DNA of 63,468 bases, counting the filler, from Candidatus Delongbacteria bacterium (lineage in GTDB: Bacteria; UBA4055), in NCBI GenBank assembly GCA_016937995.1. It is 4 parts of 4 records of this genome, joined end to end, with 100 filler letters (N's around TTAATTAATTAA, not from the genome) between each part and the next. Parts side by side here need not be neighbours in the genome. Positions count along the whole stretch, not along the records: positions 1 to 15,497 come from JAFGVM010000093.1; 3 more parts are not named here. The stretch is one strand, 5' to 3'. Position numbers and translations under genes: made by a program. Below the pieces are notes generated by a model that did no database searches, was not told the DNA's origin, and was given only the letters and a program-made list of their open reading frames with translations. The stretch's first letter is position 1; each line of letters opens with the position of its first letter. Of the stretch, positions 1-63,468 are shown piece by piece.

Positions 1-99
1 CGCTTTTTGCCATGACCGTTGTGTACACTTCCACAACATTGGCAAAATGGCGCAACGTGATCATCTATGGGTCCGAATGCTTTAGCATTAATACCACAC

Positions 100-128
100 T
101 TGACCATTTAAGTAATTTTTCATATTTT
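100..128 (+). promoter_or_regulatory. sigma70-like promoter of the lipoprotein gene
   Basis: TTGACC-17 nt-TATTTT, about 37 nt upstream of ATG 166. Confidence 0.5.
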
Positions 129-165
129 TAGCAAGGAAATAAAATAAAGAACAACAGGGATAATA

Positions 166-600
166 ATGAAGAAGTATATATTTATTTTAATCAGTATAAT
201 GATCATATTTCTAGGTTGTACAAAAAACAACAGTAGTACCACAAAAGATTACCAGGTACCTGACAGTGTAATGACCGTAGAAAAATATGCTGATCTGGAT
301 TTTGAGCTTGCTTCAATGCTCTGTGAAAAATACTATTCAAAACTCAAAGACAAAGAATACGAGGAAGTAAAAGAAATCTATAATGATTTTTTGCAGGAAA
401 AAAACTCTATTTACAAAAAGTATGGAGTCACTGATCCTTATGAAAATGCTGCCTGGGCAAAAAAAAATACAAAAGAGCTGAAGGAATACAGAAGAAATCA
501 TCAAGAGATAAATTACTATGTAATATTTCCCGAAATAAGAGAAGCCAATGTTACAATATACCGTTTAGCCAGAGCAGAAAATAAGTTAAAATTCAAGTAA
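166..600 (+). CDS. hypothetical lipoprotein
   Basis: 144 aa; MKK, hydrophobic stretch and FLGC lipobox; SD-like AGGGA. Confidence 0.8.
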   Translation: MKKYIFILISIMIIFLGCTKNNSSTTKDYQVPDSVMTVEKYADLDFELASMLCEKYYSKLKDKEYEEVKEIYNDFLQEKNSIYKKYGVTDPYENAAWAKKNTKELKEYRRNHQEINYYVIFPEIREANVTIYRLARAENKLKFK

Positions 601-630
601 GAAAAAGCCGTTCAAATGAACGGCTTTTTC
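601..630. terminator. bidirectional intrinsic terminator
   Basis: GAAAAAGCCGTTCA-AA-TGAACGGCTTTTTC between convergent genes. Confidence 0.85.
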
Positions 631-672
631 AAAATACTGACACTATTTTTACAAACTAGTGACGATGTGTCT

Positions 673-1386
673 CTACTCACTGACAATAGAACCTACTTTA
701 TCTCCCATAATGAACCTCTGAAGATCACCGTTCTTTAACAGATTCACAACTCCTATCTTCAGCTTATTCTCCATACAGAAACTGATGGCAGTAGTATCCA
801 GAACCCTAAGATTCTTATTAAGCACATCAATATACGAAATAGTATCAAATTTCTTAGCATCAGGGTTATTAACAGGATCAGAATCATAAACACCATCAAC
901 TTTAGTCGCTTTAATGATTATCTCAGCTCCGATCTCTCTCGCTCTAAGTACAGCTGCTGTATCGGTTGTAAAGTAAGGATTCCCTGTACCGCCTCCAAAG
1001 ATCACGATACGGCCTTTTTCAAAATGCCTTAAAGCTTTCCTGATAATAATAGGTTCAGCTATTGACTGCATAGGGATTGCACTTTGAATAATAGTTTCAA
1101 TACCTTCAAGTTCAAGTGCGTTCTGAATTGCTATAGAATTAATTATAGTTGCCAGCATACCCATTTGATCAGCCTGAACCCTGTCCATGTTTTTAGCGTG
1201 ATCACTAAGACCTCTGAATATATTACCACCACCAATAACGATACCTATTTCAACTCCAAGACTATATATTTTTTTAACCTGTTGAGCAGTATTCTTAACT
1301 ACTTCAGGATCAATACCATATCCCTGACTCCCTACAAGTGCCTCACCTGACAATTTGAGTAATATCCTCTTATATTTTGCACCCAT
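673..1386 (-). CDS. pyrH: UMP kinase
   Basis: [30 protein letters not shown] motifs; follows tsf; start moved to the ATG after GGAG. Confidence 0.97.
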
Positions 1387-1435
1387 AACCCTCTCCAAAT
1401 TTTATATACATCAATCTAACGATATAAATTAAATT

Positions 1436-1463
1436 AAAAAAAAAGGCTTTTTACAAAGCCTTT
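1436..1463 (-). terminator. intrinsic terminator after tsf
   Basis: AAAGGCTTT-4 nt loop-AAAGCCTTT followed by a T-tract on the minus strand. Confidence 0.7.
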
Positions 1464-1470
1464 CAAATGA

Positions 1471-2316
1471 TTATCCTATCTGGTAACGAACAAATTTTTT
1501 CACAGCGATCTTAGTTCCCGCTTCCTTTGCAACGTTAGCAATAAGTTCTTTTACCTGCATTTTTTCCTTCACATACTCCTGCTCAAGTAAACATACATCG
1601 GCAAGGATCTTACCTTTTCTACCCTCAACGATCATATCTAAAATGTTCTCAGGCTTATTTTTATTCTTAGGATCTTCTTTAAGCATACTCTTAATTAGCT
1701 CTAACTCACTCTTAACAAATTCAGGATCAAGATCTTCTTCAGAAATTGATCTAGGTGCTAAAGAAGCGATCTGAAGAGTAAGATTCTTAGCAAGTTCGTT
1801 GATCTTATCATCATCAGCTTTTGCTTTATCTTCTATTTCAAGATCAAGAACAACACCGACTTTCTTATTTGAATGAATGTAATAAGCTACTTTATCACCA
1901 ACAATTCTTGTATGGTCCATTACAGTAATATTTTCACCAAGTTTAGCTCTGGCTTCGATCAATTCTTCAGTTATCTCTTCACTCTCGATCTTGTCTGCCT
2001 GATCATTAAAAATAAGATCAGAAACTTTCTCACCGAACTCAACAAATTTCTCAGTATTTGTAACCGGTTCAGTTTCACAAGTTAACTGGAGCATTGATAC
2101 TATTTTAGAATCGTCAGACATTTTACAAAAAATTCGACCTTCCTTAGTCTCATTTCCAAGTCTTTTAGCAGCTTTTGCCATCCCTTTTTCTCTAAGGATC
2201 TTTACTGCTTCATCCATATCACCATTTGCTTCTGCAAGTGCTTTTTTACAGTCCATCATTGGAGATCCGGTTGATTTTCTCAGGTCCCCTACCATTTTAG
2301 CTGTTATTTCTGCCAT
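1471..2316 (-). CDS. tsf: elongation factor Ts
   Basis: LRKSTGSPMMDCKKAL, CETE, C-terminal FVRYQIG; follows rpsB. Confidence 0.97.
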   Translation of the reverse strand: MAEITAKMVGDLRKSTGSPMMDCKKALAEANGDMDEAVKILREKGMAKAAKRLGNETKEGRIFCKMSDDSKIVSMLQLTCETEPVTNTEKFVEFGEKVSDLIFNDQADKIESEEITEELIEARAKLGENITVMDHTRIVGDKVAYYIHSNKKVGVVLDLEIEDKAKADDDKINELAKNLTLQIASLAPRSISEEDLDPEFVKSELELIKSMLKEDPKNKNKPENILDMIVEGRKGKILADVCLLEQEYVKEKMQVKELIANVAKEAGTKIAVKKFVRYQIG

Positions 2317-2364
2317 AATTTATCTCCGAAATTTTCTTTTATTAATAATTTTACCTGTTCCTTT

Positions 2365-3219
2365 TTAAGCTGTTGCTTCTGACGGTGTTTCATCTTTATC
2401 ATCTGCAATCTTTTCATCCTTTACATCCCCGTCTTTCTTTACCGGTTTTCTTAAAGGTCTTTTAGGAGCTCTTTTCGTTTCTTCATTCGGAGTTGAACTG
2501 GTCGATTTTTTACCTTCATCCGCTAATTTAATATTTGCCACCTGACTTGCTTCAAGAATTGAATCACTGAAAACCTTAGTGATCAATCCGATAGATTTGA
2601 AAGCATCATCATTTGCAGGAATAATATAATCCAGACCGTCAATGTCTGAATTTGTATCAACAATAGCAAAAATAGGTATATTTAACTTCTTTGCTTCTTT
2701 GATCGCAATTGATTCTTTTTGTGTATCAACCACAAATATCGCATTAGGAATAACTTTCATTGTTCTAACACCTTCAAGAACCTTATGAAGTTTTGCTTTT
2801 GTTTTTTCAATAACAATTATCTCTTTCTTACTTATCTTCTCATAAGTACCGTCAACAGCTTTCTTCTCATACTCTTCAAGAGTTCTGATAGAATTTCTTA
2901 TTGTCTGAAAATTAGTTAAAAATCCACCTAACCATCTTTCAGTTACCCAGTTCATACCACATCTTTGTGCTTCTTCTTTAAGAAGGTCTTTCGCTTGAGC
3001 TTTGGTACCTACAAAAAGTATCTTACCTCTTTTTGAAATGATCTTCATCGCTGCGTTACAAGCTTCTTCGATCTTAAGAACTGTTTTGTTCAGATCGATC
3101 AAGTGAATACCTTTCTTCTTTGTAAAGATGTACTGCTTCATTTTCGGGTTCCATCTTTTAGAAAGATGACCGAAGTGCGATCCTGCTAACAATAGCTGTT
3201 GTGCTGTTACTCTTGGCAT
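2365..3219 (-). CDS. rpsB: 30S ribosomal protein S2
   Basis: AGSHFGH, WNPKM, RWLGGFLTNF, IPANDD; true start ATG 3219 after AAGGAG. Confidence 0.97.
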   Translation of the reverse strand: MPRVTAQQLLLAGSHFGHLSKRWNPKMKQYIFTKKKGIHLIDLNKTVLKIEEACNAAMKIISKRGKILFVGTKAQAKDLLKEEAQRCGMNWVTERWLGGFLTNFQTIRNSIRTLEEYEKKAVDGTYEKISKKEIIVIEKTKAKLHKVLEGVRTMKVIPNAIFVVDTQKESIAIKEAKKLNIPIFAIVDTNSDIDGLDYIIPANDDAFKSIGLITKVFSDSILEASQVANIKLADEGKKSTSSTPNEETKRAPKRPLRKPVKKDGDVKDEKIADDKDETPSEATA

Positions 3220-3350
3220 TGTGTCTCCTTTTAATTTTGGGGTTGTTAACACCTTACGGTGCATCCGTAATCATTTACGGATTATCATGCTTCAATCATC
3301 CCTTTGAAAGCTACACTTACGTGCACCCCTGTCAAAGGTCATGAGCATGT
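3220..3350 (-). ncRNA. rpsB (S2) autoregulatory leader, t44-like
   Basis: GGGGUG in an internal loop (3324-3329) and complementary AACCCC before the SD (3239-3244), within a long CAUGC...GCAUG stem, as in the E. coli rpsB leader. Confidence 0.75.
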
Positions 3351-3361
3351 TTCTATTTATG

Positions 3362-3390
3362 GTAGAGACGCTCCAGTAGAGCGTCTTTAC
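3362..3390. repeat. GTAG-type REP-like palindrome
   Basis: GTAGAGACGCTC-CAGTA-GAGCGTCTTTAC; related copies at 5276, 6290, 47196 and half copies near 668 and 14191. Confidence 0.75.
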
Positions 3391-3541
3391 GGAATTATCT
3401 GATTATTAAGAAGTGTTAAGGGATTGCTTAGTATCAAGTATTTTCAGGAGTAATTTGATTTTTGTGAATGAACTTAGTGACCTAAGTGACATGATTAAAA
3501 ACAAATTACGACACCAAAATACGCAGATAATAAGCGATCGA

Positions 3542-3943
3542 TTAACGCTTCGAGAATTGGAATTTCTTTCTTGCGCCGGCAAGACCATACTTCCTTCTCT
3601 CTTTCTCTCTAGAGTCTCTGGTAAGCATTCCAACTACTTTCAGATTAGATTTAAGATCTTTATCATAAACCGCTAAAGCTCTTGAAATTCCTAAACGGGT
3701 CGCACCTGCCTGACCTGATAATCCGCCGCCTCTAACATTAACAAAAATATCGAATTTACCGATATTACCTGTAATTTCAAGAGGTTGTTCAAGATCCATC
3801 TGAAGTATTTTTTTCTTAAAATATTCTAAGCTGTCAGTATCGTTAACAACGATCTTTCCTGATCCGGGCTTAATCCTTACTCTTGCTGTGGCACTTTTTC
3901 TTCTGCCTACTGCTGTAAAAAATCCTTGAGCGTTTACTTTCAT
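3542..3943 (-). CDS. rpsI: 30S ribosomal protein S9
   Basis: GRRKSATARV, GGGLSGQAGA, C-terminal QFSKR. Confidence 0.98.
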   Translation of the reverse strand: MKVNAQGFFTAVGRRKSATARVRIKPGSGKIVVNDTDSLEYFKKKILQMDLEQPLEITGNIGKFDIFVNVRGGGLSGQAGATRLGISRALAVYDKDLKSNLKVVGMLTRDSREKERRKYGLAGARKKFQFSKR

Positions 3944-3965
3944 TTATATCATTCCTGTATTATTT

Positions 3966-4388
3966 TTATAGTTCCTGGGGTAATTGAGCTGAATGTGGAT
4001 GTTCGTTACCAACGTACACTTTCAATCTTTTCATTCTTCTTGCTCTCATCTTGTTCTTTGGAAGCATTCTGCTTACAGCTTTAGAGATGATCCTTTCAGG
4101 ATGTTTCTCTCTCAGGTCTTCAACTGTCTGCATCCTTCCACCACCAGGATATCCTGTATAGTGAAAATATTCTTTTGCAGTTTCTTTGTTGCCGGTCAGA
4201 AAAACTTTCTCAGCATTTACAACTACAACAAAATCTCCAAGATCAATGTGAGGTGTAAATATCGGCTTTTCTTTTCCGATAAGCTTTACAGCGATCTGAG
4301 TAGCTATTCTACCTAAAGTTTTACCTTCAGCATTTACAACATACCATTTTCGGTCGATATCGGTATGTTTTGCACTATAGGTTTTCAT
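3966..4388 (-). CDS. rplM: 50S ribosomal protein L13
   Basis: RKWYVVNAEGKTLGR, GDFVVVVNAEK, HPHSAQ; start MKTYSAK after GGAG. Confidence 0.98.
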   Translation of the reverse strand: MKTYSAKHTDIDRKWYVVNAEGKTLGRIATQIAVKLIGKEKPIFTPHIDLGDFVVVVNAEKVFLTGNKETAKEYFHYTGYPGGGRMQTVEDLREKHPERIISKAVSRMLPKNKMRARRMKRLKVYVGNEHPHSAQLPQEL

Positions 4389-4515
4389 TTTTTCTCCGTT
4401 TTTTCTATTATTTAAAGTTATTTTCGTCACTGTCATCGTTTATCTGCTTAGATAAACTGCCGGTGTTTCATAGTTAATTTGTGCTTAATAATTAACCGTT
4501 CACGCAGCGCACACA

Positions 4516-4544
4516 AATATAACAAACGCGATCTAAATACGCAA
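4516..4544 (-). promoter_or_regulatory. sigma70-like promoter of rplM-rpsI
   Basis: TTGCGT-17 nt-TATATT with an extended -10 TG. Confidence 0.55.
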
Positions 4545-4602
4545 CTAAAATATTTCTGTTATTTTGATAAATATCAAGGATTTAAAAAAACATTTAAGGG
4601 CT

Positions 4603-5199
4603 TTACTTTCCTTCCTTTTTTCTTTTTGCGGCGATTTCAGGATATAATTCTTTTAAACAATCAGGGCATATCGAATGTGAGAATTTTGCATCGGAACGTG
4701 TACTTAAATATTCCTCAACTTGAGCCCAGTAACCTTCATCATCCCTTACTTTTTTACATGATGAACATATAGGGATAATGCCATGAAGTGTTTCGATCTC
4801 GCTTCTGAGATGATTTATCACTATCTTTAATTTAAGCATTTTAGTAATATCTCTGATCTCTTCAATTACAAACTTAATTTCATTATTTTCATCAAAAATA
4901 GGAGTAGCTGTTATCTCTTCAAAAACTTCAACTCCGTCATAAATATGCTTGTGAACGACTTGCTGGTTAGTTTTTGTTTTAAAACATTCTTTTACAGGAC
5001 ATTCTTCACCATTTTCCCAGCAGGGTTTCGATGAATCATGAGTTAATGCAAAACAGCTTGAACCACAAGTTTGTTTAGTTTTAAATATTTCTGCAGCTTT
5101 ATTGTTTGTGGAAATAACTTTAAAATCTTTATCTATCACAATAACCGCAAAAGAAAGATTATCATAAACATTACAACCTATTTTTTCACAATCTTTCAT
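4603..5199 (-). CDS. PAS-domain protein with a C-terminal putative Zn-binding domain
   Basis: PAS-like VIDKDFKV..N and ITATPIFD; tail IPICSSCKKVRDDEGYW...SHSICPDC. Confidence 0.8.
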   Translation of the reverse strand: MKDCEKIGCNVYDNLSFAVIVIDKDFKVISTNNKAAEIFKTKQTCGSSCFALTHDSSKPCWENGEECPVKECFKTKTNQQVVHKHIYDGVEVFEEITATPIFDENNEIKFVIEEIRDITKMLKLKIVINHLRSEIETLHGIIPICSSCKKVRDDEGYWAQVEEYLSTRSDAKFSHSICPDCLKELYPEIAAKRKKEGK

Positions 5200-5275
5200 A
5201 ATTATACCTCTTTTTTTTAATATACGAAATAAACAGGTGTAACAAAATGATAATAATTACTATCACGCAAAAACA

Positions 5276-5304
5276 GTAAAGACGTTGCTGAGCAATGTCT
5301 CTAC
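5276..5304. repeat. GTAG-type REP-like palindrome
   Basis: GTAAAGACGTTGC-TGA-GCAATGTCTCTAC. Confidence 0.7.
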
Positions 5305-5309
5305 AAACC

Positions 5310-5337
5310 TCTGACTTCTAATTTCTGACTTCTGACT
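5310..5337. repeat. heptamer tandem repeat (TCTGACT), about 4 degenerate copies
   Basis: tctgact-tctaatt-tctgact-tctgact directly after the lepB stop. Confidence 0.6.
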
Positions 5338-6180
5338 TTATTGAATAAAGTATCCAATCCTTGACCAGCGAATAGCTTTCAGAAGCGGTGCTTCAGAATC
5401 CCAGGAGAAGTAAACCATGATAGGTTTACCAACAATGTAATCCTCTTCAACAAAACCCCAGTAGCGACTATCGTAACTGTTATCTCTGTTATCACCCATC
5501 ATAAAATAACAACCTTCGGGTACTGTTAAAGGGCCAAAATTATCTCTATTTCCTAAATTTTGAAAAACTCCCGGTTGTTTGTAATCTTCCGGTAACACTC
5601 TAAGGTCCGTAAATCTTGGTTTAGCTTTTCCCTCCTCGAACATTGGATCTATTTCAACCGTATCGTAAAATTCTCCGAATCTTTTATCATCAACATAAAC
5701 TTCCTTATTTTTTACCTCGACCGTCTGACCAGGCAAAGCAATACATCTTTTAACGTAATACAACCATTGATCATACTGCTCATCGAAATGCTTGAAAACA
5801 ACTACATCACCTTGTTTGATCTTTTTAAAAATAGGTGTTTTAACCCATGGGATACTGAATCCTATCTCAGTGAAAGGAATTCCGATCCAGTCAGGTGTTC
5901 TGAAACCATAAATGAACTTATTGACCAAAAGCATATCGCCAACTCTAAGAGTCCTTTCCATTGATCCTGTAGGTATTCTGTAAGCTGATACTATGAATGA
6001 CATTATTAAAAAAAGCATTATTATGAGACCTATTACAGATCTAAAAATCTTTTTTAGGTTACTATTTTTCGTTTCATCATACGATGATGCATCATTTGCT
6101 ATTAAAAATAATGACAGTAGAAACTTAATTATTTTTGAAATACTTCCTATAACTGATTTGTCACTTTTCTTCTCTTCCAT
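5338..6180 (-). CDS. lepB: signal peptidase I
   Basis: IPTGSM (Ser), YVKRCIALPG (Lys), GDNRDNSYDSRYWG. Confidence 0.95.
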   Translation of the reverse strand: MEEKKSDKSVIGSISKIIKFLLSLFLIANDASSYDETKNSNLKKIFRSVIGLIIMLFLIMSFIVSAYRIPTGSMERTLRVGDMLLVNKFIYGFRTPDWIGIPFTEIGFSIPWVKTPIFKKIKQGDVVVFKHFDEQYDQWLYYVKRCIALPGQTVEVKNKEVYVDDKRFGEFYDTVEIDPMFEEGKAKPRFTDLRVLPEDYKQPGVFQNLGNRDNFGPLTVPEGCYFMMGDNRDNSYDSRYWGFVEEDYIVGKPIMVYFSWDSEAPLLKAIRWSRIGYFIQ

Positions 6181-6289
6181 TTATTCCTCTGTTGGTAGAC
6201 TTATTGCATGGATAATATGAAAATTGAAACTAATAGTCAATTTCATAAATCTTTAAACTGAAAAAAAAACAAAACGTTCTGTGTATTAT

Positions 6290-6361
6290 GAGACGTAAAG
6301 TGTTACGTCTCTACAACGTCTTGTATATTGGACATTCCTGCCTGTCCCGATTTATCGGGAT
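6290..6361. repeat. REP-like palindrome plus a second palindrome (compound intergenic repeat)
   Basis: GAGACGTAA-AGTG-TTACGTCTCTAC followed by TCCCGAT-TT-ATCGGGA. Confidence 0.6.
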
Positions 6362-6385
6362 GTTGGTTATTGGATATTCATTCTT

Positions 6386-8521
6386 TTATAATTTGAAGAA
6401 TTCCCAGACTTGACCCTGAGAAGTCCTAGAAAGCAGATCATCCACAAATTCTTTCTTATGAAGATAGGTTGATATTCCTGCTAAAACCCTGATATGCGGG
6501 TCATTCTTTTTTGTTGATGAAACAAGCAATATGATAACCTTTGTAGGCAAACCATCTATAGAGTCAAAATCAATTCCATTTTTTTTAAAACCAACTGCCA
6601 GTTGAACCTGTTCAGTTCCCTCTGTTCTTGCATGTGGTATTGCAAGACCATTCTGCATACCTGTGCTGATAACACTTTCTCTTGCCATCACTTCATTAAA
6701 GATATCATCCTTATTTATGATCTTCCCGTTCTTTTCCAAAAGATCAACTAGCTCTCTGATCACTTCTTCTTTTGTATTTCCTTTAAGGTCCATTTCTATA
6801 CAATTCGGATCCAATATCTTTGTAATATCAATATTTACTCTGGCTTTTTTATCGGGCATTACAGTTTTTCTCAACTCATCTGGATTGGTCATGTCCTTTA
6901 ATTTATCGAGATTATATTTCAATTTCATGAATGATTCATAGATCATTGTTCTTACAAATGACATATCCTCAGCTTTAGTATTGAAAATTATCCTATCTGA
7001 AAATTTATCAAGCCTTACAAAAATATCATCCTTTCTAATATGGTAAATTTCATAATCCAATGTCATTTTGTTGATAAAGAAACCTTCATTGTCGAAATAT
7101 TTTATAATATACGATTCAAAGAACTCAGTTCTTTCGGAATTATCCAAATACAATTCATATGATTCACTTGTCATATCTTTTACTTCTTTTCTAGTTCCGC
7201 GTTTTTTATCTTTCAATACCATATTGAGTAGTGGTGGGGGAATTAATATACTCATAAGGATCATCAGTATTACTATTCCATAGATCTCGGAGTCAATGAA
7301 ATTGTTTGATAGACCAATACCTGCTATAATAAAGCCTACTTCACCTCTGGGGACCATCCCTAAACCGATCCGTAAACTTCCCAGCTTATTAAAACCGGTA
7401 AATAATGCGGGAATACCGCAACCGAATATTTTTCCAAGAATAGCAACAATACCATAAGCAAAACCGATATATAACATTTTACTGTCAATGGCGTTAATAT
7501 TTACCAACATACCCATAACGGTAAAAAATATAGGAACAAAAAATACTTTCAATGGATGGATAGTGTCTTGAATAACATAATTAATATCAGTATTTGATAA
7601 GGTTAATCCCATTACATAGGCACCTATTATCATTGCAAGACCTGCGCTTTCAAATATTCCTGCTAAAAACAATGCAAATCCGAATGATAGAACGGTGAAA
7701 GTATATTTATCTTTAAATATTTTGAGGAACTTACTTATCTTATTCGACAAAAGTAATCCTACCACTGTAAATCCAATCCAAACAATGACAGCTTTGAATG
7801 AGATCACACTTATCTCCACCCAATCAATAGCCCCACCCACCGTAACCACAGTCGAAACACCTAAGATGACAGCCAACAAAATAATACCTAACACATCATC
7901 TATTATAGCTGCTGATAAGATCGTAACACCTTCTGGTGACTCCATATATTTTTTCTTTGATAATATCCTAGCAGTTAACCCGACAGAAGTAGCTGTACTT
8001 ATTACACCGAGAAACAAACATTTTGGATCCAAAAAATGAAGATCGAAAAGATACATTCCTGCTAAAACACCCGGAAAGAAAGTACCAACAAGTCCTCCGA
8101 TCCCAACTATAGAACCGGTAATTGAATATTTTTTTAATAAATTGATGTCCGTTTCCAACCCTGCTATGAATAGTAACATAATGGATGCTATTACAGATAC
8201 TCCATATATCTCCGAACTAATTGGAATTGCTCCATCATTCAAAGGGAAAAAGCCATTCGGGAATCCTAAAAAAGGAAGAGGAATCTTCCCAAGCATATAC
8301 GGACCTATCAATATCCCGGCAGTCAATTCACCCAGTGTAGTAGGTAAATTAAACTTTTCAAATAAAAGTCCGAATCCTCTTGCAGCAAATATTATCAGTC
8401 CAAGATGAAAAACAAAAGAGGTCATTAAATGTATAATGTTATCCTGCTTGGGAACATGCTCCGATGCAAAGATCATTGTTGAAGACAGTAGAACATAGAC
8501 TACAATATTTTTTAAGTTCAT
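6386..8521 (-). CDS. CPA2-type cation:proton antiporter fused to a PTS EIIA-like domain
   Basis: about 13 TM segments, GLETD, AAIIDD, GMVPRGEV; C-terminal RESVISTG..GLAIPHAR with the phospho-His. Confidence 0.9.
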   Translation of the reverse strand: MNLKNIVVYVLLSSTMIFASEHVPKQDNIIHLMTSFVFHLGLIIFAARGFGLLFEKFNLPTTLGELTAGILIGPYMLGKIPLPFLGFPNGFFPLNDGAIPISSEIYGVSVIASIMLLFIAGLETDINLLKKYSITGSIVGIGGLVGTFFPGVLAGMYLFDLHFLDPKCLFLGVISTATSVGLTARILSKKKYMESPEGVTILSAAIIDDVLGIILLAVILGVSTVVTVGGAIDWVEISVISFKAVIVWIGFTVVGLLLSNKISKFLKIFKDKYTFTVLSFGFALFLAGIFESAGLAMIIGAYVMGLTLSNTDINYVIQDTIHPLKVFFVPIFFTVMGMLVNINAIDSKMLYIGFAYGIVAILGKIFGCGIPALFTGFNKLGSLRIGLGMVPRGEVGFIIAGIGLSNNFIDSEIYGIVILMILMSILIPPPLLNMVLKDKKRGTRKEVKDMTSESYELYLDNSERTEFFESYIIKYFDNEGFFINKMTLDYEIYHIRKDDIFVRLDKFSDRIIFNTKAEDMSFVRTMIYESFMKLKYNLDKLKDMTNPDELRKTVMPDKKARVNIDITKILDPNCIEMDLKGNTKEEVIRELVDLLEKNGKIINKDDIFNEVMARESVISTGMQNGLAIPHARTEGTEQVQLAVGFKKNGIDFDSIDGLPTKVIILLVSSTKKNDPHIRVLAGISTYLHKKEFVDDLLSRTSQGQVWEFFKL

Positions 8522-9348
8522 TTAAAATTTTCCAGATTTTTTATGATTATCTTTCCACGGATATAATCATAAAGATAAACATTGTTTTTGTCAATAGCCG
8601 AAGAATAGATATCTGTAGAGGATAAATCTATATCTGTAGTTTTTTTTGAATGCTGTAAAGATACTTCAATTGTAAAAATTGCAAGCTTACCATTTTCGTT
8701 AGTTAAAATGACCGGTCTATCTTCAACTATAGACATATTCCCGTAGTTGTTTTCAGACGGAAGGAATATTTCATTCAACTTATTCAGATCACAGTCAAAT
8801 ATTGCTAAGATTTTGGTAGAGTTATCAATAACATATATTTTTTCAGATGCAACAGATAATGAACTCTGACCGAATTTTGATCCATTGGAATTTGAAGAAC
8901 TTATATTTATTTCGGATATTTTTTTTGATTTAGTGTTGATCGAATAGAGCATTTGACCTTCCTGATTTGACCTGGAAGTGACTATCAGATCATTTCCTAT
9001 CTTCGCAATTTTATCCGGGCTGAATACTTTAAAAGTATCAACAATAGAATTATCTTTTAACTTAAATATTTCATCGTAAGTATTCGAATAGTAAATATCT
9101 TCACCGTCTAAAACAAAATCCAGCACAAAGTCCCTTCCATTTATATCAATATCTGAGACTGTTACTAGAGAATCACCATCTATCTTCTGAATAGATGAAT
9201 TCGTGGAATTTAGAACATACGGTTCATTATCATACAATTTGATCATGTTTATTGCACCATGAGAAGAAGTATCAATGATAATGTCTTCCTGAATTGAACT
9301 GCATGAAACAAGTATGAGTAAAAAAGCGATTAAAAATAGAATTTTCAT
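8518..9348 (-). CDS. hypothetical lipoprotein, beta-rich (possibly a beta-propeller)
   Basis: LVSC lipobox; ATGA overlap with the antiporter gene. Confidence 0.7.
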   Translation of the reverse strand: MKILFLIAFLLILVSCSSIQEDIIIDTSSHGAINMIKLYDNEPYVLNSTNSSIQKIDGDSLVTVSDIDINGRDFVLDFVLDGEDIYYSNTYDEIFKLKDNSIVDTFKVFSPDKIAKIGNDLIVTSRSNQEGQMLYSINTKSKKISEINISSSNSNGSKFGQSSLSVASEKIYVIDNSTKILAIFDCDLNKLNEIFLPSENNYGNMSIVEDRPVILTNENGKLAIFTIEVSLQHSKKTTDIDLSSTDIYSSAIDKNNVYLYDYIRGKIIIKNLENFK

Positions 9349-9368
9349 AATTTATTATTACATTCTTG

Positions 9369-11495
9369 TTATTTCAACAGTAAAAATTTACCGTTCATGG
9401 TCTTATCGGGCATTGCAACCTTGACAAAATAAAGACCTGAAACATACTTGTCAAGCATCAGGTCATATTCATTCGATCCCTTTCTTGCATTACTATACTC
9501 GATCTTCTCGAGAAGATCACCCTTGATACTATAAATAAATATATCCGCTGTACAATTATCCTGAGCAGAAAATGTTATCCTGGTTGCTGGATTTGCAGGA
9601 TTTGGATAAATAGTTAACAGATCTGTGCTTATTGGAGTATTCGCTATGGATGTTGGTGTCTGATCCTCAAAAGCTCCCATGTCAACTTTATTATTAACAA
9701 TTCTTGGATTACCGAGAAGATCGAACTCGGGATGGTTCAAATTAAATTCAGCACCTGCTCCTGCATCCTCACAGACGGAATTATCTAATAGAATCCCTGG
9801 TAAATGTTGAGTATCATCAAATGATGGATCTCTGTCTATATTACCATTATATCTCTCTATTCCTTCAATATTATTGTTATACGTAAAATATTCTTTATTG
9901 TAGTGAATTTGCGAAATTAATCCACCGGGACTGTTCCTGATAATATTGTTCACAAAATATGGTTTTGATCTGAATGTAAATATTGCTCCAGGGACATAAA
10001 GTCCATTAAATTCAGATATATAATTATCAATCGCAGTATTATTATAGAAAAAAGAATAAGAATTAATAAAACAAGCTACAGGTCCATTATAACGGGCATA
10101 ATTTTCATAGAATAGATTATTGTTGATCTTAGCCTGAGTGTTTACTGCTCCTATAGCTGCACCATAATTTGCAGAATTATAACGAAAAATATTATTTTCA
10201 ACTGTCAGTTTGGAAAAATTACTTATAACTAATGCACCTCCATAGTATTTTGTAATATTCCATTCATCATACTCGATCTTCTTTGCATATTCTATAACAC
10301 AATATTTGATCGAAGAACTGTCATTTGTTGAGAGAGTATTGTTGAATAAAATGCCTTTCCAGGATCCATTAACAACAGTAAAATCATCAACCGGATCAGG
10401 TTTTTCTGCTGTGAATACTATTCTTTCATCAGGTGTTCCTTCAGCTATAAGAGTTCCCTGAACATCTAAACAGTAAGGACCGGTAAAATTAAATACTGTT
10501 CCGGGTGAAATATTCAGAGTAATACTATCTTCAACAGTGATATCTCCAGTAACTGAAACAGAGTCAGCTCTTATCACAGTATTCCTGCTTATATTTCCAT
10601 GTAGCTCTACCCTATCACCTTCAATTTGATCGTTATATATTTTCTCCTGCTTAGTTTCTTTCTCTTCCGGAATGTAATACGTTTCGCATCCATAACCGGT
10701 CGCAGGAGAACCATCTTCTAATCTGAAATCAAGATTATCCGGATCTTTCAGCTGAGGATCGATATTCATAATGTTATTAAAAGGTGCCGAACCGGCATCT
10801 GTCCACTCGGATGGTGGAGCTCAACCGTACTCTCAAAGCATAGAGAAGTGTACTAAGGGTTCATCTTCATAACGTTCGTTATAACTCCAATTATCTTGCA
10901 ATAAAGGATAACCATACCATTCAAAAGGAGAGAAGGCATAACTGGTACCTGTACGCAGATAATAAGATGGGATAGAATTGTTGAACGGAAAGTCAATGTC
11001 TGTTGAGATACAATTAACAACTAGATTATTATTCAGGAACATGTCTTTTCCTGCTCCGTCCATTCTGACTCCGTAATCGATCGAATTATAGAATGTAATA
11101 TTCCTGACTGATCCGTAAGGGATGTAATATCCGCCCATTCCGTCAGGTGAGCCGCAGTATCTGAGTGTTCCATTGATTATCACACAGCTGTCAATATCAA
11201 GTATGTTAGGCGTATTCCCGAATTGGATCTGACCATTTTTAAGATCAATGATCGCTCCATTCCCCTTTATTCTAACATTTATTTCGTTTACATAATCATC
11301 ATTAAAAGTAAAAGGATTATTAAAATAACCTAAAAAGAGTCCACCAGTATAAAGTTTTCCTTTTTCCAGAACTACAAGCTTATCATATCCCTCACCGGGA
11401 CCTGATCGGTCAAATGCTTCCTTCAAGGTCATTGATGATATGTTTACGAGCATGATCAGTAATGTTAGTATGAATGATCTCACCAAGACTCCCAT
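9369..11495 (-). CDS. secreted beta-helix protein with a T9SS C-terminal domain; two in-frame TGA codons (candidate selenoprotein, 708 aa)
   Basis: The 220-aa and 466-aa ORFs are in frame and separated only by TGA at 10833-10835 and 10821-10823; the signal peptide is only in the first part and the YPNPANP T9SS tail only in the second. Confidence 0.7.
10782..10818 (-). promoter_or_regulatory. candidate bacterial SECIS hairpins
   Basis: UCCAC-CAUCCGA-GUGGA and AG(A)UGCCG-GUU-CGGCA(C)CU directly 3' of the UGA pair. Confidence 0.45.
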
Positions 11496-11662
11496 TTATT
11501 GTTTTCACATAAAGTAAAATATTATTCAAAAGGAATCAAGTTGAATTAATGGTGTTTTATCCAAACTACCTCCTCTGTGACTCTGTGAGAACAAAATATT
11601 TAATCTTTTGCTTATTATACAGATTTTTCGTAAAATAAACCTAATCCAAAAAAGGGAATTAT

Positions 11663-14194
11663 ATGAAATATTTACTTCTTACATTATTGACAGCTGCTTT
11701 ATTACTTTCAGCAAATGAATATCAAACCTCCAAATACGATACTTTATTTATAAAAGCTTCAGCATCATATCATAATCATCAGAAATATGTAGAACCTGCA
11801 AGATTGCAGATAATCGAACTTGGTGAAGAGATAATGCCGTTCCTTGTTGAGCAGGTTGGCAGCAGACAGCCCAGAGAATATCATGCTATGAGAGATCTTT
11901 TCGGTAGGATCGACAGTAAAAATTCATCCAGGTATTTGATGGATAAGATCAGGCTTATGGACAAGAAGACTTATGGGACAGCAGTGGAATTTCTTGGAAG
12001 ATCAGGTTATAAAAAAGGTCTTGAATTCCTGGCTCCATTTTTACAGGAAGATTCAACCTGGATAAAACTTTCAACTCTGAAAGGAATTGGTGATCTTAAA
12101 GATCCTGCTTCATTAAAATATTTGAGACCTTTTAAAGAAGATAATGATTTTAAAATACGATGGCATACTGCCGCAGCTCTGGGTAAAATAAATACAATTG
12201 AAGCCGACAGAGAACTTGTTTCTATGCTGAATGACAGTTTACAGCTTGTATCCCACACAGCTTTGCACTACCTGGATAATCATTTGAAAAAAGATTCAGT
12301 CGGTATAAGATTCAAAGTTATTTCAAGAACAATGGATTCACCTTTGATCAAGCTGTTACAACAGAAGTACATTGAGAACAAAGTAGTTGATCTTATCTCA
12401 GAGAAAAAGATAGAAACTTCAACTCAGGACACTATTAAACTGATGACAATAAATGATCTTGTTTCTGATAATTCAGTGATATATAATGCTTTAGGGCAAA
12501 TTTATATGGATAAGAATGATTACTTCTTACCAGTGAAGACAGAAAAAGAGTTATTCCTCTTCCCTTCTGTAGCAGAAATGTTCGAAGATCCGATGAAACA
12601 GATATCTGTTCCTGAAAAAACTAAAGATGATTACAAAGATTTCCCAAATATTGATTTTTCAAATCTATCGCAAGAATTCAATGCTTCAACTGAGAATAAT
12701 GAAATAAAAGAAATCGATCTGAATATTTTCACTTACAAAGCTAAAGAAGTTCAGATTATTTTCGATAAGACATGGGAAAAGTATCCTGACATGAAAAAGA
12801 TCATCGATAAGATATCTAATCCTGTAACAGAGGAACGATCTAAAGAAACGGCCGATAAAAGCTCTGATGGACTTGAGGATGATGATATTTCAGTAATGAT
12901 CAGATCAAGGCTAAACGAAAGAAAATATTCTGAAGAAAGTAAAAAATTCTACAAAGAGACTTTAAAAGATATTCAATTACAATATATCATTGAAGCCGGG
13001 ATATCTTCCTACACAGATTTTCTTGGACTGCTTGAGCATTGTAAAAAGAACAAACTTGAAGCAACGACAATGGATACTTCTCTTGGTAGAATCGCTGTTG
13101 GAACTGATGGTGATGATATCTACGAAGGTGAATATTTTCTTATAATTGATCAGGTTGGAAATGACACTTACAAATTAGATAACAGCAAGAACAGATTCAA
13201 CTACATTATTGACCTGAAAGGAAATGACAGGTATATCTCTGCTGAATACGGACCGGCATCAACTTTTAACGGAATTTCATTACTCTATGAAGGTGAAGGT
13301 GATGATATCTATGAATGTACTAATAATTCTTTAGCTTTTGCTGAGTATGGTTTTGCAGTACTGCTTGAAGCAGGTGGAAATGATAAATATCTATCTCTGA
13401 AAAGCTCTCAGGCTTCAGCTTCTTTTGGCTATGCTTGTCTTTGGGATAACGGTGGAAATGACGTATATCTCGGAGAGGAAAAAACTCAGGCATTTGCAGG
13501 AGTAAGCGGATATTCAGTTCTTGTCGATGAGAACGGTAATGACAACTATACATTATCTGGGACACAGGTAGATGTTCTGAGATACAGTGATCACTTTATT
13601 TCAATGGGTCAGGGATTTTCTATAGGCGACAGGGATAATGCTGCCGGCGGAATGGCATTCCTTTTCGATAAACAGGGAAATGATAATTACATCTCTGATA
13701 TATTCGGTCAGGGAGGTGCTTACTGGTTCGCACTCGGAGTTCTCTATGACTTCAAAGGTAACGACAATTATATTTCATACCAATACTCTATAGGTTCCGG
13801 AGTTCACTTAGCTTTTGGCACAGTAATAGATCTTGAAGGTGATGACAGTTATAAATCCAAAGGTGTTTCCATAGGTTGCGGTCATGATTATGCCGGTGGA
13901 ATGTTCTTTGACCTAAAAGGTAATGACAGCTATCAGGCTGAATCCCTTTCAATAGGTGCGGGAAATGCTGATGCAATATCAATTTTCTTTGATGGGCAGG
14001 GTGACGATCTGTACGGAGCTCATCAGGCTAATACAATGGGCTGGTCAGACTGGAGAAGAGATACAGGCTATATAAGTTTATTCATCGAAATGTCAGGTAA
14101 TGATAAATACGGTTCTGCATTCGGAGCAAACAATCAGAAATGGTATCAAGCTACCTGGGGAGTTGGAATGGACTTTGATTTTAAGGTAAGGTAG
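11663..14194 (+). CDS. exported protein with N-terminal HEAT repeats and many DxxG(N/D)DxY repeats
   Basis: signal peptide; RWHTAAALGKI-type HEAT repeats; more than 10 hhhDxxGNDxY units in the C-terminal half. Confidence 0.8.
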   Translation: MKYLLLTLLTAALLLSANEYQTSKYDTLFIKASASYHNHQKYVEPARLQIIELGEEIMPFLVEQVGSRQPREYHAMRDLFGRIDSKNSSRYLMDKIRLMDKKTYGTAVEFLGRSGYKKGLEFLAPFLQEDSTWIKLSTLKGIGDLKDPASLKYLRPFKEDNDFKIRWHTAAALGKINTIEADRELVSMLNDSLQLVSHTALHYLDNHLKKDSVGIRFKVISRTMDSPLIKLLQQKYIENKVVDLISEKKIETSTQDTIKLMTINDLVSDNSVIYNALGQIYMDKNDYFLPVKTEKELFLFPSVAEMFEDPMKQISVPEKTKDDYKDFPNIDFSNLSQEFNASTENNEIKEIDLNIFTYKAKEVQIIFDKTWEKYPDMKKIIDKISNPVTEERSKETADKSSDGLEDDDISVMIRSRLNERKYSEESKKFYKETLKDIQLQYIIEAGISSYTDFLGLLEHCKKNKLEATTMDTSLGRIAVGTDGDDIYEGEYFLIIDQVGNDTYKLDNSKNRFNYIIDLKGNDRYISAEYGPASTFNGISLLYEGEGDDIYECTNNSLAFAEYGFAVLLEAGGNDKYLSLKSSQASASFGYACLWDNGGNDVYLGEEKTQAFAGVSGYSVLVDENGNDNYTLSGTQVDVLRYSDHFISMGQGFSIGDRDNAAGGMAFLFDKQGNDNYISDIFGQGGAYWFALGVLYDFKGNDNYISYQYSIGSGVHLAFGTVIDLEGDDSYKSKGVSIGCGHDYAGGMFFDLKGNDSYQAESLSIGAGNADAISIFFDGQGDDLYGAHQANTMGWSDWRRDTGYISLFIEMSGNDKYGSAFGANNQKWYQATWGVGMDFDFKVR

Positions 14195-14318
14195 AGACGT
14201 TGAATCTAAAATAAAGCTCGAAAATTTGCACTTTTACTTTTCAAATAATATTAACTTGCTTAAATATAAAACAGTTAGTAAATTCTATAAACCACAACAA
14301 ATAGGCATGTATTAATAA

Positions 14319-15437
14319 ATGAAAAAGATTGAATTTGAAGAAATTATTTATAAGGGAATTCCAAGCCTTCAATTAAAATTTAAATATAATACTGTAATTC
14401 TCAATTTGATCAAGAAAATTCCAGGCAGAATATGGGATAATGATTTAAAATGCTGGATTATTCCTAAAACAAACAATTATGATAAGCTATATGAACTTTT
14501 CTCTGACAAAGCAGAATTAATTTTTGAAGAAAAGAATGAAATTGAGATAAATAAACCAGAAACTAACAAAACGGAATTTTATACTTCAAATGGTGTGGAT
14601 ATCCCATTTGATTACATAAAATTGCTCGAAATTAAAAGATATGCAGCACCAACAAAAAAGACATATATCGCTAATTTTAAAAGATTTGTAAACTACTATA
14701 AGAATATTGATCCCTTGAATATCACTAAAGATCAGATTAGGGATTATATGCTTTTTTTGATCGAAAAAAGAAATTTATCAGCATCAGCGCAAAATCAAGC
14801 TATCAATGCTATTAAATTTTATTATGAAAAAGTTCTAAATCAAAAAAGAGAAGTATATCGGATAGAAAGACCACGTAAGGCAAAGAAATTACCTGTTGTG
14901 TTAAGCATTGAAGAAATAACTGAAATATTAAAATCAATAAAGAACTTAAAGCACAAATGCATAATTTATACAATTTATTCTGCCGGATTAAGACTTGGAG
15001 AAGTAATAACACTGAAAATCAAAGACATCGACTATGACAGGAAGCAGATATTCATTCAGTCTGCCAAAGGCAATAAAGATCGATACACTCTTCTATCAGA
15101 TACTATTGTAAGTCTTTTACAAAAATATTTTGCTGAATATAAACCTAAAGAATATGTGTTTGAAGGTCAAAAAGGTGGACAGTATAGCAGAAAAAGTGTG
15201 CAGAATATATTAAAAAATGCTTTAAAAAACACTAACATAAAAAAACCAGCTTCTATTCACACTCTAAGACATAGCTTTGCAACCCATCTTCTTGAAGATG
15301 GTACAGATTTAAGATATATCCAGGAATTGCTGGGACATCAAAGTATGAAGACTACTCAGATATATACTCATATTACAAAGAAAGGATTCGATAAAATAAA
15401 GAGTCCACTAGACAATATAAAATTCGATGAAGAATAG
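14319..15437 (+). CDS. tyrosine recombinase/integrase with an N-terminal SAM-like domain
   Basis: GLR, KGNKDR, HTLRHSFATHL, LLGH, TTQIY catalytic set; SASAQNQAINAIKF. Confidence 0.93.
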   Translation: MKKIEFEEIIYKGIPSLQLKFKYNTVILNLIKKIPGRIWDNDLKCWIIPKTNNYDKLYELFSDKAELIFEEKNEIEINKPETNKTEFYTSNGVDIPFDYIKLLEIKRYAAPTKKTYIANFKRFVNYYKNIDPLNITKDQIRDYMLFLIEKRNLSASAQNQAINAIKFYYEKVLNQKREVYRIERPRKAKKLPVVLSIEEITEILKSIKNLKHKCIIYTIYSAGLRLGEVITLKIKDIDYDRKQIFIQSAKGNKDRYTLLSDTIVSLLQKYFAEYKPKEYVFEGQKGGQYSRKSVQNILKNALKNTNIKKPASIHTLRHSFATHLLEDGTDLRYIQELLGHQSMKTTQIYTHITKKGFDKIKSPLDNIKFDEE

Positions 15438-15497
15438 CAAAACATACGCATATACCACCATTTTGGACGGCTATCCGCAATTAGAGACTATTTCTAA

Positions 15498-15597
15498 NNN
15501 NNNNNNNNNNNNNNNNNNNNNNNNNNNNNNNNNNNNNNNNNTTAATTAATTAANNNNNNNNNNNNNNNNNNNNNNNNNNNNNNNNNNNNNNNNNNNN
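15498..15597. other. artificial contig spacer
   Basis: 100 nt of N containing TTAATTAATTAA (stops in all six frames). Confidence 0.97.
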
Positions 15598-15619
15598 ACT
15601 CTGTTTTTCTGTTTGACAT
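15598..15619 (-). CDS. 5' end of a gene cut by the contig edge (MSNRKTE...)
   Basis: GGAGGGG SD followed by an ATG that runs into the gap. Confidence 0.5.
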
Positions 15620-15678
15620 TTCCCCTCCATTTTAGCCTTATATTTGTAATATAACACTTCGTGAGGGGACATATGTCA

Positions 15679-17211
15679 CTATTTAACCAATAACATTTTC
15701 TTTGTCTCAGAAATACCATCACATTCTAATTTATAAAAATATATCCCACTATTCAGTTCATTCGCATTGAATTTGATCTTATGAAGACCTTTATCAAGTT
15801 TCCTGTTAACAAGATCAGAAACCAGCTGACCGGAAAGGTTATATACAGACAACTTAACATCCTGAGTTTTATCAATTGAAAAAGTTATCTCTGTTACTGG
15901 ATTGAACGGATTCGGGTAATTCTGATATAACTCATAATTATTAATTATTAATTGTTCATTATTAATTGAAGTAGAAACTCCGCCTTTGAAAGTTATATCA
16001 TCAACCCATGCACAATCATCACCTTCATCTCCGGAATTGTTTTTTTCATAGATCCATTTAAAAGTATGTGTTCCTGCAGGAACCGGTATTGTCGATTTTC
16101 TCCATGATGACAGACCACTGTTCTGCAGTTTCTCATACCTGTTAATATAAAATTTCAAGTAGTCAGCACCTGTTTCAGAAGAAACTTTATGCCAGAAAGA
16201 TATTTCACCGTCAGTCTCATAATTCATCTCAACTGTTATTTCTGCAGTTTGATTATACCCGATATCAGAAGACTTTATACAGTAAGTGCCTTCATAAGAA
16301 TTATCTGTATCGATTGCCCATCCTGCATCACCTCCGAACTGCCATGGATATTTTATAAGGTCACCTGTTTCAAAACCCTCGATATTGTATTCTGAAGGAT
16401 CATAACCAGTAACATCAAATTGAAATGTTTCATAAAATGCACCAGATTCACCCTTCAAAGTTATCGTTGATGTACCTGTTGAAATTGTATCCCCTGTCTG
16501 TAGAAATAAACTATTTTCCATCAGTTCTGCAAATACTACAGTTGGATCACTGTTGTTCTCTAGTGATACTACAACACTGCTACTGTCTCTAGCTGCAAAA
16601 AGATTTGAAACATCTATTTCGATAAATTCTTGCTTTTCAATAATTTTATTACTGATATAATTCTGTAAGTACACACCTTCAGCAGGAGGAGAATAAACGA
16701 CCCTGATACTATCAATTGTAACCGGAACTACAGGTCTGTCATCAATAGTAGGCACATAACTTATACTATATACAACATCCAATCCTTCAATGACCTTTCC
16801 GAAAACAGAATAATGATCATTAAGATGTGGATAAGACTCTACTGTAATAAAATACTGAGAACCACCTGTATCAGGTCCGGCATTTGCCATTGATAATACA
16901 CCTGGAGCATTATGATTCAGATCCGGATGAAATTCATCTGGAATAGTATAACCCGGACCACCTGTACCGTCACCTAAGGGGTCACCATCCTGTATCATAA
17001 AACTTTGTATAACTCTGTGAAAGATCAAATCATCATAAAATTTTGCATTGGTCAGATCTATAAAATTATTCGCAGTGATCGGAACATGATCCTCCCTCAG
17101 CTGAGCTTTAAAATTACCCTTTGAAGTGTACCATTGTACGATCGTTTGAGACACAGTGATCGAACTGAGCAATAAAATTGATACAAATAATATTTTGAAT
17201 TTTGACAACAT
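15679..17211 (-). CDS. cyclophilin-type peptidyl-prolyl isomerase with extra beta domains and a T9SS C-terminal domain
   Basis: signal peptide; FHRVIQSFMIQDGDP, LSMANAGPDTGGSQYFIT; tail QNYPNPFNP...KKMLLVK. Confidence 0.92.
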   Translation of the reverse strand: MLSKFKILFVSILLLSSITVSQTIVQWYTSKGNFKAQLREDHVPITANNFIDLTNAKFYDDLIFHRVIQSFMIQDGDPLGDGTGGPGYTIPDEFHPDLNHNAPGVLSMANAGPDTGGSQYFITVESYPHLNDHYSVFGKVIEGLDVVYSISYVPTIDDRPVVPVTIDSIRVVYSPPAEGVYLQNYISNKIIEKQEFIEIDVSNLFAARDSSSVVVSLENNSDPTVVFAELMENSLFLQTGDTISTGTSTITLKGESGAFYETFQFDVTGYDPSEYNIEGFETGDLIKYPWQFGGDAGWAIDTDNSYEGTYCIKSSDIGYNQTAEITVEMNYETDGEISFWHKVSSETGADYLKFYINRYEKLQNSGLSSWRKSTIPVPAGTHTFKWIYEKNNSGDEGDDCAWVDDITFKGGVSTSINNEQLIINNYELYQNYPNPFNPVTEITFSIDKTQDVKLSVYNLSGQLVSDLVNRKLDKGLHKIKFNANELNSGIYFYKLECDGISETKKMLLVK

Positions 17212-17329
17212 TTTTACTCCTTCTTTACGTTTGAAAACAATAGTGTTATTTTAAGTAAAATCATTGAGCTTTACAAGCAATAAAAAAACTTATCTTGAGA
17301 ATTTTGACTAATTTATCTATACTTGGTAT

Positions 17330-17908
17330 ATGAATCTAACGATAAAACAAGTTCCAATATCATTTCTTAAAAACTATCACGAAGTTCCAATTCGGTTTAC
17401 ATCTGATGTGATCTACCCCAAGGAAATATTTTCTGGAATTGTAGAGGATATTAAACTAGTTGAAATACCTGTCCCGATCTTTACAAAAGACTATGATGAG
17501 CATGAATCTCCATTCAAATGGTCAGAGAACTGGGATATTTCCAACTGGCGAATTTTAAGAGCTGAACTTGATGGCAATTATGTCGCCGGAGCAGTTATTG
17601 CGTATAACACGAACGGTGTAAATATGCTTGAGGGAAGAGATGATATTGCAGTTTTGTGGGACATCAGAGTTTCTCCTGATCACAAAGGAAAAGGTATCGG
17701 GGGAAAACTTTTCAGGGAAGCGGTGAAATTCGCTGAAGAAAAGAATTGTGAATTTTTAAAGATCGAGACTCAGAATATCAATGTAAATGCGTGTAAGTTT
17801 TACAAAAAGATGGGATGCTATCTCGGTAAATATTCAGTTGATGCCTACAAAGACCTCACTGATGAGATCATGATGATGTGGTATTATGATATTCATCCAC
17901 AATGCTAA
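17330..17908 (+). CDS. GNAT acetyltransferase (streptothricin acetyltransferase-like)
   Basis: VSPDHKGKGIG motif A; ETQNINVNACKFY. Confidence 0.88.
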   Translation: MNLTIKQVPISFLKNYHEVPIRFTSDVIYPKEIFSGIVEDIKLVEIPVPIFTKDYDEHESPFKWSENWDISNWRILRAELDGNYVAGAVIAYNTNGVNMLEGRDDIAVLWDIRVSPDHKGKGIGGKLFREAVKFAEEKNCEFLKIETQNINVNACKFYKKMGCYLGKYSVDAYKDLTDEIMMMWYYDIHPQC

Positions 17909-17965
17909 TATTTTTCAAACATTTTTAAACCACTTTACTAACGTTTCTTTAATTTTTTACTAACA
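17905..17965 (+). promoter_or_regulatory. 11-bp-phased direct repeats, Pho-box-like
   Basis: CTAATA(17905), CAAACA(17916), CTAACG(17938), TTAATT(17949), CTAACA(17960), then TACTTT -10-like at 17975. Confidence 0.45.
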
Positions 17966-17995
17966 CTGATTAGCTACTTTTAAGCAAAAAAGCTT

Positions 17996-18574
17996 ATGAG
18001 TAGAAGATCAGCATTATTTATTTTTATTACCTCTCTGCTTTTCTCAGAAACCTGGGAACTGAAAAAAAGCACAGATTATTATAAAGCATATACAAAAGGT
18101 GATAGAACCAAGACATACAGGATCGAATCAAATTTCAGTCTTAATCCTGATGAAATATTCAATTTTCTTACTTCATTTGATAAGTTCCATAAAATATATA
18201 ACAACATTGAATCAATTGAAATTTTATATAAAAATGACTCTACTGTAATTCATTATTCTGTTATGGACTCACCCTGGCCGGTTTCTAACAGAGATTTGAT
18301 AACAAGGATTGATTTTAAAAAAGTTGATGGAACATACATTATGAAATCTTGTGCAGCTGACGAAATGAATATACCTGTAAAAAATGACCTTGTCAGAATA
18401 AGTGAATTTAATGAAAAAATCATCATCAGACCTGACGGTTCGAATAGATCAGAGCTTATTATTGAAGGAAAGATCGGTTTTGGAGGTAATATACCCCAAT
18501 GGCTTCAGAGTGCAGCTTTGTTATCGGGACCAATAACTACAATGGACAAATTAAAAGAAATTTCAAGGAGATAA
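17996..18574 (+). CDS. START-domain lipid-binding protein, exported
   Basis: signal peptide; SPWPVSNRDLI; GGNIPQWL. Confidence 0.85.
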   Translation: MSRRSALFIFITSLLFSETWELKKSTDYYKAYTKGDRTKTYRIESNFSLNPDEIFNFLTSFDKFHKIYNNIESIEILYKNDSTVIHYSVMDSPWPVSNRDLITRIDFKKVDGTYIMKSCAADEMNIPVKNDLVRISEFNEKIIIRPDGSNRSELIIEGKIGFGGNIPQWLQSAALLSGPITTMDKLKEISRR

Positions 18575-18576
18575 AA

Positions 18577-21240
18577 TTGGGAACAAAATTTCAGCAAGAA
18601 CTAAGAAAAGAATTAAATTCTTTTTTTGAACAGGAAGAAAAGAAATTCTCTAAAAAAGATCTGATAAAAATAGACCTTCACTGTCATGATCACAACAGTG
18701 ATGTAACTGATGAACTGCTGGGAAGAATACTTAATGTTCAGGAAACATGGCTGAAGACTGAAGATCTCGTAAATTCTTTAAGAGCAAACAATTGTGACGT
18801 TGTAACTATAACAAATCATAATAGTGCATTATCAAATTTTCAACTGCTTGATAAAGGAATTGACGCACTTGTCGGAGCGGAATTCAGTTGTATTGTCCCT
18901 GATTATGAGATAGGAATTCATGTTTTGGCTTATGGTTTTACAAAAGAACACGAAGTTGTGATGCTTGAACTCAGAGAGAATCTGTATGATTTTCTTAAAT
19001 ATTGCAGAAAAAATGATATCCCTACAATCTGGGCACATCCACTTTTTCATTATAAATCACAGGGTATTCCTCCTTTTGATTTCTTCTGTAAACTATCACT
19101 CCTTTTTGAAAGATTTGAAGTAGTCAACGGTCAGAGAAATACATGGCAGAATCTTCTTATAAAGATCTGGCTTGAAAATACAACAAAAGAAGATTTCGAT
19201 GCCTGGGCAAAAAAATTTAACATAGATCCTTATGAATATTGTAACTTTCCCTATAAAAAAGTTTTTACTGGTGGTTCTGACAGCCATATGGGAATTTTTG
19301 CAGGTCAGACAGGCTCATATTTATATGTCAGAGACCTTGAGAATAGAAAGAAAAAAGAAAAGCTTTCAGATCTTGCTCTTGAAGCAATAAAAAAAGGTGA
19401 TATAGCAGTTTACGGATCAAATCAGAATACTGAAAAGCTGACAGTTGCATTTATAGACTATTTTAATCAGATATGTCTGAATTTCAAAGATCCCGGTTTG
19501 AACAGATTGCTGCTACATAAGGGTTCTGTAATTGATAAGACTATTTCATTTATCATTTCAAATGCAATATCAGAGATCCAGAACCACAAAGTAACTATCA
19601 AATTCATTGACCTTTTCCATAAATCATTTCTTGGTAAAATACCGAACCATTTTAGAAAGCTTCTTATTTCAAAAGCATATAAACCAATTTTTGATTCTGC
19701 GGTTCAAATAGCAGAAGCAGGAAAAGATAAAACTCCTGGTTCTGTAAAAAAATATTCTGAGCAGATCAATAAAATTTCAGACCAGCTTAATCATGTATTA
19801 TTTTCTAGACTGAAGAAAAAACTTGATGAAATAGATTTTGATAAAAAATTCGAGAATACTTCTCTTGATAATATTATCAGTTTTCTTGAACTCCCTACTA
19901 ATCTCAGAAAGTATTCAGGTAACAAAGAACCAAAGAACAGTAAAATGGCATATCCAGACATACCAAAGTTTCTTGATGGTCTTTCTTTTCCAATGTTGAC
20001 GTCACTGATAATTCTTGCAGCAAATTTTACAAGTTCAAAAACACTTACAAAACTAAGACCTTTATACAATCAATTCGCTGAAAAAACCGGAAAACTTAAA
20101 CATCCTAAAAGAATGCTTTGGCTGACAGATACTTATGGTGACAAGAATGGAGTTTCTATGTCACTACAGGCAATGCATGAAGAGATCAAAAAACGAAACC
20201 TCCCTATTGACATTCTTGTCTGTTCAGATAAAATTAAACCTGATGATCATCTCATTGTTTTGAAGCCTGAAATGACATTTACACTTCCTTTTTACAAGCA
20301 GCAGGAGTTAAGAATACCTAATTTTCTAAAAATACATTCAATTTTTCAGCAAAATGAGTACGACAGGATAATTTGCTCTACTGAAGGAATAATGGGTCTA
20401 GCTTCACTATATCTGAAACACGCATTTTCTGTACCGACAAATTTTTATATTCATACAGACTGGATTACTTTTACTAAAGATGTTCTCGGTTTCGACATAC
20501 ATGAGATCAACAGAGTAAGAAGATATCTTAGAGCATATTACGGTGCTTTCGATAAACTGTTCGTTCTTAACACTGATCAAAAAACATGGCTTAACAGTAA
20601 TGAAATGGGATTCAAAGATGAGGATGTTATAGTCACAGCTCATTGGGTAGATGAGATATTCAAACCAATTGTTGACCATTTCAAAGGTCCTATGAGTATT
20701 GATGACACATTATATTTCATGGAAGAACCCGGGAATCCGATCATTTTATATGCCGGTAGAATAAGCAAAGAAAAAGGTGTGATGGAGCTGCCTCAGATCT
20801 ACTACGGGATTAAAAAACATATCCCTGATATAAAGATCATAATCGCAGGGACCGGTCCTGCAGAAGATGAACTGAAAAAAGAATTACCTGAAGGTAAGTT
20901 TACCGGTTGGATAAACCACGATGATCTACCTGGACTCTATTCCTCTTCCGACCTTTTCATATTACCTTCTAAATTCGATACTTTCGGCTGTGTTGTAATT
21001 GAATCTATGAGCTGCGGTCTTCCGGTAATATCATACAATACAAAAGGTCCAAAGGATATAATTCAAGATGAAAAAAATGGCTATCTTGTTGAAACGATAG
21101 AAGATATTATTGAAAAAGCTGTTGAATATCTAAGTAATAAAAATAAATGGTCAGACTTTAAAAACAGTGCAGTAAAAAGATCAAAAGATTTTAATGCAGA
21201 TAAAATAGTTAATGATTTTCTGAAAGCAAATGACCTTTAA
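18577..21240 (+). CDS. PHP-domain / GT4 glycosyltransferase fusion
   Basis: DLHCH, TNHN, AHP, GGSDSH (PHP); TDTY..NGVS, GRISKEKG, DTFGCVVIESM (GT4); TTG start after AAGGAG. Confidence 0.88.
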   Translation: MGTKFQQELRKELNSFFEQEEKKFSKKDLIKIDLHCHDHNSDVTDELLGRILNVQETWLKTEDLVNSLRANNCDVVTITNHNSALSNFQLLDKGIDALVGAEFSCIVPDYEIGIHVLAYGFTKEHEVVMLELRENLYDFLKYCRKNDIPTIWAHPLFHYKSQGIPPFDFFCKLSLLFERFEVVNGQRNTWQNLLIKIWLENTTKEDFDAWAKKFNIDPYEYCNFPYKKVFTGGSDSHMGIFAGQTGSYLYVRDLENRKKKEKLSDLALEAIKKGDIAVYGSNQNTEKLTVAFIDYFNQICLNFKDPGLNRLLLHKGSVIDKTISFIISNAISEIQNHKVTIKFIDLFHKSFLGKIPNHFRKLLISKAYKPIFDSAVQIAEAGKDKTPGSVKKYSEQINKISDQLNHVLFSRLKKKLDEIDFDKKFENTSLDNIISFLELPTNLRKYSGNKEPKNSKMAYPDIPKFLDGLSFPMLTSLIILAANFTSSKTLTKLRPLYNQFAEKTGKLKHPKRMLWLTDTYGDKNGVSMSLQAMHEEIKKRNLPIDILVCSDKIKPDDHLIVLKPEMTFTLPFYKQQELRIPNFLKIHSIFQQNEYDRIICSTEGIMGLASLYLKHAFSVPTNFYIHTDWITFTKDVLGFDIHEINRVRRYLRAYYGAFDKLFVLNTDQKTWLNSNEMGFKDEDVIVTAHWVDEIFKPIVDHFKGPMSIDDTLYFMEEPGNPIILYAGRISKEKGVMELPQIYYGIKKHIPDIKIIIAGTGPAEDELKKELPEGKFTGWINHDDLPGLYSSSDLFILPSKFDTFGCVVIESMSCGLPVISYNTKGPKDIIQDEKNGYLVETIEDIIEKAVEYLSNKNKWSDFKNSAVKRSKDFNADKIVNDFLKANDL

Positions 21241-22849
21241 AAATTTTGGGAAATACGCTAACTGCTGGTGGAAGTACGGAGTAATATATCATATCTATGT
21301 TTTAAGTTTTAAAGACTCAAATGGTGACGGTTACGGGGACATTAGAGGAATTATAGAAAAACTTGATCATATCATAGATCTTGGAATAACAGCTATCTGG
21401 CTTTCACCTGTATTCAAATCACCAATGAGTGATTTCGGTTATGATATAGACGATTATTATTCAATCGATCCTGTATTCGGTAAAATGAGGGACATTGAAG
21501 AGCTAATACTCAGGTGTCATGAAAAAAATATTTTCATAATTTTTGATATGGTCATGAATCATACATCTGTTAAACATAAATGGTTCACTGAATCAAAAAA
21601 ATCATTAAACAGTGATAAAAGAGACTGGTATATCTGGAAAAGTGGAAAGAATGGGAAACCACCTAACAACTGGAAAACGATTTATGGTAAAACAGCCTGG
21701 GAGTATGATAATAATACAGATCAGTATTATTATCATTCTTTTCTAAAAGAACAACCTGACCTAAACTGGAGAAATCCGGAAGTAAAAAAAGAATTCGGGA
21801 AGATATTCAGATTTTGGTTGGATAAAGGTATTGACGGTTTCAGACTTGATGCTGTTAATTTTATTATAAAAGACATAAAATTACGGGAAAATCCTGGTCT
21901 GTTCGAGATCATTCTTGGTAAAAGAAAATTCTATTCTAGGAACAGATCAAGTTCTTTAAAACTGCTGCAGCATTTCAGAAAAATTATAAATTCATATGAC
22001 AACAGAATGTTGATCGGGGAAATTTTTGCACTACCTCCGGGAGAGTCCGATGTTGTTAGTTATTATATGTCAGAAGGTGATGATACTTTGAATATGGCTT
22101 TTGATTTTTCTCTCTTATTCCAGAAATGGTCTGCATCAAGTTATTTTAAAGCAATTATTAGATCATATATCAGTATGCCATCGAAAGGTTGGCCTTCGAT
22201 CGTTTTTTCTAATCATGATCTTAACAGAAACATCAGTTACGATGATCAAAAAGCCAGAATAAAACTTATATTGATGTTAACTTTGAAAGGAACTCCTTTT
22301 ATCTATTACGGTGAAGAAATAGGAATGAGAAATGGAATTATCAGAAAAAATGAAATTAAAGATCCAATGGGGAAAATATACTGGCCTATTTATAAGGGAA
22401 GGGACAAAGCAAGAACTCCAATGCAATGGGACGATTCTGAAAATTCAGGCTTTTCAACTGCCGCACCATGGCTACCTATAAATAAGAACTTTGAAAATAA
22501 TAATATATCAGATGAAAGATCAAAAAAAAATTCTCTTTTTACTCTTACTAAAAAACTTATCAAATTAAGAAATTCATACTCCTCATTACATAAAGGTGAT
22601 TGGATTCCGTTGATAAAAGGGGAAAAAGGAATCATTGCATATTTAAGAACATATGGAACAGAAAGAACATTAGTGGTTCTTAATTTTAGTAATACAAATA
22701 AAAAGTTAATGCATTTCAATAAAATGGAATGTGTTTTATTGCTTTCTACAGGTACAAAAAAGAGACACAAGCTACAATTCCTGAAAAATTTTGTGATAGA
22801 ACCTTATGAGGGTTTGATCTTTTTATTAAAAAAAGAAAAATACTATTGA
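21230..22849 (+). CDS. GH13 alpha-glucosidase (oligo-1,6-glucosidase-like)
   Basis: DSNGDGYGD, QPDLNW, GFRLDAV, GEI, NHD catalytic motifs. Confidence 0.92.
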   Translation: MTFKNFGKYANCWWKYGVIYHIYVLSFKDSNGDGYGDIRGIIEKLDHIIDLGITAIWLSPVFKSPMSDFGYDIDDYYSIDPVFGKMRDIEELILRCHEKNIFIIFDMVMNHTSVKHKWFTESKKSLNSDKRDWYIWKSGKNGKPPNNWKTIYGKTAWEYDNNTDQYYYHSFLKEQPDLNWRNPEVKKEFGKIFRFWLDKGIDGFRLDAVNFIIKDIKLRENPGLFEIILGKRKFYSRNRSSSLKLLQHFRKIINSYDNRMLIGEIFALPPGESDVVSYYMSEGDDTLNMAFDFSLLFQKWSASSYFKAIIRSYISMPSKGWPSIVFSNHDLNRNISYDDQKARIKLILMLTLKGTPFIYYGEEIGMRNGIIRKNEIKDPMGKIYWPIYKGRDKARTPMQWDDSENSGFSTAAPWLPINKNFENNNISDERSKKNSLFTLTKKLIKLRNSYSSLHKGDWIPLIKGEKGIIAYLRTYGTERTLVVLNFSNTNKKLMHFNKMECVLLLSTGTKKRHKLQFLKNFVIEPYEGLIFLLKKEKYY

Positions 22850-23232
22850 AAAATAGTCATCAGATCTTCATCCAGACTTCTTAATATCATATCTTTTTCA
22901 TATGATTTATTAAGACATACTTTCACATTACCTATTATTTCCTGAAGGTCGTTATGTAACTTTTCAATAATATCAAATGAATCAATAAATAGTTTTTTCT
23001 TATCTAACAGGATATATATCTCATCCTGGATATCATCATCCCTGTTGTCATGATCTTCAACATCAAGATACAAAGATTCCATTTCGTGATTAATGGCATT
23101 TACTTCGTCAAGATAATCCATATTGTTGTATTTTCCCATTATATCACCGATCTCAGCTGTAGCTTTTGAAAGTTCATCTTTCAGTATAAGAACTTTTGTT
23201 CTTAATCTTACAATGTCATTATAATCTTTCAT
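22843..23232 (-). CDS. acidic helical hypothetical protein (paralog of 32563-32907)
   Basis: 129 aa, AAGGAG SD, heptad-like pattern. Confidence 0.75.
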   Translation of the reverse strand: MKDYNDIVRLRTKVLILKDELSKATAEIGDIMGKYNNMDYLDEVNAINHEMESLYLDVEDHDNRDDDIQDEIYILLDKKKLFIDSFDIIEKLHNDLQEIIGNVKVCLNKSYEKDMILRSLDEDLMTIFQ

Positions 23233-23407
23233 ATTTTTCTCCTTTTATTTGAAATTTAGAGATTGAAATTTATTATATGATGAGGACGCGATCAGATTAT
23301 TGTTCGTATTTTGTTTGTATTTTATTAAAAAGAAAAAGTGCGCTGGTAAACATTCCCGTAGGAGGAGGATAGCCACTCGTAGGGACAGCACACTTTTTTA
23401 TTTAAGA

Positions 23408-25411
23408 CTATTTTTTTAAGCTGTTCTTCGCTACTATATAATAGAATTTCTTTGCGTCAGTATAAGGAGTAACATACTGATTTGTTGCTACATTCACTTC
23501 AAATGAGAATGTTCCGTTAGGATCATCCGACGAATATACATCATAACTGTCTGCATCAGTCGATTCGTCCCAGCTTATTGTAAGGTTCGTTCCAATTACA
23601 CTTGTACTAATATTCAAAGGTGTTGAAGGAATAACTTCCCCAGGGATTGTGTAATCGATATGCAGTACCGGTGGATATCCACCCTCGTATGGATCTGCAA
23701 CACGCTCGTCAGAATCTATATCTTCCTGCCAGAAAATAAAACTCATGCTGTTACCGCTGGCCCATCCTTCTCTGTCAACTACTTCCTGAATAACATTACT
23801 CATATCAGGAAAATAATATACTGATTCAGCTGACCAGGATGGTGGATTTATCCATTCAATGTAATTTGCAGTTAAAGTTCTGTCAGAAACATTATAATCG
23901 CTCGTTGTAAATGCAGGTGAATTATCAATATCTTCCGCAGCGAACAAAATATGATTTAAAGTTTTTGTATCTGATTCATCAGCTCTGACTTCAATATAGG
24001 CTGAATCTATAATTGCACCCTGAGGAATGTTAATATTCTGGAATCTGATTCCTACTTTTTGATCTCCTCCGTCATCACAGAATTCCAAATCACTGCTGTC
24101 AGTATACATACTACCACCACTCTGTTCTTCAACATCATCCATTCCAGAAATAACAGAAATACTTATCGATGCTGAATTACTTATAGTAATGAAAGCTGTT
24201 TTTGTTTCAGTATCAGATCCGAATTCATTAGATGTTGTAAGTGAAACTTCATAAGTCCCTAATGATGAATATGAAACTGTAGGATTCTGTTCAGTACTTG
24301 TAGGAGGAGTACCTCCGGTAAATGTCCATGACCATGATGTAGGAGCATTTGCAGAATTATCAGCAAAATTGATCATTTCACCAGGAATTGCATTGGTTTT
24401 ATCTGCAACAAAGTCGGTTACCGGAGGTGTCTCTGAGTATGTTTCAAATCCAAAAGGCTGTGTATATGTACTACCGTATGTATTATATAATATTGCTCTT
24501 ACAAATTGTACGTCAGTATAGGCCGAATAATCAAAAGTTGTTCCACTTCCAACAGTAGTTGTTCCTGGACCGATCCAGTCTATACTTGTGTATCCGGTTG
24601 CTGTTATAGTTATTGTTTTATTTAGATCATCAACTGTTATATCTGAGATTCTTGGCACAAGAGCATCACCTGAACGACCGGGTTCATAACAAAAATAGAA
24701 TGCTCCTTCCTGTTGTGACGTCCTTAATGCATCTTCTGTTTTTTCAGGCATAAGCATAAACTGATAGTTTCCATATAAATGATCTGTAGTATGTTTGTCG
24801 TCATTTGAATAACCCCACACCAGTTTACTATATTGAGAGAAATAATTTTCATTTATATTGTCCCAGAGCTCTCTGTCATCAGGATATCTGTCACCCTGAT
24901 TGTAGACTTCCAGTCCAACGCAAGACGGATAATTTGAATACCATGGAATATACCATGCCCAGTCATTTGGTGTATAATAACGTCCCGGATGATTTATCAG
25001 AGAAAGTCCACCGCTTGCATCAACATGAGGAATCCCGTCTTCAATACCTGCATCACTGCTAGTAAAATCATAAAAAGCATTCATGTGATGAGAGTTAGAG
25101 TATTCATTTCCTCTTACTGCTATCATTCCCGGATTTGACGGCCATGACCATGTAGTATAATCATGGTCTGTAATTGCCAGGATATCATAACCTGCTGAAT
25201 AATACTGATCTATAACTTCAGATGGAGAATCAGCCCCGTCACTGTTGGTTGTATGGGTGTGAAAATTTGCTTTGTACTGACCGTATGTACTCCAGTTAAC
25301 ATTTTCGTATGGATTCAATGTTAAATTCACATACGATTTAACTACTTGACCATTAATGATCTGTACGATCATTAATAATATCATTGCTGAACATTTGAAT
25401 ATATTTTTCAT
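23408..25411 (-). CDS. secreted PHP-like metallo-phosphoesterase with PKD and further beta domains
   Basis: NFHTHT, ITDHD, NHPG, NDDKH; PKD TSWSWTFTGG; start MKNIF after GGAGG. Confidence 0.82.
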   Translation of the reverse strand: MKNIFKCSAMILLMIVQIINGQVVKSYVNLTLNPYENVNWSTYGQYKANFHTHTTNSDGADSPSEVIDQYYSAGYDILAITDHDYTTWSWPSNPGMIAVRGNEYSNSHHMNAFYDFTSSDAGIEDGIPHVDASGGLSLINHPGRYYTPNDWAWYIPWYSNYPSCVGLEVYNQGDRYPDDRELWDNINENYFSQYSKLVWGYSNDDKHTTDHLYGNYQFMLMPEKTEDALRTSQQEGAFYFCYEPGRSGDALVPRISDITVDDLNKTITITATGYTSIDWIGPGTTTVGSGTTFDYSAYTDVQFVRAILYNTYGSTYTQPFGFETYSETPPVTDFVADKTNAIPGEMINFADNSANAPTSWSWTFTGGTPPTSTEQNPTVSYSSLGTYEVSLTTSNEFGSDTETKTAFITISNSASISISVISGMDDVEEQSGGSMYTDSSDLEFCDDGGDQKVGIRFQNINIPQGAIIDSAYIEVRADESDTKTLNHILFAAEDIDNSPAFTTSDYNVSDRTLTANYIEWINPPSWSAESVYYFPDMSNVIQEVVDREGWASGNSMSFIFWQEDIDSDERVADPYEGGYPPVLHIDYTIPGEVIPSTPLNISTSVIGTNLTISWDESTDADSYDVYSSDDPNGTFSFEVNVATNQYVTPYTDAKKFYYIVAKNSLKK

Positions 25412-25676
25412 AAACCCTCCGTTTTTTTCTTTTTCCTGTAAATTAAAATACAAATGTTAATTCAGTATTTAATTGGTTTGAGAAAACAGTGATATTTATG
25501 TTAATATTCTGTATGTGCCATATATAATAAAATTTACACTTTATAAGTATTATATATTACTTATAAAGTTTTATTAGTTTAATAACAAATTCATTAATAA
25601 TTAATAACCGCTGATATCGATTATAAGTAATCCTGAAAAAACTTATTCCTAACATGTTAAAAATAATTATACCTGC

Positions 25677-25759
25677 TTAACAAAATCTAATCACTTATCT
25701 AATTCAATCTTAGCATATAAATAACAGCATTTTAAGGTTCGTCTAAGATTTATTTAACA
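25677..25759 (+). promoter_or_regulatory. array of 11-bp-phased repeats, Pho-box-like
   Basis: TTAACA(25677), CTAATT(25699), TTAGCA(25710), ATAACA(25721), TTAAGG(25732), CTAAGA(25743), TTAACA(25754). Confidence 0.55.
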
Positions 25760-25804
25760 ATCTGTGGACATATTTATCCTGTAAATTTTAACTCAGGAGA
25801 AAAA

Positions 25805-28786
25805 ATGGATAGCCGTAAAATTAGAATTTCTATCAGGAGCTTTTTAATACTGTTCCTGATTATCACTACTTCGATAACAGCACAAAGATTTCAGTATGGT
25901 AGACTGAAAGGAACTGTAAAATGTAACGAGTCAAATTCACCTTTGGAAGATGTTAATGTTTACCTTGAAAATGGTTACGATGAACATACTATAGGTTGCG
26001 CTACTAATGAAGAAGGTGTTTACTTCATAAACAACATTCCTCCGGGCAAATATACTTTTATCGCCGAATGTCTTGGTTATGAAAGAATTGAGATCGAAGA
26101 TTTTGAAATTAAAGGTAATGAATACAAATATTATGATTTCGATATGTCTATCTCAGTAATGGAACTGGAAGGCATAGAGATCGTTGCGGAAGCTGACAAA
26201 ACAACAAAGGAAGTTCAGCTTATATCAAGAAAGGAAGAAGTTAAAATAATGGATGCGATCAGTTCTGAAGAGATCTCTTCTTATGGCAGTAGTGATGCTG
26301 CATCAGCTATGGAACACGTTACTGGTGCTTCTGTAGAAGGAGGTAAATATGTTTATGTCAGAGGTTTAGGTAACAGATATTCAACTGTTCACCTTAATGG
26401 TGTAGAACTCCCTTCTGCTGATCCTGACGAAAATTCATTCCAGCTGGACCTTGTGTCATCATCAGTTATGGACAACATAACAACTTCAAAGTCCTTCACA
26501 CCGGACAAACCCGGAAATTTTGTAGGAGGTCTAATTGATATTAATACAAAAAGTCTTCAGGAAGATAAACAGCTTGATGTCTCTGTTTCGAACGGTTATA
26601 ACACAAATACAACATTCAATGATTATTTGACATATCAGGGTGGTGATACGGACTGGCTTGGATATGATGACGGTACCAGAGATATCCCTGATGAACTACA
26701 GAATGTGGACCTAAAAGAGCTGATCGCAATTCCTATTGTAGGTACATCCAATGACAGTATTCATGATGCTCAGACAGCTAAGGTTCTTGATCTTCATCAT
26801 TATTCTAAAGCATTTAACAATATAATGACCCCAATTATGGAATCTGCACCTGTCAATCAGAGTTATAATCTTAATTACGGGAAAAAATTCAGATTTTCAT
26901 CATCCAGCTTTTTTGACCTTATTTCTACAATTAAATATTCAAGAAAATTCAGTTCCTACGATGACAGGATAATTAACAATTATATTCTTACCGGAACAGG
27001 AGCAGATGAATTATCAAATGAACTGGAATTCATTGAAGTTAAAGGTGAGGACAACGTCAATATTAACGGACTTCTTAACCTTCAGTATAATTTAACAAGA
27101 GATCATAGTTATTATTTTAATACAGTCTTTACACAAAGTGCCACTGATATTGCAAGATATATATCCGGTCATTATTACGATGGCAATATGGATCCGGAAG
27201 CTACCTATGAAACAAGAGTACTCAAATGGATCGAAAGACAGCTTATTACCAATCAGTTAAGAGGTAACCACAGGTTTACAAAGTTCTTTGATACAAGTTT
27301 TGACTGGAATATGGCTTACAGCCTTACATCTCAGGACGAACCTGACACAAGATTCTTCAGCGACCATTATATGCTTGAATATGATGTTGATGTTTATGAA
27401 GATCCTGTTACAGGTGACCTTGTAGTAGATACTTTGGGAACTTACAACAACTATTTTATAACTCCGTCTCTTTACAAACAACCTTCAAGGTATTTCAGGG
27501 AAATGGATGAGGACAGTTATAACATTGATCTAAAATTCACTTTGCCTTTCACTATTTATAAAAATGCGGATTCGAAATTTAAAACAGGATTTTACTTTTC
27601 TGCAAAAGACAGAACATTCAGAGAAAGAGTATTCCAGATAACTAATCAGGAACAGCTTGCATATAATGATTATGATGCAGACCCTTTTTCGTATTTTTCA
27701 GACGGTATGGGTATTATTGATGTAACTCCAGTTGGACCAACGAATGTAAGATATACATGGGGAAATTATCTTGTAGATGCTTCTGAAGACAGATCGAACT
27801 ATGACGGACATCAGTATGTAACTGCATTTTATGGAATGACTGAAGTACCTGTCATTGACAGAATTGATCTTACAATAGGAGCACGTTATGAGATAACTGA
27901 CATGGAAGCTGCTACTCAGGATTCAACATATGAACAGGGAAAAATTAAAGAAACTGATATTTTACCTGCGGGAATTTTAAACTATAGAATACTTGATAAT
28001 CTCATTGCGAAACTGTCTTACGGGAAAACACTGGCAAGACCATCAATAAGAGAACTGGCTCCTTTCCCTTCACTTGATTTTGCCGGTGGTTTCTTTTTTA
28101 CAGGAAACAATGAACTTGAAAGAACTTTAATAGACAATTATGACGTAAGATTCGATTTTTACGAAAGACCGGGTGAATTATATTCATTAAGTTTCTATTA
28201 TAAATACTTTAAGAATCCTATAGAAAAAGCTTTCCTCAATGATAATAAAGAAACTCAGTATCAGAATGTACCGAGAGCTGAAGTAAAAGGTATTGAGATA
28301 GAAGTCAGAAAAGATCTTGATCAGATACATCCGTTCTTAAAATACTTTTTCGTATCATCCAATTTTTCATATATAATTTCGGAAGTTAAGATCCCTGAAA
28401 GTGAAATGACTGCCATACTTATTGCAGATCCTGATGCAGATGACACGAGACCTCTACAGGGTCAACCCGAATACATTTTTAATTTCTATGTACAGTATCA
28501 GAACAGAGATACTGAAACACATGCTAGTATCAATTACAATCTAACCGGAGAAAAACTTTCTGAGAACAGTAAAGGTGGAACACCGGATATTTACGAACTG
28601 CCTAAACATAATCTAAACTTTTCTCTAAGTCAGAAATTCTGGGATAATTATTCTGTAAAATTCGGTATTTCCAATATTTTGAATTCTGCTACTGAAAAAG
28701 TCTATCACTATAAAGGCGAAGATTACATTTTTACAAAATATAAAACAGGCAGCGAATATTCATTGTCTTTAAGCTATTCGCTTTAA
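25805..28786 (+). CDS. TonB-dependent receptor with an N-terminal carboxypeptidase-regulatory-like domain
   Basis: plug motifs YVRGLGNRY and KSFTPDKPG; TLARPSIRELAP; C-terminal beta-signal YSLSLSYSL. Confidence 0.93.
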   Translation: MDSRKIRISIRSFLILFLIITTSITAQRFQYGRLKGTVKCNESNSPLEDVNVYLENGYDEHTIGCATNEEGVYFINNIPPGKYTFIAECLGYERIEIEDFEIKGNEYKYYDFDMSISVMELEGIEIVAEADKTTKEVQLISRKEEVKIMDAISSEEISSYGSSDAASAMEHVTGASVEGGKYVYVRGLGNRYSTVHLNGVELPSADPDENSFQLDLVSSSVMDNITTSKSFTPDKPGNFVGGLIDINTKSLQEDKQLDVSVSNGYNTNTTFNDYLTYQGGDTDWLGYDDGTRDIPDELQNVDLKELIAIPIVGTSNDSIHDAQTAKVLDLHHYSKAFNNIMTPIMESAPVNQSYNLNYGKKFRFSSSSFFDLISTIKYSRKFSSYDDRIINNYILTGTGADELSNELEFIEVKGEDNVNINGLLNLQYNLTRDHSYYFNTVFTQSATDIARYISGHYYDGNMDPEATYETRVLKWIERQLITNQLRGNHRFTKFFDTSFDWNMAYSLTSQDEPDTRFFSDHYMLEYDVDVYEDPVTGDLVVDTLGTYNNYFITPSLYKQPSRYFREMDEDSYNIDLKFTLPFTIYKNADSKFKTGFYFSAKDRTFRERVFQITNQEQLAYNDYDADPFSYFSDGMGIIDVTPVGPTNVRYTWGNYLVDASEDRSNYDGHQYVTAFYGMTEVPVIDRIDLTIGARYEITDMEAATQDSTYEQGKIKETDILPAGILNYRILDNLIAKLSYGKTLARPSIRELAPFPSLDFAGGFFFTGNNELERTLIDNYDVRFDFYERPGELYSLSFYYKYFKNPIEKAFLNDNKETQYQNVPRAEVKGIEIEVRKDLDQIHPFLKYFFVSSNFSYIISEVKIPESEMTAILIADPDADDTRPLQGQPEYIFNFYVQYQNRDTETHASINYNLTGEKLSENSKGGTPDIYELPKHNLNFSLSQKFWDNYSVKFGISNILNSATEKVYHYKGEDYIFTKYKTGSEYSLSLSYSL

Positions 28787-28812
28787 ACCAATTAACATTA
28801 AATGGAGGTAAA

Positions 28813-29229
28813 ATGAAAAAACTGGTAATGCTGTTATTAACAGCTGTTATCGCAACTCTGACCGCCGCAGATATATCTATCTATGACGACGGATCAGGTA
28901 CCGGTACAACAACATGGACTAGTGATAATGTATATTATCTCGAGAACATGGTTTTTGTAAATTCCGGTGACACACTTACTATTGAACCCGGTACTGTTAT
29001 CAAAGGAAGATACAGTACAGGTGTTGATGCAAGTGCGTTGATCGTAGCAAGAGGTGGATACGGTATCTTTGAAGGTACTGAATACGCACCTATCATTTTC
29101 ACATCAGAGTATGATGATTTCTCAGCTCCGCTTGAAACAAGAGGACTCTGGGGTGGTGTTATCGTTCTCGGTGCTGCTGAACTTAACTCAACTGAAAAAG
29201 TATCTCAGATCGAAGGTATCCCTGAAACT
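28813..29229 (+). CDS. secreted beta-helix protein partnered with the TonB receptor (3'-truncated)
   Basis: signal peptide; LTIEPGTVIK, PIIFTS, GLWGGVIVLG; runs into the gap. Confidence 0.8.
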
Positions 29230-29329
29230 NNNNNNNNNNNNNNNNNNNNNNNNNNNNNNNNNNNNNNNNNNNNTTAATTAATTAANNNNNNNNNNNNNNN
29301 NNNNNNNNNNNNNNNNNNNNNNNNNNNNN
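29230..29329. other. artificial contig spacer
   Basis: N run containing TTAATTAATTAA. Confidence 0.97.
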
Positions 29330-31977
29330 ATAGTTGTAAAAAACCACTGTTCTTGTACTGTCATAAGTTTCTATCTCAATTGAATCCTGAGTAACTGTAT
29401 AGTCATAAACACCTTCCAGAGAATGGTCCTCACGATATGAAATATTTTCTTTGAAAGGAATTAATTGCCATACCTTACCGGCATATGTTAATAATGGCGG
29501 ATAATCTTCAGGATGAACAAAGATCGAATCCTCCGGTATCGGAATATCAAGATATTCCTGATACTCCACAACATTCTCGTAAACATAATTAACTTTATCT
29601 ACTGTAAATATCTCAGAATATTCTCTTAATTCATTTCTGGGTGCGACCGTGATCTGATAACCTTCAAAATCTCTTCTTCTAGAAAAAGTATCAATAGAAT
29701 GCTCAGGACCTGCTGCTCCTTTCATTCCCTGAATCTCATAAAATTCATGTGAACACCATTCCACTATGACATCTTTATTTGCAAAAGATACTCTTATCTT
29801 TGGTGATACCGGTGGTGGTGGAACCTTGTAATCGGGTACTCCATCCCCGGGATCAAGTTTTCCGTTATTATAGCCGTATCTGACGTATTCACCTCTCTGG
29901 GGAACACCGTCTGACAAATGATATTTGTTCATCATACCGTAACCCTCACCAGTTTCTCTGGTCCCGGTTATCCCGTAGATATTCTCACTGTCAACTTCTT
30001 CCCTGCCGAAAGGAAGAAGGTTATCTTCATTTGTAGCGGTTCTGCCGTAGGGATCAATGAACTCATTTGTAAAATCGGTTAACTCAAAATCTATTTCCCC
30101 TTCATCAGCACCCTCATAAAATCTCTCATTCCACCAGCATATAGGATTCTGGACAGGATCAGTAAATATTCCGTCAGCTCCTACATCCTCACCATACCAT
30201 CCGTCAGTTTTAGTTTCACCGTTCCTGGTCACAGGAGTATCATACATAGGCTGATCATATACCCTTTCCGCCCATGAAACATTATAATAAGCATCGTACC
30301 AATTGAACAATGAAGTATTTAAACCCTGATCAAGATTTACTGAATGTTCACTCAAATACCTTGCCGTTTGATAAATAGAAGTATGAAAATCTTCACTTGC
30401 TGTGAAAGCTATTGTTAGTTTTATTGAATCTCCGTATGCAAATTTCCAAATTTGTTTATTAATAAAATCATCCAATATACCTAATGAATCCTGATCAGTA
30501 TCAACAGCTAAATTGACATAGCTTTCACTACCTAATGGTCCAAAGGAAAGAACATATTTTATTTCTCCTCCATTTGCTATATCATTTAGTTCTTCGACAG
30601 TCCCATCCGCTGTTTCACCTTCTTCTTCCTCTCCGGTAATGATCCAAGATTGCCATTTGTCAGCTTGGGCGAATGGTGTTCCTATGAGGCTAGGAGGATC
30701 TTCGAAAACTCCTGCATAAACTTCCCTAATATCAGTAATAGCGTAATCATATTCGAAATTTGACATTACCATATATTTTCCTTTATCACCAAATGGAGTA
30801 CCTTCAGTTATACCATTTGCTAAGAATTGTCCATAAGCTGATAAGCTGTCATAATTTACATCATCATATCCTTTTTGTTTAGATGAGAGATCAAATTCCC
30901 AATCACTGTGTAACCCGGGTTTCCACCTTGGACCCCAATCTGTTCTCTCATTCCAATAATTGCCTGAATAAATATTGAACGAATACTTTAAATTTGGATT
31001 CGGATTCCTTAATACTCTTAAAGTAGATACTCCGGTTGCTCCGTCAAGAGGACTTCCTCTAAGGGGTTCTGCGATTATAGGTACATCTCCACCTGATATT
31101 TTAATTTGTTCCCTGCCATCGTTATCAGCAGCCCATGCAAAATTAAGATCAACAACTCTTTGTTCTCCTGTTGCAGGATCAATATATCCTTCCCATTGTT
31201 GCTTAAATCCACATATGTCATCATTCCACATTTGAAGCCCGTCTTTCTTACCAATATCATTATCAATATTAATACCCATGAAAAAATTATAGATGTCTTT
31301 CTGATCTTCATTTCTATTGTATAATATATAGTCAAGAATTATAAATTTTTCTGCAAATTTATATGACCAGGCATAAGATTTTTGTTTCACTTCTATTCCT
31401 AAGGGGATGTGATCAGCAAAATATGGAGTTTTATCTGTGTACATAGTGCTAAACTGCTCTTCTGCAGATGAACTCGGATCATAAACATCTTCGAATAAGC
31501 AATTTATTCGACCTTCAATATTAGAAGTTTCGTTTATTTTACCCATTGTCGCACCTGAAAGGTCTTCAGAAAATTTAGCTGGAAGTAATTCAAAATCTGT
31601 ACCCGCCGATACCAATGGACCTTGAAATACTGTTGCAGCAGTACCATTTACATTTGCTATTGCAGAGTCTAAATAACCTCCGAACCATAAATCACCCGCG
31701 TAAAGATATTGTATATCTTCACCTCCCGGCATGTCTCCTCCAACGGCCAACCTGCCTGTACATGGATCTGTCCAATAAAAAGGATTTCCAAAAATTCCAA
31801 TATTGGTAATATGAAGCCAAAAAAACCAACTCTGTGCACCCTGTTTTCTGCAAAAATTTCCTGCTTAGAGCCAATCTTATAATATGTCGTAAGCTCTTTT
31901 ATTTGTTCATATTTATCAGGAATTTGAGCACAAATTAATATGATTGTAAGTAAAACAAACAGAATTGCCTTTTTCAT
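29330..31977 (-). pseudogene. large secreted protein split by a 1-nt frameshift at a T7 run (also 3'-truncated)
   Basis: One extra T at 31819-31825 joins the signal-peptide ORF to the 822-aa ORF: RVHRVGFFWLHITNIGIFGNPFYWTDPCTGRLAVGGDMPGG. Confidence 0.8.
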
Positions 31978-32003
31978 TCTAAACCACCAAATTATTATTT
32001 ATA

Positions 32004-32453
32004 TTATTTATGTAAATATACCTTGCAACCTTTCTTTACAAAACCAAACAGATCAATAATATCCTGATTCTTCATTCTAATACAACCTATTGATCCTTTT
32101 TTACCGATGCTCTTTTCATCATTGGTTCCGTGAATATAAATATATCTGTTTCGAGTATTTGAGTTCTTTTTCTGCAGACCATTCAATCTTAGTATTCTTG
32201 AAGTAATTATATCTTTTTCTTTGGCTACATTTATATTTGCAATTTTACCGGTGAATTTTCTGTCTTTAAAAATTGCTCCAAATGGTGCTCTTCCGCCTAT
32301 TTTTTGACATACTTCATGCATCCCCAATGGAGTTTTCATACTTCCCTCCTCGAATCCCTCACCATATTTGGATGTAGAAACAGGATAAGTAAGCTCAACT
32401 TTCCTATGCTTGAAGAAAAGCTTCTGATCAGATATTGATATAATTATTTTCAC
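32004..32453 (-). CDS. YkuD-family L,D-transpeptidase
   Basis: YPVSTS, TPLG, IYIHGT...GSIGCIRM; GTG start after GAGG. Confidence 0.9.
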   Translation of the reverse strand: MKIIISISDQKLFFKHRKVELTYPVSTSKYGEGFEEGSMKTPLGMHEVCQKIGGRAPFGAIFKDRKFTGKIANINVAKEKDIITSRILRLNGLQKKNSNTRNRYIYIHGTNDEKSIGKKGSIGCIRMKNQDIIDLFGFVKKGCKVYLHK

Positions 32454-32562
32454 TGGATTGTCCTCGATTATAAATAATATTCCGTGTTGTGTGCTGAATA
32501 TTGAATTCGTTGCGTTTATCACGTTTTAAAGGGTTTATGTCGGTACGCCCTCCGATCACGAC

Positions 32563-32907
32563 TTAAACTTCTACATCGATTTCATCAGAGATAGACTGTA
32601 TCTCAATGAACTGCTCTTCCAGCTTATTCAAAATATCTGCTGCTTCAAGCACCAGCTCTTTTTTATTTATCAATTTATCGATCTTAGACTGTAGATCTTC
32701 ATTTAGTGATCCTTGCAGGTCCTCGGTCAATTCCTCGATCTGATCTTCAATTTCGTCAATTTCATCATCGCAATCGTAATTCATATCCTCAAAGATCAAA
32801 AAAGATTTATTTATTTCATCTGTTACTCTTTTCAGCTCTTTTTTTGCAGCTGATACTTTTTCAAATAATTGTTTTAATTCTTCAAAATCATTCATTGTTA
32901 ACTCCAT
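32563..32907 (-). CDS. acidic helical hypothetical protein (paralog of 22843-23232)
   Basis: 114 aa, D/E-rich, heptad-like pattern. Confidence 0.75.
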   Translation of the reverse strand: MELTMNDFEELKQLFEKVSAAKKELKRVTDEINKSFLIFEDMNYDCDDEIDEIEDQIEELTEDLQGSLNEDLQSKIDKLINKKELVLEAADILNKLEEQFIEIQSISDEIDVEV

Positions 32908-33058
32908 TGTCTTTAGTATATCTTATAGATTGAATATAATAATAAACTGACCGTTAGACATAGAAAAATATTTACCGTAAAGAAACATTATCTTTAAACT
33001 ATTGTTTAACAAGACTTAATAATTTATATTTCATCAAAATAAAATTGGAGATGCAACA

Positions 33059-34156
33059 ATGAAAATTCCTCTGGTAGATCTCAAGGCTAATTATTTATCT
33101 ATAAAATCAGAAATAGATTCTGCGATTCAAAATGTAATTGACCGTACAGCATTTGTAGGTGGTCCTGAACTTAAATCTTTTGAAAAGAACTGGGCAGAAA
33201 AATGTAATGCAAAATTCTGCTGTGGAGTTTCTAACGGGACGTCCTCTTTAGAAGTTATTATGAGAGCTTTGGATATCGGTCATGGTGATGAAGTTATTTG
33301 CCCATCACATACTTTTGCGGCTACTGCAGAAGCAATTTTGATGGTCGGTGCTAAACCTGTTTTCGCTGAAGCATTAGATACAACAGCCCTGATCGATCCG
33401 GATTCTGTAGCAAAACTTATTACTGATAAAACCAAAGCATTGATCATTGTAGATCTTTACGGACAACCAGCAGACTATTATTCGGTTAAAGAAGCAGTCA
33501 ACGACGATAATATTATTATTATTCAGGATTCAGCTCAATCTCATCTCGGCAAATATAAAGGAAGAATTGTAGGTAGTTACGCAGATGTAACTTCATTTAG
33601 TTTTTATCCAGGTAAAAATCTTGGAGCATTCGGTGATGCAGGTGCTATTACAACTAATAACGAAGAGCTTTACAAAAAAATGAGCATGATATCAGATCAT
33701 GGAAGAACTTCAAAGTATGAACATCAAATACCCGGAGGAAATCTTCGGATGGATAATCTTCAGGCAGCAATACTTGATGTAAAACAAAAGCATTTACCTG
33801 AATGGACTGTAAAAAGAAGAGCAGCAATTGTAAAATACAGGGATAAACTATCTAACTATGTGAAATTCATCAAAGAAGAAGAATATAACGAAGCGGTATA
33901 TCATCTAGCTGTGATAAGGACCGAGAAAAGAGATGAATTATTAAAATTTTTAAATGACAACGAAATAGGTGCTGGTATTCACTACCCTATTCCTTTACAT
34001 TTACAACCTGTCTTTGAATATCTTGGTTACAAAAAAGGTGACTTTCCAGTAACTGAAAAGATCGCTTCTGAAATAATTTCTCTACCGATCTTTCCTGAAA
34101 TAACAGATGAGCAAATAGAATATATTTGTGACAAAGTCATTAAATTTTTCGAATGA
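33059..34156 (+). CDS. DegT/DnrJ/EryC1/StrS sugar aminotransferase
   Basis: DSAQS, SFYPGKNLGAFGDAG. Confidence 0.95.
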   Translation: MKIPLVDLKANYLSIKSEIDSAIQNVIDRTAFVGGPELKSFEKNWAEKCNAKFCCGVSNGTSSLEVIMRALDIGHGDEVICPSHTFAATAEAILMVGAKPVFAEALDTTALIDPDSVAKLITDKTKALIIVDLYGQPADYYSVKEAVNDDNIIIIQDSAQSHLGKYKGRIVGSYADVTSFSFYPGKNLGAFGDAGAITTNNEELYKKMSMISDHGRTSKYEHQIPGGNLRMDNLQAAILDVKQKHLPEWTVKRRAAIVKYRDKLSNYVKFIKEEEYNEAVYHLAVIRTEKRDELLKFLNDNEIGAGIHYPIPLHLQPVFEYLGYKKGDFPVTEKIASEIISLPIFPEITDEQIEYICDKVIKFFE

Positions 34157-34184
34157 AAAAAAACACGGCTTCAGCCGTGTTTTT
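34156..34184. terminator. bidirectional intrinsic terminator
   Basis: AAAAACACGGCT-TC-AGCCGTGTTTTT between convergent genes. Confidence 0.85.
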
Positions 34185-34207
34185 AATTTATTTAAGTGTA
34201 ATTATGA

Positions 34208-34912
34208 TCAATTTTGAAAAGTTAATCCCAGAACTAACGAAATTGTAGAAATTGATTGTTTGAATTTAACATCTCTTTCCATACTTCCGATAACATCACT
34301 AAAAGTACCATCGAACTCAAGTGTGGTCAGATTTACATACTTAACACCTATTAGAACTTTACTCCACATTACAAAACCTGCTCCGATACTGAATGCAAAA
34401 GAATTTGAAAGGTCCCATACAATACTTTCCTCTATTGATCCGTCATCGGTCTTATAATCATAATCAGGTCCGTAAACCATTGACAAACCCACCTGTCCAT
34501 CAATAAACAATCCGAATTCCTTCTTCTTCCTGTCAAACATATTCTTAAATCTGAGACCTGTCGTAAAATAAAAACAATTGTAATTCGTCAATTCAACGTT
34601 AGATCTTTCAGCGACAACATTAGTAGTCTCAAGATCATCAAATCTTTGATAAAGGTCATCCCCGACTCCATGACGGGTATAGTTTAAACTTCCGATCCAG
34701 TAGAGTTTCTTTCCTATTTCTGATGATAAGAATTCTATACTTCCTCCGAATCCTGTAGTTGCGAATCCGGCATCAGTATCACCGGCCTTATCATTACTGA
34801 AGTCAGTTTGTGGAAACGCTAAAGTACCGTGAAATGTAAAACCCTGAGCTAAAAGATTTGAGCTTACACTTAAAAGGAAAATTATTCCGATCACTTTAAT
34901 TAAATTTTTCAT
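34208..34912 (-). CDS. outer-membrane beta-barrel protein
   Basis: signal peptide; amphipathic strands; ends ISLVLGLTFQN. Confidence 0.75.
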   Translation of the reverse strand: MKNLIKVIGIIFLLSVSSNLLAQGFTFHGTLAFPQTDFSNDKAGDTDAGFATTGFGGSIEFLSSEIGKKLYWIGSLNYTRHGVGDDLYQRFDDLETTNVVAERSNVELTNYNCFYFTTGLRFKNMFDRKKKEFGLFIDGQVGLSMVYGPDYDYKTDDGSIEESIVWDLSNSFAFSIGAGFVMWSKVLIGVKYVNLTTLEFDGTFSDVIGSMERDVKFKQSISTISLVLGLTFQN

Positions 34913-35150
34913 AAACACTCCGAATTAATTTCATCAAATTACGTCTTTAATCAACTCTCATAATAAATGTAATTTTCGTAAAACATTCAAGGAAAAAATT
35001 TGCAGTTAAATGGTATTTTAAAACTGCTCTTCGATCTCTACCGAATATTATAGTAATTAATGTCCTTATTTATTGTATTGCTTATTAAAGGTAAAAACAT
35101 TATTTTTGGTTATTAAAAAATAAGTTTATAAGGCTACTAGCAGGAACTAA

Positions 35151-37040
35151 ATGGACAGTGTAAAAAAACTTTACAAAATAGTTGCTAGATATTGGAAGCT
35201 TATGCTTGCTGGTATCTCAACTATGATGATCTTCTCAGTGTTAAGCGGTTTAAGTGTAACAATGGCTGTTCCCCTGTTTGATTATGTATTTGGAACAAAG
35301 CATATAGAATCAAAAATCGTTAAATTTGGACAATTCCTGGATCTAATATCTGAATCAATAGGAAATTTTTTCTCCAACAGTTCTTTAATGACTATCTTCA
35401 GCTCTGAAAATGGTGGTAAATTACTTACCGACATAAAAGAAATTTTATCACTAACCGATCCTGTACTTCTGCTCTACATGATAGGTTTCACAATGATCTT
35501 TCTAATCATACTTAAAAGTTTATTTTATTATCTAAACGTATTCATCTTCACTACTCTTAGGGGTAAAGTCACTTTAAATCTTAGAAATATGATCTTCAAT
35601 AAGGCTATGCATTTAAATTTATCTACGATACATAAAAGAACCATAGGTGATCTTCAGGTTAGAATGACATCTGATATCAATATTGTAGGAGAATTGTTCA
35701 TAAAGTCCATTTTTGGATCATTAAGAGATATCACTCTTGTGATCGGATATGTTTCTGTAGCTTTTATCATAAATCATAAACTATTGCTTTATACAATGAT
35801 AATAGTTCCAATTTTCAGCATGGTCATAAGCTATATCGGCAAAAAGATTAAAAAATATTCAAAAAGGATACAGGAGGCTAATTCACTCTTATATTCTAAG
35901 ATCGAAGAAGTATTTAATGCAATAAAGGTAGTAAAATCATTTACTAAGGAAGATCATGAATACGGGAAATATAAAATTATAAATCTTAAATTTTATAAAG
36001 CATGGCTAAGAGATAGAATGTATAACGCTCTGAGTGTTCCTTTATCTGAGTTGAATGGAACGATAATTGGAATGATAGTTCTTGTTATAGGTGGCAAAAT
36101 GGTATTATCTAACCCCGAAGGTTTTTCTTTTGGTAGTTTTACAACATTCCTTTTTGCTATTTTTTCAACACTTCATCCTATAAAGAACATAACCAATGCT
36201 TACAGCCTTATTAAAAAGGCAAAAGTTTCACTTGATAGAGTATTTTTAATAGTTGATATGGACCCAGAGGTAAAAGATCATGAAAGATCAATTTCAAAAT
36301 CTGAATTTAATTCATCTATTAAATTTGAGAATATCGGTTTCTCATATAACGTTGATAAAAAAGTACTTGATGATGTTTCTTTCGAATTACCGAAGGGTAA
36401 AACTTTCGCTCTTGTTGGAAGCAGTGGATCCGGAAAAACTACTCTTATAAATTTGATCGAAAGATTCTATGACCCAACCGAGGGTAGCATTTTGATCGAT
36501 GGTGTTAACATCAAAGATATTAAGATAAAGGAATTACACAGTTTATTTGGAACAGTTACACAGGAATCAGTTCTTTTTTATGACACAATAGCAAATAACA
36601 TAAGATATGGTACGAACAAAGAAATTTCTGATGATGATATTAAGAACGCTGCAGAGATTAGTTATGCTTATGAGTTCATCAAAGACATGCCTCAGGAGTT
36701 TAATACAATGCTGGATCCGAAAGGATCTAATCTGTCTGGTGGACAGAAACAAAGATTGTGTATTGCCCGAGCAATTGTAGGTGATCCACCAATATTGGTC
36801 TTTGATGAGGCTACAAGTGCACTTGATTCAGAATCCGAACAAAAAGTACAGAAAGCAATAGAAATGGCAACAAAAGACAGAACAGTTATTATAATTGCTC
36901 ATAGACTTTCAACAATCTTAAATGCAGATAAGATAATTGTAATGGAAGAAGGCAAAATTATAGGTACTGGCACACATGATGAACTTATTACCTCGAATAA
37001 GAAATATAAATTACTCTACGATATACAGTTCGCTCAATAA
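35151..37040 (+). CDS. ABC exporter, MsbA-like lipid/glycan flippase
   Basis: TMD plus GSSGSGKT, LSGGQKQR, DEATSALD. Confidence 0.92.
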   Translation: MDSVKKLYKIVARYWKLMLAGISTMMIFSVLSGLSVTMAVPLFDYVFGTKHIESKIVKFGQFLDLISESIGNFFSNSSLMTIFSSENGGKLLTDIKEILSLTDPVLLLYMIGFTMIFLIILKSLFYYLNVFIFTTLRGKVTLNLRNMIFNKAMHLNLSTIHKRTIGDLQVRMTSDINIVGELFIKSIFGSLRDITLVIGYVSVAFIINHKLLLYTMIIVPIFSMVISYIGKKIKKYSKRIQEANSLLYSKIEEVFNAIKVVKSFTKEDHEYGKYKIINLKFYKAWLRDRMYNALSVPLSELNGTIIGMIVLVIGGKMVLSNPEGFSFGSFTTFLFAIFSTLHPIKNITNAYSLIKKAKVSLDRVFLIVDMDPEVKDHERSISKSEFNSSIKFENIGFSYNVDKKVLDDVSFELPKGKTFALVGSSGSGKTTLINLIERFYDPTEGSILIDGVNIKDIKIKELHSLFGTVTQESVLFYDTIANNIRYGTNKEISDDDIKNAAEISYAYEFIKDMPQEFNTMLDPKGSNLSGGQKQRLCIARAIVGDPPILVFDEATSALDSESEQKVQKAIEMATKDRTVIIIAHRLSTILNADKIIVMEEGKIIGTGTHDELITSNKKYKLLYDIQFAQ

Positions 37041-37053
37041 ATGAGAGGATAAG

Positions 37054-37608
37054 ATGAAGTTAAAAAAATATCTATATCTGAAGTTCTACATGGTAAAACT
37101 CTATGCAAAGAAGAGTTTCTTGGGATTTGATCATATTTTAGATGAATTATCAAATTGCCCCGCAGAATTCACAAGAATAATTTTCGAAAAATATGGAGCT
37201 CATATTGGAGAAAAGATCAATTTCAAAGGAAAGATCGTAGTTGACAATGCTTACAAGGATCTATCAAACCTTCTGATCGGCAATAAGTGTTTCATTGGTA
37301 AGCAGGTTTTTTTTGATCTACCTGAAAAAATCATTATTGAGGATGAATGTGTTATCTCAGCAGGAGTAAAAATAATCACTCATTCAGATTGTGGTGATAG
37401 AGCTATGTCAAAATGGTATCCAAGAAAAAATAAAGAGGTTAAGATCGGTTTTGGTTCCTGGATAGGTGTTGATTCCATTATACTCAGTGGTGTTTCATTA
37501 GGAAAGTGCTGTGTTGTGGCAGCCGGGTCAGTAGTAACCGAAAGCTTTCCAGACTATTCTGTATTGGCAGGTATCCCAGCAAAAATCGTAAAAAAATTAG
37601 AAGCATAA
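37054..37608 (+). CDS. hexapeptide-repeat acyltransferase
   Basis: IGFGSWIG, VVAAGSVVT, GIPAK. Confidence 0.9.
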   Translation: MKLKKYLYLKFYMVKLYAKKSFLGFDHILDELSNCPAEFTRIIFEKYGAHIGEKINFKGKIVVDNAYKDLSNLLIGNKCFIGKQVFFDLPEKIIIEDECVISAGVKIITHSDCGDRAMSKWYPRKNKEVKIGFGSWIGVDSIILSGVSLGKCCVVAAGSVVTESFPDYSVLAGIPAKIVKKLEA

Positions 37609-38493
37609 ATGGATATTCCGAATAAACGTATACTATTCATATCATTTGAAACTTTTGCTAATTTAGCATTTGATCTTCTTGGAAATAAATTCAAAACATT
37701 TGATGTTATGCAATATTCTGTCTGGAATAAAATGGGTTTGCTTTCAAAGATCAATCTTGCAAGAAAATACGATTTTATACATAGTTTCTGGGCAAAGAAC
37801 AGCTATAATGATATAATCGCATGCAAGCTGACCGGAACAAAATATATCAATCATTATATCGGTTCTGATGTTCTTAAAGCTCTTGATAGTAGAAAATCCC
37901 AGAAAAAAGCTAAAAAAATTTATAAGAACTCATACAAAACATTAGCTGATGCAGATAATCTGATCGAAGAATTGAAAGAATTAAAAATTAACGATGTTGA
38001 ACTCTTGTCAATTTACTTTTATGATAAAAGCGATGAAAGCTACATTGTAACTCCACCTGACACAAAGAAGATCATGACATACATACCTGAGGGAAAAGAG
38101 GATTTTTATGGATTTAATTTTATTATTAAAGCTGCTATAAAATTCCCTCAATATGAGTTTCAGATCTCTGCGAATGAGGGAAAGTATGATAATATGCCAT
38201 CGAACGTTTCATTCTTAGGTTGGGTAACAGATATTAATAAATATATTGATGAATGTTTTTTGTATATACGCAGCACAAAGCATGATGGACTTCCCACTTC
38301 AGTAATGCAGGCACTGGTAAAGGGCAAGCATGTTTTAAGTTCCCACAAAGTACCGTTTACACATGAAGTAAACCTGGATAACATAGAAAAATGTCTTGCA
38401 AAAGATAAAATGAATCATGAAGGAAGAAAGTATATTTTGGATAACTATTCAAAAGAAAAGGTCATTCAGAAATTTAAAGAACTTTATCAATAG
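37609..38493 (+). CDS. GT-B glycosyltransferase (GT4-like)
   Basis: NVSFLGW, HDGLPTSVMQAL. Confidence 0.75.
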   Translation: MDIPNKRILFISFETFANLAFDLLGNKFKTFDVMQYSVWNKMGLLSKINLARKYDFIHSFWAKNSYNDIIACKLTGTKYINHYIGSDVLKALDSRKSQKKAKKIYKNSYKTLADADNLIEELKELKINDVELLSIYFYDKSDESYIVTPPDTKKIMTYIPEGKEDFYGFNFIIKAAIKFPQYEFQISANEGKYDNMPSNVSFLGWVTDINKYIDECFLYIRSTKHDGLPTSVMQALVKGKHVLSSHKVPFTHEVNLDNIEKCLAKDKMNHEGRKYILDNYSKEKVIQKFKELYQ

Positions 38494-38506
38494 ATTTGGA
38501 AAAACA

Positions 38507-39628
38507 ATGAACTGGAAAATTACTCTAAGCGAACCTGATATCGGGATTGAAGAATTAGAAGCAGTTAAAAAAGTATTTGCTAGTAACTGGTTTACAATGG
38601 GAAGTATTACTCTGGATTTTGAAAATAAATTCGCTCAAATGACTAATACAAAATACGCTTTTGCAGTTACAAATTGCACTGCTGCCCTTCATCTGGCTAA
38701 TTTAGCTCTCGGTATCATTGAAGGTGATGAAGTGATCGTACCTGCGCTTACATTTGTTGCATCAGCCAATGCATCAAGATACACCGGTGCAAAAGTAGTT
38801 TTTGCTGATTCTATATCTGAAAATGATCTGACTGTTTGCCCGGAACATATTGAATCTCTTATCACAGAGAGAACAAAAGCAATAACAGTAGTTCATTATG
38901 CAGGTTTCAGTTGTGATATGAAAGCTGTTTTGAATATCGCAAAAAAATACGATCTTAAAATAATTGAAGATTGTGCTCATTCACCCCTTGCTCAATGTGA
39001 ATTGGATGGAGGAAAACTTTATTTGGGTGGGATCGGTGATATCGGTTGTTTCAGTTTCTTTGGGAATAAAAATATGACAACTGCCGAAGGTGGAATGATC
39101 ACTACCAATGATGACGAACTAGCTACAAAATTAAAGCTCCTTAGATCTCATGGTATGACATCATTAACATTTGACAGACACAAAGGACATCAGAGCGGAT
39201 ATGACGTCGTCAGTCTTGGACTTAACTACAGAATAGATGAGTTAAGATCTGCAATAGGTCTTGTTCAACTTGATAAACTTGAGAATTTCAATGAACAAAG
39301 AAGAGAAGTATTCAAACTATATGTTAAATACCTATCCGGTAATGATAATATTATTGTACCGTTCAAAGACAGGGACCTTAATTTAGCTACTCCTCATATT
39401 ATGCCTGTCATTGTAAAAAATTCAATTGAAAAGATCAAATCAGCTCTTAAAGAAGCCGGGATACAGACAAGTAAACATTATGATCTTATTCCAACATTCA
39501 CTCTTTACAGGGATGAACCTTTCACTTCACAGATAGAACACATTGAGAACATACTGACTTTACCAATGTCACAGAAGCTTACTGAAGAAGATGTAAAATA
39601 TATTTGCTGTGTCATAAATTCTATTTAA
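38507..39628 (+). CDS. DegT-family sugar aminotransferase
   Basis: TNCTAALH, EDCAHS, FSFFGNKNMTTAEGG; start MNWK. Confidence 0.93.
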   Translation: MNWKITLSEPDIGIEELEAVKKVFASNWFTMGSITLDFENKFAQMTNTKYAFAVTNCTAALHLANLALGIIEGDEVIVPALTFVASANASRYTGAKVVFADSISENDLTVCPEHIESLITERTKAITVVHYAGFSCDMKAVLNIAKKYDLKIIEDCAHSPLAQCELDGGKLYLGGIGDIGCFSFFGNKNMTTAEGGMITTNDDELATKLKLLRSHGMTSLTFDRHKGHQSGYDVVSLGLNYRIDELRSAIGLVQLDKLENFNEQRREVFKLYVKYLSGNDNIIVPFKDRDLNLATPHIMPVIVKNSIEKIKSALKEAGIQTSKHYDLIPTFTLYRDEPFTSQIEHIENILTLPMSQKLTEEDVKYICCVINSI

Positions 39629-39649
39629 TTCAATGGAGATATTTTGAGT

Positions 39650-40624
39650 ATGAAAAAAATATTAGTAACAGGTGCAGGGGGATTTATAGGTTCCCATCTT
39701 GTAGAACTTCTTGTGGCCAAAGGATTTGATGTTAAAGCATTTGTACACTATAATTCAAAGTCCGATCATGGATGGCTTGAAACTTCGAAAGTAAAAAATG
39801 ATATCGAAATATATTCAGGTGACGTAAGAGACTATGATTCAGTTGAAAAATCTGTAGAAGGTTGTGATACTGTATTTCATCTGGCTGCTTTGATCGGTAT
39901 TCCCTATTCTTACACTTCTCCGATGGCATATATAAAAACAAACGTAGAAGGAACTTATAATATTTTACAGTCTTCAAGAAAACACAATATTTCTAAAGTG
40001 ATGGTCACTTCTACAAGTGAAACATATGGAACCGCCCAGTACGTACCTATTGATGAGAAACATCCTCTGGTAGGACAATCACCATATTCAGCTTCAAAGA
40101 TAGGCGCAGATCAGCTTGCAGTCAGCTATTACAGATCATTTGATACTCCAGTTAAAATTATAAGGCCTTTTAATACATTCGGTCCAAGACAATCTGCAAG
40201 AGCTATAATACCTACAGTCATCAGTCAAATTTTATCTGGTATAACAGATATTAAACTCGGTAATCTCTCTCCGACAAGAGACCTTACTTTCGTGAAGGAT
40301 ACAGTGAACGGTTTCTTAGAGATCGCATTGGCAGATAATTTGTTCGGTGAAGTTACCAACATAGGTATGAATACTGAGATATCTATCGGAGAACTTGTAA
40401 AAAAGATAGCAAAACTTATGGATACTGATATTTCTGTTACAACCGAGAATGATAGAGTTAGACCGGATAACAGTGAAGTTGAGAGATTGTATTGTGCTAA
40501 TAAAAAGATCGTTGATAATACTTCCTGGAAACCTCAATATAATTTAGAAGAAGGACTAAAAGAGACCATCGAATGGATGAAAGAAAATATGAAAATATAT
40601 AAACCTGGAATATATAACATTTAG
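39650..40624 (+). CDS. NAD-dependent nucleotide-sugar 4,6-dehydratase (LegB-like)
   Basis: GAGGFIG, FHLAALIGIPYSY, YSASK, RPFNTFGPRQS. Confidence 0.9.
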   Translation: MKKILVTGAGGFIGSHLVELLVAKGFDVKAFVHYNSKSDHGWLETSKVKNDIEIYSGDVRDYDSVEKSVEGCDTVFHLAALIGIPYSYTSPMAYIKTNVEGTYNILQSSRKHNISKVMVTSTSETYGTAQYVPIDEKHPLVGQSPYSASKIGADQLAVSYYRSFDTPVKIIRPFNTFGPRQSARAIIPTVISQILSGITDIKLGNLSPTRDLTFVKDTVNGFLEIALADNLFGEVTNIGMNTEISIGELVKKIAKLMDTDISVTTENDRVRPDNSEVERLYCANKKIVDNTSWKPQYNLEEGLKETIEWMKENMKIYKPGIYNI

Positions 40625-40632
40625 GAGTCTCT

Positions 40633-41340
40633 ATGCAGGCTGTAATACTTGCCGGTGGTAAAGGAACCAGATTAAAACCTTATACAACAGTTTTACCAAA
40701 ACCTCTAATGCCTATTGGTGACTACCCCATACTTGAAGTACTATTAAGACAGTTGAAATATTTCGGAGTAACTGATATTACAATGGCTGTAGGTCATTTA
40801 AAAGAACTTATTCAGGCATTTTTCTCCGATGGAAGCAACTGGGATCTGAATATTAAATATTCTTTTGAAAATAAACCTCTTGGAACTGCAGCGCCATTGA
40901 AGCTGATATCTGAATTAGATGATGATTTCCTCGTTATGAACGGAGATGTTCTAACAGACCTGGATTTTAAGGAATTCTTTGAATACCATAAAAGTTCAGG
41001 TGCTTTATGCTCGATCGCAATGTATAAAAAGCCTGTGAAGATCGATCTAGGTGTTCTAGATGTTGATAATAAAAACAAGCTAATTGGTTATACAGAAAAA
41101 CCTACTCTTAATTATAATGTCAGTATGGGTGTCTATGCATTTAGTAAAAAAGTGATCGAATATATTCCGAATGATCAATATTTTGATTTTCCCGAGTTGA
41201 TGTTAAAATTAATGGAAATGGGCCAGAATGTACAATGCTACCCTTTCAATGGATACTGGCTGGATATTGGCAGACCTGATGACTACGATATTGCAATAGA
41301 ACAATTCAACAATAATATCGATAAATTCATAAGAAATTAA
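40633..41340 (+). CDS. sugar-phosphate nucleotidyltransferase
   Basis: LAGGKGTRLKP, PKPL, WLDIG. Confidence 0.92.
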   Translation: MQAVILAGGKGTRLKPYTTVLPKPLMPIGDYPILEVLLRQLKYFGVTDITMAVGHLKELIQAFFSDGSNWDLNIKYSFENKPLGTAAPLKLISELDDDFLVMNGDVLTDLDFKEFFEYHKSSGALCSIAMYKKPVKIDLGVLDVDNKNKLIGYTEKPTLNYNVSMGVYAFSKKVIEYIPNDQYFDFPELMLKLMEMGQNVQCYPFNGYWLDIGRPDDYDIAIEQFNNNIDKFIRN

Positions 41341-41345
41341 ATTTA

Positions 41346-42422
41346 ATGAACATTTTATTCCTAAATTCAAAAAAAAGCTGGGCGGGTGTAGTTTCCTGGA
41401 AAACCACACTTGCTAAGAACTTGATCAGTAAAGGTCACAACTGTTTTATTGTAACAGGCAGAAATTCAGCTTTGGCAAAAAATAAACCTGATGATCTGGA
41501 ACTGCATACTATAAAATTTGGAATGAATTATAATCCCTGGACTTTATTTTTCTTTATTAAATTCATTAGGAAACATAAGATAGATATCATCGTTACAAAT
41601 ATAAAAAAAGAAGTGATCTTTGGTGGAATAGCAGGAAAACTGACAGGTGTTACTGTAGTAAGAAGAATAGGAAATGAGAAGGATTTTAAATCCGGTAAGT
41701 TTCTTGATAGTAATTTTGTGGATCATTTTCTCTTCCCGTGCGATTATACAAGAAAACTAGCTATAAACAAAATTAAATGGCTTGATCCAAAAAAAACAAA
41801 AGTGATCCATACCGGAAAGATAATTCCTGAATTTTCTGATGCTGAAATAGCTGATAAAAGAGAAAGCTGGGGAGCAAAAAAAGATGATATCGTGATAGGT
41901 ATCTCAGACAGACTTGATAAAAATAAAGGTATTGATCTACTGATAAAGGTCTTTGCATCCTTATCGCAGAAATATGATAACATAAAATTAGTGATCACCG
42001 GCAAAGGTAGTTTTGGAACTCAACTTGAAGAACTGGTAGATGAACTTAATATCAGAGAAAGAGTTTTATTCGCAGGTTTTGTAACTGATGTAATGCTGAC
42101 TGCAAGATCTTATGATTTAGCTGTACTTGCCTCTTACCTTGAATCATTTCCAAATTCTGTAATAGAATATATGGCTTCTAACACAGCAGTGATCTGTACG
42201 GATGTAGGCGGAGTATCTGAGCTTGTTTATAACGGAAGTAATGGTTTCCTTATACCCAAGCAAAATGAAAATGAACTAAGATCAGCTTTAGAAAAACTTA
42301 TCACGAACAAAAACTTAAGACAAAGTTTTGCAATAAACGCACTGGATACGATAAAAAAAGGATTCACAGAAGATAAAATGGCTGATAAGGTTATTGAATT
42401 TTTTAACGAAATAAAGAGATAG
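41346..42422 (+). CDS. GT4 glycosyltransferase
   Basis: ESFPNSVIEYMA, TDVGG. Confidence 0.88.
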   Translation: MNILFLNSKKSWAGVVSWKTTLAKNLISKGHNCFIVTGRNSALAKNKPDDLELHTIKFGMNYNPWTLFFFIKFIRKHKIDIIVTNIKKEVIFGGIAGKLTGVTVVRRIGNEKDFKSGKFLDSNFVDHFLFPCDYTRKLAINKIKWLDPKKTKVIHTGKIIPEFSDAEIADKRESWGAKKDDIVIGISDRLDKNKGIDLLIKVFASLSQKYDNIKLVITGKGSFGTQLEELVDELNIRERVLFAGFVTDVMLTARSYDLAVLASYLESFPNSVIEYMASNTAVICTDVGGVSELVYNGSNGFLIPKQNENELRSALEKLITNKNLRQSFAINALDTIKKGFTEDKMADKVIEFFNEIKR

Positions 42423-43691
42423 ATGAAGAACTGCTTGATAATTACTACTAATTTTCCGCCTACAGGTGGCATAGGTGTCCAGAGAGTGACCAAGATCACT
42501 AAATATCTGCCTGATCATGGTATTAATCCGATTATTGTTACTGTTCCTTCGTATTCTTCAAAAAGATCCACCAAAGACATTTCAATGCTTGAAGAATTGA
42601 GTAAGGATCTTGAAATTCACAGACCGTTCTTCATTGATTACCGTAAATTCTTTCCCGGAGATATTTCCAAGTTTGTAGATCGTTTTTTCTTTCCTGATAA
42701 ATACAAATTATGGTGTCATTTTGCTTTTAAAACAATAAAAAAGATAGCACTTGAAAAAGAAATTGACGCGATCTTCATTACAGTGAAAAGTTTTTCATTA
42801 TTATCACTGGTCAAACCATTGAAGGAAAAATTTGGAATACCGGTAATAGTTGATTTCAGAGATCCCTTCTCATTCAATTTTTATAATGCAGACAAACCAC
42901 AAAAGATCAAAGATAAAATGATAGCTCTTGAGAAAGAAGCATTTGAAAATGCAGATATTATCACAACAGTAACACCGTTTATTTCAAACAGATACAAAGA
43001 GATTTATCCTAATGCTAATATTCATACGATCACCAATGGTTTTGACACGAAGGACTTTCCCATAGTATCCGATGTCAGAGATATTCATGATCTTAAAGAG
43101 TTCTCTATCGGATATAGTGGTACTTTCAGCAAAATGGCACCTATTGATGTGATCATTAACGCTATTATAAAGATCTATGAAGAACATGATATTTCAATAA
43201 AACTCAATATTGCTACTCCTATTGCTTCAGAAGTAATAAAAAAGAAACATCCTAAATTATTCGAATACGGTCTGATAAATCATTTAGGATTTTTACCACA
43301 TAAAGAAAGTATTTCCAGGCTATATCACAATCAGTTGCTTCTTTTTATGCTGATCAATGATAAGAAGACCGAGGGAGTATATTCAGGTAAAATATTCGAA
43401 TATTTCAATATCCCAAGGCCTGTATTATTCCTTAATAGAAAAGGAAGCAGCTTAAGCGAACTCATAGAAGTAACTAAAAAAGGTTATACCGTTGATATAA
43501 ACGATCAAAAAGAAATAACAACGACCCTTTTGGATCTTTACCATTCATGGAAAAACAAAAAAATGCAATATGATCCTGATCCTGATAAAATATCAGAATT
43601 CAGCTATAAAAACATTACAAAGAAAGTTTCTGAATTGATAAATAATTCTATTAAAAATAATCAGTATGAAGAGGCAAATAATGAAAATTGA
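42423..43691 (+). CDS. GT4-like glycosyltransferase
   Basis: FPPTGGIGVQR, DFRDP, ITNGFD, GKIFEY. Confidence 0.85.
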   Translation: MKNCLIITTNFPPTGGIGVQRVTKITKYLPDHGINPIIVTVPSYSSKRSTKDISMLEELSKDLEIHRPFFIDYRKFFPGDISKFVDRFFFPDKYKLWCHFAFKTIKKIALEKEIDAIFITVKSFSLLSLVKPLKEKFGIPVIVDFRDPFSFNFYNADKPQKIKDKMIALEKEAFENADIITTVTPFISNRYKEIYPNANIHTITNGFDTKDFPIVSDVRDIHDLKEFSIGYSGTFSKMAPIDVIINAIIKIYEEHDISIKLNIATPIASEVIKKKHPKLFEYGLINHLGFLPHKESISRLYHNQLLLFMLINDKKTEGVYSGKIFEYFNIPRPVLFLNRKGSSLSELIEVTKKGYTVDINDQKEITTTLLDLYHSWKNKKMQYDPDPDKISEFSYKNITKKVSELINNSIKNNQYEEANNEN

Positions 43692-44064
43692 TATCTCTAT
43701 TGGAGAACTGGTTGACAAGGTAACAATACTGTCGATCAAACTTGAAAAATTTAAAGATGAAGTTAAAAAATCTAATGTTCAGAAAGAATATGACATCTTA
43801 ACTGTACCTATGAACCAAATTGGAATTACTACAGATTCAAAAGAATTTAAAGATCTAAGAGAAATTAATCTGAAACTTTGGCATATTGAGGATGATATCA
43901 GAATTGAAGAATCAAAGTCAGAATTCGGAACTAAATTTATTGAGTTAGCCAGAAGTGTATACTTCATCAACGATGATAGAGCAGCAGTGAAAAAAGAGAT
44001 CAATCTGAAGTATAATTCTGATCTGGTCGAAGAAAAAGAATACGTTGATTATAAAAAGAAATAA
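43681..44064 (+). CDS. DUF6165-like protein
   Basis: ISIGELVDKVTIL, LWHIEDDIR, FIELARSVY..ND.RA..K. Confidence 0.8.
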   Translation: MKIDISIGELVDKVTILSIKLEKFKDEVKKSNVQKEYDILTVPMNQIGITTDSKEFKDLREINLKLWHIEDDIRIEESKSEFGTKFIELARSVYFINDDRAAVKKEINLKYNSDLVEEKEYVDYKKK

Positions 44065-44075
44065 CTGAGGTAGAA

Positions 44076-45149
44076 TTGGGAAGCAAAGTAGGAAGAAAAC
44101 TGAGTGCAAAGCAATTAGCTGGGATTAAAAGAATCCTTGTGATACAATACAAACCTTTTGGTGATGTTTTATTGAACACTGCATACCTGTCCCCTTTAAG
44201 AAAAACATTTCCTGAAGCTACGATCGACTATCTGGTCCAGAGACCTTTCAAAACTATACTGGAAGATAATCCCGACCTTGATAATCTGATCCTGATGGAA
44301 AAGAAGAAAGGTAAGACTTTAGCTTACTACTGGGAAAGAGTAAAGACGATCTTCAGAGTTAGAAAATTAAAGTATGATATGATAATAGATCAGATAAGAG
44401 GTCCGGGATCATCTCAGATAACTTTATTCAGCGGGGCAAAATACAAACTTGGATGGAACAGAAAAACACTTCGTAACTGGTTTAAAGGTTATAACTGGGT
44501 TTACAATTATAGAGAGGACAGAGATCATAAAGTCTATGCCGGCAAGGCTAAATTCAAATTGCTTGCCCCTTTAGGTATAGAGTATAACGGTGAAAATTTA
44601 TTTTATCATGTTAAACCTGGATCTATAGAGTTTGTAAACAACTGGCTGACAGAAATTGATCTTACTGATAAGAAATTTGTTGTATTTTCACCTGTAACTC
44701 CTGTTTACAGGAAACAATGGCCTTTCGAGCGCTTTGCAAAGGTAGCTGATATGATAAAAGAGATAGCAGGACTTGAGGTTATACTGGTATGGGGTCCGGG
44801 AGAAAAAGAGAAAGTAGAGTATATGGCATCTCAAATGAAAACAGATCCTGTAATTGCTCCAAATACAACTTTCAATCAGGCTGGAGCATTACTGAAAAGA
44901 ACTTTTATCTACATAGGCAACGACGGAGGTATTATTCATCTTGCTGTGGCTATGAACACGCCAACGATAGCTATATTCGGACCTAAGACAGATCCTCTAA
45001 AATGGACTTCATGGCACTTACCTATCCATAAATATCTAAGGGATTTTGATTTCAGAGATCCTAAGGATAATACATTTAATATTTCACCTGAACAGGTGTT
45101 CGATCAGTTTCAGGAACTTAAACAATTTTTAGAAAACAGGAAATCTTAA
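44076..45149 (+). CDS. GT9 (heptosyltransferase-family) glycosyltransferase
   Basis: FGDVLL, KQWP, GNDGG.IHLAVA..TPTIAIFGP. Confidence 0.9.
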   Translation: MGSKVGRKLSAKQLAGIKRILVIQYKPFGDVLLNTAYLSPLRKTFPEATIDYLVQRPFKTILEDNPDLDNLILMEKKKGKTLAYYWERVKTIFRVRKLKYDMIIDQIRGPGSSQITLFSGAKYKLGWNRKTLRNWFKGYNWVYNYREDRDHKVYAGKAKFKLLAPLGIEYNGENLFYHVKPGSIEFVNNWLTEIDLTDKKFVVFSPVTPVYRKQWPFERFAKVADMIKEIAGLEVILVWGPGEKEKVEYMASQMKTDPVIAPNTTFNQAGALLKRTFIYIGNDGGIIHLAVAMNTPTIAIFGPKTDPLKWTSWHLPIHKYLRDFDFRDPKDNTFNISPEQVFDQFQELKQFLENRKS

Positions 45150-45538
45150 TGAAAAAAGTTATTACTTACGGAACATTTGACCTATTTCATATTGGACATT
45201 TGAATATTCTTAAAAGAGCAAAAGCACTCGGAGACTATCTTGTTGTAGCTGTTTCTACTGATGAATTTAATCTTATCAAGGATAAAGTATGCACATATCC
45301 ATACGAAGAAAGAGCAGCTATAGTGGAAGCTTTAAAATATGTTGATGAAGTTATACCTGAGAACAACTGGGAACAGAAAATTAAAGATGTACAGAATCAC
45401 AATATTGATATTTTTGTCATGGGTAACGACTGGGTAAGTAAATTTGACTTTCTTAAAGAATATTGTCAAGTTGTATATCTACCGAGAACTGATGGAATTT
45501 CAACCACAGAAATAAAGAACGGACTGAAAAGCAGCTAA
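45149..45538 (+). CDS. tagD: glycerol-3-phosphate cytidylyltransferase
   Basis: TYGTFDLFHIGH, RTDGISTT. Confidence 0.9.
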   Translation: MKKVITYGTFDLFHIGHLNILKRAKALGDYLVVAVSTDEFNLIKDKVCTYPYEERAAIVEALKYVDEVIPENNWEQKIKDVQNHNIDIFVMGNDWVSKFDFLKEYCQVVYLPRTDGISTTEIKNGLKSS

Positions 45539-46590
45539 TGAAATATTTATTCTACATATCAAAGTCCTATTCAATCACTATTATCAAACCTTTGATGGAA
45601 TATCTTGATAATACTCAAGATAAATATGTTATTCTTGTTTCCAGAAAAGTGAAAAAGAAAATAACCGAAGAAAATATATGGACTGATAAAACTGTAATAA
45701 CTACCGTTCAGGAAGGAATTGAATTCAATCCTGACTTCTGCCTGTCACCCGGTAATTATGTTGACTTTAGACTTCCCGGGATCAAAGTTGAGATCTTTCA
45801 TGGAATTGGGATAGAAAAACCATCTCATTATGAGATCAGACATTTCTTTGATGTGTATCTTACTTCTGGTCCTGTTGTAACTGAGAAATTCAATGAACTG
45901 CAAAAGAAATATGGATATTTTCTGGTACGTGAAACAGGCTGGCCTAAAATGGATCATATAATGTCTTATCCGGCTGAGAATATTAGAGAAAAGTACGGAT
46001 TTCCAACTGTTAAAAAGATAATTCTTTATGCTCCGACATTCAGTAAGAAGATGCAGTCAGCTGATGCTCTTATTGGTATTATCCCAGAGATCATAAAAGA
46101 CGATGAGATCTGGCTGATGAAATTTCATGAGTTCATGGATAAGGACACAATTCAAAAGATCGGAGAGCTTTCAGATCCACGTATTATTCTGGTGAGCACT
46201 CATGATATCACTCCTTATCTGTATATAGCTGACGTAATGATCTCTGATACTTCTTCAGTGATCTACGAATTCATGGCTCTGGATAAACCTGTTATAACCT
46301 TTAGAACAATGAGTAGAAAAGATAAAGGTATTGATATTTCATCACCTGAGGAACTAAGATCTGCTTTAGACAGAACTCTCTCTGATCCAGCTGAACATTC
46401 TGCTATAAGAATGAAACATCTCAATGAAGTTAATCCTTATCTCAATAGCAATATTGCTACTAATATTTTCAAAGTTCTCGAAGATATTATTAAAAACAAT
46501 GAACTCCCGAAGAAGAAAAAACCATTGAATATTTTCAGAAAGTTACGGATACTTTATCATGAGAAGTTCAGAAACGGACACTTAAAATAA
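45538..46590 (+). CDS. CDP-glycerol glycerophosphotransferase family protein
   Basis: IFHG, TGWPKMD, LYAPTF, ISDTSSV. Confidence 0.88.
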   Translation: MKYLFYISKSYSITIIKPLMEYLDNTQDKYVILVSRKVKKKITEENIWTDKTVITTVQEGIEFNPDFCLSPGNYVDFRLPGIKVEIFHGIGIEKPSHYEIRHFFDVYLTSGPVVTEKFNELQKKYGYFLVRETGWPKMDHIMSYPAENIREKYGFPTVKKIILYAPTFSKKMQSADALIGIIPEIIKDDEIWLMKFHEFMDKDTIQKIGELSDPRIILVSTHDITPYLYIADVMISDTSSVIYEFMALDKPVITFRTMSRKDKGIDISSPEELRSALDRTLSDPAEHSAIRMKHLNEVNPYLNSNIATNIFKVLEDIIKNNELPKKKKPLNIFRKLRILYHEKFRNGHLK

Positions 46591-46605
46591 TTGGAATTAA
46601 ATTAA

Positions 46606-47199
46606 ATGGCTGGAAATTTAACACTTACCGGAAAACTTGAAGTTACTGCCAGAAAGATGCTAAAAGATGTCTGCAGGATACTTGATGAGAATAATATTCC
46701 TTATACTCTTGAAGGCGGAACTCTTTTAGGTATCATTAGAGAAAACAGGTTACTTCCGTGGGATAACGACCTGGATTTGACCATTACAGATGATCATCTT
46801 GATAAACTTATTAAGATCAGATGGAAGATCTGGCTTGCAGGATATAGAACCAGAATCAGAAAATCTAAGAAAGATATGCCCCACTTCCCTGCAGGCTCAG
46901 TACGACTAATTAAGATCCAAACCAGGAAATTTCTTTTGAAAGGTGTAAGTCTTCTTGATGTATTTGTAAAAACTAAGGTTGATGAGAAATATTTCTGGAC
47001 TGTTGGGATCAAGAATCCTGTACTGAAATCCGTACCGTTTCATTTCTATGAGCAACTTACTAAATTCCCGTTTGACGGATACGATTATTCTGTACCTGAA
47101 AAATATGAGGATTACCTGACCTATCGTTATGATGACTGGAAGATAGCTGTGAAAGAGTATGATTTCAAGAAAGATGATAAAGCTATAGAAAAACCGTAA
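46606..47199 (+). CDS. LicD-family phosphotransferase
   Basis: GGTLLGIIRE..LLPWDNDLD; YLTYRY. Confidence 0.9.
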   Translation: MAGNLTLTGKLEVTARKMLKDVCRILDENNIPYTLEGGTLLGIIRENRLLPWDNDLDLTITDDHLDKLIKIRWKIWLAGYRTRIRKSKKDMPHFPAGSVRLIKIQTRKFLLKGVSLLDVFVKTKVDEKYFWTVGIKNPVLKSVPFHFYEQLTKFPFDGYDYSVPEKYEDYLTYRYDDWKIAVKEYDFKKDDKAIEKP

Positions 47200-47223
47200 A
47201 GACGCAACACTTTGCGACTCTTC
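47196..47223. repeat. degenerate GTAG-type REP overlapping the licD-family stop codon
   Basis: GTAAAGACGCAA-CACT-TTGCGACTCTTC. Confidence 0.55.
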
Positions 47224-47240
47224 AAAAAGGAGAAAATACA

Positions 47241-48002
47241 ATGAGAGCTATAATAATTGCAGCAGGAAAAGGCACAAGACTATACCCATTGACCAAGAAC
47301 ACACCGAAAAGCCTCCTTGAAATAGGTAATGGTATAACTATGCTTGAATCCCAGCTTCATAGTTTAAAAGAAAATAATATAAAGGATGTTACAATTATTG
47401 TAGGATATAGAGCAGAACAGATAGAAGCTAAAATAAAAAAATATCAGGATGATTTTAATATCAATACCGTATTTAATCCATTCTATGACTGTTCTAATAA
47501 CCTTATTTCAGTATGGATGGCAAGACACTGGATGAAAGATGAATTTATCACTATAAACGGAGACGATATTTTTAAGCCTTCAGTTATAGAAAACCTTCTT
47601 AAAAGCGAAAGTAATATTACTATGGTGATCGATGAGAAGGAAAAGTATGATGAGGATGATATGAAGGTGGTTCACAGTGATGGACTTGTTCAGCAGGTAA
47701 GTAAAAAGATATCAATGGAAGAAGTAAACGGAGAATCAGTAGGTATTATAAAATTCTCCGGCAGAGGTCCACAGATCTATGTTGATACTCTTGAAGAAAT
47801 GGTCAGAGATGAATCGAACCGTGATGTATTTTACTTGAAGGCTATACAGCAGATAATTGATAAAGGATATCCGGTTAATTATTCTAAATGTATGGAAAAT
47901 GACTGGAGTGAGCTTGACTTCCACCCTGACCTTGTAATGATAAAACAATACCTCAGAAGATCTAACTTAATTGATACAATATTCCCCGGAAAGGATAAAT
48001 AA
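47241..48002 (+). CDS. phosphocholine cytidylyltransferase-family (LicC-like) NTP transferase
   Basis: AAGKGTRL..PKSL, FNPFY..SNNL.S, NGDD, GESVG. Confidence 0.85.
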   Translation: MRAIIIAAGKGTRLYPLTKNTPKSLLEIGNGITMLESQLHSLKENNIKDVTIIVGYRAEQIEAKIKKYQDDFNINTVFNPFYDCSNNLISVWMARHWMKDEFITINGDDIFKPSVIENLLKSESNITMVIDEKEKYDEDDMKVVHSDGLVQQVSKKISMEEVNGESVGIIKFSGRGPQIYVDTLEEMVRDESNRDVFYLKAIQQIIDKGYPVNYSKCMENDWSELDFHPDLVMIKQYLRRSNLIDTIFPGKDK

Positions 48003-48022
48003 AAATAAGTATTCGATACTCA

Positions 48023-49636
48023 ATGTACCTTAATAAAACAAAAAACATTATCCTGTATGTTATAATTTCACTGGGAATTGCAGCATCATGTGATTATCTG
48101 TACTCTGTTTATAATTCATACTACACATACTATCCTACAAAAAGCAACCTGACATATCCTATAATGTTCTTCCTAATGCTTTCCCTTGTATCAAAATTCC
48201 GGGTAAGGATAATCATTATATCAGTTTTATCTGCGATCACGATGTTCCAGTTCTTTTATTTCCAGTTTTTTGGAAATATTCTACCTCCTATCTCATTTAT
48301 TCAGTTCTTTCAGAATACAGGAGAGGTATTTGAATCATTTGCACCTTTGATCCCACAATTTGTTTTTCCTTTCCTGATCGTAATATTTTTATTCGTCTCA
48401 CTATTCTACATTAACAAATTATTTCATGATAAATTATTCCACTTCAAGTTTTCAAGTTATTTATTGCCTGCAGGTTTAATTATTCATCTGATAATCATAT
48501 TCTCGGTATTGAATAATTCAAAAGGAAGATTAAACAATGCTCAGTCAAGGCTCATTTATCCCAGACCCAACAGACTTGCATTTGAAAATTATATCAGAAC
48601 CACAAATTACTTTTTAGTTGGGATCTTACCTAAGAAAATTAATGGATCTTATGATGAGTTAAGATCATTATCAGAGCCTGAAAAGATCATTGACAAACCA
48701 AACAGGAATATCGTTTTGGTCATAGGTGAATCTCTTAGGAGCGACAGGCTTTCTTTACTTGGTTATGATCGGAAAACCACACCCAGATTAGATTCATTAG
48801 CTGAAAACAGAATAATTTCTTCCCGAAATATTTTCCCGGGAGGAACAATGACCAATACCTCTTTTGCTGTACTTATGAACAGGCTGATCTCCCCTGAATA
48901 TAATGCTCAAATAATTGACCAGAAGAATAATCTTTTCAGGCTTGCAAAAGAAAATGGGTTCTCAACCCATTTCATTTCAAGGAATTCTTTCAGTCAGCTT
49001 GAAACCATGCACAGTCTCTTATCAAGACAGAACATTGATACTTTCTGCAGTAAGTCTAACATGACAGATTTTCTGAAAGAACCTGAAGATTACGATATTG
49101 ATCTTGTGGGATTACTTAAAAATATCGATCTGAACAGCAGTAATTTTATAATTCTGCAGCAGAGAAGATCACATTCTCCCTGTTTCAAGCAGTATCCTGA
49201 GTATTTCGGTACTTTTGAAGATGAATATGATAATACCGTTCTTTATACAGACCTGGTGCTTAGTAAAATGATAGATCATCTATCAAAGAATTCACCTTTG
49301 GAAACATTCTTCATTTTCACTTCTGATCACGGTGAGTTACTTGGTGAGAACGGAAGGAACAGTCACGGTTGCTTTGAAGATGGAGTGATCAATGTTCCTT
49401 TTGTATTCTATACGAATTCTGAAGCTGATTCAATTAAGACCGTAAGTAATAATATCAGATGTCATTTCGACGTTAGTTCATTTATTGGTTTTCTTCTTGG
49501 TTACAATACCAAAATTCCAGATGATCCTGAAAGAGATATTTATATCAACGGAACAGATATTGACGGTTTTGCGGGTTATTTGTATATTAAGACTAAGAAT
49601 GATACTATCGTTGAGCAACATGAGCTAAAATTATAA
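48023..49636 (+). CDS. membrane sulfatase-fold / phosphoethanolamine transferase-like protein
   Basis: 5 N-terminal TM segments; VIGESLR, GYDRKTTP, YDNTVLYTD, SDHGE. Confidence 0.85.
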   Translation: MYLNKTKNIILYVIISLGIAASCDYLYSVYNSYYTYYPTKSNLTYPIMFFLMLSLVSKFRVRIIIISVLSAITMFQFFYFQFFGNILPPISFIQFFQNTGEVFESFAPLIPQFVFPFLIVIFLFVSLFYINKLFHDKLFHFKFSSYLLPAGLIIHLIIIFSVLNNSKGRLNNAQSRLIYPRPNRLAFENYIRTTNYFLVGILPKKINGSYDELRSLSEPEKIIDKPNRNIVLVIGESLRSDRLSLLGYDRKTTPRLDSLAENRIISSRNIFPGGTMTNTSFAVLMNRLISPEYNAQIIDQKNNLFRLAKENGFSTHFISRNSFSQLETMHSLLSRQNIDTFCSKSNMTDFLKEPEDYDIDLVGLLKNIDLNSSNFIILQQRRSHSPCFKQYPEYFGTFEDEYDNTVLYTDLVLSKMIDHLSKNSPLETFFIFTSDHGELLGENGRNSHGCFEDGVINVPFVFYTNSEADSIKTVSNNIRCHFDVSSFIGFLLGYNTKIPDDPERDIYINGTDIDGFAGYLYIKTKNDTIVEQHELKL

Positions 49637-49645
49637 CACGGACTT

Positions 49646-50734
49646 ATGATGATAAAAGTACTTTTTGACCTGAAAAAAGAATATTATTTCAATTCACTAT
49701 ATCCACTATACAAAGAAATGGTGAAAGATCCCAACTATGATATTTACTTTCGGATCGGTAAAGATCAGAAAAGATTTCTTGGTATATTTCTTATCAATGA
49801 AAAGAACCGTATCGCTGAATGGATGAAAAAAGAGGGTTATAAGCTTACAGATGAGAGAGCTGGATTTGACCTTGTTGTCTGTGGTGATGCATTTAAAGAT
49901 CCTGAGAAGTACGGTGAGTGTATCAGAGTTCATCTTGACCATGGTGTAGGAATTAAAACACTTAGGATCAGGAACATCGTAAAGCAGAAGGATTATCACT
50001 ATCATGTATTCCTTGAAGGTCAGTACTGGTATGACTATATAAAATCTCTGAACTGGGAAGATAAGGCTGATTTCTATATTACCGGACTTCCTAAGCTTGA
50101 TCCTTTCTTCTGGGTAGGAGAATATGATAAAGATTCTCTTGTAAAAAAGATCGGTATCGATCCGGATAAGAAAACAGTTCTTTATGCACCTTCGTATAAA
50201 CCAAGTTGCATAGAGCATATCAAAGGTAGAATTGCAGAATTACTACCGAAGTATAATCTAGTAATAAAACTTCACCCTTACAGCTGGGGTGGGAAATATG
50301 CTTCACATTCTCAGCATAGATACTATGAAATACTGGCTAAAGAGAATTCATCAGTTTTCCTTATCGAAAAAGAAGACTATGACATTTATCCATATATGTA
50401 CATTTCAGATACTTTGATCAGTGATACTTCTAGTGTTATCAATGAATTCCTTGCAATGGGTAAACACGGTATAATCTATGAACTTCCTTATGAAAAGCTG
50501 AATCACTCTGATGGAATGTCTGTGTTATCAATAGATCCCAAAGAATGGCTACTTGGAGCTTTCCCCCATATGAAGTCACCAGATGATCTTATTCCTGCTG
50601 TAGAGCAAGCCCTCAACCCTACTGAGGAAATGAAAGCAAAGCTTGAAGAATACAGAAATTATTTCTTTACCGGTCTTGACGGAAGATCAGGTATCAGAGT
50701 TAAAGCAAAGATCGATGAGATAATGGGGAAATGA
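49646..50734 (+). CDS. second CDP-glycerol glycerophosphotransferase family protein
   Basis: DHG, TGLPKLD, LYAPSY, KLHP, ISDTSSV. Confidence 0.87.
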   Translation: MMIKVLFDLKKEYYFNSLYPLYKEMVKDPNYDIYFRIGKDQKRFLGIFLINEKNRIAEWMKKEGYKLTDERAGFDLVVCGDAFKDPEKYGECIRVHLDHGVGIKTLRIRNIVKQKDYHYHVFLEGQYWYDYIKSLNWEDKADFYITGLPKLDPFFWVGEYDKDSLVKKIGIDPDKKTVLYAPSYKPSCIEHIKGRIAELLPKYNLVIKLHPYSWGGKYASHSQHRYYEILAKENSSVFLIEKEDYDIYPYMYISDTLISDTSSVINEFLAMGKHGIIYELPYEKLNHSDGMSVLSIDPKEWLLGAFPHMKSPDDLIPAVEQALNPTEEMKAKLEEYRNYFFTGLDGRSGIRVKAKIDEIMGK

Positions 50735-50757
50735 TCAAATACAAAATATTAATTAAT

Positions 50758-52149
50758 CTATTTAAACAGTCTTTGAGAATACTGGATGATCTTTACTTTA
50801 GCAAAAGTATTTAGTCTTGATAATACGACCATCATAGTTTTAGCATTGTGTTCATAAATCCAAATAAGCGGGATTATTGCTGTAAGACGAAGAACAGATG
50901 TCAAACCGAAAAGAACCTGCTCAGATACAAGATGAAGACCAAAAATATCCATAGCTCCGGGAAGGAAAGTTCCCGATAAAAGCATCGTTACTACCATTGC
51001 TAGACTTGAGACTGCACTAAACATACCTGAATATACCTGCTGTTTTCCTTGAGGTGCCACAGCAAGAACAAAATTTGTGATGATGACATTCGCACCAGAC
51101 CACATCACACCGGATAACACTGCTTCAATAAACAGGAACCAGTAACTGTCAGGTGTCGCGAAAAGCCAGATGAACGGGTTGATAGAACCGAGTATTATGG
51201 CTATTATCATAGCAGGCTTGTTACCGTACCTGTCAATGAACCTTCCCCACGGACGTAGCATAAGAAGTGAACCTGCAGTAGCAAAAGTACCGTAGATCTG
51301 AAGTTCAAGCATTGACATTTTTAAATTAGTGATCATGAACGGCTGCCAGAAAGGAGCACCGATACCTATAGCAAGCATCCACCAGCATCCAAAGAAGATC
51401 AGTTTACGATAATTCCTGTCCTTGAAAGGTGAGAACAATAAAGCAACTGAACTTTCAGTCTCTATTTCCTTGGGCAACTCGGGCTGTTTATTAAGTATCT
51501 TAAGACCATACAAACCCGCAACGGCTGCAATACCAAAGATCACTATAAATGCATAAGGAAGATCATCTTTTATGAAATACTTTCCGATAGAAAATGAATT
51601 TTTGATATTCTCTACCACACCACCTTCTGCAGAATCGAACAGATCAAGAAAAAAACCGAAAATATATCCTGTAAGTACCGCTGCAACAGTCAGATATACC
51701 GACCTGTTGGAAAAGAAACGACCTCTGAAACGGAGCGGTATGAGATCTGATATCCATGCAATCCACATATTACCAGAAATTGCCAGGATCGTCGAACTGA
51801 AAAAGCTGATCGTAAGGAAAAGATATACTGCGGTATTACTGTCAAAAATAAATGGTATCACCGGATACAACAAAGTCATGAAACGGCCAATTACAGCATA
51901 TAGAACTGTCTTTTTTTTTCGTGATTCAAGCTTTCTTGTAATGATCGCACCAAGAGGCTGGGATAACTGAGAAAAAGCACCAATTGACATCAGTACACTG
52001 AAATGAAAAGGTGTTGCATTCAGCATGATCGCGAATTTTGTAATGAACACTGTACCAATAAATGATAAAGAACCGTAGATCTGAGCAAATACTCCTTCAA
52101 TTATTGACAATCTGATACCCTGACGAAGATCTTTTGACTTATCTTTCAT
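50758..52149 (-). CDS. MFS transporter
   Basis: about 12 TM segments; WGRFIDRYGNKP motif. Confidence 0.88.
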   Translation of the reverse strand: MKDKSKDLRQGIRLSIIEGVFAQIYGSLSFIGTVFITKFAIMLNATPFHFSVLMSIGAFSQLSQPLGAIITRKLESRKKKTVLYAVIGRFMTLLYPVIPFIFDSNTAVYLFLTISFFSSTILAISGNMWIAWISDLIPLRFRGRFFSNRSVYLTVAAVLTGYIFGFFLDLFDSAEGGVVENIKNSFSIGKYFIKDDLPYAFIVIFGIAAVAGLYGLKILNKQPELPKEIETESSVALLFSPFKDRNYRKLIFFGCWWMLAIGIGAPFWQPFMITNLKMSMLELQIYGTFATAGSLLMLRPWGRFIDRYGNKPAMIIAIILGSINPFIWLFATPDSYWFLFIEAVLSGVMWSGANVIITNFVLAVAPQGKQQVYSGMFSAVSSLAMVVTMLLSGTFLPGAMDIFGLHLVSEQVLFGLTSVLRLTAIIPLIWIYEHNAKTMMVVLSRLNTFAKVKIIQYSQRLFK

Positions 52150-52167
52150 TGAAGCCTTCTACCTGAT

Positions 52168-53043
52168 TTATGCTCTAAGTTTACGATTTGAAAAATGACT
52201 TTCCAAGCTAAAAATTAACAAAGCTATCCAAACCAGACTGAAACCGGTAAGATCTGAACTGCTGAAATCTTCTTTGTAAATTATCACGCCTATAAGAAAT
52301 TGAAACGAAGGAGCAATATATTGAAGTATTCCTACTGTTGATAAAGGAATATTTCTTGCTGCAAAAGCGAATAATAAAAGGGGTATACTTGTCACTACTC
52401 CTGTTCCGATCAGAAGAATATTTGTTCCTATATCAGTAATCAGGAATGATCCACTGCCATTGATACCAATGAAAACAAGATATATCAGAGTAACCGGGAA
52501 AACCAGAGCAGTTTCGAATGTCAGCCCGTAAAGCGAATCCAGAGGAGCAATTTTCTTAACAAGACCGTATAATCCAAAAGTAAAAGCCAGAGAAAGTGCT
52601 ATCCATGGTATTCGCCCATACATAACTGTAAGATAAATAACACCAATTGCAGCAAGTAAAACAGGTACCCATTGCAATAGCCTTAATCGTTCTCGAAGAA
52701 ACACAATGCCGAGTATTACACTGAAAATCGGATTGATAAAATAACCCAGGCTTGTTTCTACAATTCGTCCTGAGTTTACCCCCAGTACAAAAATGAACCA
52801 GTTAACTGTCAAAAGAACTGATGCCAATAAATAAATTCGAAAAACTTTGAATGATGTTACAGAAGAATAAAATTTTCGCCATTGTTTCTTAATAAGTATG
52901 ATGACGATCAAAAAAATGAAAGACCAGAGTATACGGTGCCCGATTATCTGAACAGCTGGAACATCATGAAGAAGCTTCCAGTATATCGGAAATAATCCCC
53001 ATAAGACATAAGCTGCTATACCGCTTAAAATTCCTTTATTCAT
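52168..53043 (-). CDS. rarD: EamA/DMT transporter RarD
   Basis: WGLFPIYWK, ETSLGYFINP, QYIAP. Confidence 0.92.
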   Translation of the reverse strand: MNKGILSGIAAYVLWGLFPIYWKLLHDVPAVQIIGHRILWSFIFLIVIILIKKQWRKFYSSVTSFKVFRIYLLASVLLTVNWFIFVLGVNSGRIVETSLGYFINPIFSVILGIVFLRERLRLLQWVPVLLAAIGVIYLTVMYGRIPWIALSLAFTFGLYGLVKKIAPLDSLYGLTFETALVFPVTLIYLVFIGINGSGSFLITDIGTNILLIGTGVVTSIPLLLFAFAARNIPLSTVGILQYIAPSFQFLIGVIIYKEDFSSSDLTGFSLVWIALLIFSLESHFSNRKLRA

Positions 53044-54436
53044 TCTTATCCTTACTAAATTGTGATATTATCCGAGAAGCAGACAATGAAACTACTAAAT
53101 TAATAATTACATATGCATGTACTGCAAGGTCTTTAATAAAAATAACTGAAACAATTGAACATATTGCACCCAGAATTGTACCCCAGAATACTCCTGCTGA
53201 TGTTATCTTTTTTGAGAACATACCTAAAACTATCAAAGATAGTATCGGTGCTCCAAATCCGTGTATAATTTTATTTGCTACCACAAAAATACTCCCTTCA
53301 GCAGCCATGACCGGGATAAGAATTAAAGCACCTGACAAAGACAAAATACCTAAAATAAAAGTTCCTGTTTTCCCCTTAGTCACAGTATCGAATAATTTAA
53401 TATCATCAGCCAATACTGCCGACATTGCATTCAACCCTGAGTCTATTGAACTCATTGAAGCTGCAAGTAATGCTGCTATGAACAATCCTGTGACACCAGC
53501 AGGCATTGATTGAATAAAAAATGCCATTTGTTTCAACGGTGGAATAGATGATTGACCGGGAACTAACGTTACTGTAATCCCCCACAATAAAAGAAGAGTT
53601 AGAATAATAAGTGCAGCTCCTGCATTCAGCAATATCGCTTTTCTTGCTTCTTTTTCAGATTTGGCAGCCATATATCTTTGAACAGTTATCTGGTCAGCTC
53701 CGTATCTTGCCATAAAAGCTATGAATGTTCCGGTCAGTCCGCTCCAAAAGGTAATTCTTACTTTGGGACTGAATGAATAGAAATCATCCGGAAAAGGGTG
53801 AGTAGAGAACCATTCTCCTAAAGAATCCATAGATAGAAAACCATTGTTTATAGCTACACCAAGTGTCAAGCATATTGTTCCGAATAAAATAAAGAACTGT
53901 AACAAGTCGGTAGTTACTACTGCTCTGAATCCTCCAATAGAAGAATAGAATAAAGCTGTGATCCCGGTTATTATAATGATTGTATATAAGGGAATTCCTG
54001 TAAAAACGGTCAACATTTTGGCAGAAGCATATAATGTTACTGATATCCACATTAATCTCCATATTAAGAATAATACTGTTGCCAGATGTTTGGTTTTCGC
54101 ATCAAATTTTTCTTCCAGAAAATTATAGGCGGAAAAACCTTTTCTCTGTCTGAAGAAAGGAATAAACCATTTAAATATCGGAAATATTACAATGATAAAT
54201 ACTGGTAGAGATATAAGAACTGCAGGACCAAATTTTATTATTTCAGATGGAAAAGCTACAAAGTTCACAGCACTAAATGCAGATATCATTACTGATATTC
54301 CTAACGGGAACCAGGAGAAAGTTTTTCCTGCCAAATATAATTGATCTTTGTTTTTACTTTTTCTCGAACTAACGACCCCGATAGAGATCACGATCAGAAG
54401 ATACAGTAATGCTATTAAAATTTCTATGTTATTCAT
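53036..54436 (-). CDS. sodium:solute symporter
   Basis: GGFRAVVTTD, DQITVQRY, AASMSSIDSGLN. Confidence 0.9.
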   Translation of the reverse strand: MNNIEILIALLYLLIVISIGVVSSRKSKNKDQLYLAGKTFSWFPLGISVMISAFSAVNFVAFPSEIIKFGPAVLISLPVFIIVIFPIFKWFIPFFRQRKGFSAYNFLEEKFDAKTKHLATVLFLIWRLMWISVTLYASAKMLTVFTGIPLYTIIIITGITALFYSSIGGFRAVVTTDLLQFFILFGTICLTLGVAINNGFLSMDSLGEWFSTHPFPDDFYSFSPKVRITFWSGLTGTFIAFMARYGADQITVQRYMAAKSEKEARKAILLNAGAALIILTLLLLWGITVTLVPGQSSIPPLKQMAFFIQSMPAGVTGLFIAALLAASMSSIDSGLNAMSAVLADDIKLFDTVTKGKTGTFILGILSLSGALILIPVMAAEGSIFVVANKIIHGFGAPILSLIVLGMFSKKITSAGVFWGTILGAICSIVSVIFIKDLAVHAYVIINLVVSLSASRIISQFSKDKNE

Positions 54437-54445
54437 TGATCGTTC

Positions 54446-56020
54446 TTATTCAGATAATTGACCTATAGACTCATGAGGAAATATTTCAGCAATACTTCTT
54501 GTAAGTTCAGATAATGTAAATGGCTTCTGAATAAATCCCTTTGCTCCCTGTGCAAGTAACTTCTGAGCTTCACCACTAATACTGTAACCTGAAGAAAGTA
54601 AGACATTCAATTCGGGATTTATTTCTTTCATCGCATAAAAGGTCTCATTACCACTCAGTCTCGGCATTACCATATCGAGAATAACGAGATCAATATCTTT
54701 CCAATTCTTTTTGTATAACTCTACTGCTTCTATTCCATCTTTGCAAATTGATATTGAATGCCCGTACAACTCCAGCATCTCTTTGCCGATGTTCAGGACC
54801 ATATCTTCATCGTCCACTAATAGTATTCTTAATTTTTTGTTTAAAACGACATCTTCAATATCATCTTTGGTTTCTATATCAGATACAGATGAAGAAATTG
54901 GCAAATATATTTTAACAGTAGTTCCTTTGCCTATCTCACTAATAACATCAATGCTGCCGTTATGATTTTTGACTGTTCCGTAAACCGCGGGTAATCCCAT
55001 CCCTGTTCCCTTTCCTACATCTTTTGTTGTAAAAAAAGGTTCGAACACTCTATTTTGCGTTTCATTGGTCATACCAGTTCCAGTGTCTGTTATACTTATT
55101 TCAATATATTTACCCGGCTGAATTTTTTCTATTTTTTTGTTACAGTATCCTTCATTCAATTCAACAATATTTGTTTCAAAAACCAGTGATCCACCATTAG
55201 GCATTGCATCGCGCGCATTAAGAGCAAGATTTAAAAGAGCATTCTGGATCTGAGTAGGATCTCCATTAATTACAGGCGGATTAGCTTTGAATACCTGCTG
55301 AAGACTTATTCTTTTGTCGATGGAGTGTTGAAGAAGAGATATAACCTCCATAATTATTCGATGGACATCTATTTCTACAGAGAGATACTTACCTTTTCTT
55401 GCAAATGCCAGTAGCTGATTCGTGAGATCTGATGAGCGCTTTGAAGCGATCAGTATATTATCAACATAATGCGCAAGCTCTCTGTTATCTTTCAAAGCAT
55501 ACCTTAATAGGTCAGCATAACCTATAATACCTGTCAGCTGATTATTGAAATCATGAGCTACACCACCGGCCAACTGACCGATCGACTGTAGTTTTTCAGC
55601 CTGATGTAAACGGTTTTCAAGTATTCTTTTTTCTTCTTCTTTTTTTTTCATACTAGTAATATCATAAAAACATACCTGGATCGCTTCTTTTCCGGTAGCT
55701 TCATCAATAAATATATAACTGTTATGTATTCCCCATTTATCAGTTCCTTTCAAAGTTCTGATCGAATATTCTAAATTAAATACCTTCTTTTTATCTTTTA
55801 TTATCCTTCTTAACCTTCCAACTTCACCTTTGTAATCAAATAGAGATCCGATATTTTCACCTGTAACTGATCCGGGATCTTTAAATATTCCTTCAAGCTC
55901 AAAAAAATCAAAAGCTGCCTGATCGATCTCCAATATCGTTCCGTCGAACATATATGAAAAAAAGCCTATCTTTGCTAACTTAATAGCTTCAGACATTCGC
56001 TTATCTTTATTTTGTGACAT
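54446..56020 (-). CDS. PAS hybrid histidine kinase / receiver
   Basis: AHDFNNQL H-box, NARDAM, FFTTK..GKGTGMGL, receiver LVDDE..LDMVMP; TAATG overlap with the upstream gene. Confidence 0.93.
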   Translation of the reverse strand: MSQNKDKRMSEAIKLAKIGFFSYMFDGTILEIDQAAFDFFELEGIFKDPGSVTGENIGSLFDYKGEVGRLRRIIKDKKKVFNLEYSIRTLKGTDKWGIHNSYIFIDEATGKEAIQVCFYDITSMKKKEEEKRILENRLHQAEKLQSIGQLAGGVAHDFNNQLTGIIGYADLLRYALKDNRELAHYVDNILIASKRSSDLTNQLLAFARKGKYLSVEIDVHRIIMEVISLLQHSIDKRISLQQVFKANPPVINGDPTQIQNALLNLALNARDAMPNGGSLVFETNIVELNEGYCNKKIEKIQPGKYIEISITDTGTGMTNETQNRVFEPFFTTKDVGKGTGMGLPAVYGTVKNHNGSIDVISEIGKGTTVKIYLPISSSVSDIETKDDIEDVVLNKKLRILLVDDEDMVLNIGKEMLELYGHSISICKDGIEAVELYKKNWKDIDLVILDMVMPRLSGNETFYAMKEINPELNVLLSSGYSISGEAQKLLAQGAKGFIQKPFTLSELTRSIAEIFPHESIGQLSE

Positions 56021-57303
56021 TATCTGTTTCTCCTTAACCAATTTGAATATAGTTGATCCCTTTCACTTATTGATATCTTTGGTTCAAACCTTTTATCCAG
56101 CTTCCATAGTGATGCTGTTTCTTCAACGAAATTCCAGAATCCAATTGTAAGTCCAGCCTGATAAACAGCACCTAATCCTGTTGCTTCACCTGTTGCAGGT
56201 CTTTCCACCGGAATACCTATAATATCAGCAAGGAACTGGCATAAATATTCATTTTCAGACATTCCTCCGTCTATACGTAATATTTGAATTGAATGCTTTG
56301 AAACATCTTCCATAGACTTAATTATATATCTTACCTGAAATGCAATATCTCGAAGTATCTGCTCATCATCCCGGTCACCTTCAATTTCAAAAAAACCTTC
56401 AAGTGAGTATGTTGCATCTTTTTTACTCCCCAATAAAACCGGAGAAAACAGACCATTGGCAGGAGAATTATATTCCTTCCCAACATTCATCACACAAAAA
56501 CAGCCTGTTCCGAATGTTGCTTTGACCATACCTGAAAATATACACCCCTGACCAAGAACTGCTGCCTGCTGATCCCCCAGCATTCCGGCAATGGGTATTC
56601 TCTCACCAAAGAACAATTTTTCTGAAGTTAAACCATAAATTTCTCCTGTCCCCTTTATTTCAGGTAAAATTTCTTTGGGTATATCAAGCTGATCGAGAAC
56701 TTTTGTATCATATTTTAGCTCTTTTGCATTCTGGAACTGAGTAACAGACATATTAGCAATGTCTGAGCAATGTACTTCTCCATCTGTTAGTTTCCATAAT
56801 AACCAGCTGTTCACTGTACCGAAAAGAGCTTCTCCCTTTTCGACACCTTCTTTTACTGATGGATCGTTCTGTAGAAGCCACGTAAGCAACATTGCAGAAG
56901 TATTCGGGATCGTGTACATTCCCACACGTTCAACTGTTTCTGTTCCCAAGATACCGGATAATTTTTCTGATAATGATCCCGCTCTTTTATCAAACCATAG
57001 TACCATATTGCTGTAAGGAATACCAGTTTTCTTATTCCAAACGATCGTAGAGCTTCGTTGATTTGTAATTCCAATTGCTGCTATCTGGCCTAGTAGAATA
57101 TTGTTGTCTGAAAGTGTTTTCAAGATCAAATTATAAACAGAATCCCAAAGAGCAACTGGATCCTGTTCTGCATAACCTTCTTTCGGATGCAAAGTCATAA
57201 TTTCAGTCGAACCAAAACCGACCTGATCAGCATCCCTGTTAACGATCATAACCTTTATCAGACTAGTACCGCAGTCGATCCCTAAAATATATTTCTTCTT
57301 CAT
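56020..57303 (-). CDS. degenerate glycerol-kinase-like FGGY protein with an internal deletion
   Basis: GITNQR, GDQQAA, TFGTGCF, RIDGG retained; the QWLRD..GLGAPYW segment is absent. Confidence 0.8.
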   Translation of the reverse strand: MKKKYILGIDCGTSLIKVMIVNRDADQVGFGSTEIMTLHPKEGYAEQDPVALWDSVYNLILKTLSDNNILLGQIAAIGITNQRSSTIVWNKKTGIPYSNMVLWFDKRAGSLSEKLSGILGTETVERVGMYTIPNTSAMLLTWLLQNDPSVKEGVEKGEALFGTVNSWLLWKLTDGEVHCSDIANMSVTQFQNAKELKYDTKVLDQLDIPKEILPEIKGTGEIYGLTSEKLFFGERIPIAGMLGDQQAAVLGQGCIFSGMVKATFGTGCFCVMNVGKEYNSPANGLFSPVLLGSKKDATYSLEGFFEIEGDRDDEQILRDIAFQVRYIIKSMEDVSKHSIQILRIDGGMSENEYLCQFLADIIGIPVERPATGEATGLGAVYQAGLTIGFWNFVEETASLWKLDKRFEPKISISERDQLYSNWLRRNR

Positions 57304-57393
57304 GATCATATTCCACAATTATTTCGGCATGAATGAGCCATAGATAATTTATTGAATACATCCATTAATGGCAAATTATTAATATTTACTATC

Positions 57394-58104
57394 TTATTCA
57401 GGAAACGATGCTTCAGGGAAACTCTCAAAACCGGGTTTTGCAAATAACCAGCCCTGATAAATGGTTATACCCTGTTTTTTTAGAAAATCATATTCTTCTT
57501 TTTGCTCTACTCCTTCAGCAAGAATATCAATACCCAGATCAAAACATAAACTGCATATAGCTCTGACTATTGATTGACGTACACCATCCTGATGAATATT
57601 CTGCATTAAATGTATATCTAATTTTATAAGGTCAGGTAAAATATCAGCAAGCATATTTAGTCCAGCATATCCTGAACCGAAATCATCAATAGCAATAGTA
57701 ACTCCAGACCTGCGTAATTTACTCAAAACCATTGAGAAATCTTCTGTCTGATCAATGATCTCGCTTTCAAGAATTTCAACTACGATCTGCTTAGCAGTAA
57801 GTCCGTTCTCTTCAGCAGATCTGATAGTATCTTCAACATATCTTCCATTGTCAAAAAGTATAGATCCCATTGTAAAGTTCAAATTCAGGCTGCAATCAAG
57901 TCCCAGTTGAGATGCAAGAGATATAGCCTGTTCTCTGCTCTTCTGATCAAACTCCATCATATTATTGTTCTCAACCTCGTTAAAAACATAACCTGGTGGT
58001 TCGTTATGTGGTCCTCTTAATAATACTTCATATGAAATTATCTTGCCGGTCTCAGTATCAATAATTGGTTGGAATGCATGCGTAAATTCAATATCGGAAA
58101 TCAT
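57394..58104 (-). CDS. EAL-domain c-di-GMP phosphodiesterase
   Basis: FQPI, EVLLR, NLN, EILE, DDFGSGYA, IKLD, AEGVE, QGW. Confidence 0.92.
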   Translation of the reverse strand: MISDIEFTHAFQPIIDTETGKIISYEVLLRGPHNEPPGYVFNEVENNNMMEFDQKSREQAISLASQLGLDCSLNLNFTMGSILFDNGRYVEDTIRSAEENGLTAKQIVVEILESEIIDQTEDFSMVLSKLRRSGVTIAIDDFGSGYAGLNMLADILPDLIKLDIHLMQNIHQDGVRQSIVRAICSLCFDLGIDILAEGVEQKEEYDFLKKQGITIYQGWLFAKPGFESFPEASFPE

Positions 58105-58532
58105 TCCAGCCTCCATCTTCCTTCAGAAAAAGCTATAAGGATCTTTTTTGCTCTGCCTTTATCAAGGTCAGTCAGGCAACTGCTTCCCTGAAAAAAATCA
58201 TTCATACCGTCAATTCTGCTCAATTCACTCTTGGATAGTGAAGCATAACCCATACTCCAGTTCTTAAATTTTCTTTCAGGAATAGCCTCATTTACAATTT
58301 TTACAATATCCATATGGCGTTTATCTTTTGAAATGGTATTAAAAAGTTTATTAAGCTCTTCTTCCTCACCTTCAAGAACCTGCAAAAAACTACCACTGTC
58401 AAAAAGTAGCATTCCTGTAACATTGATTTCTTCGTTATTTTTCCTAGCGAATTTTAAAATTTCTAATATCTCATTTTCAGTTATGTCATTATCAGCTTTG
58501 CTTGCATATATTAAATGTGATAGACCAGACAT
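58101..58532 (-). CDS. BLUF blue-light sensor protein
   Basis: LIYAS (Tyr), ARKNN..VTGML, FLQVLEG (Gln), DKRH, FKNWSM. Confidence 0.93.
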   Translation of the reverse strand: MSGLSHLIYASKADNDITENEILEILKFARKNNEEINVTGMLLFDSGSFLQVLEGEEEELNKLFNTISKDKRHMDIVKIVNEAIPERKFKNWSMGYASLSKSELSRIDGMNDFFQGSSCLTDLDKGRAKKILIAFSEGRWRLE

Positions 58533-58619
58533 GATTTCACCCTATTGTTATTGTTTCTTACATTTATATGTATAAAAAATTCATTATATCAACAATTTTT
58601 ATTCATGAAATATTAAATA

Positions 58620-59312
58620 CTACCTTGGTATACAGTTTATTGCTGCTGCTGCATCGACATCTGCCCCTGGAGTATTACCTCCGCAATCTGATTTAAGATC
58701 TGTTAATTTAATGAATCGGAACTTATCACCTGGTGAAACATAATTATGAATATCCACAGAAGCAGTACCACCTGATATTTTTCCGATATCGATCCATGAG
58801 TTTCCGTCCTTACTTATTTCAAGCTGCATAGGTTCAACCGCCGGACCTATTTCAAAAACATGCAGATCATGCCCTTCCCCATCTACAAGCCAGACATTAC
58901 CGAATTCGAGTACTACTGATCCTCCACACCCGAGAGTAAGATAAGTAGAATCTTTGTTACTCTTGTAATCAGGTTCTCCAATTGGACCATTTTTTGACAT
59001 AGCTGCATTCATCGGTTTCCTAGTTCCAGTATCATGATCGATCACTTTGGTTACGAAAGCCGCTTCCCCGCAATTTATCTCTATCTTTTTACCTTTATCA
59101 ATATATGTTTTAGTAATGGTTTTATCAATAGTTTCAGACTTGCCAGAAAATTCAAATTTCATTATATCTTCAGACGGCTTTTGAAGATCGACAACCTGTT
59201 TACTCTGATCTTTGAATGTAATAGTTAAAGTTGATCCGAATCCTGAAAATGTAATCCCAAAAAGAATTAAAAATATTAGAGCAAATACTCTTTTAGTATA
59301 TGTGTTTTTCAT
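58620..59312 (-). CDS. exported hypothetical protein
   Basis: signal-like N-terminus; LGCGGSVVLEF, DGEGHDLHVFEIG, GADVDA. Confidence 0.7.
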   Translation of the reverse strand: MKNTYTKRVFALIFLILFGITFSGFGSTLTITFKDQSKQVVDLQKPSEDIMKFEFSGKSETIDKTITKTYIDKGKKIEINCGEAAFVTKVIDHDTGTRKPMNAAMSKNGPIGEPDYKSNKDSTYLTLGCGGSVVLEFGNVWLVDGEGHDLHVFEIGPAVEPMQLEISKDGNSWIDIGKISGGTASVDIHNYVSPGDKFRFIKLTDLKSDCGGNTPGADVDAAAAINCIPR

Positions 59313-59483
59313 TAGTTCCTCCATTTTTTGATTGGTATGTCAAGCACGACAGATTTGTTCTCTTGCAACTTATTTTTACAAATTAACACATCATACTTTT
59401 TAAGTCAACCAGATAAATGTTATTTATATTTTAAAAATTCATAATATTTTATATATTACAAAAAACCATCATAAGGAACAACT

Positions 59484-60778
59484 ATGCTCAACATAAAGAA
59501 AATACATTTCATAGGAATTTGCGGTACACTTATGGGCAATGCCGCAGTGTCGCTTAAAAAAGCCGGTTTTGACGTTCGTGGCAGTGATAAGGCATTCTAT
59601 CCACCTATTTCGGATATGCTAAAGAATGAGGGCATGGAGACCTTTAACGAATTCTCAGCCAACAACCTTGACTGGAAACCGGATCTTGTGATTATAGGGA
59701 ATGCTATCAGCAGAGGAAACCCTGAAGCAGAAAGAACTTTGAATGAAAGGTTCAGCTACATGGCTTTACCTGAGCTATTAAAATATATGTTCATTAAAGA
59801 TAAGAATTCTATTGTTATTTCAGGTACACATGGAAAGACCTCTACGACCTCCATCATAGCTAAAATATTTACAGATTCTGAGAAAGATCCTACTTATCTC
59901 ATAGGTGGCATACCAATAGGTCTTACTTCTGGTTTTAAGAACGGAGAGGGTGATTTCTTTATCATAGAGGGTGATGAATATGATACCGCTTTCTTTGATA
60001 AACGACCAAAGTTCGTTCACTACAGACCACATTGCCTGATAATAAATAATATAGAGTTTGATCATGGTGATATTTACAGAGATATAGATCACATAAAGCT
60101 TGAGTTCTCGAGACTTGTCAACCTTGTACCGGGAAATGGTCGAATTATAGCGAATTATGATGAGCAGAATGTTGTTGATGTTACTTCAAATGCTTTCACT
60201 GAGATAGATTCTTTCGGAATGTCGGAGAAATGCAAATGGCAGATAAGAAATATTACTCACGATGAAGGTAATACTTCATTCGATATCTATAGAGAAAATG
60301 AGCTGATCATCTCCCCTGTTGTAAAACGGTGCGGAAAATATCAGGTATATAATATCACTGCTTCGATCATTGCTTCATTATTTTATGACCTTGATAAGAA
60401 TAAAATTCTGGATACTCTTGAAACTTTCGAAGGTGTGAAGAGAAGAATGGAGTACAGAGGAAAAGTCAACGGAGCTACATTGATAGAAGACTTCGCTCAT
60501 CATCCTACTGCTATAAAAAATGTTCTTACAGAAATGAGAGGGGAATTCCCTGATAAAAAGATCATTGCTGCTTTCGAACCAAGATCGAATACTACCAAGA
60601 GAAATATATTCCAGACAGAACTTGGAGAAGCTTTATCTATCGCTGATGATGTTATCGTAGGTAAGATCGACAGAGAGGAGCAGCTGACAATGGATGAGAA
60701 ACTTGATATGGTTAAATTACTCTCAGATATAAAATCACAGGGAAAAACTGCTGTTCATTACAACGAAAGCTCAGATAT
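59484..60778 (+). CDS. mpl: murein peptide ligase, Mpl/MurC-like (3'-truncated)
   Basis: GICGTLMG, GTHGKTST, EGDEYDTAFFDKRPKF, DFAHHPTAI, FEPRSNT. Confidence 0.88.
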
Positions 60779-60878
60779 NNNNNNNNNNNNNNNNNNNNNN
60801 NNNNNNNNNNNNNNNNNNNNNNTTAATTAATTAANNNNNNNNNNNNNNNNNNNNNNNNNNNNNNNNNNNNNNNNNNNN
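60779..60878. other. artificial contig spacer
   Basis: N run containing TTAATTAATTAA. Confidence 0.97.
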
Positions 60879-61864
60879 CCATTAAAAAAAACTTGTTCTT
60901 CCAATGTTATTTTTCCCTGAGATGAACCATTTAAAACAGATAAGATACTTGGACTATAAAAACGACAATTCTCATCGATAAAGATGGATTTTTGTGCCAA
61001 CAATTGTCCTCTCCCTTTAAAATTGCTATTAACTTTTATTGTTTGCGCAATAAGAATACATTGATCAATAGTGGATGTACTGTCAATAAGAATATTCCTT
61101 TTAGAATGGACAATAATATTTCCAATCAAAGAAATGCCTCTGAGATCTATGTCACGGTCTGATTCAATCAGATAGGTTTTATCAAAAAATGATCTTTTCA
61201 AAGCTTGGAATCGATAATGATCCGAAGGGGATACTGTTGCGATGCTGGCAGATGGATTTAAGATGAATTGTTTATGGCGTGTAAGTATCTTCTCAGAAAG
61301 ATTCGGCAATTTCAATTGTGCCTGATGCTGTTCTCCATAAACTAAACTATCACGGTAATAACCAACTCCGTTTACATACGCTTTTCTTATTCCGTATCGG
61401 GGGAGATAAGTGTTTGTACCAAGGTAAGTAAAACCTCCAATTGACAAATATCGGTCAGGATCGGAATGGTAAAGTGATGGCAATTCATTTCTTGATCCAA
61501 GGTTCCCTCCCAAAAGGTATATACTTCTTTTATTTTGATTGTTTAATTTTGAATGTATCAACCCTGTATCAAAAAATCCCCAATTATTTATCTTAATTGT
61601 AGTGCTATCTCCCAGCTCCGGGAATAAACTAAAATCATAAGAGGTCTGAATATCCTCCTCGTTCTCCAGAAAGGATATTGCACTTTGAAGGTTGTATCGA
61701 AGTTGTTCTTCGGTATGGGCCGCAGATAGTAACCGGTGGGTTAGTCCTTTCCTGAGCAGATATAAACCGATAAGCATAAAAAGAATCAAAGCAATACCAA
61801 TAACCAGAAGAAGCGCACCGGCTTTGATCTTTTTCGTAATTCCTATCTTCAGATAGCGATTCAT
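60879..61864 (-). CDS. PilX/GspK-like minor pseudopilin (3'-truncated)
   Basis: prepilin-like KIKAG/ALLLVIGI hydrophobic N-terminus. Confidence 0.55.
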
Positions 61865-61882
61865 ATACTTGTTGAAATAACA

Positions 61883-62467
61883 TTACTGATTTTTGTGAAA
61901 AAAGAGAAAATGACGATCCGAATCTATTTTTACTCCGTGTTTAAACCTCTCCTTCATAATTAATGAATCATTTTGAAATTGAAGTTCCCATCCATGTTTC
62001 TGATCGTCTTTGTATCCTGTAATGACTTCTTTTTCAGCAACAGGGTCAATAATATATGCTTTACCATCTTTAAATCCTTTCTTCCAATTCTCAATCTTTA
62101 CAAGATTTCCATCTAAATCCCATATCTTCCAAACCCCGTCTTTTACTCCATTTTTAAAAGTACCTTTCTCAATAAGAGATCCTCCAAATGTTGTTTTCTG
62201 ATAAATACTTTGGAGAAGTTGACCGGAATATCCCCCGGTATTTTGATGCACTTCTCCATTTGCAAACCAATAATAAGTTACATCATCTTCGACATTAACT
62301 TTTTTAATTGAGTAGGGAACATAAAAAAGGTGACAATAACCATCTGCTTTTATTGTAATATGACGTAACAGTTCATCTTGTGCATTCAAAAAGTTCGATT
62401 GAGAGCAAATGATACTGGTTAAAACAAGGTAAGAAAAGAGGAATTTGAGATTTATATTTTTATCCAT
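61883..62467 (-). CDS. MORN-variant/YwqK repeat protein
   Basis: KGTFKNGVKDGVW, ENWKKGFKDG, YKDDQKHG repeats. Confidence 0.8.
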   Translation of the reverse strand: MDKNINLKFLFSYLVLTSIICSQSNFLNAQDELLRHITIKADGYCHLFYVPYSIKKVNVEDDVTYYWFANGEVHQNTGGYSGQLLQSIYQKTTFGGSLIEKGTFKNGVKDGVWKIWDLDGNLVKIENWKKGFKDGKAYIIDPVAEKEVITGYKDDQKHGWELQFQNDSLIMKERFKHGVKIDSDRHFLFFHKNQ

Positions 62468-62925
62468 TCTTGTTTGTTTTTGAAATAAACTAATACTGAA
62501 TCCGGAAGAATCTTAAGAACCTTAACATCAGCGTATTCTTTGTTCTCTTCTGCAATAATTATTTCGCCATCAATATTAAGGTATGCTGAAACTGATTCTT
62601 CATTTTTTACATAGCCGCTGTAGATAATATTAGGAAGGATTAAAGTTTCTTCTAAAGTATTACCTGAACTCTCAGGTGAACTATTCTTTGTGACTTTTGG
62701 AGTTGAAGTTATCCCAAGAAAAGGATCATCGTAAGACAAATCAAGCTCGTAGGAATTTGTCACCAAGGTGTCTTTTAAATCATGTTGAAAGCTTGCTGGA
62801 AGTTGATTTGTATCGATTTCCCCTCCTCGATTTCCCAAAAAAACTTTAAAAAATATTACACCCCAGATTGCAAGAACAATTGGAAGCATTATGTACGTGT
62901 TTCTTTTATTATTCTTTTTTAGCAT
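62452..62925 (-). CDS. PilP/GspC-like membrane-anchored protein
   Basis: single N-terminal TM, YDDPFL, C-terminal beta domain. Confidence 0.55.
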   Translation of the reverse strand: MLKKNNKRNTYIMLPIVLAIWGVIFFKVFLGNRGGEIDTNQLPASFQHDLKDTLVTNSYELDLSYDDPFLGITSTPKVTKNSSPESSGNTLEETLILPNIIYSGYVKNEESVSAYLNIDGEIIIAEENKEYADVKVLKILPDSVLVYFKNKQEWIKI

Positions 62926-62927
62926 TG

Positions 62928-63467
62928 TTATTCAGAAGGATTGATAATTAGCGTATAAATGGAATAACCAGTCTGAGAAATAGAATTGAGTCCTTTAACG
63001 CGCCACTGATATGTGCCTGGAGGAATTGTTAGTTTGATTTGGTTATCTGTTAGTGTTGTATCCTCTATCAATGATTCTATACTTTCAAAAGAAGGAGTTA
63101 CTAGTTGAAAGTTATATTCTTCAGCACCCTCTAATTTTTCCCACCAGAAAGTATGAGAAGTTTCTACTGTAACAAGACTATCTTTAGGTGCAAGTAAAAC
63201 GATACTTCTGTCGCTAAGGTCAGTAACCTGAGCATTGTTAATCGTAAAATCCCACGATGCAGAATAATCACTTTGATTACCGGCTGGATCTTTAGTCCTT
63301 ACTCTCCACTGATATGTTCCTTCATCGTTAAGCGAATAGCCAAAGGCAGTAGTTGTTGTATTTTCGGAAGCAATTGGAGTTGCGCCGCTACCTGAAATTT
63401 TAAAAAGTTCCCATTCGTACGTATTATCATCTGATGAAGATGAGCCGTCATCCCATGAAAAAGTTAC
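62928..63467 (-). CDS. fibronectin type III-like repeat protein (5'-truncated, absent from the ORF track)
   Basis: open frame from the window end: VTFSWDD...GTYQWRVR...TFWWEK...GTYQWRVKG...NPSE*. Confidence 0.8.
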   Translation of the reverse strand, partial: VTFSWDDGSSSSDDNTYEWELFKISGSGATPIASENTTTTAFGYSLNDEGTYQWRVRTKDPAGNQSDYSASWDFTINNAQVTDLSDRSIVLLAPKDSLVTVETSHTFWWEKLEGAEEYNFQLVTPSFESIESLIEDTTLTDNQIKLTIPPGTYQWRVKGLNSISQTGYSIYTLIINPSE

Positions 63468-63468
63468 G

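Follow-up and report, generated by a model that had tools for sequence, protein, structure and literature searches.

A Probable New Selenoprotein Family Shared by Two Phyla of Uncultured Bacteria and Mis-Annotated as Two Genes

Introduction

Two neighbouring open reading frames (ORFs) in a genome of Candidatus Delongbacteria raise the question of whether they are two genes, a decayed gene, or a single gene in which two TGA codons are read as selenocysteine (Sec). The window, i.e., the whole stretch of 63,468 nt that was analysed, carries on its minus strand an ORF of 220 aa (ORF1, 10833-11495) followed by an ORF of 466 aa (ORF2, 9369-10769). The original prediction regarded them as the halves of a secreted protein with Sec in a UxxxU arrangement. 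The locus belongs to a new and real selenoprotein family of two uncultured phyla, Delongbacteria and Cloacimonadota, which is mis-annotated as two genes. Our whole reading, namely one exported 708-residue gene product with both UGAs decoded as Sec and a hairpin within the coding sequence acting as the SECIS, is given a probability of about 0.85. It is directly supported by TGA conservation, Sec/Cys exchange, a covarying hairpin, the Sec machinery of relatives, and a single fold. The family places Sec in an unusual fold and location, and it is widespread and formerly uncatalogued; present annotation renders it either as two 'hypothetical' genes or, under code-4 gene calling, as a protein with mistranslated Trp.

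One Reading Frame with Two In-Frame TGA Codons

The starts of ORF1 and ORF2 are 726 nt apart, so the two ORFs share a common frame, and the two TGAs are its only interruptions, as originally claimed. When TGA is translated as U, the whole gene (9369..11495, minus strand) runs through 708 codons before a TAA (9371-9369), with just two non-standard codons, U221 and U225. UGA1 (10835-10833, minus strand) is the proposed Sec221, and UGA2 (10823-10821, minus strand) is the proposed Sec225, which is the near-universal Sec position of the family. The junction peptide reads HFSML-U-EYG-U-APPSEWTDAGSAPFNNI-MNIDPQL, the chain continuing downstream of U225 with APPSEW. The internal ATG of ORF2 is not preceded by a purine-rich SD, as had been pointed out; by itself this is weak evidence, and the ATG is also not kept in homologues, which have T or I at that place. 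Sequencing reads across the junction, which come from one run that is probably the source assembly's own, contain no variants.

TGA is used as a normal stop in the window, where six of 49 further ORFs with lengths of 150 aa or more terminate in it; translation table 11 also yields a normal gene density. Genome-wide reassignment of TGA (codes 4 or 25) was rejected on these grounds. The same six terminations also speak against a local, selenium-free read-through of the two codons as Trp, Cys, or Gly, be it through near-cognate decoding, through a suppressor tRNA, or under a locally altered code.

Conservation of the TGA Codons and Sec/Cys Exchange

The string L-TGA-GAG-TAC-GGN-TGA is present in 6/6 homologous metagenome loci (eight were returned, and two unrelated weak matches were left out). 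It is also found in L001 and in further Delongbacteria genomes, at protein identities of 46-66%. Eight of 15 Delongbacteria-phylum genomes contain 11 junction-spanning loci, which are divided into seven UxxxU, one UxU, two CxxxU, and one TGA-free form. UGA1 is TGA in 7/7 aligned Delongbacteria-type sequences and is replaced by Cys in two loci (L115 and L116), and the UGA2 position is TGA in 10 of the 11 loci. Among 30 Cloacimonadota loci, 27 are CxxxU ('LCEYGU'), two are UxxxU (L137 and L145, from independent lineages), and one is CxxxC ('LCEYGC', L122/P0069), and this last form also occurs among NCBI proteins, in a sequence predicted with table 11 (MDN5353429.1 cluster). Position 1 is therefore Cys (TGT/TGC) in 28 of these loci, and position 2 is TGA in 29 and Cys in one. 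Sec/Cys exchange of this kind is typical of selenoproteins. Family carriers account for 56 of 232 Cloacimonadota and eight of 15 Delongbacteria species genomes searched. The two in-frame 'stop' codons 221 and 225 almost certainly encode selenocysteine.

The comparison of homologue DNA bears out the expectation that TGA would be kept or swapped for Cys with coding conservation on both sides; the bridge between the two ORFs stays in frame and is among the best conserved segments of the protein. These data bear on the view that the locus consists of two separate genes, or of a pseudogene that is decaying after two nonsense mutations; gene callers and public databases handle the locus in this way. 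The view is hardly credible, because the identical TGA pair occurs across two phyla at the above identities, the bridge but not the internal ATG is conserved, the second part has no signal peptide and the first no sorting tail, and the fused chain folds confidently in the model described below. That related loci from Delongbacteria and metagenomes keep TGA at position 2, and nearly all of them also at position 1, indicates that the gene is not a pseudogene, in line with the argument that paired nonsense mutations are unlikely.

The split treatment is itself a property of the databases. All of the 12 closest matches are C-terminal pieces of 392-481 aa, as foreseen for a family routinely split in two by annotation. 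In a profile search, 13 N-terminal pieces terminate in 'C[ED]xG' plus stop and ~10 (counted by eye) stop immediately before position 1; in a distant group, the N-terminal pieces finish with '...CG' or '...CPG' plus stop. Public protein sets thus cut the family exactly at the junction. Some database proteins (P0070, P0074, P0083, and P0088) have W at both positions, and TGA differs from TGG by one base, which could be taken in favour of selenium-free read-through. However, P0218, which belongs to the P0070 cluster and is identical over the shared part including 'FLWEYGW', continues beyond the usual '...ILIK' end with 'W EKKIIS', a run-on that marks a code-4 gene call rather than a real Trp. The W residues in database homologues therefore look like a gene-calling artefact, confirmed for this one cluster (P0070/P0218). 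Exchange at the DNA level is for Cys and not for Trp, and a covarying SECIS-like hairpin and, in relatives, the full Sec machinery are present, so that selenium-free read-through is very improbable compared with Sec decoding.

Sec Machinery in Relatives

The relative G001 carries selA (472 bits), selB (364), selD (356), and a tRNA-Sec (56 bits) with the anticodon loop CUUCAAA. Of the 15 genomes from the Delongbacteria phylum, 14 carry selA and 12 score above the cut-off for selB. Family-positive Cloacimonadota genomes number 56; 50 of them have selA, and of the other six, all five tested have selB. The proposal that genomes with the TGA pair possess Sec machinery is therefore upheld in relatives from both phyla, where the co-occurrence discriminates only weakly because the machinery is nearly universal in both clades. 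ARAGORN detected no tRNAs in the window; the same program also missed the G001 tRNA-Sec that Rfam detects.

A Covarying SECIS-Like Hairpin

A SECIS-like hairpin, GAUGCCG-GUU-CGGCACC (10783..10799, minus strand), lies in the segment encoding D233-A-G-S-A-P238. Its loop, G-U-U at 10792-10790, starts 28 nt past UGA2 and 40 nt past UGA1. The 17 nt are identical in 11 of 16 loci, and in the remaining five the stem covaries. Among the 241 degenerate columns that are invariant, 26 have an unchanging codon as well. The two TGAs belong to these, as do E222, Y223, and the five consecutive codons D233-A237, which show no synonymous variation; T306 is the sole further frozen 4/6-fold codon in the gene. 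In the covariation analysis, 92.3% of cells pair and compensatory changes are seen in six of seven pairs, for a hairpin chosen by eye in each locus before pair counting, a choice that biases the count towards the structure, and located at a different position in L115. The observed level is reached by 0 of 500 shuffles, a control that does not amount to a probability because the sequences are related, and slid controls pair at 27-45%. A variant, UGCCA-GUU-UGGCA, keeps the stem while the peptide changes from DAGSAP to DASLAP. The window hairpin alone has a predicted energy of -6.8 kcal/mol, weaker than the SECIS model threshold of -7.5, and a synonymous-codon shuffle gives p=0.015.

The published bacterial SECIS pattern is N1-G-[G|U]-N-N2 with a UGA-to-loop distance of 16-37 nt for most cases, according to PMC13188914. 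The loop G-G-U-U-C and the 28-nt spacing from UGA2 fit the pattern, whereas UGA1 lies outside the range, its distance being 38-43 nt in the other UxxxU loci. This misfit weakens a canonical decoding of UGA1 and not the Sec reading of UGA2. That the hairpin serves UGA2 follows from the CxxxU loci L130, L132, and L133, which have the same hairpin at 28 nt. Compared to the canonical bacterial SECIS as summarised in PMC13188914, the present hairpin is likewise a small G+C-rich stem within the coding sequence at the same distance from UGA2, with a 3-nt loop of G then U (5 nt when the closing G-C is counted); it differs in that it would also have to serve UGA1, in its low stability when folded alone, and in the absence of an Rfam match. 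A search of Rfam at E up to 10 over 10700-10880 returned a chance snoRNA match only and no SECIS family. In Cloacimonadota, a different hairpin, GGUC-AGUUG-GGCU, with the peptide VSWA takes its place, and the Cys/Cys locus L122 retains the hairpin. The selD gene of G001 itself has an in-frame TGA; a different-looking hairpin directly follows it, and a SECIS sequence shared between the two genes was not found.

The long distance of UGA1 invites the alternative that Sec is inserted efficiently only at UGA2, while UGA1 mostly acts as a termination or pause site, releasing a 220-residue secreted fragment and allowing the full-length product only when selenium and SelB are plentiful. The spacing beyond the usual range of PMC13188914 agrees with such a selenium-dependent gate, and the prevalence of Cys at position 1 in Cloacimonadota implies that Sec there is dispensable for function. 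We consider this alternative unlikely. UGA1 persists in every one of the aligned Delongbacteria-type sequences and in the two Cloacimonadota lineages L137 and L145; a product of 220 aa would have neither the conserved motif nor the sorting tail; and other bacterial families have two close Sec residues as UxxU or UxxxxU (PMC13188914). Decoding of both UGAs as Sec remains the preferred reading, and we infer that a single hairpin would serve the two.

Between UGA2 and the SECIS-like hairpin lies a weaker and variable hairpin, UCCAC-CAUCCGA-GUGGA (10802..10818, minus strand). An intervening hairpin of some kind is predicted in 15 of 16 TGA-bearing loci, with L115 as the exception, but its registers shift and its loop is not conserved, and in the window sequence the synonymous shuffle is not significant (p=0.077). 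It is not supported as a separate SECIS for UGA1 because of these properties, the lack of a conserved G in the loop, and its occurrence also in CxxxU loci. As pure speculation, it might act as an 'accordion spacer' that equalises the two UGA-to-SECIS distances.

Protein Architecture and Predicted Fold

The N-terminus has a putative signal peptide, judged by eye from the sequence (residues ~1-21, MGVLVRSFILTLLIMLVNISS; 11433..11495, minus strand), a region modelled by AF2 as a helix at 6-18 with pLDDT ~41. It is followed by beta-helix domain 1 (residues ~22-275; 10671..11432, minus strand), assigned from AF2 and fold comparison, and by beta-helix domain 2 (residues ~289-612; 9660..10631, minus strand), assigned from the strand pattern in the model. 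The chain ends in a T9SS type A C-terminal sorting domain (residues 629-708; 9372..9611, minus strand), which is matched by PF18962 at residues 629-699 (37.5 bits against a cut-off of 27, 2.9e-09) and by TIGR04183 (28.8 bits against a cut-off of 23), and has structural matches to the T9SS CTDs 8qb1_A and 8glk_D. The hydrophobic N-terminus occurs only in the first part and the sorting tail only in the second, as the original prediction had it. The AF2 model of the fused chain (pLDDT 89.1, pTM 0.80; residues 210-240 at pLDDT 85-93) indicates with confidence that the 708-residue sequence would form a single, confidently folding chain.

Domain 1, when modelled separately (residues 21-290; pLDDT 92.7, pTM 0.89), is predicted to be a right-handed parallel beta-helix. 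The [C/U]xxxU motif is located near its C-terminal end, before the closing segment IDPQLKDPDNLDFRLEDGSPATGYGC (245-270). The claim that the DPxF...SP motif ends a beta-helix module is substantiated by short family members, which consist of domain 1 and the sorting tail and nothing else, and the claimed recurrence is seen in a second copy, DP..DP.N.DFRL...SP, at 556-575. Fusion to exported rhodanese domains is seen in a single relative, P0085. Pfam Beta_helix (PF13229) is found in homologues and was not detected in the window protein, and NF041518 choice-of-anchor Q reaches 24.0 bits at residues 569-611, below its cut-off of 25.

The top structural match of the domain 1 model is the PL6 alginate lyase BcAlyPL6 (7dmk_A; Z 14.3, rmsd 3.2, 190 aligned residues), followed by many further beta-helix matches with Z 10-12, among them NosD (7o0y_A; Z 11.2). 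Identity to right-handed beta-helix proteins such as BcAlyPL6, pectate lyases, phage tailspike depolymerases, and NosD is just 9-17%, and the likeness in predicted fold gives no indication of function. A Foldseek search of the PDB yielded generic beta-helix matches and nothing more specific, and a profile search of PDB sequences gave no real relative, the best match (9rx2_A, E 2.5e-4) covering a 32-residue closing motif.

Comparison with Known Selenoproteins

None of the NCBIfam selenoprotein models matches the 708-residue protein, and the family is not among the 119 prokaryotic selenoprotein families of the 2026 catalogue. The selenoprotein table of PMC13188914 has no right-handed beta-helix member. 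Outside supplementary material, where longer selenoprotein lists may exist, a literature search revealed no beta-helix or T9SS selenoprotein with UxxxU. The double-Sec families with closely spaced Sec in the table of PMC13188914 are a Prx-like thiol:disulfide oxidoreductase, the metal-binding protein NF041115, and an FmdB-family protein, all with UxxU, together with the rhodanese/DsbD fusion-like TsoB (NF045694) with UxxxxU. They share with the present family two near UGAs in one gene and the exchange for Cys in relatives; by analogy, one in-frame SECIS presumably decodes both UGAs, and redox activity or metal binding is likely. They are built on thioredoxin-like or small metal-binding domains, unlike the present protein, which has UxxxU/CxxxU spacing, a predicted right-handed beta-helix, and predicted export by T9SS. 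Outer-membrane or secreted selenoproteins are represented there by the TonB-dependent receptor of FCYXU type (NF049945) and the outer-membrane beta-barrel GSU2204. They too have Sec in proteins leaving the cytoplasm, as predicted here, but differ in their unrelated folds and CxxU/UxxC motifs and in having neither domain 1 nor the L[C/U]EYGU loop. A thioredoxin-fold redox selenoprotein of the CxxU/UxxC type was ruled out by the beta-helix fold and the three-residue spacer.

Proposed Mechanism and Implications

The gene would encode a Sec-type signal peptide, two beta-helix domains, and a T9SS sorting domain, with UGA 221 and UGA 225 decoded as Sec via SelA, SelB, SelD, and tRNA-Sec. The UGCCG-GUU-CGGCA hairpin within the coding sequence would act as a bacterial SECIS that recruits SelB, giving a product with a U-E-Y-G-U loop at the end of domain 1. 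Because relatives have C-x-x-x-U, we propose that residue 225 is the essential selenium and residue 221 its resolving partner. After export and surface anchoring, the pair could cycle between selenol and diselenide, or form a selenenylsulfide in CxxxU relatives; alternatively, it may bind a soft metal or chalcogen. For these anaerobes, the result would be a site of redox chemistry or capture at the cell surface, built on a scaffold that resembles polysaccharide lyases, and, by analogy, the function may be that of a redox-active or metal/chalcogen-binding diselenide.

A bolder and tentative version, which we regard as rather doubtful as a whole, is that domain 1 represents the first case of a pectate-lyase-type beta-helix with an active site that depends on selenium, forming a surface diselenide or selenenylsulfide centre for extracellular chalcogen, thiol, or metal chemistry in strictly anaerobic Delongbacteria and Cloacimonadota, with one SECIS decoding UGAs at both distances, beyond the spacing usually accepted. 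Candidate roles within this version are the handling of polysulfide or elemental sulfur and the capture of selenium or soft metals.

Cloacimonadota are key syntrophs in anaerobic digesters, and a surface selenoprotein could therefore be relevant to their trace-element needs. In addition, the UxxxU members, in which one well-defined covarying SECIS follows the two UGAs at 28 and 40 nt, are an uncomplicated natural setting in which the spacing limits of SelB recoding and the reuse of one SECIS for two codons can be tested; if the single-SECIS arrangement is true, it would be a natural test case for the reach of SelB.

The gene neighbourhoods of six Cloacimonadota loci, L001, and the window were compared, and a conserved functional partner was not found among them. 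A housekeeping cluster, rplM-rpsI-rpsB-tsf-pyrH, is located near the gene in three of the compared neighbourhoods.

Gene structure and reading frame

In the ORF listing, a 220-aa ORF ending in TGA (10833-11495) and a 466-aa ORF (9369-10769) lie in the same frame on the minus strand, and translation of TGA as selenocysteine (Sec, U) yields a single frame of 708 residues (9369-11495) in which just two codons depart from table 11. These are the in-frame TGAs at 10835-10833 (U221, UGA1) and 10823-10821 (U225, UGA2) on the minus strand, around which the translated junction reads …LVHFSML-U-EYG-U-APPSEWTDAGSAPFNNIMNIDPQL…. The window has a G+C content of 34% and a high coding density under table 11, and none of its 264 N letters falls within 9200-11700. 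Because TGA closes 6 of the 49 other window ORFs of at least 150 aa, genome-wide reassignment of this codon is excluded. The sole Pfam/NCBIfam match of the fused protein is to a T9SS type A sorting domain (residues 629-699), and a signal-like hydrophobic N-terminus is confined to the upstream part. The 708-residue translation bears out the original prediction of one frame parted by two TGAs, with the export signals divided between its two parts.

Conservation of the junction

Sixty-six proteins were returned by a word-indexed search in which the fused protein was the query. The best 12 of them, at 38-60% identity, have lengths of 392-481 aa and span just the C-terminal 56-68% of the query, so the homologues are split at the same spot; three of these 12 start directly after the second TGA. 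At the junction of locus L001, from a Delongbacteria MAG (55% identity across residues 23-708), the sequence is …NFSRL-U-EYG-U-AGPYTW…. A metagenome scan, whose query was taken from just downstream of the junction and was hence blind to the junction itself, returned eight loci, six of them family members (L103 and L104, weak matches without relation to the family, were left out). Each of the six has L-TGA-GAG-TAC-GGN-TGA within a 703-codon frame, and one, L102, equals L001 at the junction. The bridge is conserved in frame, in the manner of coding sequence, on both sides of the TGAs and ranks with the most conserved segments of the protein (NWSYN…FS.L-U-EYG-U-..P..W.DAGSAP.NNI…DP…DP…DFRL…SPA.GYGCET); the internal ATG shows no conservation among homologues. 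Two chance nonsense mutations, the alternative considered less parsimonious at the outset, are contradicted by the retention of both TGAs in L001 and in all six metagenome loci, and comparison of these sequences indicates that the gene is not a pseudogene.

Exchange of selenocysteine and cysteine

Among 1.84 billion representatives, 226 proteins matched a profile built on the first 330 residues (E ≤0.001), and the junction was inspected in 147 of the best 150 of these 226. Among those inspected, at least 13 N-terminal pieces end in 'C[ED]xG' followed by a stop. Among the matches listed, about 10 pieces (counted by eye) terminate just before position 221, many C-terminal pieces begin right after position 225, and few proteins span the junction. 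Protein P0069, whose cluster includes the Cloacimonadota NCBI protein MDN5353429.1, has the junction 'ALCEYGC', and the matching locus (L122) has TGT…TGC at the two positions. Tryptophan is found at the positions in four junction-spanning proteins (P0070, P0074, P0083, and P0088). P0218, which belongs to the cluster of P0070 and has the 'FLWEYGW' junction in common with it, runs past the normal '…ILIK' end as 'W EKKIIS'; such read-on marks a code-4 gene call, in which W is the translation of TGA. The TGA=Trp versions in public catalogues would then arise from gene calling on low-G+C contigs, an artefact by which Sec codons are masked, code 4 being seen for the P0070/P0218 cluster.

The family is present in 8 of the 15 genomes of L001's phylum, where the 11 junction-spanning loci comprise seven with UxxxU, two with CxxxU (L115 and L116), one with UxU ('VPEUGU', L110), and one with no TGA ('QCCESCG', L117). 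L110, a Delongbacteria paralogue in genome G003 ('ALVPE-U-G-U-TVP'), has its TGAs one codon apart, the first of them displaced by two residues from its place in the family motif. Of the 232 Cloacimonadota genomes, 56 contain the family (E ≤1e-20), and 31 loci were examined, of which 30 have the junction and L121 is not a member. The 30 junctions are CxxxU in 27 cases, UxxxU in two (L137 and L145), and CxxxC in one, which is the retention of TGA or its replacement by Cys expected of a Sec codon in the original prediction. The motif counts in both phyla indicate that position 225 is a near-universal Sec and that Sec and Cys alternate at position 221. Collectively, these loci show a single frame with conserved UGAs that exchange with Cys.

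More distant profile matches (e.g., P0111, P0114, P0116, P0118, P0124, P0149, P0163, P0170, P0171, P0191, P0199, and P0211) are N-terminal pieces of 170-250 aa with '...CG', '...CPG' or '...CSG' directly before the stop, and these protein sequences suggest additional subfamilies in which the motif is C-G-U or C-x-G-U.

SECIS-like hairpin

Across seven sequences in which most synonymous sites differ, the 17 nt GATGCCGGTTCGGCACC do not vary. At the codon level, just 26 of 241 invariant degenerate amino-acid columns are codon-invariant, including both TGAs, E222 (GAG), Y223 (TAC), and the run D233-A234-G235-S236-A237; outside these, T306 alone is frozen among the gene's four- and six-fold codons. 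The 17-nt stretch folds into UGCCG-GUU-CGGCA, and the stem is kept via paired changes in other loci: UGCCA-GUU-UGGCA in L107 (where the peptide becomes DASLAP), AGCCG-GUU-CGGCU in L110 and L111, UGCCG-GUU-CGGUA in L113, AGCAA-GUC-UUGCU in L116, and GUGGCA-GUC-UGCCAC, at 20 nt and made from other codons, in L115. Over 16 related sequences (13 distinct), with the hairpin picked by eye for each locus beforehand (L115 at a different position), pairing holds in 92.3% of cells and both partners change in six of the seven pairs; none of 500 shuffles attains the observed values, and slid controls pair at 27-45%. The window hairpin alone has a folding energy of -6.8 kcal/mol (synonymous shuffle p=0.015).

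The available text of a 2026 review gives the bSECIS consensus as N1-G-[G/U]-N-N2 (the slash, a vertical bar in the original, means 'or') and the UGA distance as 16-37 nt, both of which are fitted by the loop including its closing pair, G-G-U-U-C, at 28 nt from UGA2 (PMC13188914). A DAGSAP-type hairpin at 28 nt is also present in the CxxxU loci L130, L132, and L133, and in most Cloacimonadota loci a different hairpin with covariation of its own (…GGUC-AGUUG-GGCU…, encoding the peptide VSWA) follows the UGA at about 18-19 nt. Bacterial SECIS elements are typically differing hairpins at a constant place. A search of Rfam gave no match for the hairpin. A constrained, covarying hairpin is located at SECIS distance from UGA2. 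The distance from UGA1 to the loop is 40 nt, and 30-43 nt by our reading in other UxxxU loci, which lies beyond the usual range in most of them. A further hairpin, between UGA2 and the SECIS-like hairpin, was considered as a second SECIS and was not convincing.

Selenocysteine machinery in relatives

Genomes with the TGA pair are not devoid of Sec machinery: G001, the relative containing L001, has selA (472 bits), selB (364 bits, above cut-off), selD (356 bits), and a tRNA-Sec of 56 bits (gathering score 47) with the anticodon loop CUUCAAA. Its selD (L096, G001:C4) is itself a selenoprotein gene with an in-frame TGA (…HVQAAG-U-AGKVSPEDL…). The hairpin of this selD, CCGGA-AAAGUAAG-UCCGG, begins 1 nt after the UGA and is unlike that of the beta-helix family. 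Across L001's phylum, selA was detected in 14 of 15 genomes and selB above cut-off in 12. Of the 232 Cloacimonadota genomes, 106 have a detected selA; set against the distribution of the family, these are 50 of the 56 family-positive genomes and 56 of the 176 others. Five of the six family-positive genomes without detected selA were tested (all except G187), giving selB above cut-off in all five and selD in four. Because the family and the Sec trait share clades, the machinery result is consistent with the Sec reading rather than independent proof of it. We estimate the probability that both UGAs encode Sec at roughly 0.85.

Protein architecture

AlphaFold2 modelled the fused 708 residues (33 aligned sequences) with a mean pLDDT of 89.1, a pTM of 0.80, and a junction pLDDT of 85-93, and domain 1 alone, the motif-bearing N-terminal domain (residues 21-290; 38 sequences), with a pLDDT of 92.7 and a pTM of 0.89. 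The models show a single predicted fold with export signals at its two ends. Domain 1 is predicted to be a generic right-handed parallel beta-helix. Its best VIA-align match is the PL6 alginate lyase 7dmk_A (Z 14.3, rmsd 3.2, 190 residues), with many lyases, hydrolases, and tailspikes at Z 10-12 and NosD at Z 11.2; Foldseek gives the same picture, and no sequence relative was found among solved structures. Short family members of ~320-376 aa (L111, L116, L117, P0074, P0083, and P0088) are built from domain 1 with the junction motif plus a sorting tail; since they keep just these parts, the functional unit is domain 1 with its [C/U]xxxU loop. The DP…DFRL…SP motif ends domain 1 in these short members, in agreement with its proposed role as the closing element of a beta-helix module. 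P0085 (with P0221), which terminates at the first TGA, has a lipoprotein-type signal and, ahead of domain 1, two exported rhodanese domains (PF00581, 79.7 bits), a fusion that may link the family to sulfur or selenium transfer.

Comparison with known selenoproteins and proposed mechanism

Of the 119 families or subfamilies of prokaryotic selenoproteins in Table 1 of the 2026 review, none is a beta-helix, T9SS or UxxxU family, and the available review text makes no mention of beta-helix, pectate or sorting domain (PMC13188914). The same table contains UxxU and UxxxxU families, so a bacterial gene with two closely spaced UGAs has precedent (PMC13188914). No NCBIfam selenoprotein model matches the fused protein, and no paper on this family was found in the literature, where supplementary tables may hold longer lists. 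The family belongs among the SelB/SECIS-decoded bacterial selenoproteins and is absent from the 119 entries of that Table 1 (PMC13188914). Compared to other members of this group, it is unusual in its beta-helix fold, surface location, CxxxU/UxxxU motif, long UGA1-to-SECIS spacing, and systematic mis-annotation as two genes. The reading of a double-selenocysteine (UxxxU) surface beta-helix protein that annotation splits in two is supported.

SelB·GTP·Sec-tRNA-Sec bound to the hairpin would insert Sec at 225 and at 221, and the protein would pass the inner membrane via Sec and the outer membrane via T9SS. The U-E-Y-G-U loop could then form a diselenide, or a selenenylsulfide in CxxxU relatives, and might serve as a surface redox or soft-metal/chalcogen-binding site. 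Our confidence in this surface chemistry is low.

Genomic surroundings

Neighbouring genes in six Cloacimonadota loci, L001, and the window give no functional clue. The housekeeping cluster rplM-rpsI-rpsB-tsf-pyrH (673-4436, minus strand) lies ~5 kb from the selenoprotein gene. In the Cloacimonadota locus L154, a comparable distance separates this five-gene cluster from the family gene; L153, also of Cloacimonadota, shows just tsf and pyrH of the five, near the start of the stretch examined. This adjacency hints at an old, vertically inherited position of the family gene. Elsewhere in the window, a gene at 15679-17211 (minus strand) combines a cyclophilin-type peptidyl-prolyl isomerase with a T9SS sorting domain (PF00160 plus PF18962), and its product would be a secreted or surface PPIase. 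Another at 6386-8521 (minus strand) joins a Na+/H+ exchanger (PF00999) and a PTS EIIA-2 domain (PF00359) in one protein. A tyrosine recombinase/integrase gene (PF00589, PF13495; 14319-15437, plus strand) is located ~3 kb upstream of the selenoprotein gene and is adjoined by the gene for an 843-aa HEAT-repeat protein (11663-14194).
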